Source of the DNA: a virus
Length of the DNA stretch: 64,000 nucleotides
Direction: 5' to 3' (one strand)
IMG/VR virus record: IMGVR_UViG_3300021963_000062
Coordinates: 1-64,000 of that record
Below, in pieces: positions 1 through 64,000 of the stretch. Below the pieces are notes generated by a model. The model did no database searches. It was given only the letters and a program-made list of their open reading frames with translations, and was not told the origin of the DNA. Both the position numbers and the translations under genes were made by a program. Position 1 is the first letter of the stretch. The number at the start of each line of letters is the position of its first letter.

Positions 1-306
1 TTCTTCTTGTTGACTCTGAAATTTATTTGTAATGAATTGTTGAACGTTTTGATTTATACCTTGTACCTTACTTTCTACATTATTAAGAATATTTGTAGAA
101 AGAGTTTTAATTATTGATCCGAGATCAGGAACTTTTGGTGCAACCGCTGCAGCACCACGTTGGAACCCTACAATTTTATTTGCAGCTGAAGAAACAATAG
201 AAGTTCCTAGTGGAGAACCACCAGAAATAAAGTTCATTGCACCACCAATTGATGCAGGTCTTTCTGCAACTCCTACACTTGGATTAATTGCTGGTTTAAT
301 TGCCAC
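1..306 (-). CDS. Partial ORF running off the window edge; probable tail/baseplate-region structural protein
   Basis: GTG at 306-304 opens a frame (MAIKPAINPSVGVAERPASIGG...) with no stop before base 1; follows gp51. Confidence 0.55.
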   Translation of the reverse strand, partial: MAIKPAINPSVGVAERPASIGGAMNFISGGSPLGTSIVSSAANKIVGFQRGAAAVAPKVPDLGSIIKTLSTNILNNVESKVQGINQNVQQFITNKFQSQQEE

Positions 307-481
307 GATTTGCTGCCTGTTGTGCCTTTAAGTTTTCTTCTTCAATATGTTGTTTCAACAGAGTAAGATAGATATCTCTCTCCCAAGGCATTAAATTTTC
401 AATCTCAGTCAAAGAATATTTATGGAACTGCATGAGAGCAAAATTAATTCGAAAATATGACTCAAGATCAATATGAGCCAT
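296..481 (-). CDS. gp51: Baseplate hub assembly catalyst (cyanophage gp51-like)
   Basis: YFRINFALMQFHKYSLTEIENLMPWERDIY motif, directly downstream of gp26. Confidence 0.8.
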   Translation of the reverse strand: MAHIDLESYFRINFALMQFHKYSLTEIENLMPWERDIYLTLLKQHIEEENLKAQQAANRGN

Positions 482-483
482 AA

Positions 484-1212
484 TTAACCGAAAAAACTTG
501 TTAGTCCCTCCAGAGTCACTATATTTTCAACTTTTGTTTTGGGATTGATTACTTTAAATGTATGTGAAAGTTTTGGCATAGTTTCAAAGAATTGTTCAAT
601 TTTTTTGAACTGGTCGGCATTCATACTTTCAATAAATTCAATCAATTCTTTTTTAGTGCAATCGGAAGCTGCCCACGCTTCTTCGGAAGTAAAAATAGTT
701 TCAATACAAGATGAAATAATGTCAAATGACCTTTCAATAGTTGAAACAGATTCTTGAGTTGTAAAATCAAAATTATTTTTAATGAACTGATCTAAAGATG
801 GATACCGCATCTTAATAACGATTTGATCGTCAAGTCTTATTTCTGGTGTATGTTCTGGATCTTTTTGGACTTGGACTTCATCCACATATACCTTTACTGG
901 AACTTCAGTCTGATTATCATCGGAACATGTTACAACTAGATCAATAGCTTCACCAACAGATTTTCCACGAACATTCAAGAAAATATACTCAATATCAAAA
1001 GAAGGTAAATCCTCTACTTTAATTCCCTTAGTTAAAATACAATCTTTTAGAACAGATTTAATTGCTAAAGTAATTTGTTTTGTATCTTGACTTTCTAGAG
1101 CCAAGATTAAAACTTTTTCTTCTTTAACTAAAAATGGTCTGTATTTAATCGTTTTTCCTGTAGATGGCAACTCAAGTTCATAAGTTGGAGTCGCAATTTT
1201 TGGTAATGGCAT
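484..1212 (-). CDS. gp26: Baseplate hub subunit gp26
   Basis: MPLPKIATPTYELELPS..IKYRPFLVKEEK, FDIEYIFLNVRGKSVGE, LEGLTSFF. Confidence 0.9.
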   Translation of the reverse strand: MPLPKIATPTYELELPSTGKTIKYRPFLVKEEKVLILALESQDTKQITLAIKSVLKDCILTKGIKVEDLPSFDIEYIFLNVRGKSVGEAIDLVVTCSDDNQTEVPVKVYVDEVQVQKDPEHTPEIRLDDQIVIKMRYPSLDQFIKNNFDFTTQESVSTIERSFDIISSCIETIFTSEEAWAASDCTKKELIEFIESMNADQFKKIEQFFETMPKLSHTFKVINPKTKVENIVTLEGLTSFFG

Positions 1213-1249
1213 TGAATATTACAAAATCAGATAAAATTATTTAGAACGT

Positions 1250-2191
1250 TTAAAAAAGAAGGTCTGAGGTATCACCCCAACTATAACTGGGAGTTGCGAA
1301 TAACGAAGGTTCACTATTACTCTGTGCCCAATCTGGAAGAGTAGCAGAATTGTTTGTTGGTTGGGGTTGTTTGAATTCTGCAGAACCTGTTCCCTGATGA
1401 TTCAAAATAACATATCTGTCATAGTTAAAAGTAACTGTTGTTTTCGTGATAGTACTTCCTTCATAAGTAACTGGAAGTGCTGTTAATTGTGTTGGAAAAG
1501 CGTTAACAAAATAATATGTTAACATTGAAGGAGTTCTTACTACGTCCTTCATTGGGCTCATATGTGTGTCTCTTTCAAACTTTGTTACTGCTAAAGGTCT
1601 TTTATAAGTATTTGGATATCTAAATCTGAAGAATTCCCAATCATTAAACCTTTCAACTCCTCCTCTCGAAGTTCCTTTAGTAGCTCTTCCGTATTGATTA
1701 TAAAGTGGATTAATGAAGTTTAACCATTCTTCAAATAAACGAATAATCCCATATTCCGCATCAACATAAAATGTCATTGATATTTCTGGAAATTCTCTTC
1801 TATTTGGGAATTTTTCTACCATTCCTTGTCTACTCCCAGTTTCTTCAAACATGCTAAATGAAGAACCGGGAAGACTGGTTTCATTGCACATAAACTCATA
1901 ACGAAGGGAGTTTAAATTGGCATTATTTCCATTGAATAAATTTGAACCCAAAACTCCACAAGAAACTAACCACGCATTAATATCTGAATCTGATTTAGCT
2001 GTTGGATATGTATCACCCAAATATAAAGTAACCTTGAATTGACTGGTTACTGATAACTCGCCAAAAAGATCTTGTACACTAGGCAATCCAAATCGGTTGT
2101 CATTACTATCTCTAGGCAGAGTCATCCTTGCATAGATTGGATCAACTCTGTATGGATTAATTGGATAATCGTCTCTGAATGCCTCAGGCAT
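1250..2191 (-). CDS. Tail-tube-fold baseplate protein (gp54/gp19-like); start placed at MPEAF
   Basis: FMCNETSLPG, ISMTFYVD, LFEEW, NAFPTQL, TVTFNY are tail-tube/initiator motifs; the longer ORF call overlaps gp4. Confidence 0.7.
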   Translation of the reverse strand: MPEAFRDDYPINPYRVDPIYARMTLPRDSNDNRFGLPSVQDLFGELSVTSQFKVTLYLGDTYPTAKSDSDINAWLVSCGVLGSNLFNGNNANLNSLRYEFMCNETSLPGSSFSMFEETGSRQGMVEKFPNRREFPEISMTFYVDAEYGIIRLFEEWLNFINPLYNQYGRATKGTSRGGVERFNDWEFFRFRYPNTYKRPLAVTKFERDTHMSPMKDVVRTPSMLTYYFVNAFPTQLTALPVTYEGSTITKTTVTFNYDRYVILNHQGTGSAEFKQPQPTNNSATLPDWAQSNSEPSLFATPSYSWGDTSDLLF

Positions 2192-2226
2192 TTGATAAAT
2201 ATTTTTTAAGGATCTATAGTATGTAT

Positions 2227-2664
2227 ATGAGTTATAAGGGAAAGTTCCGTCCAGAAAACCCAAAAAAGTATAAAGGAGATCCCACAAACATCGTCTATCG
2301 TTCTTTGTGGGAACGCAAATTCATGAGATATTGTGATTTGAATGAGAATGTAAACCAATGGCAGTCTGAAGAGTTCTGGATTCCTTATCGTTCACCTCTT
2401 GATGGTAAAGTTCACAGATACTTTCCGGACTTCTTTGTAAGATATAAAGATAAAAACGGAAATACACGAACAGTAGTTATAGAAATAAAACCAAAAAAGG
2501 AAGTAGAGATGCCAGAACAGAATCCTAAAAGAAGGACTAAAGCTTGGGCATATAAAGTTCAAATGTGGGTGAAAAATCAAGCAAAGTGGGAAGCAGCAAG
2601 AGAATACTGTGCTGATCGTAACTATGAGTTCCGAATCATGACTGAGGAGGATCTGGGGATATGA
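2227..2664 (+). CDS. gp4: Head completion nuclease gp4 (TnsA-like)
   Basis: YKGKFRPENPKKYKGDPTNIVYRSLWE, HRYFPDF, IEIKPKK, NQAKWEAA. Confidence 0.92.
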   Translation: MSYKGKFRPENPKKYKGDPTNIVYRSLWERKFMRYCDLNENVNQWQSEEFWIPYRSPLDGKVHRYFPDFFVRYKDKNGNTRTVVIEIKPKKEVEMPEQNPKRRTKAWAYKVQMWVKNQAKWEAAREYCADRNYEFRIMTEEDLGI

Positions 2665-3188
2665 GTTTTGATGGAATATTCCAACCTGGAAAGGGGTTTG
2701 GATACGATTTAATCAAACAGACTAAAGGAAAGAATGTAAAGAGTGACTGGTATACTGGTCAACTCAGACAATATCTCGGTGAACTTGATCAATTTAATAT
2801 TAATGAGATTGATACGGGTGGAATAGAAGTTGGTAGACTATATTTCTTTATCTATGGAGCATCTAGTCCTGGACTTCAATTTTATGATACTCAACCTCTA
2901 GCGTATATTACTGAAGTAAATTATAACTTAGGATACTTTATAGGAACAAATTTGCATTATTTAAATAGAAAGTATCGTGAAGGAGTAGCAAAAGGCCTAA
3001 TAAATAATGGCAGTACCATAGGTATACCTCGAAATACTATTCATCGTTATTCTTTTTCCGGAGTTAGTGGAGGATTCTTAAGAGTTCCAGAAAAAGATTG
3101 GCCCTCCGTCGCATTATTGCCTACTGAAAAATTTGTTGATAATAGAGGACAACCTTTTCCGAATCATAAAGCCTGGAGCAAACCTTAA
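2661..3188 (+). CDS. gp2: DNA end protector protein gp2-like
   Basis: GRLYFFIY..YDTQPL..GTNLHYL; lies between gp4 and gp48. Confidence 0.65.
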   Translation: MSFDGIFQPGKGFGYDLIKQTKGKNVKSDWYTGQLRQYLGELDQFNINEIDTGGIEVGRLYFFIYGASSPGLQFYDTQPLAYITEVNYNLGYFIGTNLHYLNRKYREGVAKGLINNGSTIGIPRNTIHRYSFSGVSGGFLRVPEKDWPSVALLPTEKFVDNRGQPFPNHKAWSKP

Positions 3189-4646
3189 GTGGCATATTCC
3201 AACGTTACTCAGTCATTTATAACTAAGAACGGAGTCAATTACGATCTCCAGTATGAACCTTCTAGTGGAAAAGTCCAAATTATTCAACAGAACGCCCCTA
3301 CAGGAACAACTCCAATATATCAAGATGGTAATTGGAATGCATCTGCAACACAAATAGGTTTAACTACTCAAGATAAACAATCATTCCATAACAGTGTTCA
3401 AGAATTAATAAGAAATGCCCATGCAAAATCTGGTGGAAATGCAAAAGGATCCGTTCTTCCACAATTTGCACAATTACAGAATCAAGGAAAACCACCAGGA
3501 CAAACATCAATTACACCAGCAAATGGAACTGCGGTTACAAACAATGGAAGTGGTGGAGGATTGGGTAACGTATTGAATGCAGTTATAAATCCTGAAGAAG
3601 CGTTTAAAAATTTTTCTGTTAATGGAGATAAATTTGGAGTTGGAAATGAAAGTGATTTATTTGACGGAAAAAAGGTTTCTCTCATGTATCCAATCGACAT
3701 GCGTAGAGAAACTCAAGATAATTTTGTAATATCTCAATTTAGATATAAACCATCAAAAGCTGATGCTATTTTTGGTGGTACTGATGTTGCAAAACAAATT
3801 TTAGGAGGTGGATTGCAACAAAGTTCGAATTATAATTTAGAACAACTTATTGGTACTGTATATTTGCCGATGCCTAATGGTGTTCGTGATTCGAATGCGG
3901 TGAATTGGGGGGAGGATGCAATGAATAACCTTGCTGCGGCATCTGCAGCAAATACAACTCAAAATATGGTCGGTGCAGGCGCAGCAGCAGCTGCAGGAAG
4001 TTTACTTGGAGTAGGAGCAGATAAAGCTTTGGCTGCAAAAAATTTCATGGATCTAATGTCAAATCAAGCAGTTAGTCAAGAATTATCCCTTATGCTTGGA
4101 TCTGGGGCAGCATCCAAACTGTTAAAATTGCAAGGATTTGGAGTTGAAACTGAGTCTTTACTTGCAAGAGGTGCAGGAATTGTACCTAATTCAAACCTAG
4201 AATTACTTTTTAATTCTCCGACTCTCAGACAATTTAATTTTACTTATAGATTATCTCCAAGAAGTCATAAAGAATCGGAAACCATAAGGAGAATCATAAG
4301 ATTTTTTAAACAAGGTATGGCTGCTAAGAAAGTAAAAGGAAAAGCAGGTCAAGCCTCTTTTTTCTTAGGCACTCCGAATGTTTTTAGGTTAGAATACAGA
4401 ACAGGAAAAAATTCTTTAATTGATGGTGTAAATAAATTCAAAACCTGTGCTTTAACAGGATTCCAATGTGATTACACTCCAGACGGTTTTTGGGCAGCAT
4501 ATGATGCAGGCCAACCATTATCTGTCACAATGACGATGATGTTCTACGAGTTAGAACCAATATATGATACAGATTATCAAAATAACAATATTTTCGATGG
4601 TCGAGTGGATCTATTCTCAGTTAGCGATAATGCAGTAGGATACTAA
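3189..4646 (+). CDS. gp48: Baseplate tail-tube cap gp48
   Basis: VYLPMP, NSNLELLFNSPTLRQFNFTYRLSPRS..IIRFFKQGMA, KFKTCAL..DYTPDG, FYELEPIY. Confidence 0.88.
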   Translation: MAYSNVTQSFITKNGVNYDLQYEPSSGKVQIIQQNAPTGTTPIYQDGNWNASATQIGLTTQDKQSFHNSVQELIRNAHAKSGGNAKGSVLPQFAQLQNQGKPPGQTSITPANGTAVTNNGSGGGLGNVLNAVINPEEAFKNFSVNGDKFGVGNESDLFDGKKVSLMYPIDMRRETQDNFVISQFRYKPSKADAIFGGTDVAKQILGGGLQQSSNYNLEQLIGTVYLPMPNGVRDSNAVNWGEDAMNNLAAASAANTTQNMVGAGAAAAAGSLLGVGADKALAAKNFMDLMSNQAVSQELSLMLGSGAASKLLKLQGFGVETESLLARGAGIVPNSNLELLFNSPTLRQFNFTYRLSPRSHKESETIRRIIRFFKQGMAAKKVKGKAGQASFFLGTPNVFRLEYRTGKNSLIDGVNKFKTCALTGFQCDYTPDGFWAAYDAGQPLSVTMTMMFYELEPIYDTDYQNNNIFDGRVDLFSVSDNAVGY

Positions 4647-4647
4647 A

Positions 4648-6981
4648 ATGGGATACTTCAGAGAACTACCAAATTTACAAGTTCTGAATAGAACAAAAAA
4701 TAATGTTTCTAATGATGAAGTTGTAATAATTAAAAATATATTTAAAAAACCAAAAATTCGTGAAGATTTTTTGTCAATATTTTCTGCATTTGAATATTAC
4801 TCAATTACTGATAATGAAAGACCTGAACAAATTGCGGAAAAAGTATATGGTGACCCCGAATTGGATTGGGTAATCTTAATTACTAATAATATTACAAACG
4901 TTCAAGAACAATGGCCTTTGGATCTGGATTCATTTAACAGATATATGTTAGATAAGTATGGATCCGAAGAAGCATTTTCAAATATTAAACACTATGAAAC
5001 TTTAGCGGTTAAAGACGCTTTCAACAGAGAAGTATTCCCTGCAGGTTTAATCGTAGATGAAGCTTTTTATAATGCACCAGAGTTCGAAAGTTTAGAAGAA
5101 TTGCCTCCTGGAATAACATTTCCTCCAATTTATATTCCGGGAACTCAAGCTTCAGCTACGGCTTCAATTGGTGCAGGTCAATCGATTGCTAATATCAATA
5201 TAACTAATAGTGGAGCTGGATATCAACAAACGCCCAGAGTGTTTATTTCATCACCTCCATTTACTGCAAATGCTTCTGCAAGTTGTTTTATCAATAATTT
5301 TAATGTTTCATCTATAGTCAATCTTGATGGTGGTCAAGGATACAATTCCGCACCTAATGTTTCAATATCAACTGCGCCACAATCAGTCCAAGCTACTGCT
5401 TCTTGTGGACTTGGTACAGGTATTTTCTATGATAAAGTAATTTCTATCTTAGACATACAAGGTGGATCTGGATATGGACTGACTGCTCCAACTGTTACTT
5501 TTACTCCTCCTCCAAATATTATTCAAGGATCTTACTTAAATCAATCTTCTGGATCTGCTGGAAATCAAATAGAAGGATTTTATCTTCGACAAGATGGAGT
5601 AAAATTATATACGGCTAGTATATTTGGAGCAAATCAAATTAAAGAATATAGTTTTCTTGATCCATGGAATGTTACGACAGTTATATTTGAAAAAGAAATC
5701 GACGTAAGTGTAGAGTTTAGTTATTGCACTGGAATTGAGTTTAGTCCAGATGGTTCTAAAATGTATATTACTGGAGGTCAGGGTGGATCTTATAAACTGA
5801 TATCTTATCAACTTTCTACACCATGGGACATATACACTGCAGCAAAATGGCATGAAGTTTCTACAACAAATCCTGGGGGGATTAGATTTAAACCAGATGG
5901 AACAATGTATTATTTCCTTGAGGCTGAAAATCCTGACGTAATTAAACAATATTCTTTATCAAGTCCTTGGAATTTAACTACAAGATCTGGATCTCCAGTA
6001 GGTACATATAACATAACTACGGTTTCTGGAGAAAATAGAATGTTAGGAATATCATTCTTAACTGATGGAACCAAAATGTTTGCTACGGGTGAAGATAATT
6101 CTAGTATATTTGAATTTACTTTTGATACTCCTTGGGATATTACAACTCTTAATTACTCTCTTTCATTTTATGTTGGAGATAAAATAACAAATCCCGTAGA
6201 TGTTTTTATACGATCTGACAAAGAAAAATTCATTGTTGGTGGTGGAGTTGGAGATAAAATGTATGAGTACACTATTGTATCTTTGGCAAAAGGATTTTCT
6301 ACAGTACTAAATGGTTCTGTAAATTCAATTCAAATTACTCAGTCTGGAGTAGGTTATACTGTCGCTCCAACTATCACTCTTAGCTCACCATATCCAGCAG
6401 TAAATGCTACAGCAGTTGCAAACGTATCTGGAGGAATTGTTACCAGTATTTCAATTACTAACGCTGGTTTTGGATATACTATTGCACCATCACTTACCAT
6501 AGATCCCGCTCCAGTTTCTAGACAAGCATCTGCAATAGCTTCTATATCAAATTCTGGAATTTCATCCATTCGTATTCTTGATGGAGGATTAAATTATGTC
6601 AATGCAATTTCTATAACTATTGATCCACCTGAAGATATTTTAAATGTGGTGGAAGGTCAAATTTATAGTCAAAATCAAAAAATGTGGAAGTGGTTTGGTA
6701 CAGAGTGGAAAGAACAAGTAACAGACGAATTCAAATATTTGGATCCAACTATCAATACTCTTGTTAAAATTCCTGGGAATGCAATGTCAAAACCAGTTAC
6801 AAACTATGAATATGAAGTTAATATTAATGAGAAAAAAAGACAGATTTTAATTTTAAAACCACAATATTTGTCAACATTAATTCAAGACCTAAGAAATATG
6901 ATGAAATATGATCCAGAAATGAAAGATTATATCTCGGATAATTTGAAGTCTACATATAATGAGAAACTATTTGGAGTTTAA
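4648..6981 (+). CDS. gp53: Baseplate wedge gp53 with an insert of about 500 aa (repeats plus beta-propeller)
   Basis: N-term YFRELPN..RPEQIAEKVYGDPELDWVILITNNI and C-term VTNYEYE..NEKKRQILILKPQYL flank GxGY repeats and YxLSTPWDI repeats. Confidence 0.85.
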   Translation: MGYFRELPNLQVLNRTKNNVSNDEVVIIKNIFKKPKIREDFLSIFSAFEYYSITDNERPEQIAEKVYGDPELDWVILITNNITNVQEQWPLDLDSFNRYMLDKYGSEEAFSNIKHYETLAVKDAFNREVFPAGLIVDEAFYNAPEFESLEELPPGITFPPIYIPGTQASATASIGAGQSIANINITNSGAGYQQTPRVFISSPPFTANASASCFINNFNVSSIVNLDGGQGYNSAPNVSISTAPQSVQATASCGLGTGIFYDKVISILDIQGGSGYGLTAPTVTFTPPPNIIQGSYLNQSSGSAGNQIEGFYLRQDGVKLYTASIFGANQIKEYSFLDPWNVTTVIFEKEIDVSVEFSYCTGIEFSPDGSKMYITGGQGGSYKLISYQLSTPWDIYTAAKWHEVSTTNPGGIRFKPDGTMYYFLEAENPDVIKQYSLSSPWNLTTRSGSPVGTYNITTVSGENRMLGISFLTDGTKMFATGEDNSSIFEFTFDTPWDITTLNYSLSFYVGDKITNPVDVFIRSDKEKFIVGGGVGDKMYEYTIVSLAKGFSTVLNGSVNSIQITQSGVGYTVAPTITLSSPYPAVNATAVANVSGGIVTSISITNAGFGYTIAPSLTIDPAPVSRQASAIASISNSGISSIRILDGGLNYVNAISITIDPPEDILNVVEGQIYSQNQKMWKWFGTEWKEQVTDEFKYLDPTINTLVKIPGNAMSKPVTNYEYEVNINEKKRQILILKPQYLSTLIQDLRNMMKYDPEMKDYISDNLKSTYNEKLFGV

Positions 6982-6984
6982 TAA

Positions 6985-7266
6985 ATGAGTCATGTGAAAG
7001 TTTTGTTCATTGCCAAGATAAAAAATTTGAATAAAGAATATGAAGAATATAATGAGAGTTTATTTAGTAGTGCTAAACATTTACCAGGGTTTTTGGGGAT
7101 ATCTAGTGAACAACTTGACGATATTGAAATTACCACTAGTATGTGGAAAAGTAAAGAAGACGTAATAAATTGGGCGAAAGATCCTGAGCATATCGAAGCC
7201 AAAAAAAGAGTCCATGAGTGGTATCATTGGGTAAAAGGAATTCATTTGGAATGTGTAGATGATTGA
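6985..7266 (+). CDS. Antibiotic-biosynthesis-monooxygenase (ABM)-like small protein
   Basis: PGFLG..ITTSMWKSKEDVINWAKDPEHIEA..WY pattern. Confidence 0.65.
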   Translation: MSHVKVLFIAKIKNLNKEYEEYNESLFSSAKHLPGFLGISSEQLDDIEITTSMWKSKEDVINWAKDPEHIEAKKRVHEWYHWVKGIHLECVDD

Positions 7267-8527
7267 TACAAACAAAATTGATGGAAATAAAAAAGTTTTT
7301 TGTGTTGCACCATGGTTAAGTTTAAATATTAATCAAAATGGAAATATTCAACCATGTTGTAATAATGATACTGTTTTTGGTAATATTTTAAAATCCAATC
7401 TAGAAGAAGTTTGGAATGGTGACTCCATAAAAAACTTTAGAAAATATATGATTGAACAGGTTCCACAAAAATCGTGTCAATCTTGTTATGAAAAAGAATT
7501 ATCTGGACAAAAATCTCTTAGGGAAATTTTAAATGAAAATCTTTTAGATGATGGATTCGAATTTATTTCAGATACCAACGACGATTATTCAGTAAATGAA
7601 TTTGGATTTATTCACTGGGATGTAAAACTAGGCAATAAATGCAACTTTAAATGTAGGACATGTTGCCCTGGTTCTAGCTCAAGTATTGAATTTGAGACTT
7701 ATGGAAAACTATCTGGACTTTTTGATGCATCTACTATAAGTTTTGATAGGATTAAACCACATTTAAATAAAGTAAATCACTTATATTTTTCTGGTGGAGA
7801 ACCGTTATTAATAGAAGAACATTATCAAATTCTTTTTTTATTGATTAAACTTGGAAAAAATAAACAATCAAATTTCTATCTTACATACAACACTAATTTT
7901 AGTACTTTAACATATAAAAAATTTCATATTTTTGATCTTTGGAATTTGTTTAAGTATGTTCAGATACACATTAGTGTAGATGGTGTAGGTGAAAGGGGAG
8001 AATTAATACGAAATGGATTTAAATGGGATAAATTTATTTCCAACGTAAATGAATTTAATGAAAAATTTAAGGATAAATTCAATACGCATCAACTTTATTT
8101 TGATTGCACTGTACAGGCCTTGAATATTTTTGATGTTGTTACTTTACACCAAACTCTTTTTAATGATGGATTGTTAAAAGATATAGACAACTTTCATTTA
8201 AATTATTTGCATGGGCCTAGAAATCTTTCTGTTTGGTTGTTAGATAAAGAGACAAAAGAAGAAGCAAAGAAAAATATAAAAAATCATATTGAAACTTTCT
8301 TAATTCCAAATAACGCAAAAGATACTGTACGTTCATTTGAGGGTTTAATTAAATTTATTGACCTATATCAAGATCAACAATTGATATCCGATTTCGTAAG
8401 TACTATGACAAATCTAGACAGGAAAAGAGGAGAGGATATATTTAAGACTTTTCCAGAATTGAAAAAAACTTGGATTTTATATTTAAAGACAAAAAAAAAA
8501 TCTCTCATCGAAATGAGAGATTTATGA
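7259..8527 (+). CDS. Radical SAM protein with N-terminal SPASM/twitch domain
   Basis: FCVAPW..QPCC..CQSC; CNFKCRTC; YFSGGEPL; YNTN; ISVDG. Confidence 0.85.
   Translation: MIDTNKIDGNKKVFCVAPWLSLNINQNGNIQPCCNNDTVFGNILKSNLEEVWNGDSIKNFRKYMIEQVPQKSCQSCYEKELSGQKSLREILNENLLDDGFEFISDTNDDYSVNEFGFIHWDVKLGNKCNFKCRTCCPGSSSSIEFETYGKLSGLFDASTISFDRIKPHLNKVNHLYFSGGEPLLIEEHYQILFLLIKLGKNKQSNFYLTYNTNFSTLTYKKFHIFDLWNLFKYVQIHISVDGVGERGELIRNGFKWDKFISNVNEFNEKFKDKFNTHQLYFDCTVQALNIFDVVTLHQTLFNDGLLKDIDNFHLNYLHGPRNLSVWLLDKETKEEAKKNIKNHIETFLIPNNAKDTVRSFEGLIKFIDLYQDQQLISDFVSTMTNLDRKRGEDIFKTFPELKKTWILYLKTKKKSLIEMRDL
8491..8523 (-). terminator. Intrinsic terminator downstream of gp32, possibly bidirectional
   Basis: AAATCTCTCAT-CGAA-ATGAGAGATTT hairpin with a 10-nt A/U tract where the genes converge. 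Confidence 0.75.
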
Positions 8528-8534
8528 TCAGAGA

Positions 8535-9467
8535 TCAGGACTCAGCGAGTCGTTGGAAGTAACTCAGTGCATCATCTGCATCCTCATCTTCTTCCTCATC
8601 ACGAGCAACGGGTTTGGAGATCTCAAAGGAAGGAGTAGAACGTTTCGCAGAGAAATCACCACGACGTTCAGCTTCCCACTGTTCATCTTCTTCAACCGTC
8701 TCAGGATCTTGACGTTGGGGAGCGGGTTTTGCACCCAGAACGTAGTCAAGACGCTTCTTCAGTTCATCATAAGTCTTGAAGTTAGATGTAGCACTGAACT
8801 CATTCAGATCGTTCAGATTCTTGTAGATACGTTCCAGTTTGTCATCATCATCCAGAAGGGCATTAGGACGATCAAACTCGGACTTATCATAGTTCCAGTA
8901 ACCTTCAACCTTGCGAATCTTCAGTTTGAAGTTAGCACCAGTCCAGAAGTCAAAAGGATTGATAGCTTCTTCATCTGCAAACTGAGGTTGCATTGCTTCG
9001 GTGATCTTGTCATAGATCTTCTTACCGAACTTGTACAGGAACACACGACCCTCGTTCTCGGGGTGTGCGGGATCACTCACCACATAGATGTTAGCGTAAT
9101 AGGAGAGTTTGCGTTTCTGTTTCCGAGCAATCTCCTTGTCACGATCAGAACCACTGTTCCACAGAACACGATTGTGTTCAGAGACAGGATCCTTCTGACC
9201 GAGAGTAGTCAGGGAGTTCTCAATATACCAACCACCAGGGCCTTGGAACGCATGGCTCCAGACTTGTGCCCAGGGAAGTTCACATCCTTCAGGCGCAGGA
9301 AGGAATCGGATCACTGCATAACCGTTACCAGCCTTGTCAACTTCAGGCTTCCAGAAACGTTCATCAGCTCCACCACCTTCACCACTATTCAGTTTTTCTA
9401 CTTTCTTGATCAGTTTTTCAGTCAACGAACCAGCACGGGACTGTTTCTTGAGATCAGCAAAAGACAT
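8535..9467 (-). CDS. gp32: Single-stranded DNA-binding protein gp32
   Basis: DERFWKPEVDKAGNGYAVIRFLP, WYIENSLTT, FLYKFGKKI, acidic tail ending YFQRLAE. Confidence 0.97.
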   Translation of the reverse strand: MSFADLKKQSRAGSLTEKLIKKVEKLNSGEGGGADERFWKPEVDKAGNGYAVIRFLPAPEGCELPWAQVWSHAFQGPGGWYIENSLTTLGQKDPVSEHNRVLWNSGSDRDKEIARKQKRKLSYYANIYVVSDPAHPENEGRVFLYKFGKKIYDKITEAMQPQFADEEAINPFDFWTGANFKLKIRKVEGYWNYDKSEFDRPNALLDDDDKLERIYKNLNDLNEFSATSNFKTYDELKKRLDYVLGAKPAPQRQDPETVEEDEQWEAERRGDFSAKRSTPSFEISKPVARDEEEDEDADDALSYFQRLAES

Positions 9468-9512
9468 TTGTATTTCTCCGTATTGAGTGTATTTGGCCTT
9501 TGGGACGACTTT

Positions 9513-9541
9513 ATCATACAGGACGCATGAATGGTTGTCAA
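9513..9541 (-). promoter_or_regulatory. Sigma70-type promoter of gp32
   Basis: TTGACA-17 nt-TATGAT. Confidence 0.7.
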
Positions 9542-9553
9542 GCCACAGGTTAT

Positions 9554-9823
9554 TCAGTCTTTGGGGAGTTCCTCGGGGTTCTCCAGTGCCACTTCAAAGA
9601 GAAGTGGGTGACACATTTCATCAATCAAATAATTTGACCAACGATACATGTCTTCGGAAGTGTAACTATAATGATCCTCAGCTTCCATTTGTATGTATGG
9701 ATCCTGTTGCATTATTAATGGAATGTCATCAAAGGTAAATGGTATTCCATTAATGAAATACATATCTACAATCTCACCATTATGGTAACAATAAGCTGAG
9801 GTGATCTTGTAGTTGTACGACAT
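9554..9823 (-). CDS. Conserved cyanophage hypothetical protein
   Basis: Full ORF in the gp59-gp32 operon; MYFINGIPFTFD. Confidence 0.7.
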   Translation of the reverse strand: MSYNYKITSAYCYHNGEIVDMYFINGIPFTFDDIPLIMQQDPYIQMEAEDHYSYTSEDMYRWSNYLIDEMCHPLLFEVALENPEELPKD

Positions 9824-9824
9824 C

Positions 9825-10154
9825 TTACATATCTGCGATTTTATCTAGACGATCCAGAGTATTTTCCATCTCTGAAAACAGTTCATTAACATTATTTCCG
9901 TCAAATCCCAAGAATTTTGCTGCATCTTGAATTCTTTCTTTCATTTCAAGTGCTTCTGGGTCATCAGATAAAGAGAGACGGAAGTAAAGATTCTTCTGTT
10001 TCTCTAGAAAAGTTCTCATCAATTCAACATGTTCTCTCTTTTGTTCCCTATTCATGATAGGGGCTTTGAAAGTATCTTCAATAATTTTTTGTTGAAGTTC
10101 TTCCATCTCTTTGATGGCTTCTCTTACGATCTCGGATTGAAAAAATCCACTCAC
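9825..10154 (-). CDS. DUF1825-like protein
   Basis: FFQSEIVRE..LEKQKNLYFRLSLSDDPEA. Confidence 0.75.
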   Translation of the reverse strand: MSGFFQSEIVREAIKEMEELQQKIIEDTFKAPIMNREQKREHVELMRTFLEKQKNLYFRLSLSDDPEALEMKERIQDAAKFLGFDGNNVNELFSEMENTLDRLDKIADM

Positions 10155-10741
10155 AATACAATCTCCTTTAGTGTCTGAGTATACTTTTCCTTATCAATAT
10201 TTAGGAAAGATTTGTATTTTTTGATGCGTAAACTGACGGATTCCCACACTGGATCTAAGAGTTGTTTATCAAAGTTTTTAGAAAATTTAAGGATCATATC
10301 CATTATAACAAAAGTTTCTATAGATATGCCTTTTTGCAAGTATTTCTTAAGAATCTCTGGGTGTGATGAACCTTTGATAGCAAAAAGATCTTCAAAGGTA
10401 TCCTTATGTAAGAATACCTCAGACTCTGTTTTGAAGAGATAGAAGAGACTTTGAGATCTTTTCAACCAGTTAGCATAATTCTTTTCACCTGACTCAATAA
10501 TTTCACCGATCCACAGTTTAGAGGGATCATCACATTCTACAAAATTTGCCAGAAAGTATTGTTTGATCTCGTCATCAGATTTCTGACGAGACATTCGTTC
10601 AAAGAAGTAACGATCTTTCCTCTTGTTGAACGATTCTTTTGAAGCTCTAGACTTCCCGCAATATTGAAAGTAGTCGTAGTTTGGTTTAGTGAAATGATTC
10701 TTGAATGCCAGGTACGTTTTGTATACCTCTATTGGCGTCAT
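10151..10741 (-). CDS. gp59: Helicase loader gp59
   Basis: YKTYLAFKNHFT..YDYFQY.GK..FNKRKDRYFFE. Confidence 0.88.
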   Translation of the reverse strand: MTPIEVYKTYLAFKNHFTKPNYDYFQYCGKSRASKESFNKRKDRYFFERMSRQKSDDEIKQYFLANFVECDDPSKLWIGEIIESGEKNYANWLKRSQSLFYLFKTESEVFLHKDTFEDLFAIKGSSHPEILKKYLQKGISIETFVIMDMILKFSKNFDKQLLDPVWESVSLRIKKYKSFLNIDKEKYTQTLKEIVL

Positions 10742-11004
10742 TAGAATACTAGTTTAGCACGACTTGTTTTTTTAAGAAAATTCAGTTGAGTTGCCTCACA
10801 TTTAATCTTTTCTTTCAATGGTTTTGAAATCAGTTTAGATACTGATTCAAACTCAATACCATTTTCCTCACAATATGTGACGATAGCTTCAATGTAATTA
10901 ATTTTTGAAGTAGAAACTAGATATTCAATGTCCTGGGCAAACTTGGACTGACAGAGAAACTTTTCTTTTATTAAATTGTTTACATCTTCAGTGTTGTTCT
11001 GCAT
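10741..11004 (-). CDS. gp33: Late transcription coactivator gp33
   Basis: NYIEAIVTYCEENGIEFESVSKLISKPLKEKIKCEA..LNFL. Confidence 0.88.
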   Translation of the reverse strand: MQNNTEDVNNLIKEKFLCQSKFAQDIEYLVSTSKINYIEAIVTYCEENGIEFESVSKLISKPLKEKIKCEATQLNFLKKTSRAKLVF

Positions 11005-11674
11005 AGGTTTTTGTGTGATGAGCGACGAACTCTCGGATGTACTTGGTAAGAAGTTTAATATAGTAATCTTTGTTGCGTTTTTCATAGACAAAACATTCTC
11101 CATTATCAGCTACCATTATGGTAATCAACTTTTTAACTGGGATACCAGTCATTTCATAATACATGCAAGCGTAAGCTACTTCCTGAACGAAGTAGTTTTC
11201 AATCCATTCTTCAGGTTTAATTTTCTTAGAAGTCTTGAAGTCAATAATTGCGAGTTCCCCGTCATATTCGGCGATACAATCTACACGACCCGCAAGTCCC
11301 AGATAATCACTATAGAGTGACTTCTCTAAAGCATGTATGTTATTTATACGATCAAGATATGGTTTAGCCGAGAGAAACAGAAACTTTGTGGTGGGAAGTG
11401 GATTGAAGTCATCCACATTCTGATTCAACAAATACTTTTCAACAATATCATGGAACTTGGTTCCACGATCTGTAGCAACCTTAGTGATCTTATTGGCTTC
11501 TTCATCACCAACTTTTTTGCGCCACTCAATAAACTTTTCTCTACCATAAAAACTGGTAACAGAAGTGATAGAAGGATACAACTTACCAGAAGGGACACGA
11601 TAAAAACGTGTCCCTTCAATACTCTGGGCTTCTAAGTCAACTTCTTCTTTTAAATAATCTAAATGAACAAACAT
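10988..11674 (-). CDS. PD-(D/E)XK exonuclease (T4-like cyanophage exonuclease A family)
   Basis: YPSITSV, RGTKFH, AGRVDCIAEYDGELAIIDFKTS, YFVQEVAYA. Confidence 0.88.
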   Translation of the reverse strand: MFVHLDYLKEEVDLEAQSIEGTRFYRVPSGKLYPSITSVTSFYGREKFIEWRKKVGDEEANKITKVATDRGTKFHDIVEKYLLNQNVDDFNPLPTTKFLFLSAKPYLDRINNIHALEKSLYSDYLGLAGRVDCIAEYDGELAIIDFKTSKKIKPEEWIENYFVQEVAYACMYYEMTGIPVKKLITIMVADNGECFVYEKRNKDYYIKLLTKYIREFVAHHTKTYAEQH

Positions 11675-12432
11675 TACATACCTAAGGCCAACTTTGTAAC
11701 AATATAGTTTTTGACAAGTCCAGAACGAACAATATCATCAACACCAAACTCTACAGTGGAAAAATCATATTCCATTGCACGAATAATTTTCATAAAATCA
11801 AGAATCCCATTTTTCTCATGGGTTTTAACAAGATCGGATTGAGTAGCATCACCACAGAACATGATCTTACTATTTTCACCAATACGAGTAATTATACTAT
11901 CTAATTCATGAAAGTTCAAGTTTTGCATCTCGTCAACAAGAACGATTGCATTATCAAGAGTTGTACCACGAATAAAACTTGTAGACCAGAATGAAATAGT
12001 TTCTTGAGCCTTAAGGTTTCCGTAAAGCATTTCAAAGTCGGAGTCCGATGGAAGTTCAAACATGTACTTACACATGTTCTTGTAGGGAATCTGATAGAGT
12101 GCCGCTTTATCCTCATGGTCACCAGGAAGGAAACCAATCTCACGAGTAGAGACAAGAGAACGAACAATGTAAACCTTTTCATAAGGAGTTCTTTCATCCA
12201 GAACATCCTTGAGTGCAAGATAGAGTCCTACAAAAGTTTTACCTGTACCAGCAGCACCATAGGCAAAAATGTTTTTACCTTTTTTATATTCATCAAAGAA
12301 CTTCTGTTGATTATCGGTAAGTGGAGAAATATCCACCATCAGATCAGAATTAATTGGTTTTTTACGGCGCATTTGTTTTGCGCTCATACCAATTCCAATG
12401 TTGCTATTAGAAGTTTTTCTTGATCTTGCCAT
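11674..12432 (-). CDS. phoH: PhoH-family ATPase
   Basis: GAAGTGKT P-loop, EIGFLPG, FIRGTTL, VDEMQN, GDATQSDL. Confidence 0.95.
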   Translation of the reverse strand: MARSRKTSNSNIGIGMSAKQMRRKKPINSDLMVDISPLTDNQQKFFDEYKKGKNIFAYGAAGTGKTFVGLYLALKDVLDERTPYEKVYIVRSLVSTREIGFLPGDHEDKAALYQIPYKNMCKYMFELPSDSDFEMLYGNLKAQETISFWSTSFIRGTTLDNAIVLVDEMQNLNFHELDSIITRIGENSKIMFCGDATQSDLVKTHEKNGILDFMKIIRAMEYDFSTVEFGVDDIVRSGLVKNYIVTKLALGM

Positions 12433-12681
12433 TTAGATTTTCTTTACTCGTGAACCAGGTGCTTTGGAGGCTTTAGTGAGAACATCATTCCAGCCTGGAT
12501 TTCTGGTAATGAGTTTGTCTTTCCACTCGCCTACTTCTCCAGAACCAGGACAGGTAGATGGATCACTCCAATCCCTGTCCCAGTCTGGGTTGTCAATCTT
12601 CCACTGAGACCATTCGTGAACGCTCATCGTCACTTCTTTTTGTTCTCCAGTGGATTTGTTAATAACAGGATAAGTCGCCAT
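12433..12681 (-). CDS. Conserved cyanophage hypothetical protein
   Basis: MATYPVINKSTGEQKE..PGWNDVL; usual neighbour of phoH. Confidence 0.75.
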   Translation of the reverse strand: MATYPVINKSTGEQKEVTMSVHEWSQWKIDNPDWDRDWSDPSTCPGSGEVGEWKDKLITRNPGWNDVLTKASKAPGSRVKKI

Positions 12682-12709
12682 TTAAGTAATGAAGTTCAAT
12701 ATGATTTAT

Positions 12710-12889
12710 TTATTGACTAATGTCAAGTTCAGAATAGTCTAGTCTTTGTAGTTCTTCTGGAGAAATTTCTTTGGTCTTTACTTCTCCATTATCTGTATAT
12801 TCAACGATATATGTTTCTGGTTTGGCTTCTAAAATCGTACATGTAGTTGGAGCATGATCTTTTGATAGTGCCTTACTTTGGTAGTACAT
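12710..12889 (-). CDS. Hypothetical protein, 59 aa
   Basis: ATG preceded by AGGAGGA; MYYQSKALSKD..ELDISQ; read manually. Confidence 0.6.
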   Translation of the reverse strand: MYYQSKALSKDHAPTTCTILEAKPETYIVEYTDNGEVKTKEISPEELQRLDYSELDISQ

Positions 12890-12922
12890 GTTACTGTTTC
12901 CTCCTTAAGGACAAATTATATA

Positions 12923-13555
12923 TCACCATTCTAAAGCTTCTGCAACTGAAGGGAATTGTTCGGTAAACACTCGTTTACAATCAAGAGCAATATCCATATG
13001 TTCTTTCTGAGTTCCATTTGCGGAACGGAGATTGATATAATGAATCCAAGAACGACAAGAACCGGTCATGTAAATACGAGTCGGAGTTGCAAGAGGCAAC
13101 ACGAAACGAGCGCACTCCTTTGCAATATCTGCATCAAGAAGTTCTTTGTAGAGTTTCATCCCTGCTTCAAAGTGATCATTGATTTTCAACCACAGATCTT
13201 CTTTCAATTCCTGAGGAAGATCATCGGTAGAATTCTGACGATTCTTGGTATCCTGACGACGAAGTTCGGGGACAGGAATACTTTCTCCAAGAAGAGAACT
13301 ATCTGCATAACGTTGCGAGAACTCCTGAAAGGTGAATGAGCGGTGACGCAAAATCTGGGCTGCGATACCACGAGTTGTTTCAATTTCCAGTGTCATCGTA
13401 GCTTGTTCAAACACACTCCAGTGGTTGTGTTTGATGCAGTAAGCAAGAAGACGAGCATAGTTCTCGTTCTCTTGATTAGCGGGGTTAGAGACCCTGGCAA
13501 TGTACGCCATGGTCTTTTCTGCGTCAGGGGTGATAGAAATAAGTCGTGCAGTCAT
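12923..13555 (-). CDS. thyX: Flavin-dependent thymidylate synthase
   Basis: HWSVFEQ and RHRSFTFQEFSQRY signature; TQKEH. Confidence 0.96.
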   Translation of the reverse strand: MTARLISITPDAEKTMAYIARVSNPANQENENYARLLAYCIKHNHWSVFEQATMTLEIETTRGIAAQILRHRSFTFQEFSQRYADSSLLGESIPVPELRRQDTKNRQNSTDDLPQELKEDLWLKINDHFEAGMKLYKELLDADIAKECARFVLPLATPTRIYMTGSCRSWIHYINLRSANGTQKEHMDIALDCKRVFTEQFPSVAEALEW

Positions 13556-13563
13556 TTAATTCC

Positions 13564-13731
13564 TCAATCAGGGTAGCCATCGTCATCAAAAACCTCATCA
13601 TAATCAGAGATGTGGTTTGTATTTTCTTTTATTTGTTTGTAAGAATCTGGATCCGAATATACTTCAGACTTAAGACATTCTACCAGAGACTCCAGATTCT
13701 TTACAATCAATTTGAGTCTTTCTTTATCCAT
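13564..13731 (-). CDS. Conserved cyanophage hypothetical protein, 55 aa
   Basis: MDKERLKLIVKNLESLVECLKSEVYSD..DDDGYPD; read manually. Confidence 0.7.
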   Translation of the reverse strand: MDKERLKLIVKNLESLVECLKSEVYSDPDSYKQIKENTNHISDYDEVFDDDGYPD

Positions 13732-13762
13732 AACTATAAGTACTCTCTATCAATTTTAACAC

Positions 13763-13789
13763 AAAAAAAGGAAGGGATCAACCCTTCCT
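13763..13789 (-). terminator. Intrinsic terminator closing the DUF4278 operon
   Basis: AGGAAGGG-N5-CCCTTCCT hairpin followed by a U tract on the minus strand. Confidence 0.75.
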
Positions 13790-13945
13790 ATTAAGTATTG
13801 GTTTAAAAGATAACATGTCTTCAAACCATTCTCTTAAGTGTATGCGATAACACGACCAATACTTGCATCCCCTATAAGTTAGTTGATAACAAGCAGGTGG
13901 TCTACTATCCTTATCCATATCATCGTCGTGATAGTTGTAGTCCAT
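13778..13945 (-). CDS. DUF4278-like small protein, 55 aa
   Basis: YQLTYRGCKY motif; start overlaps the upstream stop. Confidence 0.55.
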   Translation of the reverse strand: MDYNYHDDDMDKDSRPPACYQLTYRGCKYWSCYRIHLREWFEDMLSFKPILNRKG

Positions 13946-14031
13946 CACTTATAAAGCCATTGGATATAAAGGGATAGTAACATTGTAGCTAATGCAATTC
14001 CCGCAGTTATGGAAAGGATAGCTTGTGTCAT
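13945..14031 (-). CDS. Single-TM peptide, 28 aa
   Basis: MTQAILSITAGIALATMLLSLYIQWLYK; TAATG and TGATG overlaps at both ends. Confidence 0.55.
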   Translation of the reverse strand: MTQAILSITAGIALATMLLSLYIQWLYK

Positions 14032-14132
14032 TACTTTGCTCCAACGAGTTGTGCTAGTTGTGCTTGATGACGACGATTTTCTTTTTGTTTTTGTTCTTTA
14101 ATAAGTTGTAGGAAGTTGAGTTTTTGAATCAC
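14031..14132 (-). CDS. Basic Gln-rich peptide, 33 aa
   Basis: GTG start after AAGGAGG overlapping the DUF4278 stop; MIQKLNFLQLIKEQKQKENRRHQAQLAQLVGAK. Confidence 0.55.
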   Translation of the reverse strand: MIQKLNFLQLIKEQKQKENRRHQAQLAQLVGAK

Positions 14133-14266
14133 TTGTGCCCCTCCTTTACAAACTTGACGCCACGATAGACTTCACTTTGTTGTTGGGGTTGTTGCATCAT
14201 CTGTTGTTGATAAGCGATACGCTTTTCGGTATCATACTCAACACCGCGATAAACGACTTTGGACAT
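14129..14266 (-). CDS. DUF4278 protein, 45 aa
   Basis: MSKVVYRGVEYD..QQQMMQQPQQQ..VYRGVKF with two YRGV motifs; SD AGGAG. Confidence 0.8.
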   Translation of the reverse strand: MSKVVYRGVEYDTEKRIAYQQQMMQQPQQQSEVYRGVKFVKEGHK

Positions 14267-14300
14267 TGGTTTTCTCCTAAAGAAATGAGAGGTTTTAATT

Positions 14301-14474
14301 CCCGTTCCTTCAGTCGGCTTTTGCGTCTAGGTTACAACTTTTTTTAGTCATCTGTTTAACTTCAAAGATAATTTCAGATTTGAATTGATCCTCAAGTCTC
14401 AGATTGTTATTAACATTTTTAATAATCATTTGTGCCTGTAAACAGGTCAATAAAAGTTGTTCCATAGATGAACG
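14301..14474 (-). ncRNA. Glutamine riboswitch-like motif (glnA/Downstream-peptide class), copy 2, with an ORF in the P2 loop
   Basis: 5' CGTTCATCTA and 3' TAGACGCAAAAGCCGACTGAAGGAACGG; P1 is CGTTC/GAACG; directly upstream of DUF4278. Confidence 0.65.
14310..14465 (-). CDS. 51-aa two-Cys protein embedded in riboswitch-like motif 2
   Basis: MEQLLLTCLQAQMII..KKSCNLDAKAD; the last codons are the conserved RNA motif. Confidence 0.65.
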   Translation of the reverse strand: MEQLLLTCLQAQMIIKNVNNNLRLEDQFKSEIIFEVKQMTKKSCNLDAKAD

Positions 14475-14476
14475 AT

Positions 14477-14730
14477 CCGTTCCGAGTCGGCTTACTTGCG
14501 TCCTATTTAATTTTTAGCACCTTGTCACTACGTCTCTTCGTAGTTCTAAAAGCAATCGGTCTTCTCTTCTTTGATTTACTACATCGTCGTTTTTAACGAT
14601 GTCCATAAGTTCCCACGCTGCGTCACAACTTATAGTCACAGGATATGGATTCTGGACAAGTCGTGGCGTTGAAACAGAAAGAAGTGGAACCCATGCCAAA
14701 AGCAAAAGTGCTTTAGTCATAGGATGAACG
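14477..14730 (-). ncRNA. Glutamine riboswitch-like motif, copy 1, with an ORF in the P2 loop
   Basis: 5' CGTTCATCCTAT and 3' ATAGGACGCAAGTAAGCCGACTCGGAACGG; P1 is CGTTC/GAACG, P2 is TCCTAT/ATAGGA. Confidence 0.6.
14514..14720 (-). CDS. 68-aa two-Cys protein with signal-like N-terminus, embedded in riboswitch-like motif 1
   Basis: MTKALLLLAWVPLL..ISCDAAWELMDIV..LLLELRRDVVTRC. Confidence 0.65.
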   Translation of the reverse strand: MTKALLLLAWVPLLSVSTPRLVQNPYPVTISCDAAWELMDIVKNDDVVNQRREDRLLLELRRDVVTRC

Positions 14731-14777
14731 TTAGGAGATTAGTATACTCCTATTCATACTATCTAGGCAAGTTTTTT

Positions 14778-14793
14778 TGTAATTTATGTTACA
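14778..14793. promoter_or_regulatory. Putative NtcA binding site
   Basis: TGTA-ATTTATGT-TACA matches GTA-N8-TAC; intergenic, about 50 nt upstream of the riboswitch-like tandem. Confidence 0.6.
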
Positions 14794-14805
14794 AATTTAC
14801 TTAAC

Positions 14806-14928
14806 TTAACCCCAATAGATGACTCCAAGAGTGAAGAAGAGAAATATAAGAACGGTGAAGACCATCATACCTACACCAAACCAAATTGACCACTTAGGCA
14901 TGGGTTCATATTCAGTATTATGAGACAT
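14806..14928 (-). CDS. Single-TM peptide, 40 aa
   Basis: MSHNTEYEPMPKWSIWFGVGMMVFTVLIFLFFTLGVIYWG; read manually. Confidence 0.55.
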   Translation of the reverse strand: MSHNTEYEPMPKWSIWFGVGMMVFTVLIFLFFTLGVIYWG

Positions 14929-14930
14929 AA

Positions 14931-15185
14931 TTAACTATCAATCCCTTGTGCAACATCTAAAGCTTTCTTGGCAGTTCCCAACAATCTATATCTTCTTTTA
15001 TCTTTAGTATAAGGTATGAATAACGAAAATCCCAGAAGATCACCATCTGGATCATCTGGGATTCCTACTGGTTGCACAAAGAATATTCCTGCATGTGCAA
15101 CGCATTTCCAACCAATATCTACAAATCCTAAGTCTCTTAAAGCACACTCAAGTTTTAAAGAATAACATGCTTCCTCTAACTTCAT
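14931..15185 (-). CDS. Hypothetical protein
   Basis: ORF in a tightly packed minus-strand run. Confidence 0.6.
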   Translation of the reverse strand: MKLEEACYSLKLECALRDLGFVDIGWKCVAHAGIFFVQPVGIPDDPDGDLLGFSLFIPYTKDKRRYRLLGTAKKALDVAQGIDS

Positions 15186-15209
15186 ATGTACGGTAAACCG
15201 AACTATGAC

Positions 15210-15407
15210 TTATTTAGAGTTGATTCTAGCCTCTAACTCATTGATACGACTGAATTCTGTATAAGCTTGTTCTGATCTCTCATGGAGAATATCCATAAGG
15301 TCATCATAGATTACATCAATCTCAACATAATCATTAAAATAAGTTTCAAGGGCTTCTCGAAGGTATCTTTTACGATTCCACTCAGGAGAATAAGGTTTAT
15401 AGTCCAT
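15210..15407 (-). CDS. Conserved cyanophage hypothetical protein
   Basis: MDYKPYSPEWNRKRYL. Confidence 0.65.
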   Translation of the reverse strand: MDYKPYSPEWNRKRYLREALETYFNDYVEIDVIYDDLMDILHERSEQAYTEFSRINELEARINSK

Positions 15408-15454
15408 GATACAGTAATATTATAATTATAATCTATCAGATTACAGTTGATTTG

Positions 15455-15685
15455 TCAAGACCTTGGTTGATGATCTTTCATACCATCATGATTTCCGTCT
15501 CCCGGAAGTTTACCAAATGCAAGATATTCTACTGCCTGTAGAGATCCTTGCAATCTTGCCAGATCTTCCTGGATCTTTACATATTCAGAATATGCATCAT
15601 ATAACTCATCTGCCCTAGAAGTGAGTTGAACGGTTCGTTTAGTAAACCTTTCGATCAGTTGTTCGTAATTTTCTGTAGGTTTCAT
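15455..15685 (-). CDS. Hypothetical coiled-coil protein
   Basis: MKPTENYEQLIERF..; ATGA overlap with the upstream ORF. Confidence 0.6.
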   Translation of the reverse strand: MKPTENYEQLIERFTKRTVQLTSRADELYDAYSEYVKIQEDLARLQGSLQAVEYLAFGKLPGDGNHDGMKDHQPRS

Positions 15686-15897
15686 TCTTCCATCTCCCAA
15701 CATTTTTGGAACTTATCTCTTAACTCATTGAGTTTGGTTTGTTGTTGAAATTCTAAGATATATCCATTTATTTCTTTTTCTTCTTCGGTGAGTTTCATAC
15801 GATATTTTTGTTTAATATCAATCAATCGCACCATATCCATATAGTGCTCTGAACTTTTATTAACAAATTCTTCGTAGGTCAATCCCTTTGCCTCCAA
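15682..15897 (-). CDS. Hypothetical protein
   Basis: Packed ORF; start uncertain. Confidence 0.55.
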   Translation of the reverse strand: MEAKGLTYEEFVNKSSEHYMDMVRLIDIKQKYRMKLTEEEKEINGYILEFQQQTKLNELRDKFQKCWEMEE

Positions 15898-16202
15898 TCG
15901 GTTTCGTCATCATCTCTCTTAAACCAATCGTGCAAATCTTCTGGTGAATCAAATCCACGAAGACCAAATCTCTCATGACCTAATCCTCCAAGATCTAATT
16001 GATTCATGAAGTCGTCTAGATCACCCTCCTGCATGTCTGGGTTTTCGGCTCTCCTTCTTGCTTGTCTAAGCATAGTACCAGCAGAACGGTTTGCTTTCGC
16101 AAGTTTTTCTGCCCAAATCATGTCTTCTAGACTGACTGATTCTTGAGCCACAATCTTCTCACAGATTGCTTCTAAACGAAGACGATACTGAGTAGAAAGC
16201 AT
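15879..16202 (-). CDS. Conserved cyanophage hypothetical protein
   Basis: MLSTQYRLRLEAIC..DMIWAEKLAKAN..DWRQRD; upstream CTAAATA and AGGAG. Confidence 0.75.
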   Translation of the reverse strand: MLSTQYRLRLEAICEKIVAQESVSLEDMIWAEKLAKANRSAGTMLRQARRRAENPDMQEGDLDDFMNQLDLGGLGHERFGLRGFDSPEDLHDWFKRDDDETDWRQRD

Positions 16203-16240
16203 AGGAAATTCTCCTTATTAGGATTATTTAGAGTAATATA

Positions 16241-16567
16241 TCACCTTTCAATGTAACTTAGTGTATGATTTGTTGCATTAATTTGGTGAATAATGATATC
16301 ACAACCAATCTTTGGATTGCAATCACCGCATGTAAAAATATCTACTGCCGCTTCTCCCTTTTCTGGCCAGGTATGAATACTAATATGACTTTCCGAAAGT
16401 AGTGAGAGTACAGTAACTCCTTGTGGATCGAATTGTTTAAAAATAGTTTGAACTACATTTGCACCACTAGCAATTGCAGCATTTTCTAACAACTCTATTA
16501 AAAATAAAGAGTTGTCCAATCTATCGAAAGGACAACCATAAAGATTTAAAAGATAGTGTTTCCCCAT
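16241..16567 (-). CDS. speD: S-adenosylmethionine decarboxylase proenzyme
   Basis: MGKH..FDPQGVT..LLSESHISIHTWPE..AAVDIFTCG. Confidence 0.93.
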   Translation of the reverse strand: MGKHYLLNLYGCPFDRLDNSLFLIELLENAAIASGANVVQTIFKQFDPQGVTVLSLLSESHISIHTWPEKGEAAVDIFTCGDCNPKIGCDIIIHQINATNHTLSYIER

Positions 16568-16740
16568 TTAAGTAGGATTATCCTCCTGATCCTTGAGTAA
16601 GCGACTAACGATTTGTTCTCTACCGTCTAACATAGCTACGGTATAAATTGAAGATCTCATGTACCTTTTGATCTTTTTGTACTGTTTTCTGATATCCTTA
16701 ATCGCATCAAGGTTCATCTCAATGTTCATGTCACCAGAGA

Positions 16741-17049
16741 CTACTTTTTGGTTTTCTTCTCCGGAGCTTGATACCCCCACATCTTTGGGTTCGCTTTTCC
16801 CTCTGTCCATTTCATTCCTCTAAAATCACGATATTTGTCCCAATAGTGATCAAAAATATCACTTTGGAGTCCTTGAACGACATCAAATCGTTCTCCATTG
16901 TCATCCCCATAAGTCACGAGATAAGAATCTCTAGGAAGAGAACTATCTTCAGCTGCAGATGGGTCGCAATTCACATGAATAATATTAATGCCCTTACCCA
17001 TCTCAGGAACGATTCCCCCATTGAATATCAGGATACGCCTCGGAAACAA
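16741..17049 (-). CDS. Conserved hypothetical protein (true start probably MGKGI near 17001)
   Basis: CDPSAAEDSSLPRDSYLVTY..IFDHYWD..NPKMWG. Confidence 0.65.
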   Translation of the reverse strand: MFPRRILIFNGGIVPEMGKGINIIHVNCDPSAAEDSSLPRDSYLVTYGDDNGERFDVVQGLQSDIFDHYWDKYRDFRGMKWTEGKANPKMWGYQAPEKKTKK

Positions 17050-17545
17050 GTTCTTTGGTGATATTATATTTAGTTTGCAATTTTTTGTCCTTTACAAGAC
17101 ACAAAACCTCTGCCTCACCAGGATGGAAGGACTCAAGCATGTTAATGAACATCGTCTCTTTACGAAGTTTGTTCATTGCATCATTACCGCCCTTCACAAA
17201 GTTGTAGAATTTACTCCACTCTTTGCGGATGTTTGAAGATGGGTTCTTATCTGCATCTTCTTTGGCTTGAACAGGAACTTCTCCTTCAGGAAGAACAGAC
17301 TGAACACTAGGATCAAAGTTCCAAATCAAAAGAGCTTTAATAAAGTTCTCGTTATACTGCTGGAGAATACCAATTTTCTTATCTTTCGTCCTTTCTGCAA
17401 CAACTGCTGCAAAAATCTCATGAACATAAGATGTAGGAGTCAACTGAATCTTTTCTGCAGCTTTAGCAGCAGGTTTTGTAGCAGTTGTCTTCTTTGGAGT
17501 AGTAGTCTTCGCTCTACTCGTCGTCTTCTTCGTCGTAGTCGTCAT
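17003..17545 (-). CDS. Conserved T4-like phage protein (DUF6433-like)
   Basis: LIWNFDPSVQSVLPEGEVP..YNFVKGGND..ETMFINMLE..HPGEAE. Confidence 0.75.
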   Translation of the reverse strand: MTTTTKKTTSRAKTTTPKKTTATKPAAKAAEKIQLTPTSYVHEIFAAVVAERTKDKKIGILQQYNENFIKALLIWNFDPSVQSVLPEGEVPVQAKEDADKNPSSNIRKEWSKFYNFVKGGNDAMNKLRKETMFINMLESFHPGEAEVLCLVKDKKLQTKYNITKELVSEAYPDIQWGNRS

Positions 17546-17741
17546 AGCTATTTTCAAATCGTACTGCAATTACTTCATCTGGAATTAAGTTTCCATGATC
17601 GTCAAACATTTCTGGATGAGCGAATACTTGTTGCGGAGTGGAGAAAACCACATGTTCTTTCCATAACCAACCAACTATACCACCAACAATCAAGAACATG
17701 AAAGATACCATACAGAATATGGCAACTAAGGGTGCTGTCAT
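17514..17741 (-). CDS. Conserved single-TM hypothetical protein
   Basis: TM segment followed by HPEMFDDHGNLIPDEVIAVRFEN. Confidence 0.7.
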   Translation of the reverse strand: MTAPLVAIFCMVSFMFLIVGGIVGWLWKEHVVFSTPQQVFAHPEMFDDHGNLIPDEVIAVRFENSYDDYDEEDDE

Positions 17742-17939
17742 GGCCCTACCTCCGAGAGATTTACTTCTTTTTTATATCAAACGAGAAGTTTAAGTAAACA
17801 TGAATCTCTCTTCTAAGGAGAGAAACCATCTTACCAAAACTGAATTGAAACGTTTTTGGTGCTTCAGGTTCTTCCCTCCTATTTCTTAATAATAATTCCA
17901 CACCTCTATTTATGTGTAGCTCATTAGGCTCACTCATAC

Positions 17940-18176
17940 TTAAATTACTGCAAGTTCTTTTAAGTATGAAATAGTATCGTTACATCCACCCAAATGTTTA
18001 TCGTCCATTACAACCTGAGGAAAAGTAGATCCTTTACCAAATTCTGAATAAAATTCTTCTTTGGTAAAATGTTCATCTAAAGTATAGACGACAAAATCTT
18101 TCCCACAAAGTTCAAGAACTTGTTTAATTTTATAGCAATATGGACATTCAGACTTGGAATAAACGGTAAATTTCAT
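17940..18176 (-). CDS. nrdC: Glutaredoxin (NrdC-like)
   Basis: CPYC, TFPQV, LGGC. Confidence 0.88.
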   Translation of the reverse strand: MKFTVYSKSECPYCYKIKQVLELCGKDFVVYTLDEHFTKEEFYSEFGKGSTFPQVVMDDKHLGGCNDTISYLKELAVI

Positions 18177-18258
18177 TTCATTTGGTGATGTTTTGTAATA
18201 TTTAGAGATGTGATTTATAATGAATAATACACCAAAACTTTAGTTGTGTCAATATATA

Positions 18259-18468
18259 CTACTCATTTAAAGGGTTTCCAGTACGCCAAGCTTTTGCGTC
18301 AGGGGCATCACACTTTGCGTCCCAAGATCGTACAAGCAACTCAGTGAACAACTCCATTTTTTCTGGATGAACAGAAGCTGGATTATCATTGATGGCTTCT
18401 TTGAGGGCAACAAGTTCTTTCCACTCTTCGTCCGTAAGGGGTTTGACACTGGATTGCGAGTAGGTCAT
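18259..18468 (-). CDS. Hypothetical protein
   Basis: SD GGAGA; LTDEEWKELVALKEAINDNPASVHPEKME. Confidence 0.65.
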   Translation of the reverse strand: MTYSQSSVKPLTDEEWKELVALKEAINDNPASVHPEKMELFTELLVRSWDAKCDAPDAKAWRTGNPLNE

Positions 18469-18570
18469 TGAATCTCCGTTTGATTGTGTTCAAATTCTAA
18501 CACACAATCTAATACTATCTAGTAGACTTAATTATTTCTTCGGGATTGCGTTACATAAAAGTAACAATTA

Positions 18571-18936
18571 TTACTCTAAAAATTTGTCTAGTGCATCCAG
18601 ATCAGATTTAAGTTCTTTTTCTTTTTTCTGGTCATGGTAATAAGTCCAAAGAGCATTGTGGACATCCATCAAATGATCTACCCAGAACCCCACTGGATAG
18701 ATGCCTAGTGCATCCTGAAGACCACGATGACTAGTTCCCTCATGTTCTGCCTTGCACATGATATGACAGATCGCCTGAACCATATCAAGTTTGTCTTCTT
18801 CAGAAAGCATAAAATACTTTCCTATGGCTCGTTGTTTAGCTTCTTCATTTTTCTTCTGAAGTTCTTTACATGCATCAGAATCCCACCACTTTTGGAGAGC
18901 ATTATTCAGTTGTGCATTTGACTCTTGTTCATTCAT
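18571..18936 (-). CDS. Hypothetical protein
   Basis: Packed ORF; start placed at MNEQE. Confidence 0.6.
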   Translation of the reverse strand: MNEQESNAQLNNALQKWWDSDACKELQKKNEEAKQRAIGKYFMLSEEDKLDMVQAICHIMCKAEHEGTSHRGLQDALGIYPVGFWVDHLMDVHNALWTYYHDQKKEKELKSDLDALDKFLE

Positions 18937-19405
18937 AGTGATACTGTTTCCACTCCTCAACATTGGTTCTTTCAAGATCAAAAAGCATTTTGTTAACGGG
19001 AGCCCGTGGTTTACGAGCCAATTTCATCCCAGTTTGTTCCAACATCATACTACCTTTTTTAGTATTGCAAGAACTACATGCAACGACTAAGTTTTCCCAA
19101 GTGTCTTCTCCACCTCTACACCTAGGGATGACATGATCAATAGTTAGTTTGGATTTTGCACCACAGTATTGGCAAGTATTATTATCCCGTTTGTAAATCA
19201 TTGAACGAGACGGACTGATGTTCATAATTTTAGATAAAGGAAGTTTCACATAGTTTAGTAGTCTTATTACTCTACTTGAGAGTACTTGTGCTTTCTCTTT
19301 TAACAAGAGGACTAAAGCTCTCTTCCAGTTCGTGAAATTGATTGGTTCATAACTAGAATTTAAAACCAATATTGTCTGATAGGGTGTTATTGGTAACTCA
19401 TGCAT
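18929..19405 (-). CDS. HNH endonuclease (McrA-like)
   Basis: LVLNSSYEP, RDNNTCQYCG, TIDHVIP, WENLVVACSSCNTKKG. Confidence 0.92.
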   Translation of the reverse strand: MHELPITPYQTILVLNSSYEPINFTNWKRALVLLLKEKAQVLSSRVIRLLNYVKLPLSKIMNISPSRSMIYKRDNNTCQYCGAKSKLTIDHVIPRCRGGEDTWENLVVACSSCNTKKGSMMLEQTGMKLARKPRAPVNKMLFDLERTNVEEWKQYHYE

Positions 19406-19434
19406 GACCGTTCTTATGAGCTATCACTATCTAG

Positions 19435-19668
19435 TCAAGATCCAAATGGGCCCCAACGACCCCTTTTAGAGTCATCATCACCATTCATCCTTTCCTCCAA
19501 CTTATCAATCAGTTTATCTGCAGAGATGAGGTTATCAATCTCCATAATCATATCTGCGATATGTTTTCCAATGAAAGGTTTTTCTTGACGTGCAGCATAT
19601 GCTAGAGCATTACGCAATGCAGCTTCTGCTTCTCTCAAACTGGTTTCAACTGATTCGGATAATGCCAT
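19435..19668 (-). CDS. Conserved cyanophage hypothetical protein
   Basis: MALSESVETSLREAEAALRNALAYAARQEKP. Confidence 0.7.
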   Translation of the reverse strand: MALSESVETSLREAEAALRNALAYAARQEKPFIGKHIADMIMEIDNLISADKLIDKLEERMNGDDDSKRGRWGPFGS

Positions 19669-19868
19669 TAGTATTTTACCGGAGGACTATTTTCACATTT
19701 TTCATAGAAAATCCCATTCTTGTAACAGGACATTCCAGGTTGATAATATTTTACCACAGATGGTGGATCTTGTCTAAAATTACAGAGTTCACCTTGTTTT
19801 GTCATGAAGTTATCAAAACAAAGACCAGCAACAAAGGGAGCAAGAAGTTGAATTGTATACATCAGCAC
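19668..19868 (-). CDS. Hypothetical Cys-containing protein
   Basis: Start and stop overlap both neighbours. Confidence 0.5.
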   Translation of the reverse strand: MLMYTIQLLAPFVAGLCFDNFMTKQGELCNFRQDPPSVVKYYQPGMSCYKNGIFYEKCENSPPVKY

Positions 19869-20776
19869 TCATCCATTCGGAGAGGTCGTGCTACTTTACG
19901 CAACAGATAAGAACCATCACCTTGATCCACCCATTCAACCTCATCACCTTCTTTCAGGTCTGTTGCTTCTAGAAGATCATCAGGGAATGTTACACAGTAA
20001 ATATTTTCGTCAGTGTCTTCATCTTTGACTTCTTCTACAGGGAGAATCCACTTCTTAGAAGGTTCGGAAGTACTATAACCATCGGCTTTAACAATGGTTT
20101 TTTCTAGAGATCCTACTTTACGTTTAGTTACGGTTTTGCCACCATCTGGAGATTCATAGATCCAACCATCTTCATACTTCAGACGAGTAGAGTCATTGCG
20201 GGACATCATATCAAGTTTTGCACGTTGATTATAATACTCGGCCTCACGCAGATTATATTCACGACATTTATCCTTCTCTTGGTCTGATGCTGCTTTATCG
20301 CACATCGCATTCAGTTCTTCTTCGGTATATTGTTTGTGTTCTTCTGGATAATAATTCTCTTCCCAAAAGTCATTCCAAGACTTCTGACATTCAGGAGATT
20401 TATCATCTTTATCACAACTCAGAGGTTTTTGGGCATTCGCAATCAGATACTCCAAATCACTATGTCCCCAAGGACGCATACCATCATCCTTTCCTTCATA
20501 GTATTCTCTTTCTGCAACTGCTGTTTCAAAGAGTTCTTTTTCTACTGATTTTTGAGCAACTACCGTTTCTTTCCAAGCTTTCTTGAACTTTACATCAAAC
20601 TCTTCAAGGTAGTAACCAAGAAACTCATAAGCAGCATTAGCCATGGCTTCTGCTCTATCATAATCGCTATTTTGAATTGACTCTGATACAACATCAATCA
20701 TTTCACGAGCAGAACAAATCTTAGATGTTACCATCTCAAGATCATTCATCACTTCCCAAACTTTGTTGTAACTCAT
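19862..20776 (-). CDS. Acidic mosaic protein with C-terminal AbrB/MazE-like domain
   Basis: C-term VTFPDDLLEATDLKEGDEVEWVDQGDGSYLLRKV. Confidence 0.6.
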   Translation of the reverse strand: MSYNKVWEVMNDLEMVTSKICSAREMIDVVSESIQNSDYDRAEAMANAAYEFLGYYLEEFDVKFKKAWKETVVAQKSVEKELFETAVAEREYYEGKDDGMRPWGHSDLEYLIANAQKPLSCDKDDKSPECQKSWNDFWEENYYPEEHKQYTEEELNAMCDKAASDQEKDKCREYNLREAEYYNQRAKLDMMSRNDSTRLKYEDGWIYESPDGGKTVTKRKVGSLEKTIVKADGYSTSEPSKKWILPVEEVKDEDTDENIYCVTFPDDLLEATDLKEGDEVEWVDQGDGSYLLRKVARPLRMDEC

Positions 20777-20957
20777 CTGCAACTTCCTCTAAGTTAAGTT
20801 TCAATTCAACTGTTTCCTCTATGATAGTCTTAATCTGTTCATCTGTCAACTTATTCAACCATTGCCATCTTTCATCATTAGGATCCCATTCAAATGCAAA
20901 TGATCCATCAGAATTTTCAATAATGTTTAAACCAGATTCGTGAAATTGTTTTTCCAT
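20742..20957 (-). CDS. Hypothetical protein
   Basis: ENSDGSFAFEWDPNDERW. Confidence 0.6.
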   Translation of the reverse strand: MEKQFHESGLNIIENSDGSFAFEWDPNDERWQWLNKLTDEQIKTIIEETVELKLNLEEVADELQQSLGSDE

Positions 20958-20961
20958 TTAA

Positions 20962-21543
20962 TTACTTTTTAAAAACTGACATTGAAGGTAAATATGGGTA
21001 ATCCCTGTGGCTCCATTTTTTACCGGGAATTTTTTTCCGCTCATTTAGTAATTCTATTCCAATTTTCGCCACTTCGGGAGTCATATAATAATGATAACCC
21101 ATAGTAGTTATATCTTGTTCAGCCCATGGACGATTAAAGTCTCTACCATCATAGGACATTTTCTTTAACGCATCATAGTCATCTTTATTTTGTAAGAGAA
21201 TCATACCACCTTTACCAAGATTTAAATGTTTACGAAATTGAAAACTTAAACACATAAATGTTCCAGGAATATATGCATTTTCTTCCCAAAGAACAGCAGC
21301 ATCAATAATATTAGTATTACCCAAATGATAATAGTCCGACCATTCTTCTTCTTTCCAACTCCAATTTAATCCAAGTTTAATGCACGTCATGGGGACGGAA
21401 ACATAAGTCCTGGTTGGAATTATAATATTGTCATATCCAGTATATCTTAAACAGAGTTCTAGTGCATGTGTACAACAATCTGTAGAAACTGCATAAGGAG
21501 CTCCGAAAAACTCTGCAATTTGTGATTCGAATTCTTCTATCAT
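20962..21543 (-). CDS. Short DegT/DnrJ-family PLP aminotransferase-like protein
   Basis: FESQIAEFFGAPYAVSTDCCTHALEL, IIDAA, SFQFRKHL..GGM. Confidence 0.8.
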   Translation of the reverse strand: MIEEFESQIAEFFGAPYAVSTDCCTHALELCLRYTGYDNIIIPTRTYVSVPMTCIKLGLNWSWKEEEWSDYYHLGNTNIIDAAVLWEENAYIPGTFMCLSFQFRKHLNLGKGGMILLQNKDDYDALKKMSYDGRDFNRPWAEQDITTMGYHYYMTPEVAKIGIELLNERKKIPGKKWSHRDYPYLPSMSVFKK

Positions 21544-22388
21544 AATACAAAATTTCTATTAATATTATTTGAACCTATTTTATTTGATAATTGATTTAGA
21601 TTTAAATAAAAATCGGCACTAGAGTGGTAAAGATGAAATTGTTCTAAACCAGCATAATCTTTACACTTTTTCCACCATAAAGAATAAAGTTTTTTATTAT
21701 TTTTGAGATCTTCTTTAGTAAAATATTTGTCTTTTGTAAGTTCTGGATGTCTTGGAAACATTGGTATAGCATAACTTTTCCCACATTGATTCATAAAATA
21801 ATGTAAGGGTATTAAACCATTTTCATTTTTCCAAAATCTATTGGATATTTTTTGAAAAAAATTATACTTCTCCGAGACGTAATGAAATTTTACTAGTTTT
21901 TCTGCATATTTTCTATTTAAGAGTGTCATTCCAGTTCCATGCGAATCTCTCATTGGATGCAAAAAACATGGTAAAATATTCAATTTATCTTCAAATCCAA
22001 GCAGGATAGAATCGAAATCATGAGGAATATTTTTCATAAAATAATCCCAGTTCCATTCATCATAGAAATATTCAACGTAACTATAATCAATATGATCAGG
22101 CATAATGATCATATATTTTTCCGTTGTATTTTCTAACCATCTCTTAATTGTATCAATATACAAAATTGATTGGCTAATCTCTGATTGAAGTTCAAAAGTT
22201 ACTTTATGATCATTATACACCAAATGACGCCATCTTGCAAAATCTTCAGACCTGAATTGTAAATTTGATACTCTTGTAAAATTTGATATTCCAATATTAA
22301 TTAAATTTTGTTCAGTGTATTCTCTTAAATCCGTTCTCTCTTCTAAATTTATATAATAAATGTGAGGTATATTTTCAAATCTATCCAT
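21540..22388 (-). CDS. GT25-like glycosyltransferase paralog (degenerate acidic motif)
   Basis: IYYINLEERTD; MPDH in place of EDD. Confidence 0.65.
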   Translation of the reverse strand: MDRFENIPHIYYINLEERTDLREYTEQNLINIGISNFTRVSNLQFRSEDFARWRHLVYNDHKVTFELQSEISQSILYIDTIKRWLENTTEKYMIIMPDHIDYSYVEYFYDEWNWDYFMKNIPHDFDSILLGFEDKLNILPCFLHPMRDSHGTGMTLLNRKYAEKLVKFHYVSEKYNFFQKISNRFWKNENGLIPLHYFMNQCGKSYAIPMFPRHPELTKDKYFTKEDLKNNKKLYSLWWKKCKDYAGLEQFHLYHSSADFYLNLNQLSNKIGSNNINRNFVL

Positions 22389-23274
22389 TACTGCTATTAC
22401 GGTTCTTATACCAAGGCATATTCATATTTAGTATCATTTTCGGATCATTGGGTTTACCATAAGTGAAAAAATCATCAAGAGTAAATTCATCTTTCATTTT
22501 AGTCCACCAAAGTATGTGCGCTTTATTTGATGTGATGTGATGTGGTTTTGGGGGATCATCTAACCAAGGATTTGATGTAAATACTGGCAATTGATACACC
22601 TTTCCATTATGTCCCATAAACTCATCTACATCGAGAACCGTTATTCTAACGTCACTATCAGCATTGGATTTATTTGGCAAAAAAGTATATATTCTCTCGG
22701 GTTCTATATAATTTGATTTATTGACTCTATTCACTTTTTTGATGAAATTGTATTTGTTATCTTTATAATACAAAGATAACAATTTTTCACCATATGATCT
22801 CCTGATCAAAAGTGGACCATTCCAAGTAATTAATTTCTTTGGATGCAAAAAACAATATATCCTTATATCTGAATTATACATCAATTGTATAGCATCCCAA
22901 TCATAAGGAAGATTATCCATTAAATATTGCCAATCAAAATGCCAGTACTCAACCAAACTTATGTCAGTATCATCTTCCATTATGATCATATATTCTTCTG
23001 AAGTTTCTTCAAGCCATTTTCTTATGGTTTCTAAGTGAGACAATGATACGCATACAGATCTTCTTCTATCGGCAGGAATAATGTATGAAAAATGAACAAG
23101 ATCTTTCCACGTTTTAATGTCATCCTTTAAAAATTCAGAAGCATTTACCCTAGAAAATTTTTCAATACCCCATTGATTAAATTGATTTTCCATGAACTCT
23201 CTTCGATCTTTGCGATCTTCCAAGTTAATGTAGTAAATATGAGGTATTCCTTCTAATTTTTTGTGTAAAGTCAT
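22381..23274 (-). CDS. GT25-like glycosyltransferase
   Basis: YYINLEDRKDRR, LSHL, MEDD, PYDWDAIQL. Confidence 0.78.
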   Translation of the reverse strand: MTLHKKLEGIPHIYYINLEDRKDRREFMENQFNQWGIEKFSRVNASEFLKDDIKTWKDLVHFSYIIPADRRRSVCVSLSHLETIRKWLEETSEEYMIIMEDDTDISLVEYWHFDWQYLMDNLPYDWDAIQLMYNSDIRIYCFLHPKKLITWNGPLLIRRSYGEKLLSLYYKDNKYNFIKKVNRVNKSNYIEPERIYTFLPNKSNADSDVRITVLDVDEFMGHNGKVYQLPVFTSNPWLDDPPKPHHITSNKAHILWWTKMKDEFTLDDFFTYGKPNDPKMILNMNMPWYKNRNSSNG

Positions 23275-23277
23275 TGT

Positions 23278-24162
23278 TCAATAACTAACTTTTAAATTAA
23301 GTTCGATTCTTTTATCAGAATTTCTACTAAAAATATCTTCAAGAGTATATTTATTTTCAATAAACTTTTTCCACCACTCTAATGTTACTAGATCGGATTT
23401 TTTAGCCATAAAATTGTTAGAATTTTTATAACTATCACTGAGAAAATCAGAGTTTGTGATAAAGAGGGGAAAAGTGTAAGTAACTCCTATTTTGTAGGGT
23501 ACAAAATCTGCAGATTGATAATGATACTTTAACCAAGATGAGTTATATCCATAGTTATCATAGAATTGAAACTTATCTTCGATATAATGCATCTGTTTAA
23601 GTTTTGAAGCAAAATTTCTATTAATTAGATAACAAGCTGCAGAATGATTATTATTGGATCTATCACTGAGTCCCATGGGAACAAAATATTCACCAATTAC
23701 ATGCAATTGAACACAGTCCCAATTGCAAGGTAACTTAGAAAAAAAATATTCCCAAGTGAAAGGCCAATATTTTGCGGTTAAAAAATTTACATCGTCTTCT
23801 GCAATAATACAATAATCCGATGTATTTGAATCATACCAATCAATAATAACTTGAAATTGATTCAGAAGTGTTGATAATCTTGCAATTTCATTTGATGGTT
23901 CGCACAAAATTTTAGTCTTCCACAAGTCAAAAGTATTAATTGAAAATCTATTAGCGGAAGTTCTAGTAAAATTTTTTATTCCTAATATTTGAAATTGTTT
24001 TTCAATATATTCTCTTTTATCTTGTCTTTCATCTAAATTTAAATAAAATATATGAGGTATTTTTTTAAATTTAAACCTCAAATTATTAACAACATCTGTA
24101 GATTTTTTAGAGGAATAACTATTCTCCTGAGTGTGAGTGTCCATACTCTTTCCTCGTATCAT
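23278..24162 (-). CDS. GT25-like glycosyltransferase
   Basis: FYLNLDERQDKR, AEDD, PCNWDCVQL, SAACYLINR. Confidence 0.78.
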   Translation of the reverse strand: MIRGKSMDTHTQENSYSSKKSTDVVNNLRFKFKKIPHIFYLNLDERQDKREYIEKQFQILGIKNFTRTSANRFSINTFDLWKTKILCEPSNEIARLSTLLNQFQVIIDWYDSNTSDYCIIAEDDVNFLTAKYWPFTWEYFFSKLPCNWDCVQLHVIGEYFVPMGLSDRSNNNHSAACYLINRNFASKLKQMHYIEDKFQFYDNYGYNSSWLKYHYQSADFVPYKIGVTYTFPLFITNSDFLSDSYKNSNNFMAKKSDLVTLEWWKKFIENKYTLEDIFSRNSDKRIELNLKVSY

Positions 24163-25000
24163 AAGTATTATATTGTATTGGGATTATCATTTCTCTTCTA
24201 CGAACAGTATTTGTAGAAAATAAATCCTGCAAAGAAAATCTATCAGAATCTTCTTTCCACCATTTAGCAATAGTAAAATCGGATTTTTTAGCCATCATAT
24301 TAATTTTTCCATCATAACAATCACTACCAAAATTTGAATTGGTTATGAAAAGTGGAAAAGTATAAGTAATTCCTATTTCAAAGGGAACAAAATCGGGAGA
24401 TTGATAATGATATTCTGGCCAAAATTTACTATATCCATAGTTGTTATAAAAAGTAAATTTATTATCAATGTAGTGCATATTGATTAATTTTTCTACGTAT
24501 CTTCTATTAATCAAATATGCTGTGGCTCCATGATTATTTCTAGATCTTACAGTAAGTCCCATAGGAATCCATTTACCTCCAATAACCTGCAATTGAACAC
24601 AATCCCAATTACAAGGTAAATTTGATATGAAGTATTTCCAATCAAAAGGCCAAAACTTTACTGTATCTAAATTTAAATCATCTTCTGCGATTATACATGT
24701 TTCCGAAATATTATCATTATACCAATCTATTATACTTTGAAATTGGTTAACTAAAATTGAAACATAACAAATATTATCTTTTCTAACATACTTACCGTAT
24801 TCTGCAACTGTTAATTTTGATTTCCATTCATCAAAATTATGTGGTCCATACCTATCTGCGGAAATACGAACATAATCTATAATTCCATACTTCTCAAAGT
24901 GTTCTTCCATATATATTTTTCTATCTTCTCTCTTGTCGAGATTTAAATATCTAATATGGGGAAGGCCTTCCAATTTAGAATGGATTTTAGTTTCATTCAT
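24119..25000 (-). CDS. GT25-like glycosyltransferase
   Basis: YLNLDKREDRK, AEDD, PCNWDCVQL, ATAYLINR. Confidence 0.78.
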   Translation of the reverse strand: MNETKIHSKLEGLPHIRYLNLDKREDRKIYMEEHFEKYGIIDYVRISADRYGPHNFDEWKSKLTVAEYGKYVRKDNICYVSILVNQFQSIIDWYNDNISETCIIAEDDLNLDTVKFWPFDWKYFISNLPCNWDCVQLQVIGGKWIPMGLTVRSRNNHGATAYLINRRYVEKLINMHYIDNKFTFYNNYGYSKFWPEYHYQSPDFVPFEIGITYTFPLFITNSNFGSDCYDGKINMMAKKSDFTIAKWWKEDSDRFSLQDLFSTNTVRRREMIIPIQYNTYDTRKEYGHSHSGE

Positions 25001-25946
25001 AACGATTGTCTTTCAATGAACTCAATTTATTTAGTAAATCATTGTTATCTTGAATACTAGTTACAATGAATTCAAAATGATCGATATTATTTTTAGTAAT
25101 AAAAAAATCATTAGGTTTTCCATACATAAAAAAATCTTCCAGAGAATACCTATCCCTTAAAGTTTTCCACCACAATTTTACAGCTCTATCCGTAAAATGT
25201 AAAGCAGGAAAATCTTCATTTCTTACTATTTTATGAGAATAACTACCTATAGTTGTATTTTGGGTTATTAATGGCAAACAATATGTTTTTCCACAATGCC
25301 CCATAATATAATCAAATGACATATTTGGATGTCTCCATTTATTATTTTGTAATGAAGAGTGTTCACCAAGTTTACACCTTTTATAATTTCCTATTCTTTT
25401 TCTTAAATCAAACTTACCATCGGTGGTTGTCACTCTTACTATTTTTTCGACATATTTTCTATTCAATAAAGCACCACCCATAGCATGATCTGGCAAAATT
25501 GGATGTAAAAAACAGGGTATTAGTTCATTATTTTCAAATGATATTAGTATACAATCCCAATCAAAGGGGATTGTATTCATGAGATGTTCCCAATCAAAGT
25601 GCCAATAATCAATGTAACTCAGATCATAATCATCTTCCATCAAAAGAATTTGATCCTCATCAGTAGTTTCTAACCAAGTTTTTAAGAAGTCTAAGTAAGA
25701 AAAAGTTCCCGCACACTCTATAATGTGTAAATTTGGTCTTGGTGAACTATAAACATCATTCAATATCAATTGATTCTTCCATTCATCAAAATTTTCATAT
25801 CTATATTTTGATGTGGAATGTCTTGTATAATTTTTTATTTTATATTTTTCATATTGAGTTTCGGTATATTCTCTTCTATCTGGCCTTTCATCAAGATTGA
25901 GGTAATATATTTTTGGAAGTCCTTTTAGTTTATTATTTAAATTCAT
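24993..25946 (-). CDS. GT25-like glycosyltransferase
   Basis: YYLNLDERPDRR, MEDD, PFDWD. Confidence 0.78.
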   Translation of the reverse strand: MNLNNKLKGLPKIYYLNLDERPDRREYTETQYEKYKIKNYTRHSTSKYRYENFDEWKNQLILNDVYSSPRPNLHIIECAGTFSYLDFLKTWLETTDEDQILLMEDDYDLSYIDYWHFDWEHLMNTIPFDWDCILISFENNELIPCFLHPILPDHAMGGALLNRKYVEKIVRVTTTDGKFDLRKRIGNYKRCKLGEHSSLQNNKWRHPNMSFDYIMGHCGKTYCLPLITQNTTIGSYSHKIVRNEDFPALHFTDRAVKLWWKTLRDRYSLEDFFMYGKPNDFFITKNNIDHFEFIVTSIQDNNDLLNKLSSLKDNRYE

Positions 25947-25950
25947 AAAT

Positions 25951-26832
25951 TTACAGACCAGAAAATTTAGAATCGACCCTAAGAATTAAATCATTCGATT
26001 TTCCATAACTAAAAAATTCTTCTAAAGTATAATTGTCTCTAAGTATTTTCCACCATTTATGATAGAGTTCTTTTATATGAGAATAAAATTCGGGAAAATC
26101 CACCCTCATAAAATTACTATCATAAGACCCAAGATTCGGGTTTAGATATATCAAAGGGATAGAATATCCTTTTCCATTTTTTGAAAAAACATAATCTGGA
26201 ACTAATCCAAGAGTACCAGATTGTTTTGTCCATTTATTAGAAGATACCATTTGATGAAAATTTACTTTTCCTTCATTAGTGTAGTGAATTCTGATTAATT
26301 TTTCAGCATACCCTCTATTAATTAATAGAGGACCAGTCCAACTTCTATCCATCGTAGGATGTAAAAAACAAGGAATTCCAGTTCCATTTGTAACCTCAAA
26401 TTGAATAACATCCCAGTCATATGGTATGTGATTCATGAGATATTCCCAATCAAAGTGCATGTATTCTATCATGCTCAAATCATGGTCATCTTCCATAAGA
26501 ATAATATATTTCTCATTGGTAGTCTCAAGCCAATTTTTAATGGTTTCTAATTGATTTAAAATATGAGCAGTCTCAATTACATATTTTTGATACTTTAATT
26601 CTCCATAATCATAAGGAAAAGTATCTTCAAAAAAGTTCCAGTCGGGATTTAAAATTACTAAATGTTTCCAATCATCATAATTTCCAGGAGTATATTTAGA
26701 ACTAGAAACTCTTTTATGGCCAATTTTCCAAAAATCAAACTGAGATTCCATGTATATTTGTTTATCCTGTCTGGAATCTAAATTAAAATAGTATACTTTT
26801 GGTATACCTTTTAATTTATCGATCATTTTCAT
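25951..26832 (-). CDS. GT25-like glycosyltransferase
   Basis: YYFNLDSRQDK, MEDD, PYDWDVIQ. Confidence 0.78.
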   Translation of the reverse strand: MKMIDKLKGIPKVYYFNLDSRQDKQIYMESQFDFWKIGHKRVSSSKYTPGNYDDWKHLVILNPDWNFFEDTFPYDYGELKYQKYVIETAHILNQLETIKNWLETTNEKYIILMEDDHDLSMIEYMHFDWEYLMNHIPYDWDVIQFEVTNGTGIPCFLHPTMDRSWTGPLLINRGYAEKLIRIHYTNEGKVNFHQMVSSNKWTKQSGTLGLVPDYVFSKNGKGYSIPLIYLNPNLGSYDSNFMRVDFPEFYSHIKELYHKWWKILRDNYTLEEFFSYGKSNDLILRVDSKFSGL

Positions 26833-26836
26833 TTAA

Positions 26837-28042
26837 TTATATGTACCAAGTTATAACAGAATATCTAGTACCTTCCGTAACTGGCATTATTTCGTGAGGA
26901 TACATAAAATTTGATGGGAATACAATTACAGATCCCTGACCGGCTTTAATTACAAGTTCTCTATCAAAGAAAGCAAATTCTCCGCCGGAGTAATTATCAT
27001 TGATACACACTGAACAAGAAATACTTCTCTGTTGTTGCAAAAATGAGTCCGTATGTTGTGTGTAAAATTGGCCACTTTCGTAACGAAGAAGATCATATCC
27101 AGTGTCAATACTGGGACAAAAGTCTGGAAATTCTTCGGAATACCTTTTAACAACTTCTAAAAGTTGTTGATGTAGTTCAACATCGATGAATTTCCTTATT
27201 TCAAAATTTTTATCTATAACCTGAGGATCGGAAATTTGCACAACACTACAATTTCTTATATTTGAATTTACTATTCCTTCCCCAACCATAGTAGCATTCC
27301 AGTGGTCTCCACTAGTATATTCGTTTAGAATTTTATTACATAGTTCTGTAGTAACAATATTATCGTAAACCTTAATAAAATCTTCTAATTTTCTAGTAGA
27401 CTTATATGTTACTATAGAAGGAGACTCTTTTGTTTCAATAATTTCTTGAGTTTTTGATTCTGATTTTTCAAATACTTCTTCTTTATCTGGGGTTCCAATC
27501 TTACCTTTTTCTCTATTATCAAAATAAGCATAAGAACATTCACCACGACTTCTTACATAGTGCAAAAAAACCTGGGAATAATAACTACCTTGATATTCAT
27601 CTCTCCAATGAGGTGCAATGCGGCCGAGATAAAGCATTGCATCTCCAGGATTTAGACTTACAAATTTTTTCTGTTGTTGTGGAGTCTCAATCCAAATTGG
27701 CCAAGGGTGATCACCATCAAGGTGCAAAGTGAGAGAAATTTCACAAGCATCTCGATCAGTATGTTTTTCTAAAACAGATCCTTCCTTATACACCCTTGCA
27801 TAAGAGTATGTTGGTAGTACTGTTTCTTCCAACAAAGTGGAAACCTCTGGAGTTTTTTCACATAATAATTCTAAAAAAGATATATGATTATAAATTGCGT
27901 GAGAGTTTGGGGCTTGATTGTCACCAGGAAACTCATTATTTTCACAATGGGTTTTGAATTCTTCTGATAAAACTTTTGCTCTATCAGAAGAAATAAAATT
28001 CGGAATTACCAAGTAGTTGTTTTCAATTAATTTAGAATTCAT
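26837..28042 (-). CDS. Two-domain 2OG-Fe(II) oxygenase (prolyl-hydroxylase-like)
   Basis: Domain 1 HTDR..HWR..VFLHY; domain 2 HTDS..YSGGE..FPSNFMYPH..RYSVITW. Confidence 0.85.
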   Translation of the reverse strand: MNSKLIENNYLVIPNFISSDRAKVLSEEFKTHCENNEFPGDNQAPNSHAIYNHISFLELLCEKTPEVSTLLEETVLPTYSYARVYKEGSVLEKHTDRDACEISLTLHLDGDHPWPIWIETPQQQKKFVSLNPGDAMLYLGRIAPHWRDEYQGSYYSQVFLHYVRSRGECSYAYFDNREKGKIGTPDKEEVFEKSESKTQEIIETKESPSIVTYKSTRKLEDFIKVYDNIVTTELCNKILNEYTSGDHWNATMVGEGIVNSNIRNCSVVQISDPQVIDKNFEIRKFIDVELHQQLLEVVKRYSEEFPDFCPSIDTGYDLLRYESGQFYTQHTDSFLQQQRSISCSVCINDNYSGGEFAFFDRELVIKAGQGSVIVFPSNFMYPHEIMPVTEGTRYSVITWYI

Positions 28043-28075
28043 GAGTAAATTATATAAATCTAGTTTTATTTAAAA

Positions 28076-28570
28076 TCAAAGGTCGGCAAGAAGTTTCTCA
28101 AGATCGTCTTCAAGTTTTAAAGCAATAGCATCTTCATCAGTTTCAGAGTCGGAAAGAAGAGTTTGCATATCAAGTTCAAGATAAGCTTCTCTGATCTTTG
28201 CTTCTTCTTCTTCTCTTATTCTTTGAAGTTCTGCTTCTGCTGCTGCAATTGCTTCTTCTTCTGCGATTCTAGCGGCTTCCTTAGAATTTTCCCAAAGAGA
28301 AATAGCCTCTTCAAACACACCCAGTTTTTTAATAATTAAATTAGGTACTGGTTTTTTAAACTCTACTTCACCATAAGGCGATTCTTCGCCAAATCCATAT
28401 TCTCCATCTTCATCGGGATCTCCATACCACTGAAGAGCATGAAATTTTCCCCATGTTTTTTGATCATAGCCTTCTACCCAACTAAGATCATCGAAAATAC
28501 TTAGATCAGCATGGTAACCAACACCATCTTTAATGATCATATTATCAGATCTGACTATCGTTAGTCTCAT
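28076..28570 (-). CDS. Putative tail-fibre assembly/accessory protein
   Basis: MRLTIV..HALQW..GEVEF followed by an acidic coil; sits downstream of the fibre-tip genes. Confidence 0.5.
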   Translation of the reverse strand: MRLTIVRSDNMIIKDGVGYHADLSIFDDLSWVEGYDQKTWGKFHALQWYGDPDEDGEYGFGEESPYGEVEFKKPVPNLIIKKLGVFEEAISLWENSKEAARIAEEEAIAAAEAELQRIREEEEAKIREAYLELDMQTLLSDSETDEDAIALKLEDDLEKLLADL

Positions 28571-28907
28571 TGGTTTCTTCTCCTTGTAAAATATTTTGAG
28601 ATGTTAGTGGAGTAACGTTTACTGGCAAAACATTTTGTTGCATAAGCCCCTGAATATATAGGTCTCGATTTTGTTCATTGGCTTTTACAACTTCATTTCT
28701 AAATGATTCCACAGCAGCACTGGTATGTCTTTGTTGTTGAGAATTTTCAATCGTCATAATAGGCATCCAAGTTACTGCACAACCCCACTCATCAATATCT
28801 TCACCAGTATTTGGATTCATTCCACGAACTCTCATGAACCAAGAACATTTCAATCCAATACAATCTTTTCGAATAAGAGGGCAAAATTTACCTTGTTCTA
28901 ATTTCAT
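28545..28907 (-). CDS. Cys-rich conserved phage protein associated with fibre genes
   Basis: CPLIRKDCIGLKCSWF..GMNPNTGE..WGCA..AAVESFRNE. Confidence 0.6.
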   Translation of the reverse strand: MKLEQGKFCPLIRKDCIGLKCSWFMRVRGMNPNTGEDIDEWGCAVTWMPIMTIENSQQQRHTSAAVESFRNEVVKANEQNRDLYIQGLMQQNVLPVNVTPLTSQNILQGEETNETNDSQI

Positions 28908-28942
28908 AACTCAAAAGATAATTACTAAAATAATAACATGAA

Positions 28943-29461
28943 TTAACTAAAAGTGCAATATATCACACTAACGTATTGTACACTAAAATCAACACTAGTA
29001 TTGATTGGTCCACTAGCAGAACTTAAAGCAATTGGATGAGCATGAGCACCACTATTTCCAAAGTTTCCCGTATTTCCAGAGTTTGCAACTCTTGCAGGTC
29101 CTCCACCAGCAGCTTGAACGTTTCCGCCAGCGTTAGCGGGGTGGGCGTGTTGAGGGACAGTATTAACATCTAATGTTGTATTTCCACTCGATAGACCATT
29201 GATAGTAACTGGTACTGTTCCAGTAACTGGTCTAGAAGCCATTGTAGTGGTAAAATCATTGGTGCCTCCTGAATTTGCTGCAGCACCACTAACAACTCTT
29301 AGGGCTTTGTTATTATGAACAGTAGCGGCAGCTACCCAACCAGTAGGAGCAGCTGCTTGGTAAAAAACAGCGTTAGATAATTGTGGAAATATTCCGTACT
29401 TAGAATTGAGAACAGTAAGATCACTAAATTGTATTCCAGTTGTAGTTAATACTGCAGCCAT
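28943..29461 (-). CDS. Short fibre-tip/collar-like virion protein, paralog 3
   Basis: FYQAAAPTGW, KALRVVSG, HAH x2, VQYVSVIYC. Confidence 0.65.
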   Translation of the reverse strand: MAAVLTTTGIQFSDLTVLNSKYGIFPQLSNAVFYQAAAPTGWVAAATVHNNKALRVVSGAAANSGGTNDFTTTMASRPVTGTVPVTINGLSSGNTTLDVNTVPQHAHPANAGGNVQAAGGGPARVANSGNTGNFGNSGAHAHPIALSSASGPINTSVDFSVQYVSVIYCTFS

Positions 29462-29484
29462 ATTTTTTCTCTACTTTTTTTTAT

Positions 29485-30018
29485 TTAGTCAAATCTACAA
29501 ATGTTGCAATCTACATATTGTATTGCCATATTTACAGGTGATGATCCTGGACCTGAAGCAGCAGTAAAAGCAACGGGGTGATTGTGACCACCACTATTTC
29601 CAAAGTTTCCAGTGGTTGTTGAAGGAGCAGTTCCACTCGATGTTCCCTGTGATGGGTTTGGACCATTTCTAGCTTCAGCACCACCAGCATTCAAACCATG
29701 GGAGTGTAGAACCATAGTATTTATATCTATAGTGGTGCTATTTACTGCAAGTCCACTAATTGTAACTGGTACTGTTGCACTAAAAGTTTGTGCAGCAAAA
29801 GTACCACTAAAAGTGTTTGTTCCTGCGACAGTACCACCATTTCCACCAGCATTTACAACTCTAAGAGCTCGATCATTTATAGCTAATGTAGTCCAACCAC
29901 TAGGAGCTGCTGATTGAATAAAGAGCATGGGAGTATTTGTTTGTGGAATAATCCCATACTTACTATTTAATACATTACCGACAGCAAATTGTATCCCATC
30001 AGCAGTTAGTATCGCCAT
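29485..30018 (-). CDS. Short fibre-tip/collar-like virion protein, paralog 2
   Basis: FIQSAAPSGW, RALRVV, HSH/HNH, IQYVDCNIC. Confidence 0.65.
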   Translation of the reverse strand: MAILTADGIQFAVGNVLNSKYGIIPQTNTPMLFIQSAAPSGWTTLAINDRALRVVNAGGNGGTVAGTNTFSGTFAAQTFSATVPVTISGLAVNSTTIDINTMVLHSHGLNAGGAEARNGPNPSQGTSSGTAPSTTTGNFGNSGGHNHPVAFTAASGPGSSPVNMAIQYVDCNICRFD

Positions 30019-30049
30019 TTCAAATATCTCCTAGTTATTTTTTTATTTA

Positions 30050-30574
30050 TTATCCATTAAATGAACATATAATAACATCGGCATACTGAACTCGCATATC
30101 GATAGATGCACTAAAAGGTCCGTTGGCCGAGGTAATTGTTACTGGATGAGTGTGAGCACCACCATTTCCATAGTTGCCAGTAGTGGATCCAGGATTAACT
30201 ACCGTGGCACCACCACCACCAGAAGCAGAAGAATTTCCTCCATTATTCGCTGGATGCCCATGAGAGGGAATGGTATTCACACTAAGAGTAACAGGTCCTA
30301 GAGAAAAACTCATCGATACTGGGACGTTTACACTAACGGATCTATTAGTTAAAGCTGCACTAAAGGCATTTGTACCACCTGCGGTCCCTCCAGCTGCACT
30401 AGGAACACTAACTATTCTTAACATTTTATCATTTTGAGCAACTGCTGTCCATCCTGTTGGAGCAGCTTGTCTATAAAAAAGTGTATTAGTTCCAGATGGA
30501 AAAGAAAAACTAGCTCTACCTGTGGCACTAGTTCCATTACTAAAATTAATTCCTGTTGCTGTAAGTACCGCCAT
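30050..30574 (-). CDS. Short fibre-tip/collar-like virion protein, paralog 1
   Basis: FYRQAAPTGW, KMLRIVS, HGH/HTH, VQYADVIIC. Confidence 0.65.
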   Translation of the reverse strand: MAVLTATGINFSNGTSATGRASFSFPSGTNTLFYRQAAPTGWTAVAQNDKMLRIVSVPSAAGGTAGGTNAFSAALTNRSVSVNVPVSMSFSLGPVTLSVNTIPSHGHPANNGGNSSASGGGGATVVNPGSTTGNYGNGGAHTHPVTITSANGPFSASIDMRVQYADVIICSFNG

Positions 30575-30613
30575 TTATATAATCAGAATTTCTCTTTCCT
30601 TTTATTTATATGT

Positions 30614-31192
30614 TTATACAAATCCCGAGTGATATAACCATCCAGTACAAAGATACTTAACTACTCCTTTAGGAGGCATAATTCCCCTATGAATATAATT
30701 CCATGTTGCTGGAAAAAATATTATTTTACCTTCTTCTGGTTTCACTTTTGTTCCATCAACAAACTCGGTTTCCCCACCAGGGCCTTCAACAGTATTTAAA
30801 TACCAAATAAAAGTAAGCATTCTGACACCATCCGAAACATTCCAATGAGAATCATGATGCCAACTATAAAACCCCTCTCCACCTATCGTTCTTTGAATTT
30901 GATAACCAGTGTCATTCAAATCCATATCCATGGGATTAATTGGAAAATTGTTTTTTAAGTATAATCTATATTCTTTTAAAGAATCAACTAAAGATTCATA
31001 AAAAACTTTATCTTCTTCTTTCCACCCATTGATATATGTAATAGAAATATCGGTAGATATTTTTGTATTAACGTCTACCCCGCCCAAAGTTTTGCCGGAA
31101 GTTTTCCTTAAGTCTCTTTCAAATTTATAAATTACATTCTTACAGAATTCACTATCAAGTGCATTCTGTTTTTCCCATATAAACTTATTCAT
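30614..31192 (-). CDS. 2OG-Fe(II) oxygenase
   Basis: WHHD, FIWYLN..GGETEF, FFPATWNYIHRG, KYLCTGW. Confidence 0.9.
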   Translation of the reverse strand: MNKFIWEKQNALDSEFCKNVIYKFERDLRKTSGKTLGGVDVNTKISTDISITYINGWKEEDKVFYESLVDSLKEYRLYLKNNFPINPMDMDLNDTGYQIQRTIGGEGFYSWHHDSHWNVSDGVRMLTFIWYLNTVEGPGGETEFVDGTKVKPEEGKIIFFPATWNYIHRGIMPPKGVVKYLCTGWLYHSGFV

Positions 31193-33409
31193 TATTTTTT
31201 TGGACTTGGTTTTGATTTATCACAAACATTACAATAGTATGAAAACCCCTCTCTGAAGTACTTCACAGGTTGGAAGTTATCTTCATTAAGTGGTTTAGTC
31301 TCTCCGCACTTATCACAGATTCGGTTCTTTTCTTGACTGTTTTCTGACTTTTTTGAGTTCTTTGAGTTCCATTTTAATATTCTTGTAAGCAGTCTCAGCA
31401 TCAATCTTTCCTCCCATTTCTAGGGCGCAAATAATATCAACTCTGGTTCCAAAGTGTGACAGGGCTTTTTCAAAGCAATCTAATTCTTCATACATCGTAT
31501 TGAATTCCACAACGCTCGGCAATAATATCTATGCGAGCATCAAGAGAGTTCTCAAGTTCATAGAGAGCATTAGTCATCCCAATGTTTTCTTCTTCTAAGA
31601 CTTTTACACGGTCTTCAAGTTCCTGAAGTCTCTGAAAGACTACATCACCAGGCGTAGGTTCTGCGAACCCCCACTTCTGAAAAAACCAATAAGGATCTTG
31701 TTTAGTCATAATACATTCACGGACTTCAAATAGTTTCTATAAGCCATGAACCTGCGAAGTGAAGGTTGTCCTGGTATTGGGCCTAGACTTTCGCAGATCT
31801 CACAGTAACATAACCAATCATACCAAGGTGTTGTCGGATCCAGTGCTGGATGCGGACTTGTTTGTGTGTAGTTCTTTAAGGAGTTTAGCCAGTTCTGGAG
31901 TTTCATCCCATTCCCATACTTGATTGTGCGTTGGATCTTTCTTTTCAATCGTATAAGTTCTCTTCGTCATTTGTAATTTCTCCTTCGGTAATTTTGAGAT
32001 GTTTTTCTATAATTTTTTTTCTTATGAGAAGATAATAAATTTTATAAGCGGGAAAATTATTATCGGGATCTAAAGAAATTGTTACTGCATGTTTCCACAA
32101 TTTTTTAAGTTGTTCATCCAAAATAACTATTGATTTTTCGTTTGTTGTTTCCTCTTTCATAATAACAAAAATATTAATATTATTTTATTATATAGAGAAT
32201 ATTATGTCAAGGACTTTTTTATTGAGATATAAAATAAACTACACCAGAAGAAAATTCCTTATATTCATTAGAAACTGGCAAAAGAGGAAATCTTTTAGCG
32301 GATAAAATATATTCCGAAATACGTTTTTTATAACTATCATTAAAAATATAATTATTTTTTATTTCTGAATGATATTCATCAATATAAGAATCATCGGAAA
32401 GTTTTCTTTCACAAATAACTTGAAGTGCTTCTTGATCGGAAGATGCTATTACATACATTGTTCCAATTTTTTCCGGAACCCAATAGTCAATTATGTATAA
32501 AAATTTCATTTTCTTCGTCAAATTTCGGGGAGTGGTGATCCATCTTTAATCTCAATATAGATTGCAGGAGGAGAATCGTTCCAGTGACGAATCACCCCAG
32601 CCACAATAAAACCATTAGTGACCAGGTAAGAAACAAAAATAAAGGTGCGTATCCAAGCAATAGTATCAGATTCTCGGTCGCATTTAGATGCCTTTTCTCC
32701 AAGTGCTTTAGCCCACCAACGCCAGATTGTCTTCCTCTTCTTCGTGGACTGATTCTCTAAATTTGACATATTCCAGATCTTTCCATTGTTTGTGATAACA
32801 TAAAACTAACAATCTTTCGTTGCGGTGTAAACAACAGGCCTCATAATTAACACAATCTTTAGGACGAACATTAACTTCTATTGTAATGTAGTCATCACAT
32901 TTAAAATAAACCCAACCTTCAACTCCTTTTGTCCACCTAACATAATCGTTGACTTTGGGTTCATACATTAGAGTTTTCCTCCTACCGTACCTTCATGAAC
33001 TGCTTCGGGTTCAGGCCAACCTTCCTGCCGTCCTTTAAGATAAAAACGGGTGCCTGATATACATGAGTCTTCAGTGAGAGCCGAGACCAATCCATTTCCT
33101 TCTTTGTCATAACTATCCCAGAGAAATTTTCCTTGTTCAACACGGAACGCATCATCAATCCATTGAATTTCTTGCATTTATATCTTTTTAAAGTTGACTC
33201 GGACATTTACTTACCACCATAGCAATGGCAGCAGCTTCAATAGCAGGAGAAGTGGAGATTACTCTCCTCACATTTGACCCGCCATATTTATCGTTAGCCT
33301 TACTATAGGCAACTAGAACTGATCGCAGAGTGTCCATACCTTTATTACGATTCGCACAAAAGTCTACTGCGACAGTATTCAATAGTGTCAGTAAAGTTAG
33401 TTCAGCCAT
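31192..33409 (-). other. Run of about 10 small hypothetical ORFs (60-100 aa)
   Basis: Tightly packed or overlapping minus-strand ORFs (31313-31522, 31488-31709, 31945-32160, 32219-32521, 32518-32769, 32708-32968, 32968-33177, 33188-33409). Confidence 0.6.
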
Positions 33410-33732
33410 CCCCTTTAATACTTAAGGTGTAATCTTTCTTTGTTAGTTTATGTTGTTTTACGAATCTGTCAACATGATCTTTACATTCAAACCAACAGAT
33501 TCGTTTTTCTTTACCCTCCTTCAGATCCACTCGGAAGATGAAGGTTTCATACGGAAATTTTTCGTCAGTCATTAAGTGGGTTGTTCCTGCCTTTGAGTAT
33601 AGACCACATCAAAGAGTTCGTCAAGTATTTCGTTACACTCGTGATACTCTTTACCATCAAGCAAAGTCTTCTCGAATTGATAACGACGAACTGCAGTGAA
33701 GATTAGTTTATATTGTTCGGGTGTAAAGTTCA

Positions 33733-34206
33733 TTATTCTCCAAGTGTGTGAATGACAGGTTTTTCGTGGGCAAGGATATGATAAAGGTCTGGGTTCTTTG
33801 CTGCTGATACAGGAACAAACTCCGTCTCAGGATTAAACTCTTCATCACGAATTGCCTGGTTAATGACAATGGAACCTTCCTCCCCAGAATAAGACCGATG
33901 GAAAGTCATTTTAGGGATCACCAGAGCCCCAGAAGAACGATTGAGATGAACGATATGATACGGATAACGCCATTCTGGGTTTACCAGTTCAAATGTGCGA
34001 ATACCAGACAGAACACGATTATGATCTACCTGGTGATAATGAATATAAAATTGTTTAGCTCCTACAATATCATCAGGTGGTGAAATAGCAGCACCAGTAT
34101 GAATTACAAGATCTTGTGCGTTTGAGTTTTCTACAGAGATGTCATAGAATACAACTGCATCTGTTTCCCTGAATACTCTATGTTTTTTAAAGTGAACTTC
34201 GCTCAT
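33733..34206 (-). CDS. Cupin-fold conserved cyanobacterial/cyanophage protein
   Basis: FRETDAVVFYDI, QFYIHYHQVDHNRV, LVIPKMTFHRS. Confidence 0.7.
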   Translation of the reverse strand: MSEVHFKKHRVFRETDAVVFYDISVENSNAQDLVIHTGAAISPPDDIVGAKQFYIHYHQVDHNRVLSGIRTFELVNPEWRYPYHIVHLNRSSGALVIPKMTFHRSYSGEEGSIVINQAIRDEEFNPETEFVPVSAAKNPDLYHILAHEKPVIHTLGE

Positions 34207-35477
34207 CAGTCGTAGGTGTTTTGCTCCTGTTGCAATCTATCTATATAAAAATAAATGGTAGCATTTGAATACTGAAATTCTTCAAATCTATGAGGTTTTT
34301 TCTCCTTCATCTTGGTCAACATATTAATCCAGTCGTATCGTTTGTCAACGACCCAACCATAATGTTGTTCATCCTGAAAAAGATCATACTTAGTTTTCAT
34401 CACTCAAACTCCCGAGTCCTGTTAATCCTTTGAACTGGAGGGGTATAAGGGGGAATAACCTCACAAGTCACACGAATATCAGAACCTTTGGTTGCTTCAG
34501 CCATCTCACGATAACCAAGACCAACATAGATCTGTCCACCGACTACGGCAACTGCCATGGATCCCCAGAAATAATAATACCACTTAGTTTTTACTTGGTG
34601 GCGTAGAATCTTATTGACTTTCATTTGAATACAGCGGTAACTCCGACTACTTTGGCATTAGGATTGCGGGCAAGGGCAACTTGTCTTGCTTCTTGATAGT
34701 CACGGGCTTGTACTTCTTCTTTGAAGACCTTACCTGCAACATAAAGGGTAACTTCACATTTCATTTTAAATAATGTTCTTTATCAGTATCAAATTCAATC
34801 CATTTAGCATCTTTCATATTAAGGCACATTAGAATTGTCTCATGTTCCCGATGTTCTCGTGGTGTACCACGATACAGGTATCTCCTTTGATACGCACAAC
34901 ACCAGACATTATAATAGATCTTAGCTTTTTCAGAAAGAGCCATTTCCTAGTCGTTCAAAACAAACACTGTTAAACTTACCCTCTACACCGCGAAGAATAA
35001 GTTTGGTGTGGGAAGACTTTATAATTATTTGTTGAACAAAGTAAACTCCACCAGGAACTAACAGATGTTCTGGATCTGTATTATTTCCCCAAGCAACTTG
35101 TTCTTTAGAACACCCAACAAATTTTACAAAGTCTCCCTCTTTGATTTCACCATAAGAGAATTTTGGAATCTTAAGATCTTTCTTCACTTCTTTTCCTCTT
35201 TTGGTTGCACTTTCTGTTTGGTAGGATCTGCATAAGGGACTCGTCCCTCTTTCTCGTACATCAGTATATCATACTTAAACTTGCACTCATGGGGTTTCTG
35301 ATTGCAAAGAATCAGTGTGTCATTGATTGCACGATGAGATCCAACGGCAGAACCAAGTGAACTTCCTAAGAGCAATGTAAGTCCAAACATCCCAATGTTT
35401 TTAAGATTTAAAGAACGTTCAACCATAATGAATTTCAGAAGTCTTTTTATTCTAATGTATTTCATCTGGCCAGTCAA
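34206..35477 (-). other. Run of small hypothetical ORFs
   Basis: Coupled ORFs 34206-34403, 34400-34624, 34621-34764, 34761-34943, 34930-35187, 35184-35477. Confidence 0.55.
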
Positions 35478-36624
35478 CCCTGCCAGTATAATCTCTAAAA
35501 ATCCATTTACCCAATGAATTCGTTGAAACTATTAAATCAGCAGAAATAACTTTTTTCCTCTTATAAACTGTGAAAAGAGAACTCCAATTAGAAATTGATT
35601 TAACTACCGTTTTTGAATAACAACCCGCCATCAGATCAAATACATTTTCAAAGATTTTTATAGTTCGAAGTAAGTATTTTATTTTAAATTTTTCTTTTGG
35701 TATTTTATTTTGATGTAAAGTTATAAACTTCTTAAGATAATAAGACTTATCAATTATATTATTTGGATATCTATCATAATAATATGAATAATACTTTTTA
35801 GGAATGTCAGAACTAATATAGATTTTTTGATTAGGATTTTCTGAAAGAATAAAATTATCAATCAAATTAAAATAATCAGAGTCTGGTATAATTTTATACC
35901 TATTAACCCAATCAAAATCATTATTAATATTTTCTGATTCAAAAAATATTTTTTGTCTGTTTTTATCTTTTTTTAATAACATATCATAATACTTATATTT
36001 TCCAGAATTTCTATATTCTTTTCCCAATCTATTTTTATGAAAATTTTCCCAATAAGAATCTATTGTTTCCTTTGGTAAAATTTTTTCTATTTCATTCAAA
36101 AATTTTTCAGTGGGATATGTACCCAGCCCTCTGCGTAAATGTATGCAACAAACATCGGAAAACTCATTTTCCATAAAATTAATAGCTGTTGTCAACTTTA
36201 ATTTTATTTTAGATACACAATTGTGCAGTATTTCTTTATATGTTATATTTTTATAATCAAAAAAATGATATAAGTGATCAAAACAAGAGATAGAAAAGTC
36301 AAGATAATAATAAGTATTTTCAGAACTATTTTTATAATCAAATTGTTCTGTTAAAAGAATGTCTCTAAATTTTTCACACGTTATTGGAATTAGTTGATTA
36401 TTAGATGATTTTAAAACCGAAACATCTTGAGCTGTAGTATTTGGCAAATTAATTAATAATAGTTCAGGCCAATAGTTATCTTCCACAATTATTTCAACAT
36501 CTTTAATAATTGTAGAAAAATAATATGCTAGACTCCAAATAGCAATTCTATCTCCAAATCCACTGTCATGTTCAAATAAGTTATTACCCGCCCATGGTTC
36601 AAAACATATTAGTTTTATGGACAT
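35452..36624 (-). CDS. Putative fucosyltransferase-fold (GT-B) glycosyltransferase
   Basis: SGFGDRI, CIHLRRG, KIYISSD, SISNWS resemble GT11/GT23/NodZ motifs. Confidence 0.5.
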   Translation of the reverse strand: MSIKLICFEPWAGNNLFEHDSGFGDRIAIWSLAYYFSTIIKDVEIIVEDNYWPELLLINLPNTTAQDVSVLKSSNNQLIPITCEKFRDILLTEQFDYKNSSENTYYYLDFSISCFDHLYHFFDYKNITYKEILHNCVSKIKLKLTTAINFMENEFSDVCCIHLRRGLGTYPTEKFLNEIEKILPKETIDSYWENFHKNRLGKEYRNSGKYKYYDMLLKKDKNRQKIFFESENINNDFDWVNRYKIIPDSDYFNLIDNFILSENPNQKIYISSDIPKKYYSYYYDRYPNNIIDKSYYLKKFITLHQNKIPKEKFKIKYLLRTIKIFENVFDLMAGCYSKTVVKSISNWSSLFTVYKRKKVISADLIVSTNSLGKWIFRDYTGRVDWPDEIH

Positions 36625-37589
36625 TAGTGTTCTCTTTCAAGATCTAAAGTTACGCAATGAAAAAATCCGGCTAGGGTTCTACCATGTCTCCAAGGGAGCA
36701 TTGCAGATTCAATACCGTATTTTTCCAGTTCTTTTCTAGTTTCATGTTGGTGTTCTTCCAAAACTACTAGATTGGGATTAATACTAATAAGATTCAAATT
36801 CCCCCAAGGAGAAGCGTTATTATAACTGGCATAGTATCCAGTATCATAAGGTTCTGGAGCAAAAATAACATCCCAACTTCTAAAAGGTTCCGGGAGATCA
36901 TCTTTAGATTTAACTCTAGATGGATTAACCATCACTAAACCTTCCCTCAAAAATGCAACTGTACTATCGATGTGAACATAACTGTATACACCTTGGAGTA
37001 AATGTACTCTAACTTCAGATCCTACAAGTTCTTGAAGTAACTCTGCACCTTTTATGTTACCAGTATTTGAAACAAGATAGAGGAGATCATTATTAGCTCT
37101 AATGATATTGGCAGCATCAAAAGCAGGAGAAGATTCAGTTAAAGAAAGAATGTCTTTATTTCCAATACAATCTTCAGTGTACAATTCATCTTCACAAGAA
37201 CAAGGAATGTGAATTAAATTGTCAAAATGGTGTGCAAAAGACTTCCAATTATTTTTTCTAGATCGTAAAGGCATTGGAGTTGCAATAGACAAATCTCCAT
37301 GAGTAAAAATACAATCTCTGGGACAAAAATTATAATATTCTGTTTCTTCTCTATTGGGTCTGACTACTTCTATTTGTTGACTTTTTAAAAATTCAACAAA
37401 AGTTTCCAAGTCTTCATTAGCTTCTTCAATTACTTGTTGTGGATATTCGCCAATAACTACATCAATTACATCTTGTTTATCGGCATAATTAACAAATCTT
37501 AGAGACCTATCCATTTCAGGAACTCTAGCGTAATCTGCAACTCCTACGAGTACTTTTTTTAGAGGATCCCACTCATTTCTACTAGTCAT
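36624..37589 (-). CDS. Amidinotransferase (glycine/inosamine-phosphate amidinotransferase family)
   Basis: NEWDPLKKVLVG, CPRD, FDAAN, HIDST, GFFHCVTLD (Asp/His/Cys triad). Confidence 0.88.
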   Translation of the reverse strand: MTSRNEWDPLKKVLVGVADYARVPEMDRSLRFVNYADKQDVIDVVIGEYPQQVIEEANEDLETFVEFLKSQQIEVVRPNREETEYYNFCPRDCIFTHGDLSIATPMPLRSRKNNWKSFAHHFDNLIHIPCSCEDELYTEDCIGNKDILSLTESSPAFDAANIIRANNDLLYLVSNTGNIKGAELLQELVGSEVRVHLLQGVYSYVHIDSTVAFLREGLVMVNPSRVKSKDDLPEPFRSWDVIFAPEPYDTGYYASYNNASPWGNLNLISINPNLVVLEEHQHETRKELEKYGIESAMLPWRHGRTLAGFFHCVTLDLEREH

Positions 37590-37821
37590 TATTTTTAATA
37601 AATTCTTTTTCTAATTCTTTTGCAAGTTTCATCGCTCTTCTCCACATTAAATATTTTACTATGGGATTACGAGGATTATTTAATAACCACCATTTGGTTT
37701 TCCCATACTCAAATTTCAAAAGTTTAGTAATAAAATAAAATGATCTTGCAACACTATCATCAGTTATGATAAAGTATGCAGCTATTACAAAGAGAAAAAA
37801 CCAAATAGAATAATATTCCAT
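37582..37821 (-). CDS. Conserved membrane hypothetical protein
   Basis: TM followed by PRNPIVKYLMWRRAMKLAKEL. Confidence 0.65.
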   Translation of the reverse strand: MEYYSIWFFLFVIAAYFIITDDSVARSFYFITKLLKFEYGKTKWWLLNNPRNPIVKYLMWRRAMKLAKELEKEFIKNND

Positions 37822-37822
37822 A

Positions 37823-38020
37823 TTAATGCCAACGAAGAGACTTTAAGTATTCCAATACGGTATCTCTCACATCCATGAGCTCATGATAACACTTTTGATT
37901 ATGGGCACATTGTCTAAGTTCATGATCTGGTTTATATACACTTTCCACAAATAAATCTAATCCTCTATTCCACTTATCCTTTTTGGATTCTCCATCATGT
38001 GTGCAGTAAGGTTGTGACAT
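37823..38020 (-). CDS. Conserved cyanophage hypothetical protein
   Basis: KWNRGLDLFVESVYKPDHELRQCAHNQKCY. Confidence 0.7.
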   Translation of the reverse strand: MSQPYCTHDGESKKDKWNRGLDLFVESVYKPDHELRQCAHNQKCYHELMDVRDTVLEYLKSLRWH

Positions 38021-38230
38021 TAAACTTGCTCCAAATCTTCTATGGATGATACTGGTACTTCGTGTTCTGCAATTCGGTAATAATGTTCACCTTCTCGTAT
38101 ACCAAGATACTCGATATCATCACAATTATATTCTCTTAACCACGCTTGAAGACGCAAATGCATCAACTCCGAGGCGTTTGGGACATTCATAGATAATCAC
38201 TAAACACTTAGTAATTATAAGTTATTTAGC

Positions 38231-39343
38231 TTATTTGTCAAGTTTAAGTTCTGATAGATTTAATAAACCAAAATCTGATATATTTAATAAAGTATAGTTC
38301 AACAAGTCTGTGGAAGGAGAATGTCCCATTGATAATCGGTAATATTCAGAAAACAAAACCCAAAATGAATAACAATCATATATGATATCTTTTTCACAAT
38401 TGCATAGAGAAAATAAATCCAAAAGGTAAGTAAGCATGTGCATATCAGATTTTGATAAATCGTTTCCAAAAAAAGAAAAAAATTCTGTAAGTAGATCATC
38501 TCTGTTTATAATTTTATTTGGATATTTTTCTTTATAGTGTTGTACGTATTTTGTTTTTACATTACATGATAGATAAAATTTTTGTTCTGGATTTATTTCC
38601 AAAATTTTATCTATTTTTTGAAAATAAATTTCATCCGGTATAAATTTATTTTTCATCTGATTTTTTAAATACTGAGAAACATTTTTATACAGATCAACAT
38701 TACCTTGCCAATAATCTGAAATAAAATCTTGCCTGATATTTTCAGGGAGAGTGTTAATATCTTCCATTGTCATAGGTATATGAGTTCTTCTAATATAAAG
38801 ACCCATATGCCCTTTAAGTTTGTTTCTTAGATAATTATTTGCTTCTTCTGAGGATAATTTTATTTTACTAATTTCTTTCAACAGTTTGAACTTCATTTTT
38901 ATAAATTCATCAAAAGATATATCGTATTTTTCATATCTAGTTTGATGATATTTAACTTCAAACAACAATAAATCATTACATAAACTAGTGGAATATGAAA
39001 AAGATGAATGGTCATTTAAATAGTCAAAATTTCTTTTAATAAAGAAGTCTAAAAAGTTTTTCTCAGTTAGAGGAAAAGAATTTGATAACTGTTCTTTTTT
39101 TATAGAATCAAATGAAATTTGATCTGGAAATTTTATAAATTTACTTTCCGGCCACTTTTCTTTCTCTAGGACAATGTTAAAATTGTTTTCGCTTACTATA
39201 CTTAAAACAAGAGAGTACATCAAAAAATTTAACCTATGTCCTAATCCAACATCTACTTCTTTAGTTTGGTGATTAACAATGCAATGGTTAGCTCCAAAAT
39301 GAGATTTAGGTAAAATCCAATACAAAATTTTTTTATCTTGCAT
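38231..39343 (-). CDS. Putative fucosyltransferase-fold protein, distant paralog of 35452-36624
   Basis: GLGHRL, WPE, GLYIRR, IPDEIYF..NPEQKFYLS, YPNKII, DLFSL. Confidence 0.5.
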   Translation of the reverse strand: MQDKKILYWILPKSHFGANHCIVNHQTKEVDVGLGHRLNFLMYSLVLSIVSENNFNIVLEKEKWPESKFIKFPDQISFDSIKKEQLSNSFPLTEKNFLDFFIKRNFDYLNDHSSFSYSTSLCNDLLLFEVKYHQTRYEKYDISFDEFIKMKFKLLKEISKIKLSSEEANNYLRNKLKGHMGLYIRRTHIPMTMEDINTLPENIRQDFISDYWQGNVDLYKNVSQYLKNQMKNKFIPDEIYFQKIDKILEINPEQKFYLSCNVKTKYVQHYKEKYPNKIINRDDLLTEFFSFFGNDLSKSDMHMLTYLLDLFSLCNCEKDIIYDCYSFWVLFSEYYRLSMGHSPSTDLLNYTLLNISDFGLLNLSELKLDK

Positions 39344-39353
39344 ATAATTTGAA

Positions 39354-40653
39354 CTAATCTCTTTTAATTGGTATAAATTCCACTTGAGTTTTCCATTTAA
39401 ATCCAGGAGTTTCCCAAGTTTGGTTGTTATTATAGATTCTATTATTGTTTACCAGTTCTTCCTCAGTAATATCAGAGTCATCGGAAGGAACATAATCCGC
39501 AAAAGTACTTCCGGAATAAAGTTCTTCAAGCCTCAACTTACTTGGGTAATGTTTTAGAAGAGCTCTTGCAGATAACCTGACTTTTTCAGGTACATCTACA
39601 ATTTTTTTGGAGTCCATTAAGTCAATAAGAAACTCTCTAGTAGCGAGAAGAGAGTTGTGTTCTTGTTGTGGTAAAGTCATAACTCATCTGGCATACTGCT
39701 CAATAATAAATAATACCTCATTTAAGTACTTGTGGGCAAGTTCTTTCTCTTTTTTGTATGGAGTTGGTTCTTGATCTATTCTATTCTTTAGATTGAGAAC
39801 TCTCACTCTCATTTCATCTCTGGTGATCTGATTCCGTGGCATCGTCAAAAAATCCGCGCCTTCTATATAGGCGACCCTGGCAGTCAAAAATTTTACCGGA
39901 AATTTTTCCCCCGAAAAATGAAATCAGTCCTCAGTTTCAGTTTTCTGGTGTTTCTTTTTACATGCACCACGAGCCCATGCACGAGCAAGGCTATTAACGT
40001 GTGAACATGGTTTCTGTTTCTCCCCGCAGTAAGGACATGAGGCGTCTGGGGGATCCGCAATGTATCCTTCAGGCGTGTACATCCTTATTTTCTTTTGATT
40101 CTGTGATTGTTTTCTTTTACGATGATTCATGACAGATTAAGAGGTTCCAGTTCACTCTCAGGTAATTTAAGTTGACCCTCTTTCAGTTGTTTTGGTTCTT
40201 CAACTTTCCAAGATCCACCAACACCACCATCCATATTCACGACAATCTCATTGGTGGGAAGTGCCTTAGGCATCTCAACATCAATCACTTGACCCATCAG
40301 ATGATTGGTGTTCTTGATATAAGTCCTGTTAGGATGCATTTGAGCCAGATTATGGGCGTCCAATTCATTACCGCAGTCAGCAATTTTCTTCCCAGTCCTC
40401 TGGTCAATCACTGACCAATACTCTTCGGGCAAATATTTATTCATAGTTAAAATCCCTTTGATTTTGTTTTGGGTTTCTTTTTATCAAGAACTTCAAACAG
40501 ATCTAGTTGACCAGTGGATGACCATTGGAACCAATAAACCTGGGCATCCTCCCAGTTATCAAACTCCATCGTCTTTCCGTTCTTAAAGAATAATTTATAG
40601 TCATGTCTATTATAAGGTAAATCAGAAGTTTGTGCAAAAGTTTTAATTGTCAT
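39354..40653 (-). other. Run of small hypothetical ORFs
   Basis: 39354-39680, 39684-39887, 39924-40130, 40127-40444, 40447-40653. Confidence 0.55.
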
Positions 40654-41198
40654 AATAAAAGTCCTTTCAAAAGATGAGTAGCCTCAGAGAACCTATCAAC
40701 ATAATGAACTAAGTCCATATCTTCACTACTAATGAATCCATTATCAAGCATTTCTTCCTCAATCCAATGTTTGAGTGTTCTCCACATTCTACCAACACAG
40801 ATAATTGGTTTCTTATCCATGTGACTGACTTGAACTAACTGATAGATCAATGCCATTTCTAGGAGAGTTCCTACACCACCAGGAGTAACGATAAACGCAT
40901 CGCACTCTGCGAATGTCTTAAGTCTGGAGTAGAAAGTCTGGTGTTTTTCATACTCCTGAACATACTTATTAACTCCTTCCTCAAAGGGAAGATAGATTGC
41001 TTCTGCAATAGAACAGAGGTGATCTCCACCGCATCCTTCTATTGCACCCTTATTGGCGGCTTCCATAGTTCCAGGGCCGCCTCCAGTTACTACTGTCCAA
41101 CCTTGTGCAGAGATATTTCTTCCGAGTTTTTCTACTGCCTTATAGAGATCGGATTCCGGATTCGTTCTTGCAGAACCAAAGATTGCTACTTTTTTCAT
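40650..41198 (-). CDS. LOG-family nucleotide phosphoribohydrolase
   Basis: IFGSAR, VTGGGPGTMEAANKGA, PGGVGTLLE. Confidence 0.9.
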   Translation of the reverse strand: MKKVAIFGSARTNPESDLYKAVEKLGRNISAQGWTVVTGGGPGTMEAANKGAIEGCGGDHLCSIAEAIYLPFEEGVNKYVQEYEKHQTFYSRLKTFAECDAFIVTPGGVGTLLEMALIYQLVQVSHMDKKPIICVGRMWRTLKHWIEEEMLDNGFISSEDMDLVHYVDRFSEATHLLKGLLL

Positions 41199-41848
41199 TT
41201 AAGTTTATAGACGTAAATGTGTTTACCAGGGGTTTCAATGTACTTTGCATCACCACTTTCCAAAGCATCTTTAACTCTTTGTGCGAAAGGCTTGAGATTT
41301 TTATTCCCATACCTATCTATATGATAAGTTCGGATACATTTATCGTGATATATCTTACCATCATAATCAATAACACGACCCTTGGCAGTCATGCCACAAT
41401 GTTCAAAGTTGGATGCCTTATAGATTGTACCCTGATGATTATGAAACGTGTCTGCGTAGGATACAACAACCTTATATGATGTGTTCTTCTTCAACCACCT
41501 CAGAGTTTTTCCAATAAAATAACTCTCAGTATTTCTAGGAGTATTATCAATACAACAAAGACGACGTAGTTCTACAACTTGATCCTCAGAATCTGCATAC
41601 TTTTTCCAAGTATTAGCCATTCCTAAAGGGCCATAGATCATAGCACCAATAAGATTTTCATTATAAAATAAACCAAAAACATTAGAGATTCTAAGACCAT
41701 TAACATTAGAAGAATAATGCCAAGTTTCAACAAAGTCTCTAACGTATTGAATGGTAGTAGGTTTGACTACAAAATCCTTTACGTTTACATCCCTGCAGTC
41801 AAGTTCTTCAAACAGTAGGGATGATAAAGGATTCATAGTGTTCATCAA
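41195..41848 (-). CDS. Mom-like GNAT-fold DNA adenine modification enzyme
   Basis: WHYS, FGLF..LIGAMIYG, ELRRL..NTESYFIGKTL, VSYAD..HQGTIYKASNF. Confidence 0.78.
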   Translation of the reverse strand: MMNTMNPLSSLLFEELDCRDVNVKDFVVKPTTIQYVRDFVETWHYSSNVNGLRISNVFGLFYNENLIGAMIYGPLGMANTWKKYADSEDQVVELRRLCCIDNTPRNTESYFIGKTLRWLKKNTSYKVVVSYADTFHNHQGTIYKASNFEHCGMTAKGRVIDYDGKIYHDKCIRTYHIDRYGNKNLKPFAQRVKDALESGDAKYIETPGKHIYVYKLK

Positions 41849-42350
41849 ATTTTTTCTTTAGTTCGTCCCTAATGATAATTTTAACATCATTTACATGAGA
41901 AAGAAAGTCTTCCCATTTATTCTCAACACCAAGATATTTAAAAATAGCTATTCCATGAAGGTGACGAATACCATCCTTCATGTAATCATTCTTTTTTCGA
42001 TCTTCCCAATATGCATAAATAGGAATCTTATTCTTTTCTGCGGCAGACTCCTTCAATTTAACATTGTTAGCCTTTTTAGAAGAAGAATTATCAGTCGCAG
42101 GATTCTTTTTTTGTTCAACAACGATACTAGAGTTCTCCCAATCAGTCTTACATCCAACTCCAAGATGTTTTGCTTCGGGGTCTGGATCCCACTCAGGAAT
42201 TACTTCTTCAATATAATCTCCAATTAATTGGGCAATACGACTGCCAAGAAACACACCACGATTTTCGGAAAGATCCAGTAGAAAATCATAATCAAACTGA
42301 GACACATCATAATTTTGGAGACGAGTCTTCAGGTTGTCAAGAGCAGACAT
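41808..42350 (-). CDS. Putative type II restriction endonuclease-like protein (Eco47II-like PD-(D/E)XK)
   Basis: IGDYIEE..G..KTD..IVVEQKK..TDNSSS..KL..IRHLHG. Confidence 0.5.
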   Translation of the reverse strand: MSALDNLKTRLQNYDVSQFDYDFLLDLSENRGVFLGSRIAQLIGDYIEEVIPEWDPDPEAKHLGVGCKTDWENSSIVVEQKKNPATDNSSSKKANNVKLKESAAEKNKIPIYAYWEDRKKNDYMKDGIRHLHGIAIFKYLGVENKWEDFLSHVNDVKIIIRDELKKKFDEHYESFIIPTV

Positions 42351-42352
42351 AA

Positions 42353-42385
42353 TAAAAAAAGGAGATCTCTTTAAGAGGTCTCCTT
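42353..42385 (-). terminator. Hairpin plus U tract between the promoter and the nuclease start (attenuator-like)
   Basis: AAGGAGACCTCT-TAA-AGAGATCTCCTT followed by TTTT. Confidence 0.55.
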
Positions 42386-42414
42386 ATTATAGTGCGATAG
42401 TTCATCCTTGTCAA
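42386..42414 (-). promoter_or_regulatory. Perfect-consensus sigma70 promoter
   Basis: TTGACA-17 nt-TATAAT. Confidence 0.8.
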
Positions 42415-42638
42415 GGATTTTTTTTCGTTTTTTTGGTGGTCTATAAAGATTTGGCCAGGTATCTCTGATAATTTCCGCCAGTTTGTATGGTGTATCAGAA
42501 CTAATCACTTATCCGTAATACTTTGATAGTTTTGGGCAAAGATAAGGTCTTTTGCAAACTTCCCTGAATGGAAGAGTATCTAATACTTCCAATTCTTCAT
42601 TTGAAAGTTCTCCCCAACGGAGATGTGCAAGGATATAT

Positions 42639-42911
42639 TTAAACATATTTTTCTAGCAGTTTTACAATGTTTTGGGTAATGGGTACTCCACCTTCATACT
42701 CTTCCAGTTTTTCTCCGTTTTCGTCAACCGCAATCAACACAGGAGTTGCAGTGACTTTATATTTTCTAGCAAGTTCTAGATTTTCTTGGCCGCATCCCTC
42801 ATCAAGTAGAACTTCTTGGATTTGATCCGTTCTTGAATCATTCATGGCTTTAAAATATTTTTTAACCAGAATACAAGGCCCACAATCCGTCTTTGAAAAG
42901 ATATACAACAT
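42639..42911 (-). CDS. Thioredoxin/glutaredoxin-like protein
   Basis: CGPC, ATPVL. Confidence 0.8.
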   Translation of the reverse strand: MLYIFSKTDCGPCILVKKYFKAMNDSRTDQIQEVLLDEGCGQENLELARKYKVTATPVLIAVDENGEKLEEYEGGVPITQNIVKLLEKYV

Positions 42912-42983
42912 AAAAAAAAAAATTTTTTCTTTAATATTTTACTAAAGTTTTCTTTTTTTGTCAATTTATAATAATAAATTTAA

Positions 42984-43289
42984 TTATCTTTTAAAAGAGA
43001 TAAAATATAAAATTCCAGAATGATATTCTTTTACTCCATAAAAATATCTACATAATGGAAATCGTTGTGATTTACAAATATTTTTCCAAACTCTGTTTTT
43101 ATATTTTTCATTATATTCATAATGATATTTAATTTCTGACTCATGCCATCCTGAATCTTTCATTAATTTTTTAGTAGAAATAATTTCAAAAGCTTCTTCA
43201 TCAGAAGATGCTATTAAATTTAGAACCCCATCATATTCAGGAAACCAATAATCAATTATATACAGAAACTTTATCATAATTCTTTCCAC
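42984..43289 (-). CDS. Hypothetical protein, paralog of 32219-32521
   Basis: Shared KFLYIIDYW.PE, IASSD.EA, RFPL, SG..YFIS. Confidence 0.7.
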   Translation of the reverse strand: MERIMIKFLYIIDYWFPEYDGVLNLIASSDEEAFEIISTKKLMKDSGWHESEIKYHYEYNEKYKNRVWKNICKSQRFPLCRYFYGVKEYHSGILYFISFKR

Positions 43290-43957
43290 AAAGATGGATG
43301 TGTTTTTGTTTCATTTAATCCCGTTAGAGTTACTATTATATCTCCAGAAATAGCAATTCTATGGCCCGCTCTCCTTGTATAACTTCTAACAGCATGATTC
43401 AACTTTGATGGAAATATAATTATCTTACCTTCTTTTGGATCAATAATGTGATATCTCCTATTATACTTATTCCATTCTGTTACAATATTATTAACGGTAG
43501 ATATTTCTAATAGTCCATCAAGATCATTTTGATTTGCAAAACAATTTTCAAAATAAAGTTTATCCGAAGTTTCATCTGCACTAACATAGTATATGAAGGA
43601 AAGATCAGAACCAGGATGCCAATGAGATCCCAAGGCAGATATCATATCATATCTGTTTTCATTTATATCCACTTGTTCTTCCGGTTCATCAAATTTACGA
43701 ATTATCCAAGATCTGAATACATGATATGATAACTTAGTATAATCGATTCCCAAGGAACAAATATATTGATTAAGATTATCTTTTAATGAAGAAAAAAATG
43801 TTTTAAATCTAGGATTATTATGTAATAACATAAAGTTTCCATACATTTCATGTTCATAATTATCTAAAGCATCTACACATTCCCCTTTAAACTTTTCATG
43901 ACAACTTACATCGCCAATGTATAAACATAATGGAAATAAATCAACTATTTCATACAT
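43274..43957 (-). CDS. Putative 2OG-Fe(II) oxygenase (HxH type)
   Basis: HWHPGSDLSFIYY, PKEGKIIIFPSKLNHAV, RIAISG. Confidence 0.75.
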   Translation of the reverse strand: MYEIVDLFPLCLYIGDVSCHEKFKGECVDALDNYEHEMYGNFMLLHNNPRFKTFFSSLKDNLNQYICSLGIDYTKLSYHVFRSWIIRKFDEPEEQVDINENRYDMISALGSHWHPGSDLSFIYYVSADETSDKLYFENCFANQNDLDGLLEISTVNNIVTEWNKYNRRYHIIDPKEGKIIIFPSKLNHAVRSYTRRAGHRIAISGDIIVTLTGLNETKTHPSLWKEL

Positions 43958-43999
43958 ATTACTCTACCAATTATGAATAAAAAATTATTTATTGATCAC

Positions 44000-44021
44000 A
44001 AAAAAGACCCTTTCGGGTCTT
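44000..44021 (-). terminator. psbD terminator
   Basis: AAGACCC-GAAA-GGGTCTT followed by a U tract. Confidence 0.8.
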
Positions 44022-44028
44022 GTGAAAA

Positions 44029-45090
44029 TCAAAGTGCATTACCCCTTGGAAGTACTTCCTCTGGGAACACGAAGTTCTCATGAGGTTGGTCTACTGGTGC
44101 CATCCAAGCACGTAAACCTTCGTTGAGCAAGATGTTCTTAGTATAGAAAGTCTCAAACTCCGGGTCTTCGGCCGCACGGATTTCTTGTGAAACGAAATCA
44201 TATGCACGAAGATTAAGAGCGAGTCCAATGATACCAATAGAACTAGTCCAAAGACCCATAACGGGAACAAAAAGCATGAAAAAGTGAAGCCAACGCTTAT
44301 TACTAAAAGCGATTCCAAAAATCTGAGACCAGAATCTGTTAGCCGTGACCATTGAGTAGGTCTCTTCTTCTTGGGTAGGTTCAAATGCCTTGAAGGTATT
44401 TGACTGATCACTGTCTTCATAAAGTGTATTCTCAACTGTTGCACCATGAATAGCACAGAGCAGTGCTCCTCCTAGTATACCAGCAACTCCCATCATATGG
44501 AAGGGGTTGAGTGTCCAGTTATGGAAACCTTGTAGGAATAGGAGGAACCTAAAAATCGCAGCAACACCAAACGACGGCGCAAAGAACCAAGATGATTGTC
44601 CGAGTGGATACATGAGAAACACACTGACAAAAACAGCAATAGGCCCAGAAAACGCGATAGCATTGTACGGTCTAATTCCTACTAAGCGAGCAATTTCAAA
44701 CTGACGCAACATAAAACCTATAAGACTGAAGGCTCCGTGGAGCGCCACAAAAGTCCAGAGTCCCCCAAGTTGGAACCAGCGGACGATATCTCCCTGAGCC
44801 TCAGGGCCCCAGAGAAGAAGAAGAGAATGACCCATAGAATCTGCTGGAGTACTAACTGCCGCAGTAAGAAAGTTTGCGCCCTCAAGATAACTGGATGCAA
44901 GGCCATGAGTGTACCAACTCGTAACGAAAGTTGTCCCAGTAAGCCAACCACCAAGAGCAAGATAAGCTGTGGGAAAAAGAAGTAATCCAGACCAACCAAC
45001 AAAAACGAAACGATCTCTCTTAAGCCAGTCGTCAAGGACATCAAACCACCCCCTTTGTTGAATAGGTTGTTTTAGTGCAGATGAAACCAT
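44029..45090 (-). CDS. psbD: Photosystem II D2 protein
   Basis: [32 protein letters not shown]. Confidence 0.99.
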
Positions 45091-45180
45091 TTATATCTCC
45101 TTTAAAAAACTTAACATTTTGGATAAAAAGAAAGGGGATCTAAGTCCCCAATCTTCCTTAGTATTCAGTTTTTAGATATA

Positions 45181-46260
45181 TCAACCGATTGCAGGTGCGG
45201 TGAGTGCAACAGGAGTTGACTCAGCAGCAGCGAGGTCAAGAGGGAAGTTGTGAGCATTGCGCTCGTGCATTACCTCCATGCCCAGACCAGCACGGTTCAG
45301 AACATCAGCCCAAGTGTTAATAACTTTACCCTGACTATCAACGATAGACTGGTTAAAATTGAAACCGTTGAGATTGAAAGCCATCGTGGAAACACCAAGA
45401 GCGGTGAACCAGATACCAACTACAGGCCATGCAGCAAGGAAGAAGTGCAGTGAACGAGAGTTGTTGAACGATGCGTATTGGAAGATGAGACGACCGAAGT
45501 AACCGTGAGCGGCTACAATGTTGTAGGTCTCTTCTTCTTGTCCGAACTTGTAACCGTAGTTTTGGGACTCGTTTTCTGTTGTCTCACGAACGAGACTAGA
45601 GGTGACGAGAGATCCATGCATAGCAGAGAAAAGAGAACCACCGAAGACCCCAGCAACTCCCAACATGTGGAAAGGATGCATGAGAATGTTGTGTTCCGCC
45701 TGGAAAACAAGCATGTAGTTGAAAGTTCCCGAAATCCCCAGAGGCATTGCGTCAGAGAAGGATCCTTGACCGAAGGGATAGACCAGAAAAACTGCGCTAG
45801 CAGCAGCAACGGGTGCGCTGTAGGCAACACAAATCCAAGGACGCATACCAAGTCGGTAAGAAAGTTCCCATTCACGGCCCATATAAGCATAGATACCAAT
45901 TAGGAAGTGGAAGACAACAAGTTGGAAAGGCCCACCGTTGTAGAGCCACTCATCTAGGGAAGCAGCTTCCCAGATGGGATAAAAGTGCAGTCCAATCGCG
46001 TTGGACGAAGGAATCACAGCACCAGAGATGATGTTGTTTCCGTACATGAGTGAACCAGCAACGGGTTCACGGATACCATCAATGTCCACAGGGGGAGCAC
46101 CGATGAATGCGATGATGAAACAAGTCGTAGCAGCAAGCAGGCAAGGAATCATCAGGACTCCAAACCAACCAACATAAAGACGATTGTCGGTGGAAGTAAC
46201 CCAGTTGCAGAACTGTTCCCAAGTATTTGATTTTTGTTGACGTGAAATTGTAGCAGTCAT
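45181..46260 (-). CDS. psbA: Photosystem II D1 protein (uninterrupted, Glu130 type)
   Basis: [30 protein letters not shown]. Confidence 0.99.
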
Positions 46261-46270
46261 TTGTTTAAAA

Positions 46271-46380
46271 GGATAGTAAGACCATCAGGGAAATGGTGGA
46301 GATACTATGCTCCCCGCACCCTTAGCGGGGATATGAGAGACGGATTGGTAACCCTGCCTAGTCTCGGTCAAGCGGCAGGG
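46271..46380 (-). ncRNA. PhotoRC-II-like structured leader upstream of phage psbA
   Basis: CCCTGCC..GGCAGGG, CCCCGC..GCGGGG and ACCAT..ATGGT stems with a GACCGAGAC loop, in the location known for this motif. Confidence 0.7.
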
Positions 46381-46409
46381 AATACAATGTTACAGAAGAT
46401 GAAAATCTC

Positions 46410-46459
46410 TTAACATTTGTTTACCTATTTATCATACCATGCGGTAAACCGACTGTCAA
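46410..46459 (-). promoter_or_regulatory. psbA promoter: sigma70 plus overlapping late element plus HLR1-like repeat
   Basis: TTGACA-17-TATGAT, then ATAAATA, then TTAACATT-N2-TTTACCTA (plus strand). Confidence 0.65.
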
Positions 46460-46462
46460 GCC

Positions 46463-47437
46463 CTATTCGAGGATGTCAAACCAATGGTCAATCATCTCAT
46501 CAATCATTGATTCAAAAGTATATTTTGGTTTCCATCCCAAAATATTTCTTACTTCCGATGAATCTCCTCGAAGATAATTAACTTCTTCTTTTCTTAAATA
46601 TTTTTCATTTTGGATAATGTGATCTTTATAGTTTAACCCAAGAGAATTAAAAGTATATTCACATAAATCCCTAACACTTCTTGTTTGTCCTGTAGATACA
46701 ACCCAATCTCTGGGCTCAGGATAATTCAAAATAAGGTGCATTGCTCTTACATAATCATAAGAATGGCCCCAATCCCTATATGAATCCAAATTACCCAATT
46801 CCAATTTATCTCTTATGCCTAATTTAATTTCTACAGCACCTTTTACAACTTTATTAGTTACAAAGTTTGTTCCTCTTCTTGGTGATTCGTGGTTAAATAA
46901 AATTCCATTACAAGCATGAAGTTTATATCCTTCACGATAATGTCTAGTTAAATTAAACCCCATTACTTTTGAACATCCATAGGGGCTTACAGGTCTCATA
47001 GGAGTTTCAAGTCGTTGAAAGTTATCATTATCAATACTGTTTCCAAACATTTCAGAGGAACTTGCTTGATAAAACTTTGCATGTGGAACTTTTGTTCTTA
47101 AAGCCTCAAGTACATTAAGAACTCCTAAAGAATTTGTTTTAATTGTAAATGAAGGTACATCAAAACTAACTCTTACATGACTCATTGCAGCAAGATTATA
47201 AACTTCATCTGGTTGAACCTCTTCAATTATTCTATACAAAGAGTGTTCATCTAATAAGTCTCCATAATGTCCATTAATATGATTGTCAAAAATATGATCA
47301 ATTCTTTCTGTCTGATTTTCAGCAACAGACAATCTACGAACTATTCCATGAACTTCATAACCAAGTTCGATTAAATGTTCGGATAGATAACTTCCATCTT
47401 GACCAGTAATGCCAGTAATTAAAGCAACTTTACTCAT
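46463..47437 (-). CDS. gmd: GDP-mannose 4,6-dehydratase
   Basis: ITGITGQDGSYL, AAMSHVRVSF, YQASSSEMFG, SPYGCSK, LFNHESPRRG. Confidence 0.95.
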   Translation of the reverse strand: MSKVALITGITGQDGSYLSEHLIELGYEVHGIVRRLSVAENQTERIDHIFDNHINGHYGDLLDEHSLYRIIEEVQPDEVYNLAAMSHVRVSFDVPSFTIKTNSLGVLNVLEALRTKVPHAKFYQASSSEMFGNSIDNDNFQRLETPMRPVSPYGCSKVMGFNLTRHYREGYKLHACNGILFNHESPRRGTNFVTNKVVKGAVEIKLGIRDKLELGNLDSYRDWGHSYDYVRAMHLILNYPEPRDWVVSTGQTRSVRDLCEYTFNSLGLNYKDHIIQNEKYLRKEEVNYLRGDSSEVRNILGWKPKYTFESMIDEMIDHWFDILE

Positions 47438-47844
47438 AAAAATACTTTATCATTTTCAATTCCAGTGTATGGGCCAGTTTTATATTCATAAACAATAGTA
47501 TCATCCTCAAGAATTTTATATGTATGACCACCCTCAAATGTCATGGAACAATCACCAGAATTTATTACTTCTTCTGTTAAGAGTTTGCCGTCAATATCAT
47601 ACAAATAAACTCTTACAGACCCTTTAATAATAACCCAAGATTCCTGTGCGATTATTTTTTCAGTAGGAGAATCTTTCCAAATATGTTGATGTGGTTTAAA
47701 AGTCTTATCTTTTTCCAATCTAAGAGTAGCCAACTGAAGAAATTGATTCTCTGGAGCAACGTTTGTTCTTTCTACTATGTCGGATACTCTATTAATAATA
47801 TGAAGTAGTTTCTCTGGATGTTTTTTAGAATAGATACGTTTCAT
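47434..47844 (-). CDS. Cupin (WbuC-like) protein
   Basis: KPHQH, QESW..KG, GGH..YEYKTGPY. Confidence 0.7.
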   Translation of the reverse strand: MKRIYSKKHPEKLLHIINRVSDIVERTNVAPENQFLQLATLRLEKDKTFKPHQHIWKDSPTEKIIAQESWVIIKGSVRVYLYDIDGKLLTEEVINSGDCSMTFEGGHTYKILEDDTIVYEYKTGPYTGIENDKVFL

Positions 47845-47893
47845 GCAGAAAAAATAATCACTAATATACATAGTATATCTATCTTACTATAAA

Positions 47894-48733
47894 ATGTCAA
47901 CCAATCTAATGGATGTAAAATTAGATATACACATAACACATAATTGCAATTTGACCTGCGAAAGTTGTTCCGATTTCACAAACGTTGGTTTAAATTGGAT
48001 GATAACTAAAGATGAATTTGCATCTTGGATAAAAAACTGGAACAAAAGAATTAGTCCAGATCAACTTGAAATATTAGGTGGAGAACCAACATTACATAAG
48101 GATCTAGAAGAATTACTGTACATATCAAGAGAATTATGGGGTTCTGAACAAAAAATAACTTTATACACTAATGGTTTTTTCGTACACCTTCATCCAAATT
48201 TAGGAAAAGTGTTGAGAGAAACTAATATAAATCTTGAAGTTTCAATACACAGTATAGAAAAACATTATTTAAAAAAAATAAAAGATAATATTTTATTACT
48301 GAAGAAATGGAAATCTGAAGGTACTGATATTTTTTTCCTTGATTGTTTTAGTGATTGGAGAAAAATATATAAAGGTCATGGTATTTCAATATTGCCTTAC
48401 GAGGATAATGATCCCGAGTCCAGTTGGAAAAATTGTTTTACATCTCCATGGAAATGTTTTCAATTATATGAAGGAAATCTTTGGAAATGTCCACCAATAA
48501 CATATTTAAAAGAACTGAATAAAAAACATGAAATTTCTAAAAAATGGGATCCATATTTAAAATATGAACCCCTAAAAGCCGATTGTTCTGATGAAGAATT
48601 AATGAAATTTTGGAATAGTGAATGTATAGATATATGTGCTATGTGCCCTGCTAAGAAAATCAACATAGAAGTAAGAAGAGATCCTCTAATGAGTGTTTCG
48701 GAATTAGAAAAGTATTACCAACAAAACACTTAA
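47894..48733 (+). CDS. Radical SAM protein, paralog A
   Basis: CNLTCESC, LGGEPTLH, YTNG, C-terminal Cys cluster. Confidence 0.88.
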   Translation: MSTNLMDVKLDIHITHNCNLTCESCSDFTNVGLNWMITKDEFASWIKNWNKRISPDQLEILGGEPTLHKDLEELLYISRELWGSEQKITLYTNGFFVHLHPNLGKVLRETNINLEVSIHSIEKHYLKKIKDNILLLKKWKSEGTDIFFLDCFSDWRKIYKGHGISILPYEDNDPESSWKNCFTSPWKCFQLYEGNLWKCPPITYLKELNKKHEISKKWDPYLKYEPLKADCSDEELMKFWNSECIDICAMCPAKKINIEVRRDPLMSVSELEKYYQQNT

Positions 48734-48765
48734 TCGAATATATACTATATCTAAATGAATATAAA

Positions 48766-49680
48766 ATGACTACGAATAAAGATTTAGGCCCCAAAACAAC
48801 TACTCAAGATCCATGGATAATTGCTATTCATATAACTCATAATTGCAATTTAACTTGTGATAGTTGTTCAGACATGACTAATATTGGTCTGAACTGGATG
48901 ATAACTAAAGATGAATTTGTATCTTGGATAAAAAATTGGAATGAAAGAATCAAACCAGATCAATTCCATATATTAGGTGGAGAACCAACATTACATAAGG
49001 ATCTAGAAGAATTCTTATACCTGGCTCGAGAACTATGGGGCCCAGACCAAGAGATCAGATTGATGAGTAATGGATTTTTTGTAGATCGTCATAAAAATTT
49101 AGGAAAAGTTCTTAAGGAAACTAATACATCAATCGATATTGGCCTCCATAGTAAAGAAAAAGATTACTTAGGTAAACTAAAAGATAATATTATATTGATG
49201 AAGAAGTGGAGAAAAGATGAAGGAACAACAGTAAACTTCATGGACTTCACTGAAGAAGGTTCAGGTTGGAATCCAAGTGGTAGAACTTGGAGAAGAATAT
49301 ACAAAGGTTATGGTGCATCAATGTTACCTTATGAAGACAATGATCCAGAATCTAGTTGGGAAAATTGTTGGATGGATGGTGCAAGATGTTTCCAATTATA
49401 TCAAGGAAACCTCTGGAAGTGTCCACCAATAACATACTTATCAGAGGCAAAGAAAAAATATGGTGATCTACTATCGGAAAAGTGGGATCCATATCTTGCA
49501 TACGAACCTTTAAAGCCAGAGTGTTCTGACGAAGAGTTAATGCAATTCTGGAAGAGTGAGTGCCTAAGTATATGTTCCATGTGTCCCGCTAAGCCACATT
49601 ACATAGATAATCTAAAAAATCCTCTTATGAGTGTCTCGCAGTCCGAAAAATACTATCAGTCTACAGAACCAGTAACTTGA
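48766..49680 (+). CDS. Radical SAM protein, paralog B
   Basis: CNLTCDSC, LGGEPTLH, MSNG, C-terminal Cys cluster. Confidence 0.88.
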   Translation: MTTNKDLGPKTTTQDPWIIAIHITHNCNLTCDSCSDMTNIGLNWMITKDEFVSWIKNWNERIKPDQFHILGGEPTLHKDLEEFLYLARELWGPDQEIRLMSNGFFVDRHKNLGKVLKETNTSIDIGLHSKEKDYLGKLKDNIILMKKWRKDEGTTVNFMDFTEEGSGWNPSGRTWRRIYKGYGASMLPYEDNDPESSWENCWMDGARCFQLYQGNLWKCPPITYLSEAKKKYGDLLSEKWDPYLAYEPLKPECSDEELMQFWKSECLSICSMCPAKPHYIDNLKNPLMSVSQSEKYYQSTEPVT

Positions 49681-50162
49681 ATTGCATATCTATCTCTCAT
49701 ACTAAAATTGTAAAATGCATGTGGTTGGAATCCTCTCCAACCAAAACAATCTCCAGACTTCCATTTACCGAAACAATCATCTTCAATTTGAATAATTTGT
49801 CCAGGAAAACTATCTTCTAACATCAAAATATATCTAACTATCTTTTCGATTTTAACGTCATATATTTTTGTGTAAGTGGAAAGTGGATCAGTATGTACTG
49901 GCAAATATTTTCCTGGTTTAAATAAATTTACAGCTACAGCAACATTGTTCAGAAAATGAAACTTTGGTTTCACATAATCATGTAAAAAAGTTGGCATAGA
50001 ACTTGGTTCTTGACAGTTATATAAAGTCATGTGGTTTTTGTCATGTCCACAACTTATATACTTGTCCACAAGATCATAATCTTTATGGGTTGTGAGAAAA
50101 TAATCCAAATGATAAAATTCGGTTACATCCCATTTTGGTTCTATTCTATATCTTAGTGACAT
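49656..50162 (-). CDS. Putative 2OG-Fe(II)/cupin oxygenase
   Basis: PGKYLPVHTD..WKSGD..H..N..RYAIQVTG. Confidence 0.6.
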   Translation of the reverse strand: MSLRYRIEPKWDVTEFYHLDYFLTTHKDYDLVDKYISCGHDKNHMTLYNCQEPSSMPTFLHDYVKPKFHFLNNVAVAVNLFKPGKYLPVHTDPLSTYTKIYDVKIEKIVRYILMLEDSFPGQIIQIEDDCFGKWKSGDCFGWRGFQPHAFYNFSMRDRYAIQVTGSVD

Positions 50163-51256
50163 TATGCTGGGGAAAATTCTAAGTACTTTTGAATTAACTC
50201 AAGATCATTTTTATTCCTCAAAACAAGGTACTCATTGGCAAAGTGTAGTTCTACTCCACATTCTAGAGCTAAATTGAGAATAGTATTTCTCCACTTTTTT
50301 TTATCTGGAAGAGAGAATATACTTAACATAACAATTCCATCTGGTTTTCCCTTAATATAACTTTGAAGATTTGGACACCAATCTAGATACTCATTTTCAA
50401 ATTGAGAGTCTGAGTAATTAATTTTGTTTTTTTCACAGTAGTCATCAATAACATTTCTTTGCATAGGCAAAGGAATGTTTTTTGAATATTTACTACTCCA
50501 AGAATCGTATGTAATAAAATGTCTTCCCGTATTGTCTTCAGAAACATCGGAAAGATAATCTCCAGGAAATCTCAACCAAGCTCCAGGAAGTCTCCTAAGA
50601 TACGATTCCCCCTCAATTAAAATTCTCATATCCATACTTACTCTAGTAATATCGGTATTATTATTCACATTTCCATGCATATGTTCTTGAAAAAACAAAT
50701 GACATTGGCCATAATCAAGAGTAACTGGAAAAGAATGTTTGAGACATTCTTCTTCAAATTTTTCTAGAGACCATCTATTGTTTATACACTGTTTGGTAAT
50801 TTTCCTAGAAATTTTTAAGGGAAGTATTTGCATACTATTACTTTCATAACATTTAGTAAAAGGCATCCAAACTGTTCTTAAACCTTTTCCATTTCCAACC
50901 CAAATACCCTGGTGAAAAGCAACTCTACGTGATTTTTTTGATTGATTAGGTTCTACAATTCTTAAAGTTGGATATCGTTGAATTAAATATTTTTTATTAT
51001 CAATTCTCGATGGAATATACTCTTTCATAAATTCATCTACCATTATCATAAATTCTTTTCTAAGTGATGCTTTATGAAAATGTTTTCTAATTAATGGAAG
51101 TTCTTCTGAACTAACTTGGAGATGAAGTTTTTCTAATTCTGTTACTTCTGGTTTTATTTCTTGAATTACGGAAATAGCCCATTCTCTAAATTTAAATTTA
51201 GTACTATCATAATTTAGAGTTTTATTATCCCATTCCAATTGCGTTTTTGTTATCAT
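50162..51256 (-). CDS. StrG-like 2OG-Fe(II) oxygenase fused to a carbohydrate-cluster domain
   Basis: IQRYPTLR, FHQG, VWMPFT, HGNVNN..TRVSMDMR; C-term IPLPMQRNVIDDYC..GIVMLSIFSLP. Confidence 0.6.
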   Translation of the reverse strand: MITKTQLEWDNKTLNYDSTKFKFREWAISVIQEIKPEVTELEKLHLQVSSEELPLIRKHFHKASLRKEFMIMVDEFMKEYIPSRIDNKKYLIQRYPTLRIVEPNQSKKSRRVAFHQGIWVGNGKGLRTVWMPFTKCYESNSMQILPLKISRKITKQCINNRWSLEKFEEECLKHSFPVTLDYGQCHLFFQEHMHGNVNNNTDITRVSMDMRILIEGESYLRRLPGAWLRFPGDYLSDVSEDNTGRHFITYDSWSSKYSKNIPLPMQRNVIDDYCEKNKINYSDSQFENEYLDWCPNLQSYIKGKPDGIVMLSIFSLPDKKKWRNTILNLALECGVELHFANEYLVLRNKNDLELIQKYLEFSPA

Positions 51257-51258
51257 AT

Positions 51259-52677
51259 TTAATTAAAAATTTTTACGTTATAAGTCTTTTCCCATTCTAT
51301 CATATTACTATGATCGTTGACAATAGGATATCCTTTAATGTTCAAACTAGTATTTAAAAGGATTGGACAACCGGTTTTATTTTTCCATTGAAATAAAAGA
51401 TCATAAAACTTTGGGTTGTCCTTCTTACTTAAAACCTGAACTCTACTAGTACAATCAACATGTTGTATAGAAGTCAACTCTTTTGATTTACATCTTACAG
51501 CAAACTGCATATACTTATTACCACCTTCAAAATATTCCTTGGCATATTCTTCCAAAACAACTGGTGCAAATGGTCTGAACTTTTGTCTTTTTTTTATCTC
51601 ATTGACTTTATCTTTTATAAAAGGATCTCTAGGATCTGCAATTAAACTTCTATTACCTAAAGCTCTAGGGCCAAATTCCGATTTGCCCCTTGCAATACCA
51701 CAAACTTTTTTATCTAAAAGATAATCAACAATTTCTTCATTTGTAGAGTTATATCCCATATCATATCCAAGATATGGTCCTTTCCAATCAATGTGTTTTT
51801 TCTTATGTGCAAGAACCGATCCAATAGAAGAACCACTATCTCCAGGAGAAGGCATAATCCATATATTATCATAATAATTGTATGCAATTGGATTTGCAGA
51901 ACAATTCAATGCACATCCGCCCATCACTACAAGATTATCAGACTTAACCAAAGATTTAGATTTCTCTAATACATTTTTGAATAAAATTTCATAAACTGAT
52001 TGTGTTCCTGCAGCAATATCAAAATAATCCTCTTCCGTTTTAAGATCCGATCTCCAATTTAAACAACCTTTATGAAGATTATTTTTAAACCTAAGATCTT
52101 CCCCAATAAAATCATCAAAAATATCACAAGTCAATCTACTAGGATCTCCATAAGCAGACATACCCATCAGAATATATTCTTCTTCGTTTGGTTTCAGTCC
52201 GCACCTTTGTGTCATTGCAGAGTACCAAAGTCCGATACTATGTGGATAATTACGTTGAAATTTTAGTTTTAACTTGTTTCCCTGAGCTTCCCAGATTGTG
52301 AGTGTTTGAAATTCACCTATAGCGTCAATAACCACCACGCAACATTCATCAAACTCGCTGGTGAAATAACCAGCACAAGCATGAGTATAGTGATGATCAT
52401 AATACTTGATTGGAACATCAACATACTTTTTGACGTTCTGGATCCAACCCTGGCCCGCAAGAAGTTGTCTAAGTGTTTTCTTATATGGGTTCTCATACCA
52501 ACATACTAGCTCTGGTTTCCCAAACTTTAGTGCATAGTTGATTATGCCATCATTCAACTGAGAATCATTTTTGACGCCACTAAATCTCTCACTTTCACTT
52601 GCAAAAACAAGAGTGTCCTTAACAAAAACCGAAAGTGCAGCATTGTGACTTTCCGATGATATTCCCCAGGTTATCAT
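51259..52677 (-). CDS. Carbamoyltransferase (NodU/CmcH family)
   Basis: HNAAL, ESERFS, HHYTHA, DAIGE, GGCALN, EFGPRALGNRS, FRPFAP, LLNTSLN. Confidence 0.92.
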   Translation of the reverse strand: MITWGISSESHNAALSVFVKDTLVFASESERFSGVKNDSQLNDGIINYALKFGKPELVCWYENPYKKTLRQLLAGQGWIQNVKKYVDVPIKYYDHHYTHACAGYFTSEFDECCVVVIDAIGEFQTLTIWEAQGNKLKLKFQRNYPHSIGLWYSAMTQRCGLKPNEEEYILMGMSAYGDPSRLTCDIFDDFIGEDLRFKNNLHKGCLNWRSDLKTEEDYFDIAAGTQSVYEILFKNVLEKSKSLVKSDNLVVMGGCALNCSANPIAYNYYDNIWIMPSPGDSGSSIGSVLAHKKKHIDWKGPYLGYDMGYNSTNEEIVDYLLDKKVCGIARGKSEFGPRALGNRSLIADPRDPFIKDKVNEIKKRQKFRPFAPVVLEEYAKEYFEGGNKYMQFAVRCKSKELTSIQHVDCTSRVQVLSKKDNPKFYDLLFQWKNKTGCPILLNTSLNIKGYPIVNDHSNMIEWEKTYNVKIFN

Positions 52678-53843
52678 AAGTCACCAATAATATCTTCCAA
52701 GACTTTGAATCTTTTATTTCCTACTAGATGACTATTTCCAATATAAAGTCCATATTCATGAATAATATCTACATTAAATGGTGCATCACCAACGATAGAA
52801 TAGTTTTTTAAGAATGGTTGTTTAAGTAGATTGCCTGCGACAATAGGTCGATATTCAATTCCATATTCTTCAAATTTTGAGATGAGATTTAAATACGTTT
52901 CTTTCTTTTTGCAAATAAACGGAAGACAAAGGTTACTGCTAGTATTATCTTCCTTAGGAATATAGAATTTATCTGGATATTTTTTAAGTAAAGATAACAG
53001 TCTTTGATAGTTATTTTTTCTAGATTCGATAATAAAATCTATACGTCTGAGTTGGGAACTACCAAGAACTGCACAGATTTCATGATTTCTGAAGTTAAAC
53101 CCGTCAGTTGGAAAAAGAAAACTTGGAGAAATGTTGGGATATTCTTCTTGATATTTTTTAAAGTTTTCTGGAGAAGCTTCTCTGGCAATACCATGACTAC
53201 GTTTCATACGCATCAATTCATATAGTTCCTTATCACAAGTAGAAATCATACCACCTTCAATACTAGTCATATGATGACTGAAATAAAAACTGAATGTGGC
53301 TCCCAGAGAATTCGCACCATGTTTCACACCTTGAGAATTAGATACCCCCTGAGCTTCACAGATATCCTCAAGAATTAGAGCGTCTGGAAAAATTTCCTGA
53401 TATTTATCCAATTCTGCTTCCAATCCAAGAAGGTGAGTAACAAAAATTATTTTGATGTCTGGATGAAGCTCTTTTACTTGTTTTAGTTTTTCGACATCAA
53501 AACTAAGAGAATTTAAATTGATATCTGCAAATACGGGTTCAAATCCAGTTTGCAACACTGGAGAAATATTAGTAGACCAAGTACATGCAGGCACTAATAC
53601 TTTATCTCCGTTTTTCAATCCATACTTTTCTTTCACTGCAGATAAAAGTAGGATGTTTGCGGAACTACCAGAATTTACATAAAGGGAATATTTGGATCCC
53701 AACCATTGATTCCATTCGGATTCAAACTTTCTCACTTTTTCTCCATTAGTAAATCTTTTGGTAGTGAGAATAAATTTAATCATTCTTAGTTTATCGCCCC
53801 AAGTTATGATATCATCCATCAAGGGCCAAATATTTTTAGTCAT
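52674..53843 (-). CDS. ColD-like GDP-4-keto-6-deoxymannose 3-dehydratase (DegT fold)
   Basis: VNSGSSAN, LEDICEA, FSFYFSHHMTSIEGG with His where aminotransferases have the Schiff-base Lys. Confidence 0.75.
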   Translation of the reverse strand: MTKNIWPLMDDIITWGDKLRMIKFILTTKRFTNGEKVRKFESEWNQWLGSKYSLYVNSGSSANILLLSAVKEKYGLKNGDKVLVPACTWSTNISPVLQTGFEPVFADINLNSLSFDVEKLKQVKELHPDIKIIFVTHLLGLEAELDKYQEIFPDALILEDICEAQGVSNSQGVKHGANSLGATFSFYFSHHMTSIEGGMISTCDKELYELMRMKRSHGIAREASPENFKKYQEEYPNISPSFLFPTDGFNFRNHEICAVLGSSQLRRIDFIIESRKNNYQRLLSLLKKYPDKFYIPKEDNTSSNLCLPFICKKKETYLNLISKFEEYGIEYRPIVAGNLLKQPFLKNYSIVGDAPFNVDIIHEYGLYIGNSHLVGNKRFKVLEDIIGDL

Positions 53844-53860
53844 ATCAATTCAATAAAGAA

Positions 53861-53883
53861 AAAAAGAGGAGGTTTCCCTCCTC
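53861..53883 (-). terminator. Terminator after the peroxiredoxin gene
   Basis: GAGGAGG..CCTCCTC hairpin with U tract. Confidence 0.7.
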
Positions 53884-53893
53884 AAAATATTTA

Positions 53894-54430
53894 TTAGACT
53901 GCCAGAGATGGAATATTTTGTTTTACGTATTCAAGAACCTTTTCAGGAGAAGACCATTCATAAGGATCGGACTCTGCGTTATCTGTAATACCATCTTCCA
54001 TAAAGATCTGTTCGATCACACCGTCATTGATTACTGCAGCATAACGCCAAGAGCGAGCCGCGAAACCAAGGTTACGTTTCTGAACAAGCATACCCATGGC
54101 AGTAGTGAACTCACCGTTACCATCAGGAATCAGTTTGACTTTCTCAATATTCTGATCTTTAGCCCATGCGTTCATCACAAAGGCATCGTTGACAGACAGA
54201 CAATAGATTTCATCAATACCCTGTTCTGCAAACATATCATAGAATGCTTCGTAACCAGGAAGTTGATAAGCACTACAAGTAGGGGTAAATGCACCAGGAA
54301 GGGCAAACAGAACTACTTTCTTTCCGTTGAAGAGTTCCTCAGTAGAACGAGTCACAAACTCTCCGTCTTCACGGAACATAAAGTCCACTGAAGGGACTAC
54401 AGATTTTTCTTCAGGAGCTAGTTGAGGCAT
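53894..54430 (-). CDS. Peroxiredoxin (PRX5-like)
   Basis: LPGAFTPTCS, SVNDAFVMNAW, RSWRYA. Confidence 0.93.
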   Translation of the reverse strand: MPQLAPEEKSVVPSVDFMFREDGEFVTRSTEELFNGKKVVLFALPGAFTPTCSAYQLPGYEAFYDMFAEQGIDEIYCLSVNDAFVMNAWAKDQNIEKVKLIPDGNGEFTTAMGMLVQKRNLGFAARSWRYAAVINDGVIEQIFMEDGITDNAESDPYEWSSPEKVLEYVKQNIPSLAV

Positions 54431-54683
54431 GTTTTTGTTTTAATTCAGGATTAGGTTGAGAAGGAACAACAGGGTTCCTAGATTTATTTTTAATAACGAT
54501 GAATGCATCGTTTTGATATGTAACTGTACCAAAAGGTTTAGACCACTTTGGATTACTGTTTGGGTTGGTGGCAGTACCAGTTACACATACTCCACCGATT
54601 TCTACAGCGATTTCATCGCCATATTCCCATCCGAGATTTTGAAGGGCAATAGCAAGTTGTCCTAACCATGCACCTTCACTCAT
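54411..54683 (-). CDS. Conserved cyanophage hypothetical protein
   Basis: NPKWSKPFGTVTYQNDAFIVIKN. Confidence 0.65.
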   Translation of the reverse strand: MSEGAWLGQLAIALQNLGWEYGDEIAVEIGGVCVTGTATNPNSNPKWSKPFGTVTYQNDAFIVIKNKSRNPVVPSQPNPELKQKHASTSS

Positions 54684-54976
54684 CACAGATTTTCCTCTTG
54701 CTCGGTAAGAATGACACAATCACTAGTGGGGTATGCCACACAGGTGAGGACGAACCCATTAGAGATTTGATCGTCATCCAGAAATGTTTGATCTTCATTG
54801 TCTACTGTCCCACTGATAAGTTTTCCAGCGCAAGCAGAACAAGCACCAGCACGGCAACTGGAAGGTAGATCAACGCCAGCTTCTTCAGCAGCGTCCAAAA
54901 TATACTGGTCTTTAGGGCATTGGATAGTCGTTTCGGATCCATCGGGGGAACGAAGAGTTACATTAAAAGAGGTCAT
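54683..54976 (-). CDS. petF: Plant-type [2Fe-2S] ferredoxin
   Basis: [23 protein letters not shown]. Confidence 0.96.
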
Positions 54977-55032
54977 TGTGATTTAATAACAACAATAAGA
55001 GTTTATCAAGAAAGTCTTAAGAAGTCAATAGA

Positions 55033-55158
55033 CTAGATGGGGTTGTATGCGGGAATCATCATACCCCCACCTTGATCATCGTCATCGTCTGCATCGTTAC
55101 TACCAATGGCACTTATGAAAAACCAAGTCCCTATTAGTATTACTGCAAACAATAACAT
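55033..55158 (-). CDS. Single-TM peptide with acidic tail
   Basis: MLLFAVILIG..DDDDQGGGMMIPAY; coupled to hli. Confidence 0.6.
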   Translation of the reverse strand: MLLFAVILIGTWFFISAIGSNDADDDDDQGGGMMIPAYNPI

Positions 55159-55277
55159 CAGAGTACACCAGGAATGATTTGTCCGGTGATCAGATAAGAA
55201 CCAACTCCAGCAACGAAACCGAGCATTGCAAGACGAGCGTTGAGGATCTCAGCCTCAGGGGTGAAACCGAATTTCAT
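55158..55277 (-). CDS. hli: High-light inducible protein
   Basis: AEILNARLAMLGF..TGQIIPGVL. Confidence 0.92.
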   Translation of the reverse strand: MKFGFTPEAEILNARLAMLGFVAGVGSYLITGQIIPGVL

Positions 55278-55288
55278 AATTGTTCTCC

Positions 55289-55375
55289 TTAGTAAGTTTC
55301 AGAAAGTTTTTCTACGGAAATTGCCAACAAAACAAAGAAGGCAATACTAGTAATTGTAAACAGTACTTCAGTCAT
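55289..55375 (-). CDS. Single-TM peptide, 28 aa
   Basis: MTEVLFTITSIAFFVLLAISVEKLSETY, between the two hli genes. Confidence 0.55.
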   Translation of the reverse strand: MTEVLFTITSIAFFVLLAISVEKLSETY

Positions 55376-55383
55376 CGTCTGTC

Positions 55384-55587
55384 TCAGAAGATACCGAAGA
55401 AAAGTTTACCAGTGAATGCATAGGAAATCGCACCAGCGATGATGCCCATCATGGCCCAACGACCATTGTACATTTCAGTGGTCTGCATAGGAGTCAAGAG
55501 ACCTTTGCGGTTATACTCTTGGTAAACCATTTGGGGTTCTTTGGCCCACATGTTTTGTTGACCACGATCATTCGTTGTTACAGTCAT
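55384..55587 (-). CDS. hli: High-light inducible protein
   Basis: QQNMWAKEP..EMYNGRWAMMG..TGKLFFGIF. Confidence 0.9.
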   Translation of the reverse strand: MTVTTNDRGQQNMWAKEPQMVYQEYNRKGLLTPMQTTEMYNGRWAMMGIIAGAISYAFTGKLFFGIF

Positions 55588-55596
55588 TTTCGTTTT

Positions 55597-55643
55597 ATTA
55601 CGAATTGTTACACAATTATATAGGAAATCTAAAGAGTCGTCAA
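55597..55643 (-). promoter_or_regulatory. hli promoter with HLR1-like (RpaB) direct repeat
   Basis: TTGACG-17-TATAAT, then ATTACGAA-TT-GTTACACA (plus strand). Confidence 0.6.
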
Positions 55644-55665
55644 GCCCCTTATGTTTGCGATTCAT

Positions 55666-55693
55666 AAAAAAACCACCCCAGAAAGGGGTGGTT
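55666..55693 (-). terminator. Terminator after the OMP gene
   Basis: AACCACCCC..GGGGTGGTT hairpin with U tract. Confidence 0.75.
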
Positions 55694-55716
55694 CCACTCA
55701 ACTTATGAGTATCTTA

Positions 55717-56094
55717 TCAGAAAGAGTAACGAACTTTCAGTTCACCACCGAGGGCAAACACTTCGCTATCAAAACCATACTCACCAGCAACTTTAGCCTT
55801 ACCAGTCAGACTTCCGGCGATAGGGAAGTTAACACCAACTTCACCAACAGCAACACCCTCATTGGTGCCACCATTGTTCCACTCATAACCAGGGCCGATT
55901 TCACCGAACACGGTCACACCATTGGAAGCCTTTTGTTCATAACCAACGCGAAGTTCGGTTTGAGCACCAGTGAAATCACCACCATCGGTGATAGTACCAG
56001 CAGCAGTGGTCTTAGACTCAACATAAGGGCCAGCGAAAGCAGCAGTGGCAAGGAAAGGGGCAACAGCAGCAGTTGCGATAACAGATTTAATCAT
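55717..56094 (-). CDS. Small outer-membrane beta-barrel-like protein
   Basis: Signal peptide (..AAFA-GPYVE), alternating beta strands, terminal Y-x-F. Confidence 0.7.
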   Translation of the reverse strand: MIKSVIATAAVAPFLATAAFAGPYVESKTTAAGTITDGGDFTGAQTELRVGYEQKASNGVTVFGEIGPGYEWNNGGTNEGVAVGEVGVNFPIAGSLTGKAKVAGEYGFDSEVFALGGELKVRYSF

Positions 56095-56208
56095 TTAATT
56101 AATACCTCGTAAATTTACTTGCGGAATGGTTACCCGCAGATGAAAGAAGACTTGACTTGTCTTCGTTCCCTAATTTTAACATTCTCTTTGGGATCATGTC
56201 AAGGTAGT

Positions 56209-56230
56209 AAAAACCCACCTTTCGGTGGGT
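56209..56230 (-). terminator. Terminator of the glycosyltransferase operon
   Basis: ACCCACC-GAAA-GGTGGGT followed by a U tract. Confidence 0.75.
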
Positions 56231-56238
56231 GGTTTGAA

Positions 56239-57030
56239 CTATGAAGTTTGTTGTTGAGCTTCTGATGTCCTTCCAAGATATGGATCATAATCCATAAGTT
56301 TTTCAATTTCTAGATCAGAACCACGAGTCTCCCAGAGATTTCTCAATCCATCATGAGATCCTCTGTGGAAAATCTCAATGTGTTCTGGATGAATGGAAGA
56401 ACCCAATTCAATCTTATACAAGAAAAGAGGAATTGCAAAAGTATTTCCAGAATTATAAATCAAATCATCTGCAACTGCACGAGGTTTAATTTGATAATCA
56501 AGTTTATACTTATCTCCACGACAATGGAATCTTACAATCTTTTCTGCATGGTGACGAGTAATTACATAACAAGCAGTAGAAAAATCATTGACAAATCTAC
56601 GATGTAAGTTTACATGAAGAGTTCCTGGACAAATAATAGCAAGTTGAACTACATCATAATCATATGGAAGTCTTGCAACAAATTGGCTCCAAGTAAAATT
56701 CCAATACTTTGCAATACTAATATCTACATCGTCTTCCATGACAACACAATACGGTGCATCAGAAGTTTCCAAGAAATGTTTGAGTAGTTTAAGGTGAGAA
56801 GTAACACAACCAATCTCACCAGAACTCATTCCTTGTGGATATCTGCCATGGATAATATCACTCAGATCATCATCTCTACCATCATACGCAGAGATTCTTT
56901 CATAATTTTCAATCTCCCAGTGTGCAAACATGTCTTCCATATACTGTTTGCGTTCTGGTTGATCATCTAAGTTGATATAGTAGATAGGACCAATACCTTT
57001 TAGTTTGTATGCGGACTTATTTTTATCCAT
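56239..57030 (-). CDS. GT25-family glycosyltransferase
   Basis: YYINLDDQPERK, RISAYDG, GEIGCVTSHL, MEDD, STACYVI. Confidence 0.85.
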   Translation of the reverse strand: MDKNKSAYKLKGIGPIYYINLDDQPERKQYMEDMFAHWEIENYERISAYDGRDDDLSDIIHGRYPQGMSSGEIGCVTSHLKLLKHFLETSDAPYCVVMEDDVDISIAKYWNFTWSQFVARLPYDYDVVQLAIICPGTLHVNLHRRFVNDFSTACYVITRHHAEKIVRFHCRGDKYKLDYQIKPRAVADDLIYNSGNTFAIPLFLYKIELGSSIHPEHIEIFHRGSHDGLRNLWETRGSDLEIEKLMDYDPYLGRTSEAQQQTS

Positions 57031-57044
57031 TACAGCAACTTCCA

Positions 57045-57899
57045 TCAGAGAACTTCCCAACCCTCACAATAAAGGTCACTAGTATCTTTATCTGCATAAG
57101 AAGGACCAAACCACATTTTAGGTGCTACAATTTTACCAGCACCATTCTGCAACCAGGCACCCCACCAAGATAGTGAAGAGTTTGCGATAATACCACCTTT
57201 ACAATTAGCCATGATGCAGAGATCGACATAAGGAGTATAGGATCCATCGGGGTACTTTTCTTCTGGAGTAGAAACGTAGAAACGATCTGGTTTGAAAAGT
57301 TCTTGTTCCAGAACCCACTCGGGAGAATCTGAGACAACTACTACTTCTTGATCTTCGGGGAAAAGTGCAAGGGCTTTCTCATAATACTCTAGTGGTTGAG
57401 GAGGATGTTGATCAGAGCATTTGGTATAAGACCACTCAAATCCACGAGCATCCACAAGGTTAGGATCTCCACGACGAACATGGAGAAAGATAGGATCCTT
57501 AAGTTCACTAAGAAATCCTTTTACTGGAACACTTAAATCATCATGAAATGTAAAATCTTTACGAATCTCATCTTTAATATGTGCAAAATATTTTTCCGTC
57601 TGGAAGAATCCATGAATGGAAACATCATTTGGACAAAGATCTAGAAGTTCTTTATCAAAGTGATATTGTTTTTCAGCAACAATAGGAGCGAAACCACGAT
57701 CAAGCAAATACAAATTTGTTGATTTTACAGACTCAAGAGTAAAACAATTTGCTAGACTATAATTATCAATTCGTCTTTCACCAAAAGGTGGGATGCACCA
57801 ATCATAACCTTTAGCGGCTGCAATACCTCTAAGAGCCGCATACTGAAACATTTGGTTGCCTAAGCGACCATTATTTCCAAGTTCGTTAAACGCTAACAT
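57045..57899 (-). CDS. Alpha-1,2-fucosyltransferase family (GT11)
   Basis: GRLGNQMFQYA, HVRRGD, IIANSSLSWWGAWL. Confidence 0.9.
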   Translation of the reverse strand: MLAFNELGNNGRLGNQMFQYAALRGIAAAKGYDWCIPPFGERRIDNYSLANCFTLESVKSTNLYLLDRGFAPIVAEKQYHFDKELLDLCPNDVSIHGFFQTEKYFAHIKDEIRKDFTFHDDLSVPVKGFLSELKDPIFLHVRRGDPNLVDARGFEWSYTKCSDQHPPQPLEYYEKALALFPEDQEVVVVSDSPEWVLEQELFKPDRFYVSTPEEKYPDGSYTPYVDLCIMANCKGGIIANSSLSWWGAWLQNGAGKIVAPKMWFGPSYADKDTSDLYCEGWEVL

Positions 57900-58707
57900 A
57901 AAGTTCTTTTCCTCTTTTTTTAATGTATTCTTGTTGACTATAATAAGATTTCAATTTACTTGGATCCCAAGTTCTAATATTTTGCCATAAATTATGATTA
58001 TCCATAAATTTAGGATTGTGGTAATGAGAATTGAAAGTTCTACCATGTTCAAAATGATATACATCATTATTAACTCTACCAACTTTGCATCCAAATGAAT
58101 TTAGTCTGTAGTAAAATTCACAGTCTTCTGCACCCCAAGAAATAAAATTTTCATTCCAAAGACCGACTTGGATTTCAACTTCTCTTTTTATCATTTGACC
58201 CCAACCAATAGAAGAGGCAACTCTAAATTTTGAATCAGTTAAAATACCAAAATCAAAATTAGAATCAAGAAATTGATTAAAAGTTGACTCAGAATAATTT
58301 ACAGCCCATTGATAGACTCCACACCCAAAAGGATACACTGCATCTGCGTTTCCAGATAATATTGCATCATAGGCAATATTATAACTTTTTTTGGGTAAAA
58401 CTATATCTACATCATGATTATAAACTATTTTTGTTTCTGAAGCAACCAACAAATCATTTAATATACGAGTTTTATGAAAAAACTTGTCATCGTTTTGTTC
58501 AAAAATATGAGTTAATTGATCAGTGTCAACATATTTTTTAATTACTGGAAGAGCCCTAAACCTAAAGTGAGAATGGGTATCAACCTCCTTTAATATTACT
58601 TTCGATTCTGGGAAATTTTTGAGGAGATATGTAACTGAAGTAATTACATTTTTAAGTCTATCTTCAGACTCAATACGACAAGGCAATAAGAATGTTAAAT
58701 CTTTCAT
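57886..58707 (-). CDS. GT-A glycosyltransferase (GT2/GT7-like)
   Basis: DRLKN, HDVD, NENFISWGAEDCE, HFEH. Confidence 0.8.
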   Translation of the reverse strand: MKDLTFLLPCRIESEDRLKNVITSVTYLLKNFPESKVILKEVDTHSHFRFRALPVIKKYVDTDQLTHIFEQNDDKFFHKTRILNDLLVASETKIVYNHDVDIVLPKKSYNIAYDAILSGNADAVYPFGCGVYQWAVNYSESTFNQFLDSNFDFGILTDSKFRVASSIGWGQMIKREVEIQVGLWNENFISWGAEDCEFYYRLNSFGCKVGRVNNDVYHFEHGRTFNSHYHNPKFMDNHNLWQNIRTWDPSKLKSYYSQQEYIKKRGKELYVSV

Positions 58708-59600
58708 GATTCTACTGGAATTGGAGATGGATCGTTGTGAATTTTGATCCACCTTTCAGGGATCATATCTTTCATATTGTAATGAGCATAAGCAGGCCCG
58801 AACCAGGGATCAGGAACAACAACTTTACCAGCATCACCCTGCAACCAGGCGCCCCACCAACTCAGAGAGGAGTTAGCAATAATCGCACCACCACACAGAC
58901 TCATGAGACAAAGGTCAATGTAGGGGACGGCAGCACCATCTCCGAAGGTCTCATAAGATGAGTCCGAGAAGTGGAACCTATCACCTTGTAGCCATTCTTG
59001 GCGTTTGCACCAATCAATAAGATCAGAAACAACAATCACATTCTTATCTTCTGGGAACTGTTTCAGAGCTTCAAGATAATAATCAACTTTACATAGTGGG
59101 TGGTATTCTTGCACCATCTGATAAGCCCACTTTTCGCCTCTCCGACCAGTAAGATTTGGAGAGCCGCGACGAACATGCAGGAAGATGCAATTATCCCTTC
59201 CGCCAAGAGAATCAACAAACTCTTGACACGGTTCCGAATACGACTTCTTAAAACGGAAATCCTCACGGATAGAGGAGGCAATGGCCTCAAAGTACCTTTC
59301 CGTTTGAAAGTTACCCGAAAAATTCGTATTGTCCTCGCAATTGTTGAAGATATCTTCATTGAAATGCATATCCCTATATTCTACAGTTTTGTAGAAGGGT
59401 TCTCCAGTGTTCTTATTTAGATCACAGTTTGTAAGTTCAAATGCATCAAACAAACCATAATTATCTAAACGATCTGCGTCTGGGCCTGGAATAACCCAGT
59501 CAAACCCACGATTCGCAGCAAGACCACGAATAAATGCGTATTGAAACATTTGGTTTCCAAGGCGCCCCTCATTACCAAGTCCTTTAAATGATACAGCCAT
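58704..59600 (-). CDS. Alpha-1,2-fucosyltransferase family (GT11)
   Basis: GRLGNQMFQYA, HVRRG, IIANSSLSWWGAWL. Confidence 0.9.
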   Translation of the reverse strand: MAVSFKGLGNEGRLGNQMFQYAFIRGLAANRGFDWVIPGPDADRLDNYGLFDAFELTNCDLNKNTGEPFYKTVEYRDMHFNEDIFNNCEDNTNFSGNFQTERYFEAIASSIREDFRFKKSYSEPCQEFVDSLGGRDNCIFLHVRRGSPNLTGRRGEKWAYQMVQEYHPLCKVDYYLEALKQFPEDKNVIVVSDLIDWCKRQEWLQGDRFHFSDSSYETFGDGAAVPYIDLCLMSLCGGAIIANSSLSWWGAWLQGDAGKVVVPDPWFGPAYAHYNMKDMIPERWIKIHNDPSPIPVES

Positions 59601-60460
59601 TACTTACTCCACTCTTGAATAGTCCAACGATCAGGCACAATGTCTGAGGTATCTAGGTGAGTCATTGCAGTACCAAACCACTTCTTAGGATCTGGTGCAA
59701 CTACCTTACCACGATCATTTTGCAACCATGCTCCCCACCAAGAGAAAGATGAGTTTGCAATGATAGCACCAGAACAAAGACTCATTAGGCACAGATCAAC
59801 CTGTGGCAAAAGAGTGTTCTGCATTTGTCCAGTACCATCAATAGTACGATATGTATATCTACCATTACTTTCATTAAACAGGAAGCGATCCTGTTTGAAG
59901 AATTCTTGAGACTTACACCAATCAATATCATCAGTGAAGACAAAACAAGGAGTGTCTTCTGGAAATTCCTTTAACGCATCTTCAAAATACGATATCGGGA
60001 GGATGGGATGGTATTCTTCTCTACCAATGTTGTCAGACTGACGAATGTGGAGAAAAATAGGACTCCGATCCAGGCTGTCAACATACTCAGAACAAGGTAA
60101 TAGGTAATCTTTTTTAAACTTGAAGTCCTCACGGATCTCCTGTGCAATGTGACTGAAGTACTTTTCCGTCTGATAATAACCATCTAAGCTCACATTGTCT
60201 GGACATTCTTCAAAGAACTCCGGAATAAAGCAATGGTCATTCTCTTGTATATATTGACCATTGACAAATCCAATGTTAGACTCCTTAACATTTGTCATCT
60301 CAAATGTTTCAAAGAGGCCATAATTGTCTTTATGATCATATGTATCTGGAGGAATAACCCAGTCATATCCTCGTTTTGCAGAAATACCTCTCAATGAGGC
60401 ATACTGAAACATCTGGTTACCCAAACGTCCATTACTTCCTAGCCTATTATAACCAATCAT
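59600..60460 (-). CDS. Alpha-1,2-fucosyltransferase family (GT11)
   Basis: GRLGNQMFQYA, HIRQSD, IIANSSFSWWGAWL. Confidence 0.88.
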   Translation of the reverse strand: MIGYNRLGSNGRLGNQMFQYASLRGISAKRGYDWVIPPDTYDHKDNYGLFETFEMTNVKESNIGFVNGQYIQENDHCFIPEFFEECPDNVSLDGYYQTEKYFSHIAQEIREDFKFKKDYLLPCSEYVDSLDRSPIFLHIRQSDNIGREEYHPILPISYFEDALKEFPEDTPCFVFTDDIDWCKSQEFFKQDRFLFNESNGRYTYRTIDGTGQMQNTLLPQVDLCLMSLCSGAIIANSSFSWWGAWLQNDRGKVVAPDPKKWFGTAMTHLDTSDIVPDRWTIQEWSK

Positions 60461-60501
60461 AAGTTACTTTTTAATCATTTTTTTATTTTAACAGACAAAA
60501 T

Positions 60502-61134
60502 TTAATTGTCAACTTCATAACAAAAAACAGATAATCCTATTTTATGTTTATGAGTATTACTAGATGAATGAAGTTGTCTTCTATTCCAAACTATACAATC
60601 TCCTGGATTCCATTCAACAATATTGTTAACAGTTAATCCATGCATATTTTCATATGGTAGATGTGAAAGATATTTTTCATATATTACCTTATCAAAAGGT
60701 TGATCATTATAATTCTTTATTTTAGAATAATCGGCAACTCTATCATCTCTTTTGTATGTGGATCCCCCACCATCATATATGTTTTTGCCTTTTACAAATT
60801 TAGAAGCGTTACCTTCCCAATAATTATCAAAAAATACTGTACTGCCACCATCAGAAACCAAAGGAAATAAGTATTGTATACTTGGTTTTAATTTACCATA
60901 TCCACTATCAACATGTACCTGAAAAATTCCTCTCCAAGTTTCTAAATAAAAAACTTCTTCTACTAAAGAATCAACTGTTTTTTCAATTATATATTGAGGC
61001 CAATCAGTAACATTCCAAATCGGATGTTTACTTGAAACGTTTTCGTTAGTTTCTTTTAGATTATCATCAGAATGATAAAAATCTAAAAGTTTTTTAATGT
61101 CTTCAGAAGATAATACATTTTTTAAGATATTCAT
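60502..61134 (-). CDS. Hypothetical protein, possible 2OG-Fe(II) oxygenase fold
   Basis: HVD..STVFF..WNPGDCIVWNRRQLHSS..K. Confidence 0.5.
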   Translation of the reverse strand: MNILKNVLSSEDIKKLLDFYHSDDNLKETNENVSSKHPIWNVTDWPQYIIEKTVDSLVEEVFYLETWRGIFQVHVDSGYGKLKPSIQYLFPLVSDGGSTVFFDNYWEGNASKFVKGKNIYDGGGSTYKRDDRVADYSKIKNYNDQPFDKVIYEKYLSHLPYENMHGLTVNNIVEWNPGDCIVWNRRQLHSSSNTHKHKIGLSVFCYEVDN

Positions 61135-61135
61135 C

Positions 61136-62278
61136 TTAAATATTAATTGACATTATACTAATATCTTTAGGTGGTTTACCAAATCTAACTTTGTCGCCAT
61201 ACTTCTCAGATAGATGGTCCAATTGTTTGATGATAGATTCAACGTCATCAATGTAAACGGTATAACCTTCATTCAGAAGATCTACACAAAGACGGTATTG
61301 TTGACTCTCGGTTAGAATATCAGTTCCTTTTTTATAGGAAACATATTCAAAATAAAATGGGCGACTATCCGTATTTTTCTTTAAGAAATACTTTTTGAGG
61401 AACTTTGCATGTTCATCATTAAAGTTATCAGTAGTCTCACCCAAATTATAATTCAAACCTTGTTTCTTTGCAAATGCAGCAAAGGATCGGTTATCTCTTG
61501 GAAGACATGGGCCACCAAACCCATATCCATAGTTCAAATATTTATTACCAACTCTAGAGTCGTTGCCGATGGCATTAAGAACGGTCTCAATCTCATTTTC
61601 CAAACCAGCCATGATCATTACTTCACCAACCATGTTTGCATAACTGATCTTAGTAGTCAGATAACAATTCACTGCGAGTTTAACAAGTTCTGCAGCAGTT
61701 GTTGACATGCAACTAATCTTTGGTTTGGTAACTTGAATCTTCTTATACATCTCAGATAGAGAATGCATAACTTCTTCATTATCACCACCGATCAGAACCA
61801 TATCTGCATGAGTAAGATCTTTAATGATGGATCCCTGTGCGATAAATTCTGGATTGTAAATAACACTTACACCATAAGACTTAAGTTGTTCTTGGAACCT
61901 TGCACAATCTCCTGGATTTGTAGTACATCCAACAACAAATGTCTTACCAGAAACATCACCAGCAGTTTGAATATCGCGGATGACATCATAGACTGCGTTT
62001 ACATTATAAGAACCATCATCTAAAGATGGAGTTGCAACAAGAGTAAAGATAATATTACACTCTCTGATAACTCTTTTATTATCAGTTGTCGCTTCAATGT
62101 TGCGAGCTTCTTTCAAGTGTTCTGCAACATGAGGTTCCGCAGTTTCTATGATTTTTTTATTGAGGTTTTCTACATAATCCTCACGAATGTCTGAGACCAG
62201 GACATCATATCCTGCATTCTCCATAAGGAGTGCAAGACAGATTCCCAGTCTCCCTGCGCCGATTAATCCTATTTTCAT
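61136..62278 (-). CDS. UDP-glucose/GDP-mannose 6-dehydrogenase family
   Basis: GAGRLG, VATPS, YNPEFIAQG, AELVKLAVN, GFGGPCLPRD. Confidence 0.92.
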   Translation of the reverse strand: MKIGLIGAGRLGICLALLMENAGYDVLVSDIREDYVENLNKKIIETAEPHVAEHLKEARNIEATTDNKRVIRECNIIFTLVATPSLDDGSYNVNAVYDVIRDIQTAGDVSGKTFVVGCTTNPGDCARFQEQLKSYGVSVIYNPEFIAQGSIIKDLTHADMVLIGGDNEEVMHSLSEMYKKIQVTKPKISCMSTTAAELVKLAVNCYLTTKISYANMVGEVMIMAGLENEIETVLNAIGNDSRVGNKYLNYGYGFGGPCLPRDNRSFAAFAKKQGLNYNLGETTDNFNDEHAKFLKKYFLKKNTDSRPFYFEYVSYKKGTDILTESQQYRLCVDLLNEGYTVYIDDVESIIKQLDHLSEKYGDKVRFGKPPKDISIMSINI

Positions 62279-63066
62279 AGCTTGAATGTGGGAATTTCTA
62301 CCATCTTATGTTTGTTTTGCATGTGAAACTTCTGATACACATTGATTGCATTAGTTTGTTCTTCATTGAATGTTAGTGGATCTTCTAAGAGACCCCTTTC
62401 CATAACCCACTCAAGAAGTGCATAAGAAGTTCCGATCTGATCTTCATCAGTTCTACCATCATCCCAAAGACCATCGGTGGGTGGTGCAGAAACAATTCTC
62501 TCATCTACACCTAGATGTTCACCAAGCATCCATACTTCAGTCTTGTAGAGATCTGCAATAGGAGCAATATCAATACCACCATCACCGTACTTAGTATAGA
62601 AACCTACACCATAATCTTCAACTTTATTACCAGTTCCTACGACAATACCATTAACTGTTGTGGCAACTTGGTACAAAGTTACCATACGAAGTCTTGAACG
62701 AGTATTGGCTTGTGCAAGTTTATTAGTTGCAAAATTTTCACCAATATCATTAGATATTGTTTGAAGGAAAGAATCATAGACCGAACTCATATCAGTCTTG
62801 ATAAACTTTACATTACTAAATTTTGACTCCAACCACTTACCATGAGCATCAGAAAGAGACTCCTGATTTTCAAGTTGATTAATAGGCATCCCAACAACGT
62901 AAGTTGGCATACCAGTCAAAGCACAAAGAGTAGAAACCACAGAGGAGTCAATTCCTCCAGAGATTCCTACTACAAGACTCTTAAGTTTAGGATGGGTGAT
63001 GCAATAATCGGAAATCCATTTTACAATCCGATCTTCCAACTCATCATAGTCTTTGATACGATTCAT
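62275..63066 (-). CDS. nadE: NH3-dependent NAD+ synthetase
   Basis: GISGGIDS, NTRSRLRM, GTGNKVE, GFYTKYGDG, PTDGLW. Confidence 0.93.
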   Translation of the reverse strand: MNRIKDYDELEDRIVKWISDYCITHPKLKSLVVGISGGIDSSVVSTLCALTGMPTYVVGMPINQLENQESLSDAHGKWLESKFSNVKFIKTDMSSVYDSFLQTISNDIGENFATNKLAQANTRSRLRMVTLYQVATTVNGIVVGTGNKVEDYGVGFYTKYGDGGIDIAPIADLYKTEVWMLGEHLGVDERIVSAPPTDGLWDDGRTDEDQIGTSYALLEWVMERGLLEDPLTFNEEQTNAINVYQKFHMQNKHKMVEIPTFKL

Positions 63067-63842
63067 CAGCTCTTTTCCTTTGCGAGAATTACAGTGTTTT
63101 CGTAATCTTTATGAGTAGTGAATTCAAAACGTTCACTCATTCTTTCAGTAAACTTATTATAGTAGAAATCATTAAAGTTGACAAGGTTGTAAATGATGTA
63201 AGCAAATTTAGAATCAGATACTAAATTGTCGTAATATTTTACTTGAGTATCATAGTCACACTCAGAGAGAGCGTAATTACTAATAAACAAATCAACATCT
63301 TTGATTTGTTCTACATCATCACAACTAACAAACTTACACTTTGAATAAAGTTCTGGGAAGTTTTTGAGATACTTTTCTTGAACTGCAACAGCTTCTGGAA
63401 GATCAACCAAAATATATTCATCAAAATCGCAGACCACACTCAAGGTCTTGCAAAGTCCACCGTACCCGCCACCAACTTCTACTACACGACTAATGGGAGA
63501 CTCCCCTAAGAGAGTTGCCATCTCAAATACATTCTTGATGTATCTGATTGTAGTGGGAGAGATTTTACCCGTTTCTGGATAAGAGAATTTATCAGGAGTT
63601 CCTATAGTATCATTCTCTTTAAATCCTTCTAGATTTTCTAGAAGTGCATCTCCAGCCATTTCCATAGCAATTTGAAGATACTCTGCACCCTGACGGGGGG
63701 TAACATGTTCTAGAATATTCTTGTACCCTTGCAGAGATTTAAACTTTGCAAAGATCTCATTATCTGCAACTGCACTACGACAAGTCTCCAGATAATCAAC
63801 TGCGATTTGTTCTTCGGCTTCCCAGCCCTTGTAAGTACTCAT
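63066..63842 (-). CDS. Putative sugar O-methyltransferase
   Basis: SPTTIRY, VEVGGGYGGL, VDLPE, DLFISNYALSE. Confidence 0.8.
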   Translation of the reverse strand: MSTYKGWEAEEQIAVDYLETCRSAVADNEIFAKFKSLQGYKNILEHVTPRQGAEYLQIAMEMAGDALLENLEGFKENDTIGTPDKFSYPETGKISPTTIRYIKNVFEMATLLGESPISRVVEVGGGYGGLCKTLSVVCDFDEYILVDLPEAVAVQEKYLKNFPELYSKCKFVSCDDVEQIKDVDLFISNYALSECDYDTQVKYYDNLVSDSKFAYIIYNLVNFNDFYYNKFTERMSERFEFTTHKDYENTVILAKEKS

Positions 63843-64000
63843 TTCCAGTAAGTCTCGTATAGGTAATCTTCTGCAACTTGCAGATTGTTTGCACGTTCAA
63901 AGTTATCCTTGATCGCATCCATTTTAGAATAATAAAGTTCTTCTGTCAAAGTAGAAACATCAAAGTCATCATCCAAGAATATAATACCATCCTCGTTGAA
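63839..64000 (-). CDS. C-terminal fragment of an ORF entering from beyond the window, probably glycosyltransferase-like
   Basis: FNEDGIIFL..LYYSKMDAIKDNFERA..EDYLY; stop overlaps the next ATG. Confidence 0.55.
   Translation of the reverse strand, partial: FNEDGIIFLDDDFDVSTLTEELYYSKMDAIKDNFERANNLQVAEDYLYETYWK

Follow-up and report, generated by a model that had tools for sequence, protein, structure and literature searches.

On the minus strand of the window, by which we mean the whole stretch of 64,000 nt analysed here, positions 14730-14303 hold a double element of two glutamine-riboswitch cores, each with a protein-coding gene in the loop of its P2 stem. The window lies within a 97-kb IMG/VR record and comes from a T4-like cyanophage whose close relatives are Synechococcus and Prochlorococcus myoviruses, and the operon led by the double element is a small, early cyanophage operon. 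It is judged fairly likely that the leader is an interlocked double glutamine aptamer, with genes nested in both P2 stems and with expression set by glutamine and ribosomes. The nested-gene layout itself is common to hundreds of related phages. The glutamine-riboswitch class and its tandem habit were known beforehand; the genes inside the P2 stems and the predicted P3 helix between the units appear to be new, and the literature covered on the motif, on tandem riboswitches and on cyanophage genomes (PMC2864571 with its supplement, PMC6212724, PMC9481103 and PMC9964418) describes neither a gene inside an aptamer stem nor an inter-unit P3.

Layout of the locus and identity of the cores

From 5' to 3' on the minus strand, the promoter candidate is followed by CGTTCA (14730-14725), TCCTAT with the start of ORF1, ATAGGA, the core ACGCAAGTAAGCCGACTCGGAACG and GAT, and then by a second CGTTCA, TCTA with the start of ORF2, TAGA, the core ACGCAAAAGCCGACTGAAGGAACG, AGGAG and a DUF4278-like gene (Table 1). 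In the 64 kb there are exactly two copies of the 3' core motif ACGCAA-N8-20-GGAACGG, with 0.00 expected from 100 shuffles. The basic pairings claimed in the earlier note were recovered. P1 is perfect in both copies (CGTTC at 14730-14726 and 14474-14470, GAACG at 14482-14478 and 14307-14303), P2a pairs TCCTAT with ATAGGA over a 212-nt loop and P2b pairs TCTA with TAGA over a 135-nt loop, and the AUGs at 14720 and 14465 lie in the 5' strands of P2 with no GGAG-type Shine-Dalgarno before either. ORF2 does read into the 3' core, ending in GAC GCA AAA GCC GAC TGA, and its final six codons and stop are encoded by the 3' strand of P2b, J2/3 and P3. The distance of 2 nt given between the two patterns holds when counted from GGAACGG and is 3 nt (GAT) when counted from GAACG.

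Table 1. Parts of the double element and its flanking features in the window
Feature	Start	End	Strand	Basis or remark
Sigma-70-like promoter candidate TTGCCT-18-TATACT	14741	14770	-	9/12 matches
P1 5' strand of unit 1, CGTTC	14726	14730	-	probable partner GAACG 14307-14303 (outer P1), from inter-unit P3 and energies
P2a 5' strand TCCTAT	14719	14724	-	shares A and U with the ORF1 start codon (AUG 14720-14718)
ORF1, 68 codons, fills the P2a loop	14514	14720	-	homologues flanked by aptamer halves; dN/dS about 0.25
P2a 3' strand ATAGGA	14501	14506	-	6/6 pairs in 77/77 family members
J2/3 of unit 1, CGCAAGTA, conserved core strand	14493	14500	-	identical in S-PM2 unit 1
P3 5' strand AGCCGACT	14485	14492	-	predicted to pair with 14319-14312; inter-unit covariation
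Junction GAACG-GAT-CGTTC	14470	14482	-	3' P1 strand of unit 1, 3-nt linker, 5' P1 strand of unit 2
P2b 5' strand TCTA	14465	14468	-	last base is A of the ORF2 start codon (AUG 14465-14463)
ORF2, 51 codons, fills the P2b loop	14310	14465	-	phrog_504 match, profile search, AlphaFold2 model
P2b 3' strand TAGA	14326	14329	-	sequence, fold of leader
J2/3 of unit 2, CGCAAA	14320	14325	-	identical in S-PM2 unit 2
P3 3' strand AGCCGACT	14312	14319	-	predicted to pair with 14492-14485; encodes the ORF2 end, last T opens the TGA stop
GAAG (J3/1) and GAACG (P1 3' strand of unit 2)	14303	14311	-	sequence
Shine-Dalgarno AGGAG (14278-14274) and DUF4278-like YRG-peptide gene (14266-14129)	14129	14278	-	phrog_5049, E 5e-12

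The same locus is present in S-PM2 in a compact form, in which P2 is a 12-nt or 22-nt hairpin, and outside P2 the S-PM2 units are letter-for-letter equal to the window flanks. Natural compact relatives with identical cores were used as a stand-in for the insert-deleted sequence. Scored against RF01739, for which the gathering score is 35 bits, the S-PM2 doublet reached 33.3 bits (unit 2) and 24.4 bits, and other compact relatives and doublets reached 35.6 (DSL-LC02 unit 1), 36.6 (L081), 37.2 (L010), 40.3 (L071) and 43.6 bits (L018); the compact relatives sharing the window's cores ranged over 24-44 bits overall. Against RF01704, S-PM2 unit 1 scored 24.6 bits with mismatched pairs in the 3' helix, the cut-off being 33. 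The 3' cores were identical between long and short units.

The window itself shares with RF01739 the CGUUC/GAACG P1 flanking the core, both strands of which are present twice, and a covarying P2 that begins with U-A and C-G right after CGUUCA and extends for 6 bp and 4 bp. Its P2 loops (135-212 nt) are far beyond the length in that model, and J2/3 ACG(G/C)AAGUA, a small P3 and GAAG do not occur together in one unit. No RF01739 match of at least 35 bits was obtained, or indeed any at E<=10, and there was no RF01704 match of at least 33 bits with a 3' helix enclosing GGAACGG. Covariance searches miss the element, as the earlier note had expected: Rfam, run on the window at gathering score and on 14200-14800 at E<=10, returned only chance matches to snoRNA and CRISPR models here, and the phage record itself gave no match for it. 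The cores of both units are assigned from their sequence to the glnA type (glutamine-I/II), and the original reading of them as glutamine-riboswitch cores is borne out by flanks that are those of the S-PM2 compact doublet, itself an RF01739 match. Their identity with the cores of the compact relatives suggests that the window cores would bind L-glutamine. For the 'linchpin' pair, the variable C/G of ACG(C/G)AA against the base after GGAACG, no covariation pattern was found.

The DUF4278-like gene is the conventional downstream target of the element. It has 45 codons, two YRG motifs and a strong AGGAG Shine-Dalgarno; its match to PF14105 is weak (19.4 bits, under the cut-off of 25.3), and the DUF4278 assignment made earlier was sustained by the phrog_5049 match together with the two YRG motifs. 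This DUF4278/YRG-peptide gene has the element in its 5' leader, the position described for Glutamine-I/II riboswitches (PMC6212724; PMC2864571 supplement). With regard to an expression platform, the consensus fold of the segment from the last GGAACG to the downstream AUG was a single 3-bp hairpin without covariation. Another common type has an anti-Shine-Dalgarno CUCUUUA immediately 3' of GGAACG, as in the Synechocystis model. A leader segment, UCUCCUAA, that pairs with the downstream Shine-Dalgarno in one fold was dropped, because it probably precedes the point where transcription starts and both S-PM2 and P-SSM4 lack it.

The promoter candidate is placed such that the RNA would start a few nt 5' of the first CGTTC, and relatives carry TTGACT-17-TATAAT or TATACT 8 nt upstream of CGTTCA. 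Contigs from four metatranscriptomes covered 14050-14750 and left 14790-15000 empty, a weak hint only, which is compatible with a transcript beginning at the predicted promoter; being contigs, they do not give RNA ends, strand, expression level or translation. In these pieces ORF2 is spanned in full, junction included, and ORF1 for the most part, and in some metatranscriptome contigs of relatives a compact hairpin replaces the ORF. Elsewhere in the window, at 46297-46392, Rfam places a PhotoRC-II RNA.

Nested genes and the closure of P2

Annotated ORFs are found in both P2 loops of P-SSM4 and P-HM1 and in the second loop of DSL-LC02. A scan of IMG/VR with the junction GGAACGGANCGTTCAT gave 120 loci, which with L001-L003 and the window made 124 parsed tandem junctions. 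These yielded 209 units, 98 long (inserts of 116-234 nt) and 111 compact. Each of the 98 long inserts has an ATG located 3-10 nt 3' of CGTTCA (at 4 nt in 69, at 3-5 nt in 95/98), and in 97 of them this ATG opens a single ORF that extends up to the 3' half. The inner ORFs stop either 4 nt before the A of ACGCAA, in the 3' strand of P2, or 7, 11 or 14 nt after it, in the core; where the stop lies inside the core, the core encodes the C-terminus (e.g. WDAND, DAKAD).

Two unit-1 ORF families, in which the only aptamer-encoded residue is Met1, were used for a protein-first search as a counter to the bias of a nucleotide pattern. By a strict script, both aptamer halves were present at 151 of the 160 homologue loci. 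Most of the remaining 9 were contigs cut at the element or loci with CGTTCA 8-10 nt upstream, and at the loci with displaced CGTTCA, P2 is longer and remains complementary, for example TCACTAC with a strand ending in GAAGTGA. For the ORF1 family, 77/80 homologues lie between both aptamer halves. When genome contigs were matched with a 15-base junction pattern, almost all of the matches listed were due to chance, and the sole true copy among them was L327, a 3.8-kb contig in an Acetobacteraceae bin.

The inner ORFs belong to one superfamily with a hydrophobic N-terminus followed by C-x(35-40)-C, in which the two cysteines are invariant. ORF1 consists of a hydrophobic N-terminus and a two-cysteine helical hairpin, and ORF2 of a two-cysteine helical hairpin. 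They match phrog_504 (ORF2) and phrog_6471. A profile search returned 1021 clusters (90% identity), none of which has a name; their source assemblies are marine or freshwater. Pairwise dN/dS was 0.11 in one family and 0.25 in the ORF1 family, with codon position 3 varying most; the inner ORFs are real genes under purifying selection. AlphaFold2 modelled ORF2 as a two-helix hairpin (pLDDT 86) and ORF1 as the same core after an N-terminal hydrophobic helix (pLDDT 66). A fold search with the ORF2 model gave nothing at E<=0.001, Pfam gave no family for either inner ORF, and the protein atlas gave no cluster.

Pairing of P2 across the genes was evaluated in 71 distinct long units. Position 3 was C-G in 50, U-A in 17 and U-G in 3, position 4 was C-G in 31, U-A in 18 and A-U in 12, and position 5 was A-U in 47 and U-A in 8; the mean number of paired positions lay about 10 SD above that for shuffled partners (z about 10). 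Within one protein family, aligned with MAFFT (42 distinct units), one pair was UA in 25, CG in 10 and UG in 4, and the adjacent pair was CG in 20 and UA in 15. None of 500 shuffles of this alignment equalled the observed paired fraction or covariation score, and sliding the partner column lowered pairing to 15-50%; since the sequences are related, the significance is overstated by such shuffle statistics. The stop codon in the 3' strand of P2 (UAA, UGA or UAG) covaries with the two nucleotides preceding the AUG. The proposal that P2 closes around a protein gene is thereby supported, with covariation across the insert and dN/dS of 0.11-0.25 within it. The covariation anticipated across inserts was found for P2, while P1 proved invariant.

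These pairings also bear on whether only the 44-nt junction works, with the 3' half of unit 1 and the 5' half of unit 2 combined into a circularly permuted aptamer and the outer halves left as orphans. GAACG-GAU-CGUUC does fold locally, with a probability of 0.3-0.75, but the P2 strands that a junction aptamer would need match at 3.9 of 6 positions, compared with 5.1-5.5 of 6 for a unit's own strands across the insert and 3.8 for the outermost strand. In the window, the own strands pair at 6 and 5 of 6 positions, against 3 (junction) and 2 (outer). The supposed orphan halves, moreover, show full conservation and covariation with their partners on the other side of the insert. Own-strand pairing therefore rules out a junction aptamer that is purely local and circularly permuted, and the explanation as a whole is regarded as highly improbable.

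The energetic cost of closing P2 around a gene was low. Forcing P1 and the first four P2 pairs took a median of 0.86 and a mean of 0.80 kcal/mol in 87 natural units, and in 40 of the 87 these pairs were already in the minimum-energy fold. With mononucleotide-shuffled inserts the mean rose to 4.18 kcal/mol, the natural sequence being lower in 87/87. With synonymous-codon shuffles the mean was 1.71 kcal/mol and the natural sequence was lower in 82/87 (Wilcoxon p about 1e-13), a uniform direction whose significance is overstated, since the units are related and not independent and the p-values are thus optimistic. Synonymous sites of the inserts are biased toward stem closure. For the window, a fold of the whole leader gave P2b a probability of 0.8-0.98 and P2a one of 0.43-0.52, the latter falling to 0.08-0.14 when the downstream gene was added to the fold; imposing both P2 stems took 0.7 kcal/mol.

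Pairing between the two units

Of the two P3 strands, P3a follows GUA in unit 1 and P3b precedes GAAGG in unit 2. Their lengths match, at 5/5, 6/6 or 8/8, in 91 of 95 loci. Among the variants, P3a and P3b are AGTCG with CGACT, AGTCA with TGACT, GGACGG with CCGCCC, AGCCGACG with CGCCGACT, AGCCGACA with TGCCGACT, and CGCCGACT with AGCCGACG. The end pairs formed in trans are U-A, G-C, A-U and C-G, and in most variants a mini-hairpin within one unit would lack its closing pairs. In unit 1, GUA is present and CG takes the place of GAAG, and unit 2 has GAAG without GUA; therefore only the combined doublet matches the family consensus. The best Rfam alignment of the L018 doublet uses P1 5', P2 and J2/3 of unit 1 together with P3 3', GAAG and P1 3' of unit 2, and puts the remainder of the doublet in the P3 loop. 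The covariation argues that P3 forms between the units, and that the cores are interlocked and the units not independent.

In the window both P3 strands are AGCCGACT and would give a duplex with 6/8 positions paired and two C.A mismatches. Because the strands are the same, the mini-hairpins and the duplex are each allowed, and the window duplex is assigned by homology with the variants.

Since P1 is invariant, its partners are not assignable from sequence, and covariation does not separate a nested from a side-by-side (pseudoknotted) arrangement. With P3 between the units, a pseudoknot-free fold probably has an outer P1 (14730-14726 with 14307-14303) around both genes and an inner P1 hairpin at the junction, where GAACG-GAT-CGTTC is able to close with a pair probability of 0.3-0.75. 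By nearest-neighbour energies, the nested arrangement was 2.4-3.3 kcal/mol better than the side-by-side one in the window, and the full core lay 6.7-11.3 kcal/mol above the free ensemble, tertiary and ligand energy being excluded from that value. Of 142 protein-first loci, 135 have a 3-nt linker and 5 have a structured insert of 44 nt in its place. Long units and short ones occur in free combination within a single interlocked doublet.

The locus had been described in the earlier note as two aptamers lying side by side, each having a P1 and a P3 to itself, and here that note was not followed: P3 covaries between units and the energies favour nesting. As an explanation in its own right, two independent aptamers, each with its own P1, an AG[CCGA]CU P3 hairpin and a nested gene, together acting as a pseudo-cooperative pair, is considered unlikely. 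It would fit the 2-bp mini-hairpin allowed by each P3 segment of the window, the perfect P1 within each unit and the separate alignment of the S-PM2 units by Rfam, and tandem glutamine riboswitches have been called pseudo-cooperative doublets (PMC9481103). It does not account for AGTCG/CGACT, AGCCGACG/CGCCGACT, CGCCGACT/AGCCGACG and GGACGG/CCGCCC, which are unclosable within a unit and pair perfectly or at 6/8 positions between units, nor for P3 strands that change length together, the split of GAAG and GUA between units, or the energy difference given above.

The long forms could also be disabled sensors, with their halves kept as translation signals or as a start-stop stem tuning mRNA stability or inner-ORF translation. 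The silence of Rfam, the competition of long-range closure with ribosomes and the restriction of known ligand binding to compact forms would agree with such a loss of function. A disabled sensor would, however, sit poorly with core nucleotides that are equally conserved in long and compact forms, including identical 3' cores, with the covariation of P2 and P3 and the synonymous bias to closure, and with the combination of long and short units in one doublet whose P3 needs both; this explanation is rated as quite unlikely. The interlocked double aptamer with nested genes is the reading carried forward below.

Predicted control and comparison with known systems

The cores are predicted to bind L-glutamine as their compact relatives do. 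The folded, ligand-bound sensor would then prevent initiation on the inner genes, because the AUGs lie in the 5' strand of P2 beside P1 and ORF2 ends inside the 3' core; it should silence the inner gene because the 30S subunit needs the AUG region (P2 positions 5-7) single-stranded. Conversely, a ribosome on an inner gene would keep the sensor open: on ORF1 or ORF2 it would part the P2 strands and, in the nested model, also P3 and the outer P1, and when terminating on ORF2 it would cover P3, GAAG and the outer P1. From this geometry we infer that ligand binding and translation of the inner ORFs are mutually exclusive. Glutamine level and ribosome traffic would jointly choose between the two-cysteine proteins and the DUF4278-like gene, and these two inputs are likely to control the nested genes and the downstream gene reciprocally. 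A full two-input switch of glutamine and ribosome occupancy, giving two-cysteine proteins when the sensor is open and an IF17-like peptide when it is closed, is put forward tentatively, at somewhat under even confidence.

Riboswitch aptamers are usually seen as compact non-coding domains upstream of the genes that they control. Here a validated aptamer class would be assembled across 135-212 nt of translated sequence, with a helix shared by two cores. If glutamine is bound, the aptamer itself can couple the sensing of a metabolite to translation, and cyanophages would possess a compact sensor for the nitrogen status of the host early in infection. Censuses made with covariance models would then undercount long-insert riboswitches, which make up nearly half of the sampled cyanophage units. 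If the two-input switch is true, this would be the first natural riboswitch with its aptamer around translated genes and with start and stop codons as stem nucleotides. The layout also makes testable the independence of tandem glutamine riboswitches and the role of a very large family of two-cysteine phage proteins.

In their compact form, the glnA and Downstream-peptide aptamers are glutamine-binding elements that turn on the translation of DUF4278 genes (PMC6212724). With Glutamine-I (glnA, RF01739; the Synechocystis gifB/IF17 leader, PMC6212724; tandems, PMC9481103) the element shares CGUUCA, ACG(G/C)AAGUA and GAAGGAACG, a P2 with U-A/C-G at its base, the tandem habit, DUF4278-type genes downstream and a cyanobacterial or cyanophage setting. 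It differs in that its P2 loops of 135 and 212 nt are complete genes with the start codon in the stem, and in a predicted P3 between units, interlocked cores and the lack of a covariance-model match. The published compact Glutamine-I form acts as an ON switch; in the window the downstream gene may respond with either sign. With Glutamine-II (Downstream-peptide, RF01704; PDB 6QN3, PMC6698751) it has in common a CGCA-type J strand, the association with YRG/DUF4278 peptides in marine picocyanobacteria and the CGUUC:GAACG helix, which is there a pseudoknot. The Glutamine-II crystal (PDB 6QN3) is a domain-swapped dimer in which CGUUC/GAACG is reciprocally exchanged between two cores (PMC7357161), an observation in favour of interlocking. 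The known Glutamine-II form, in contrast to the window, comprises one compact pseudoknot (about 60 nt) with no nested ORF.

Outside the glutamine riboswitches, group I introns such as that of phage T4 td carry a whole ORF in a peripheral loop, and their translation and folding can interfere; these are ribozymes and mobile elements, with homing endonucleases as their ORFs and stem nucleotides that are not start or stop codons. Discontinuous hammerhead ribozymes assemble a small core across a long insert, with no ligand and no nested gene. In Salmonella mgtA, translation of the leader ORF mgtL alters the RNA fold. There, mgtL encodes a short peptide that serves as a sensor within the expression platform, whereas the inner proteins of the window are conserved, 50-70 residues long and encoded inside the aptamer.

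Covariation in P2 and variants of the junction

The choice of stop codon in the nested ORFs (UAA, UGA or UAG) was found to covary with the two nucleotides just 5′ of the same ORF's start codon, as both sites lie in P2 (columns 13-14 versus 217-218 in A4, the alignment of 42 distinct long units of one ORF family; units from loci L205-L280). In the related loci L163-L166 and L169 (about 1440-1490), the two units were joined not by the 3-nt linker but by a 44-nt insert, which carries a separate stem (GCCUA/UAGGU), and the P3 strands were the reciprocal variant CGCCGACT/AGCCGACG.

Gene calls and copies in public records

Several public gene calls for the two-cysteine ORF2 family, including P0002, P0004, P0006 and P0032, were 75-80 residues long versus the usual 53. 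These calls may start further upstream and read through the junction, in which case the aptamer would be hidden. A true copy of the cyanophage doublet, nested ORFs included, was present in L327 (JBIPLY010000594.1, 3767 nt), a short contig assigned to an Acetobacteraceae metagenome-assembled genome, where its placement is probably a binning error.

PhotoRC-II was the sole Rfam match in the window at gathering score. In P-SSM4 (L002), a manA RNA lies immediately 5′ of the nested-gene doublet. The annotated CDS PSSM4_169.1 (L002 174-347) may be a false gene call, judging from the overlap of the manA RNA with its coordinates.

Sequence flanking the doublet

Immediately 5′ of the first CGTTC lies the segment UCUCCUAA (14731-14738, minus strand). 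Its complement, UUAGGAGA (14273-14280, minus strand), is at the downstream Shine-Dalgarno, and the two were paired in one predicted fold of the window leader. The segment UCUCCUAA was not conserved in S-PM2 or P-SSM4 and is probably located upstream of the transcription start.

On the sequence, the operon seems to extend beyond the DUF4278-like gene, with three further tiny ORFs within 13769-14132 on the minus strand.

Features of the window and of P-SSM4
Feature	Location	Strand	Details
PhotoRC-II RNA (RF01717)	window 46297-46392	-	Rfam, 63 bits
manA RNA	L002 (P-SSM4) 119-304		184 bits
Tiny ORF 1	window, GTG start 14132	-	33 codons, N-terminus MIQKLNFLQLIKEQ
Tiny ORF 2	window 14031-13945	-	28 codons, hydrophobic peptide
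Tiny ORF 3	window 13948-13778	-	56 codons
Terminator-like hairpin	window 13789-13769	-	

Compared by eye, the first of these ORFs is similar to the MNTLNLIRKQI family, which is found immediately 3′ of the riboswitch in other phages.
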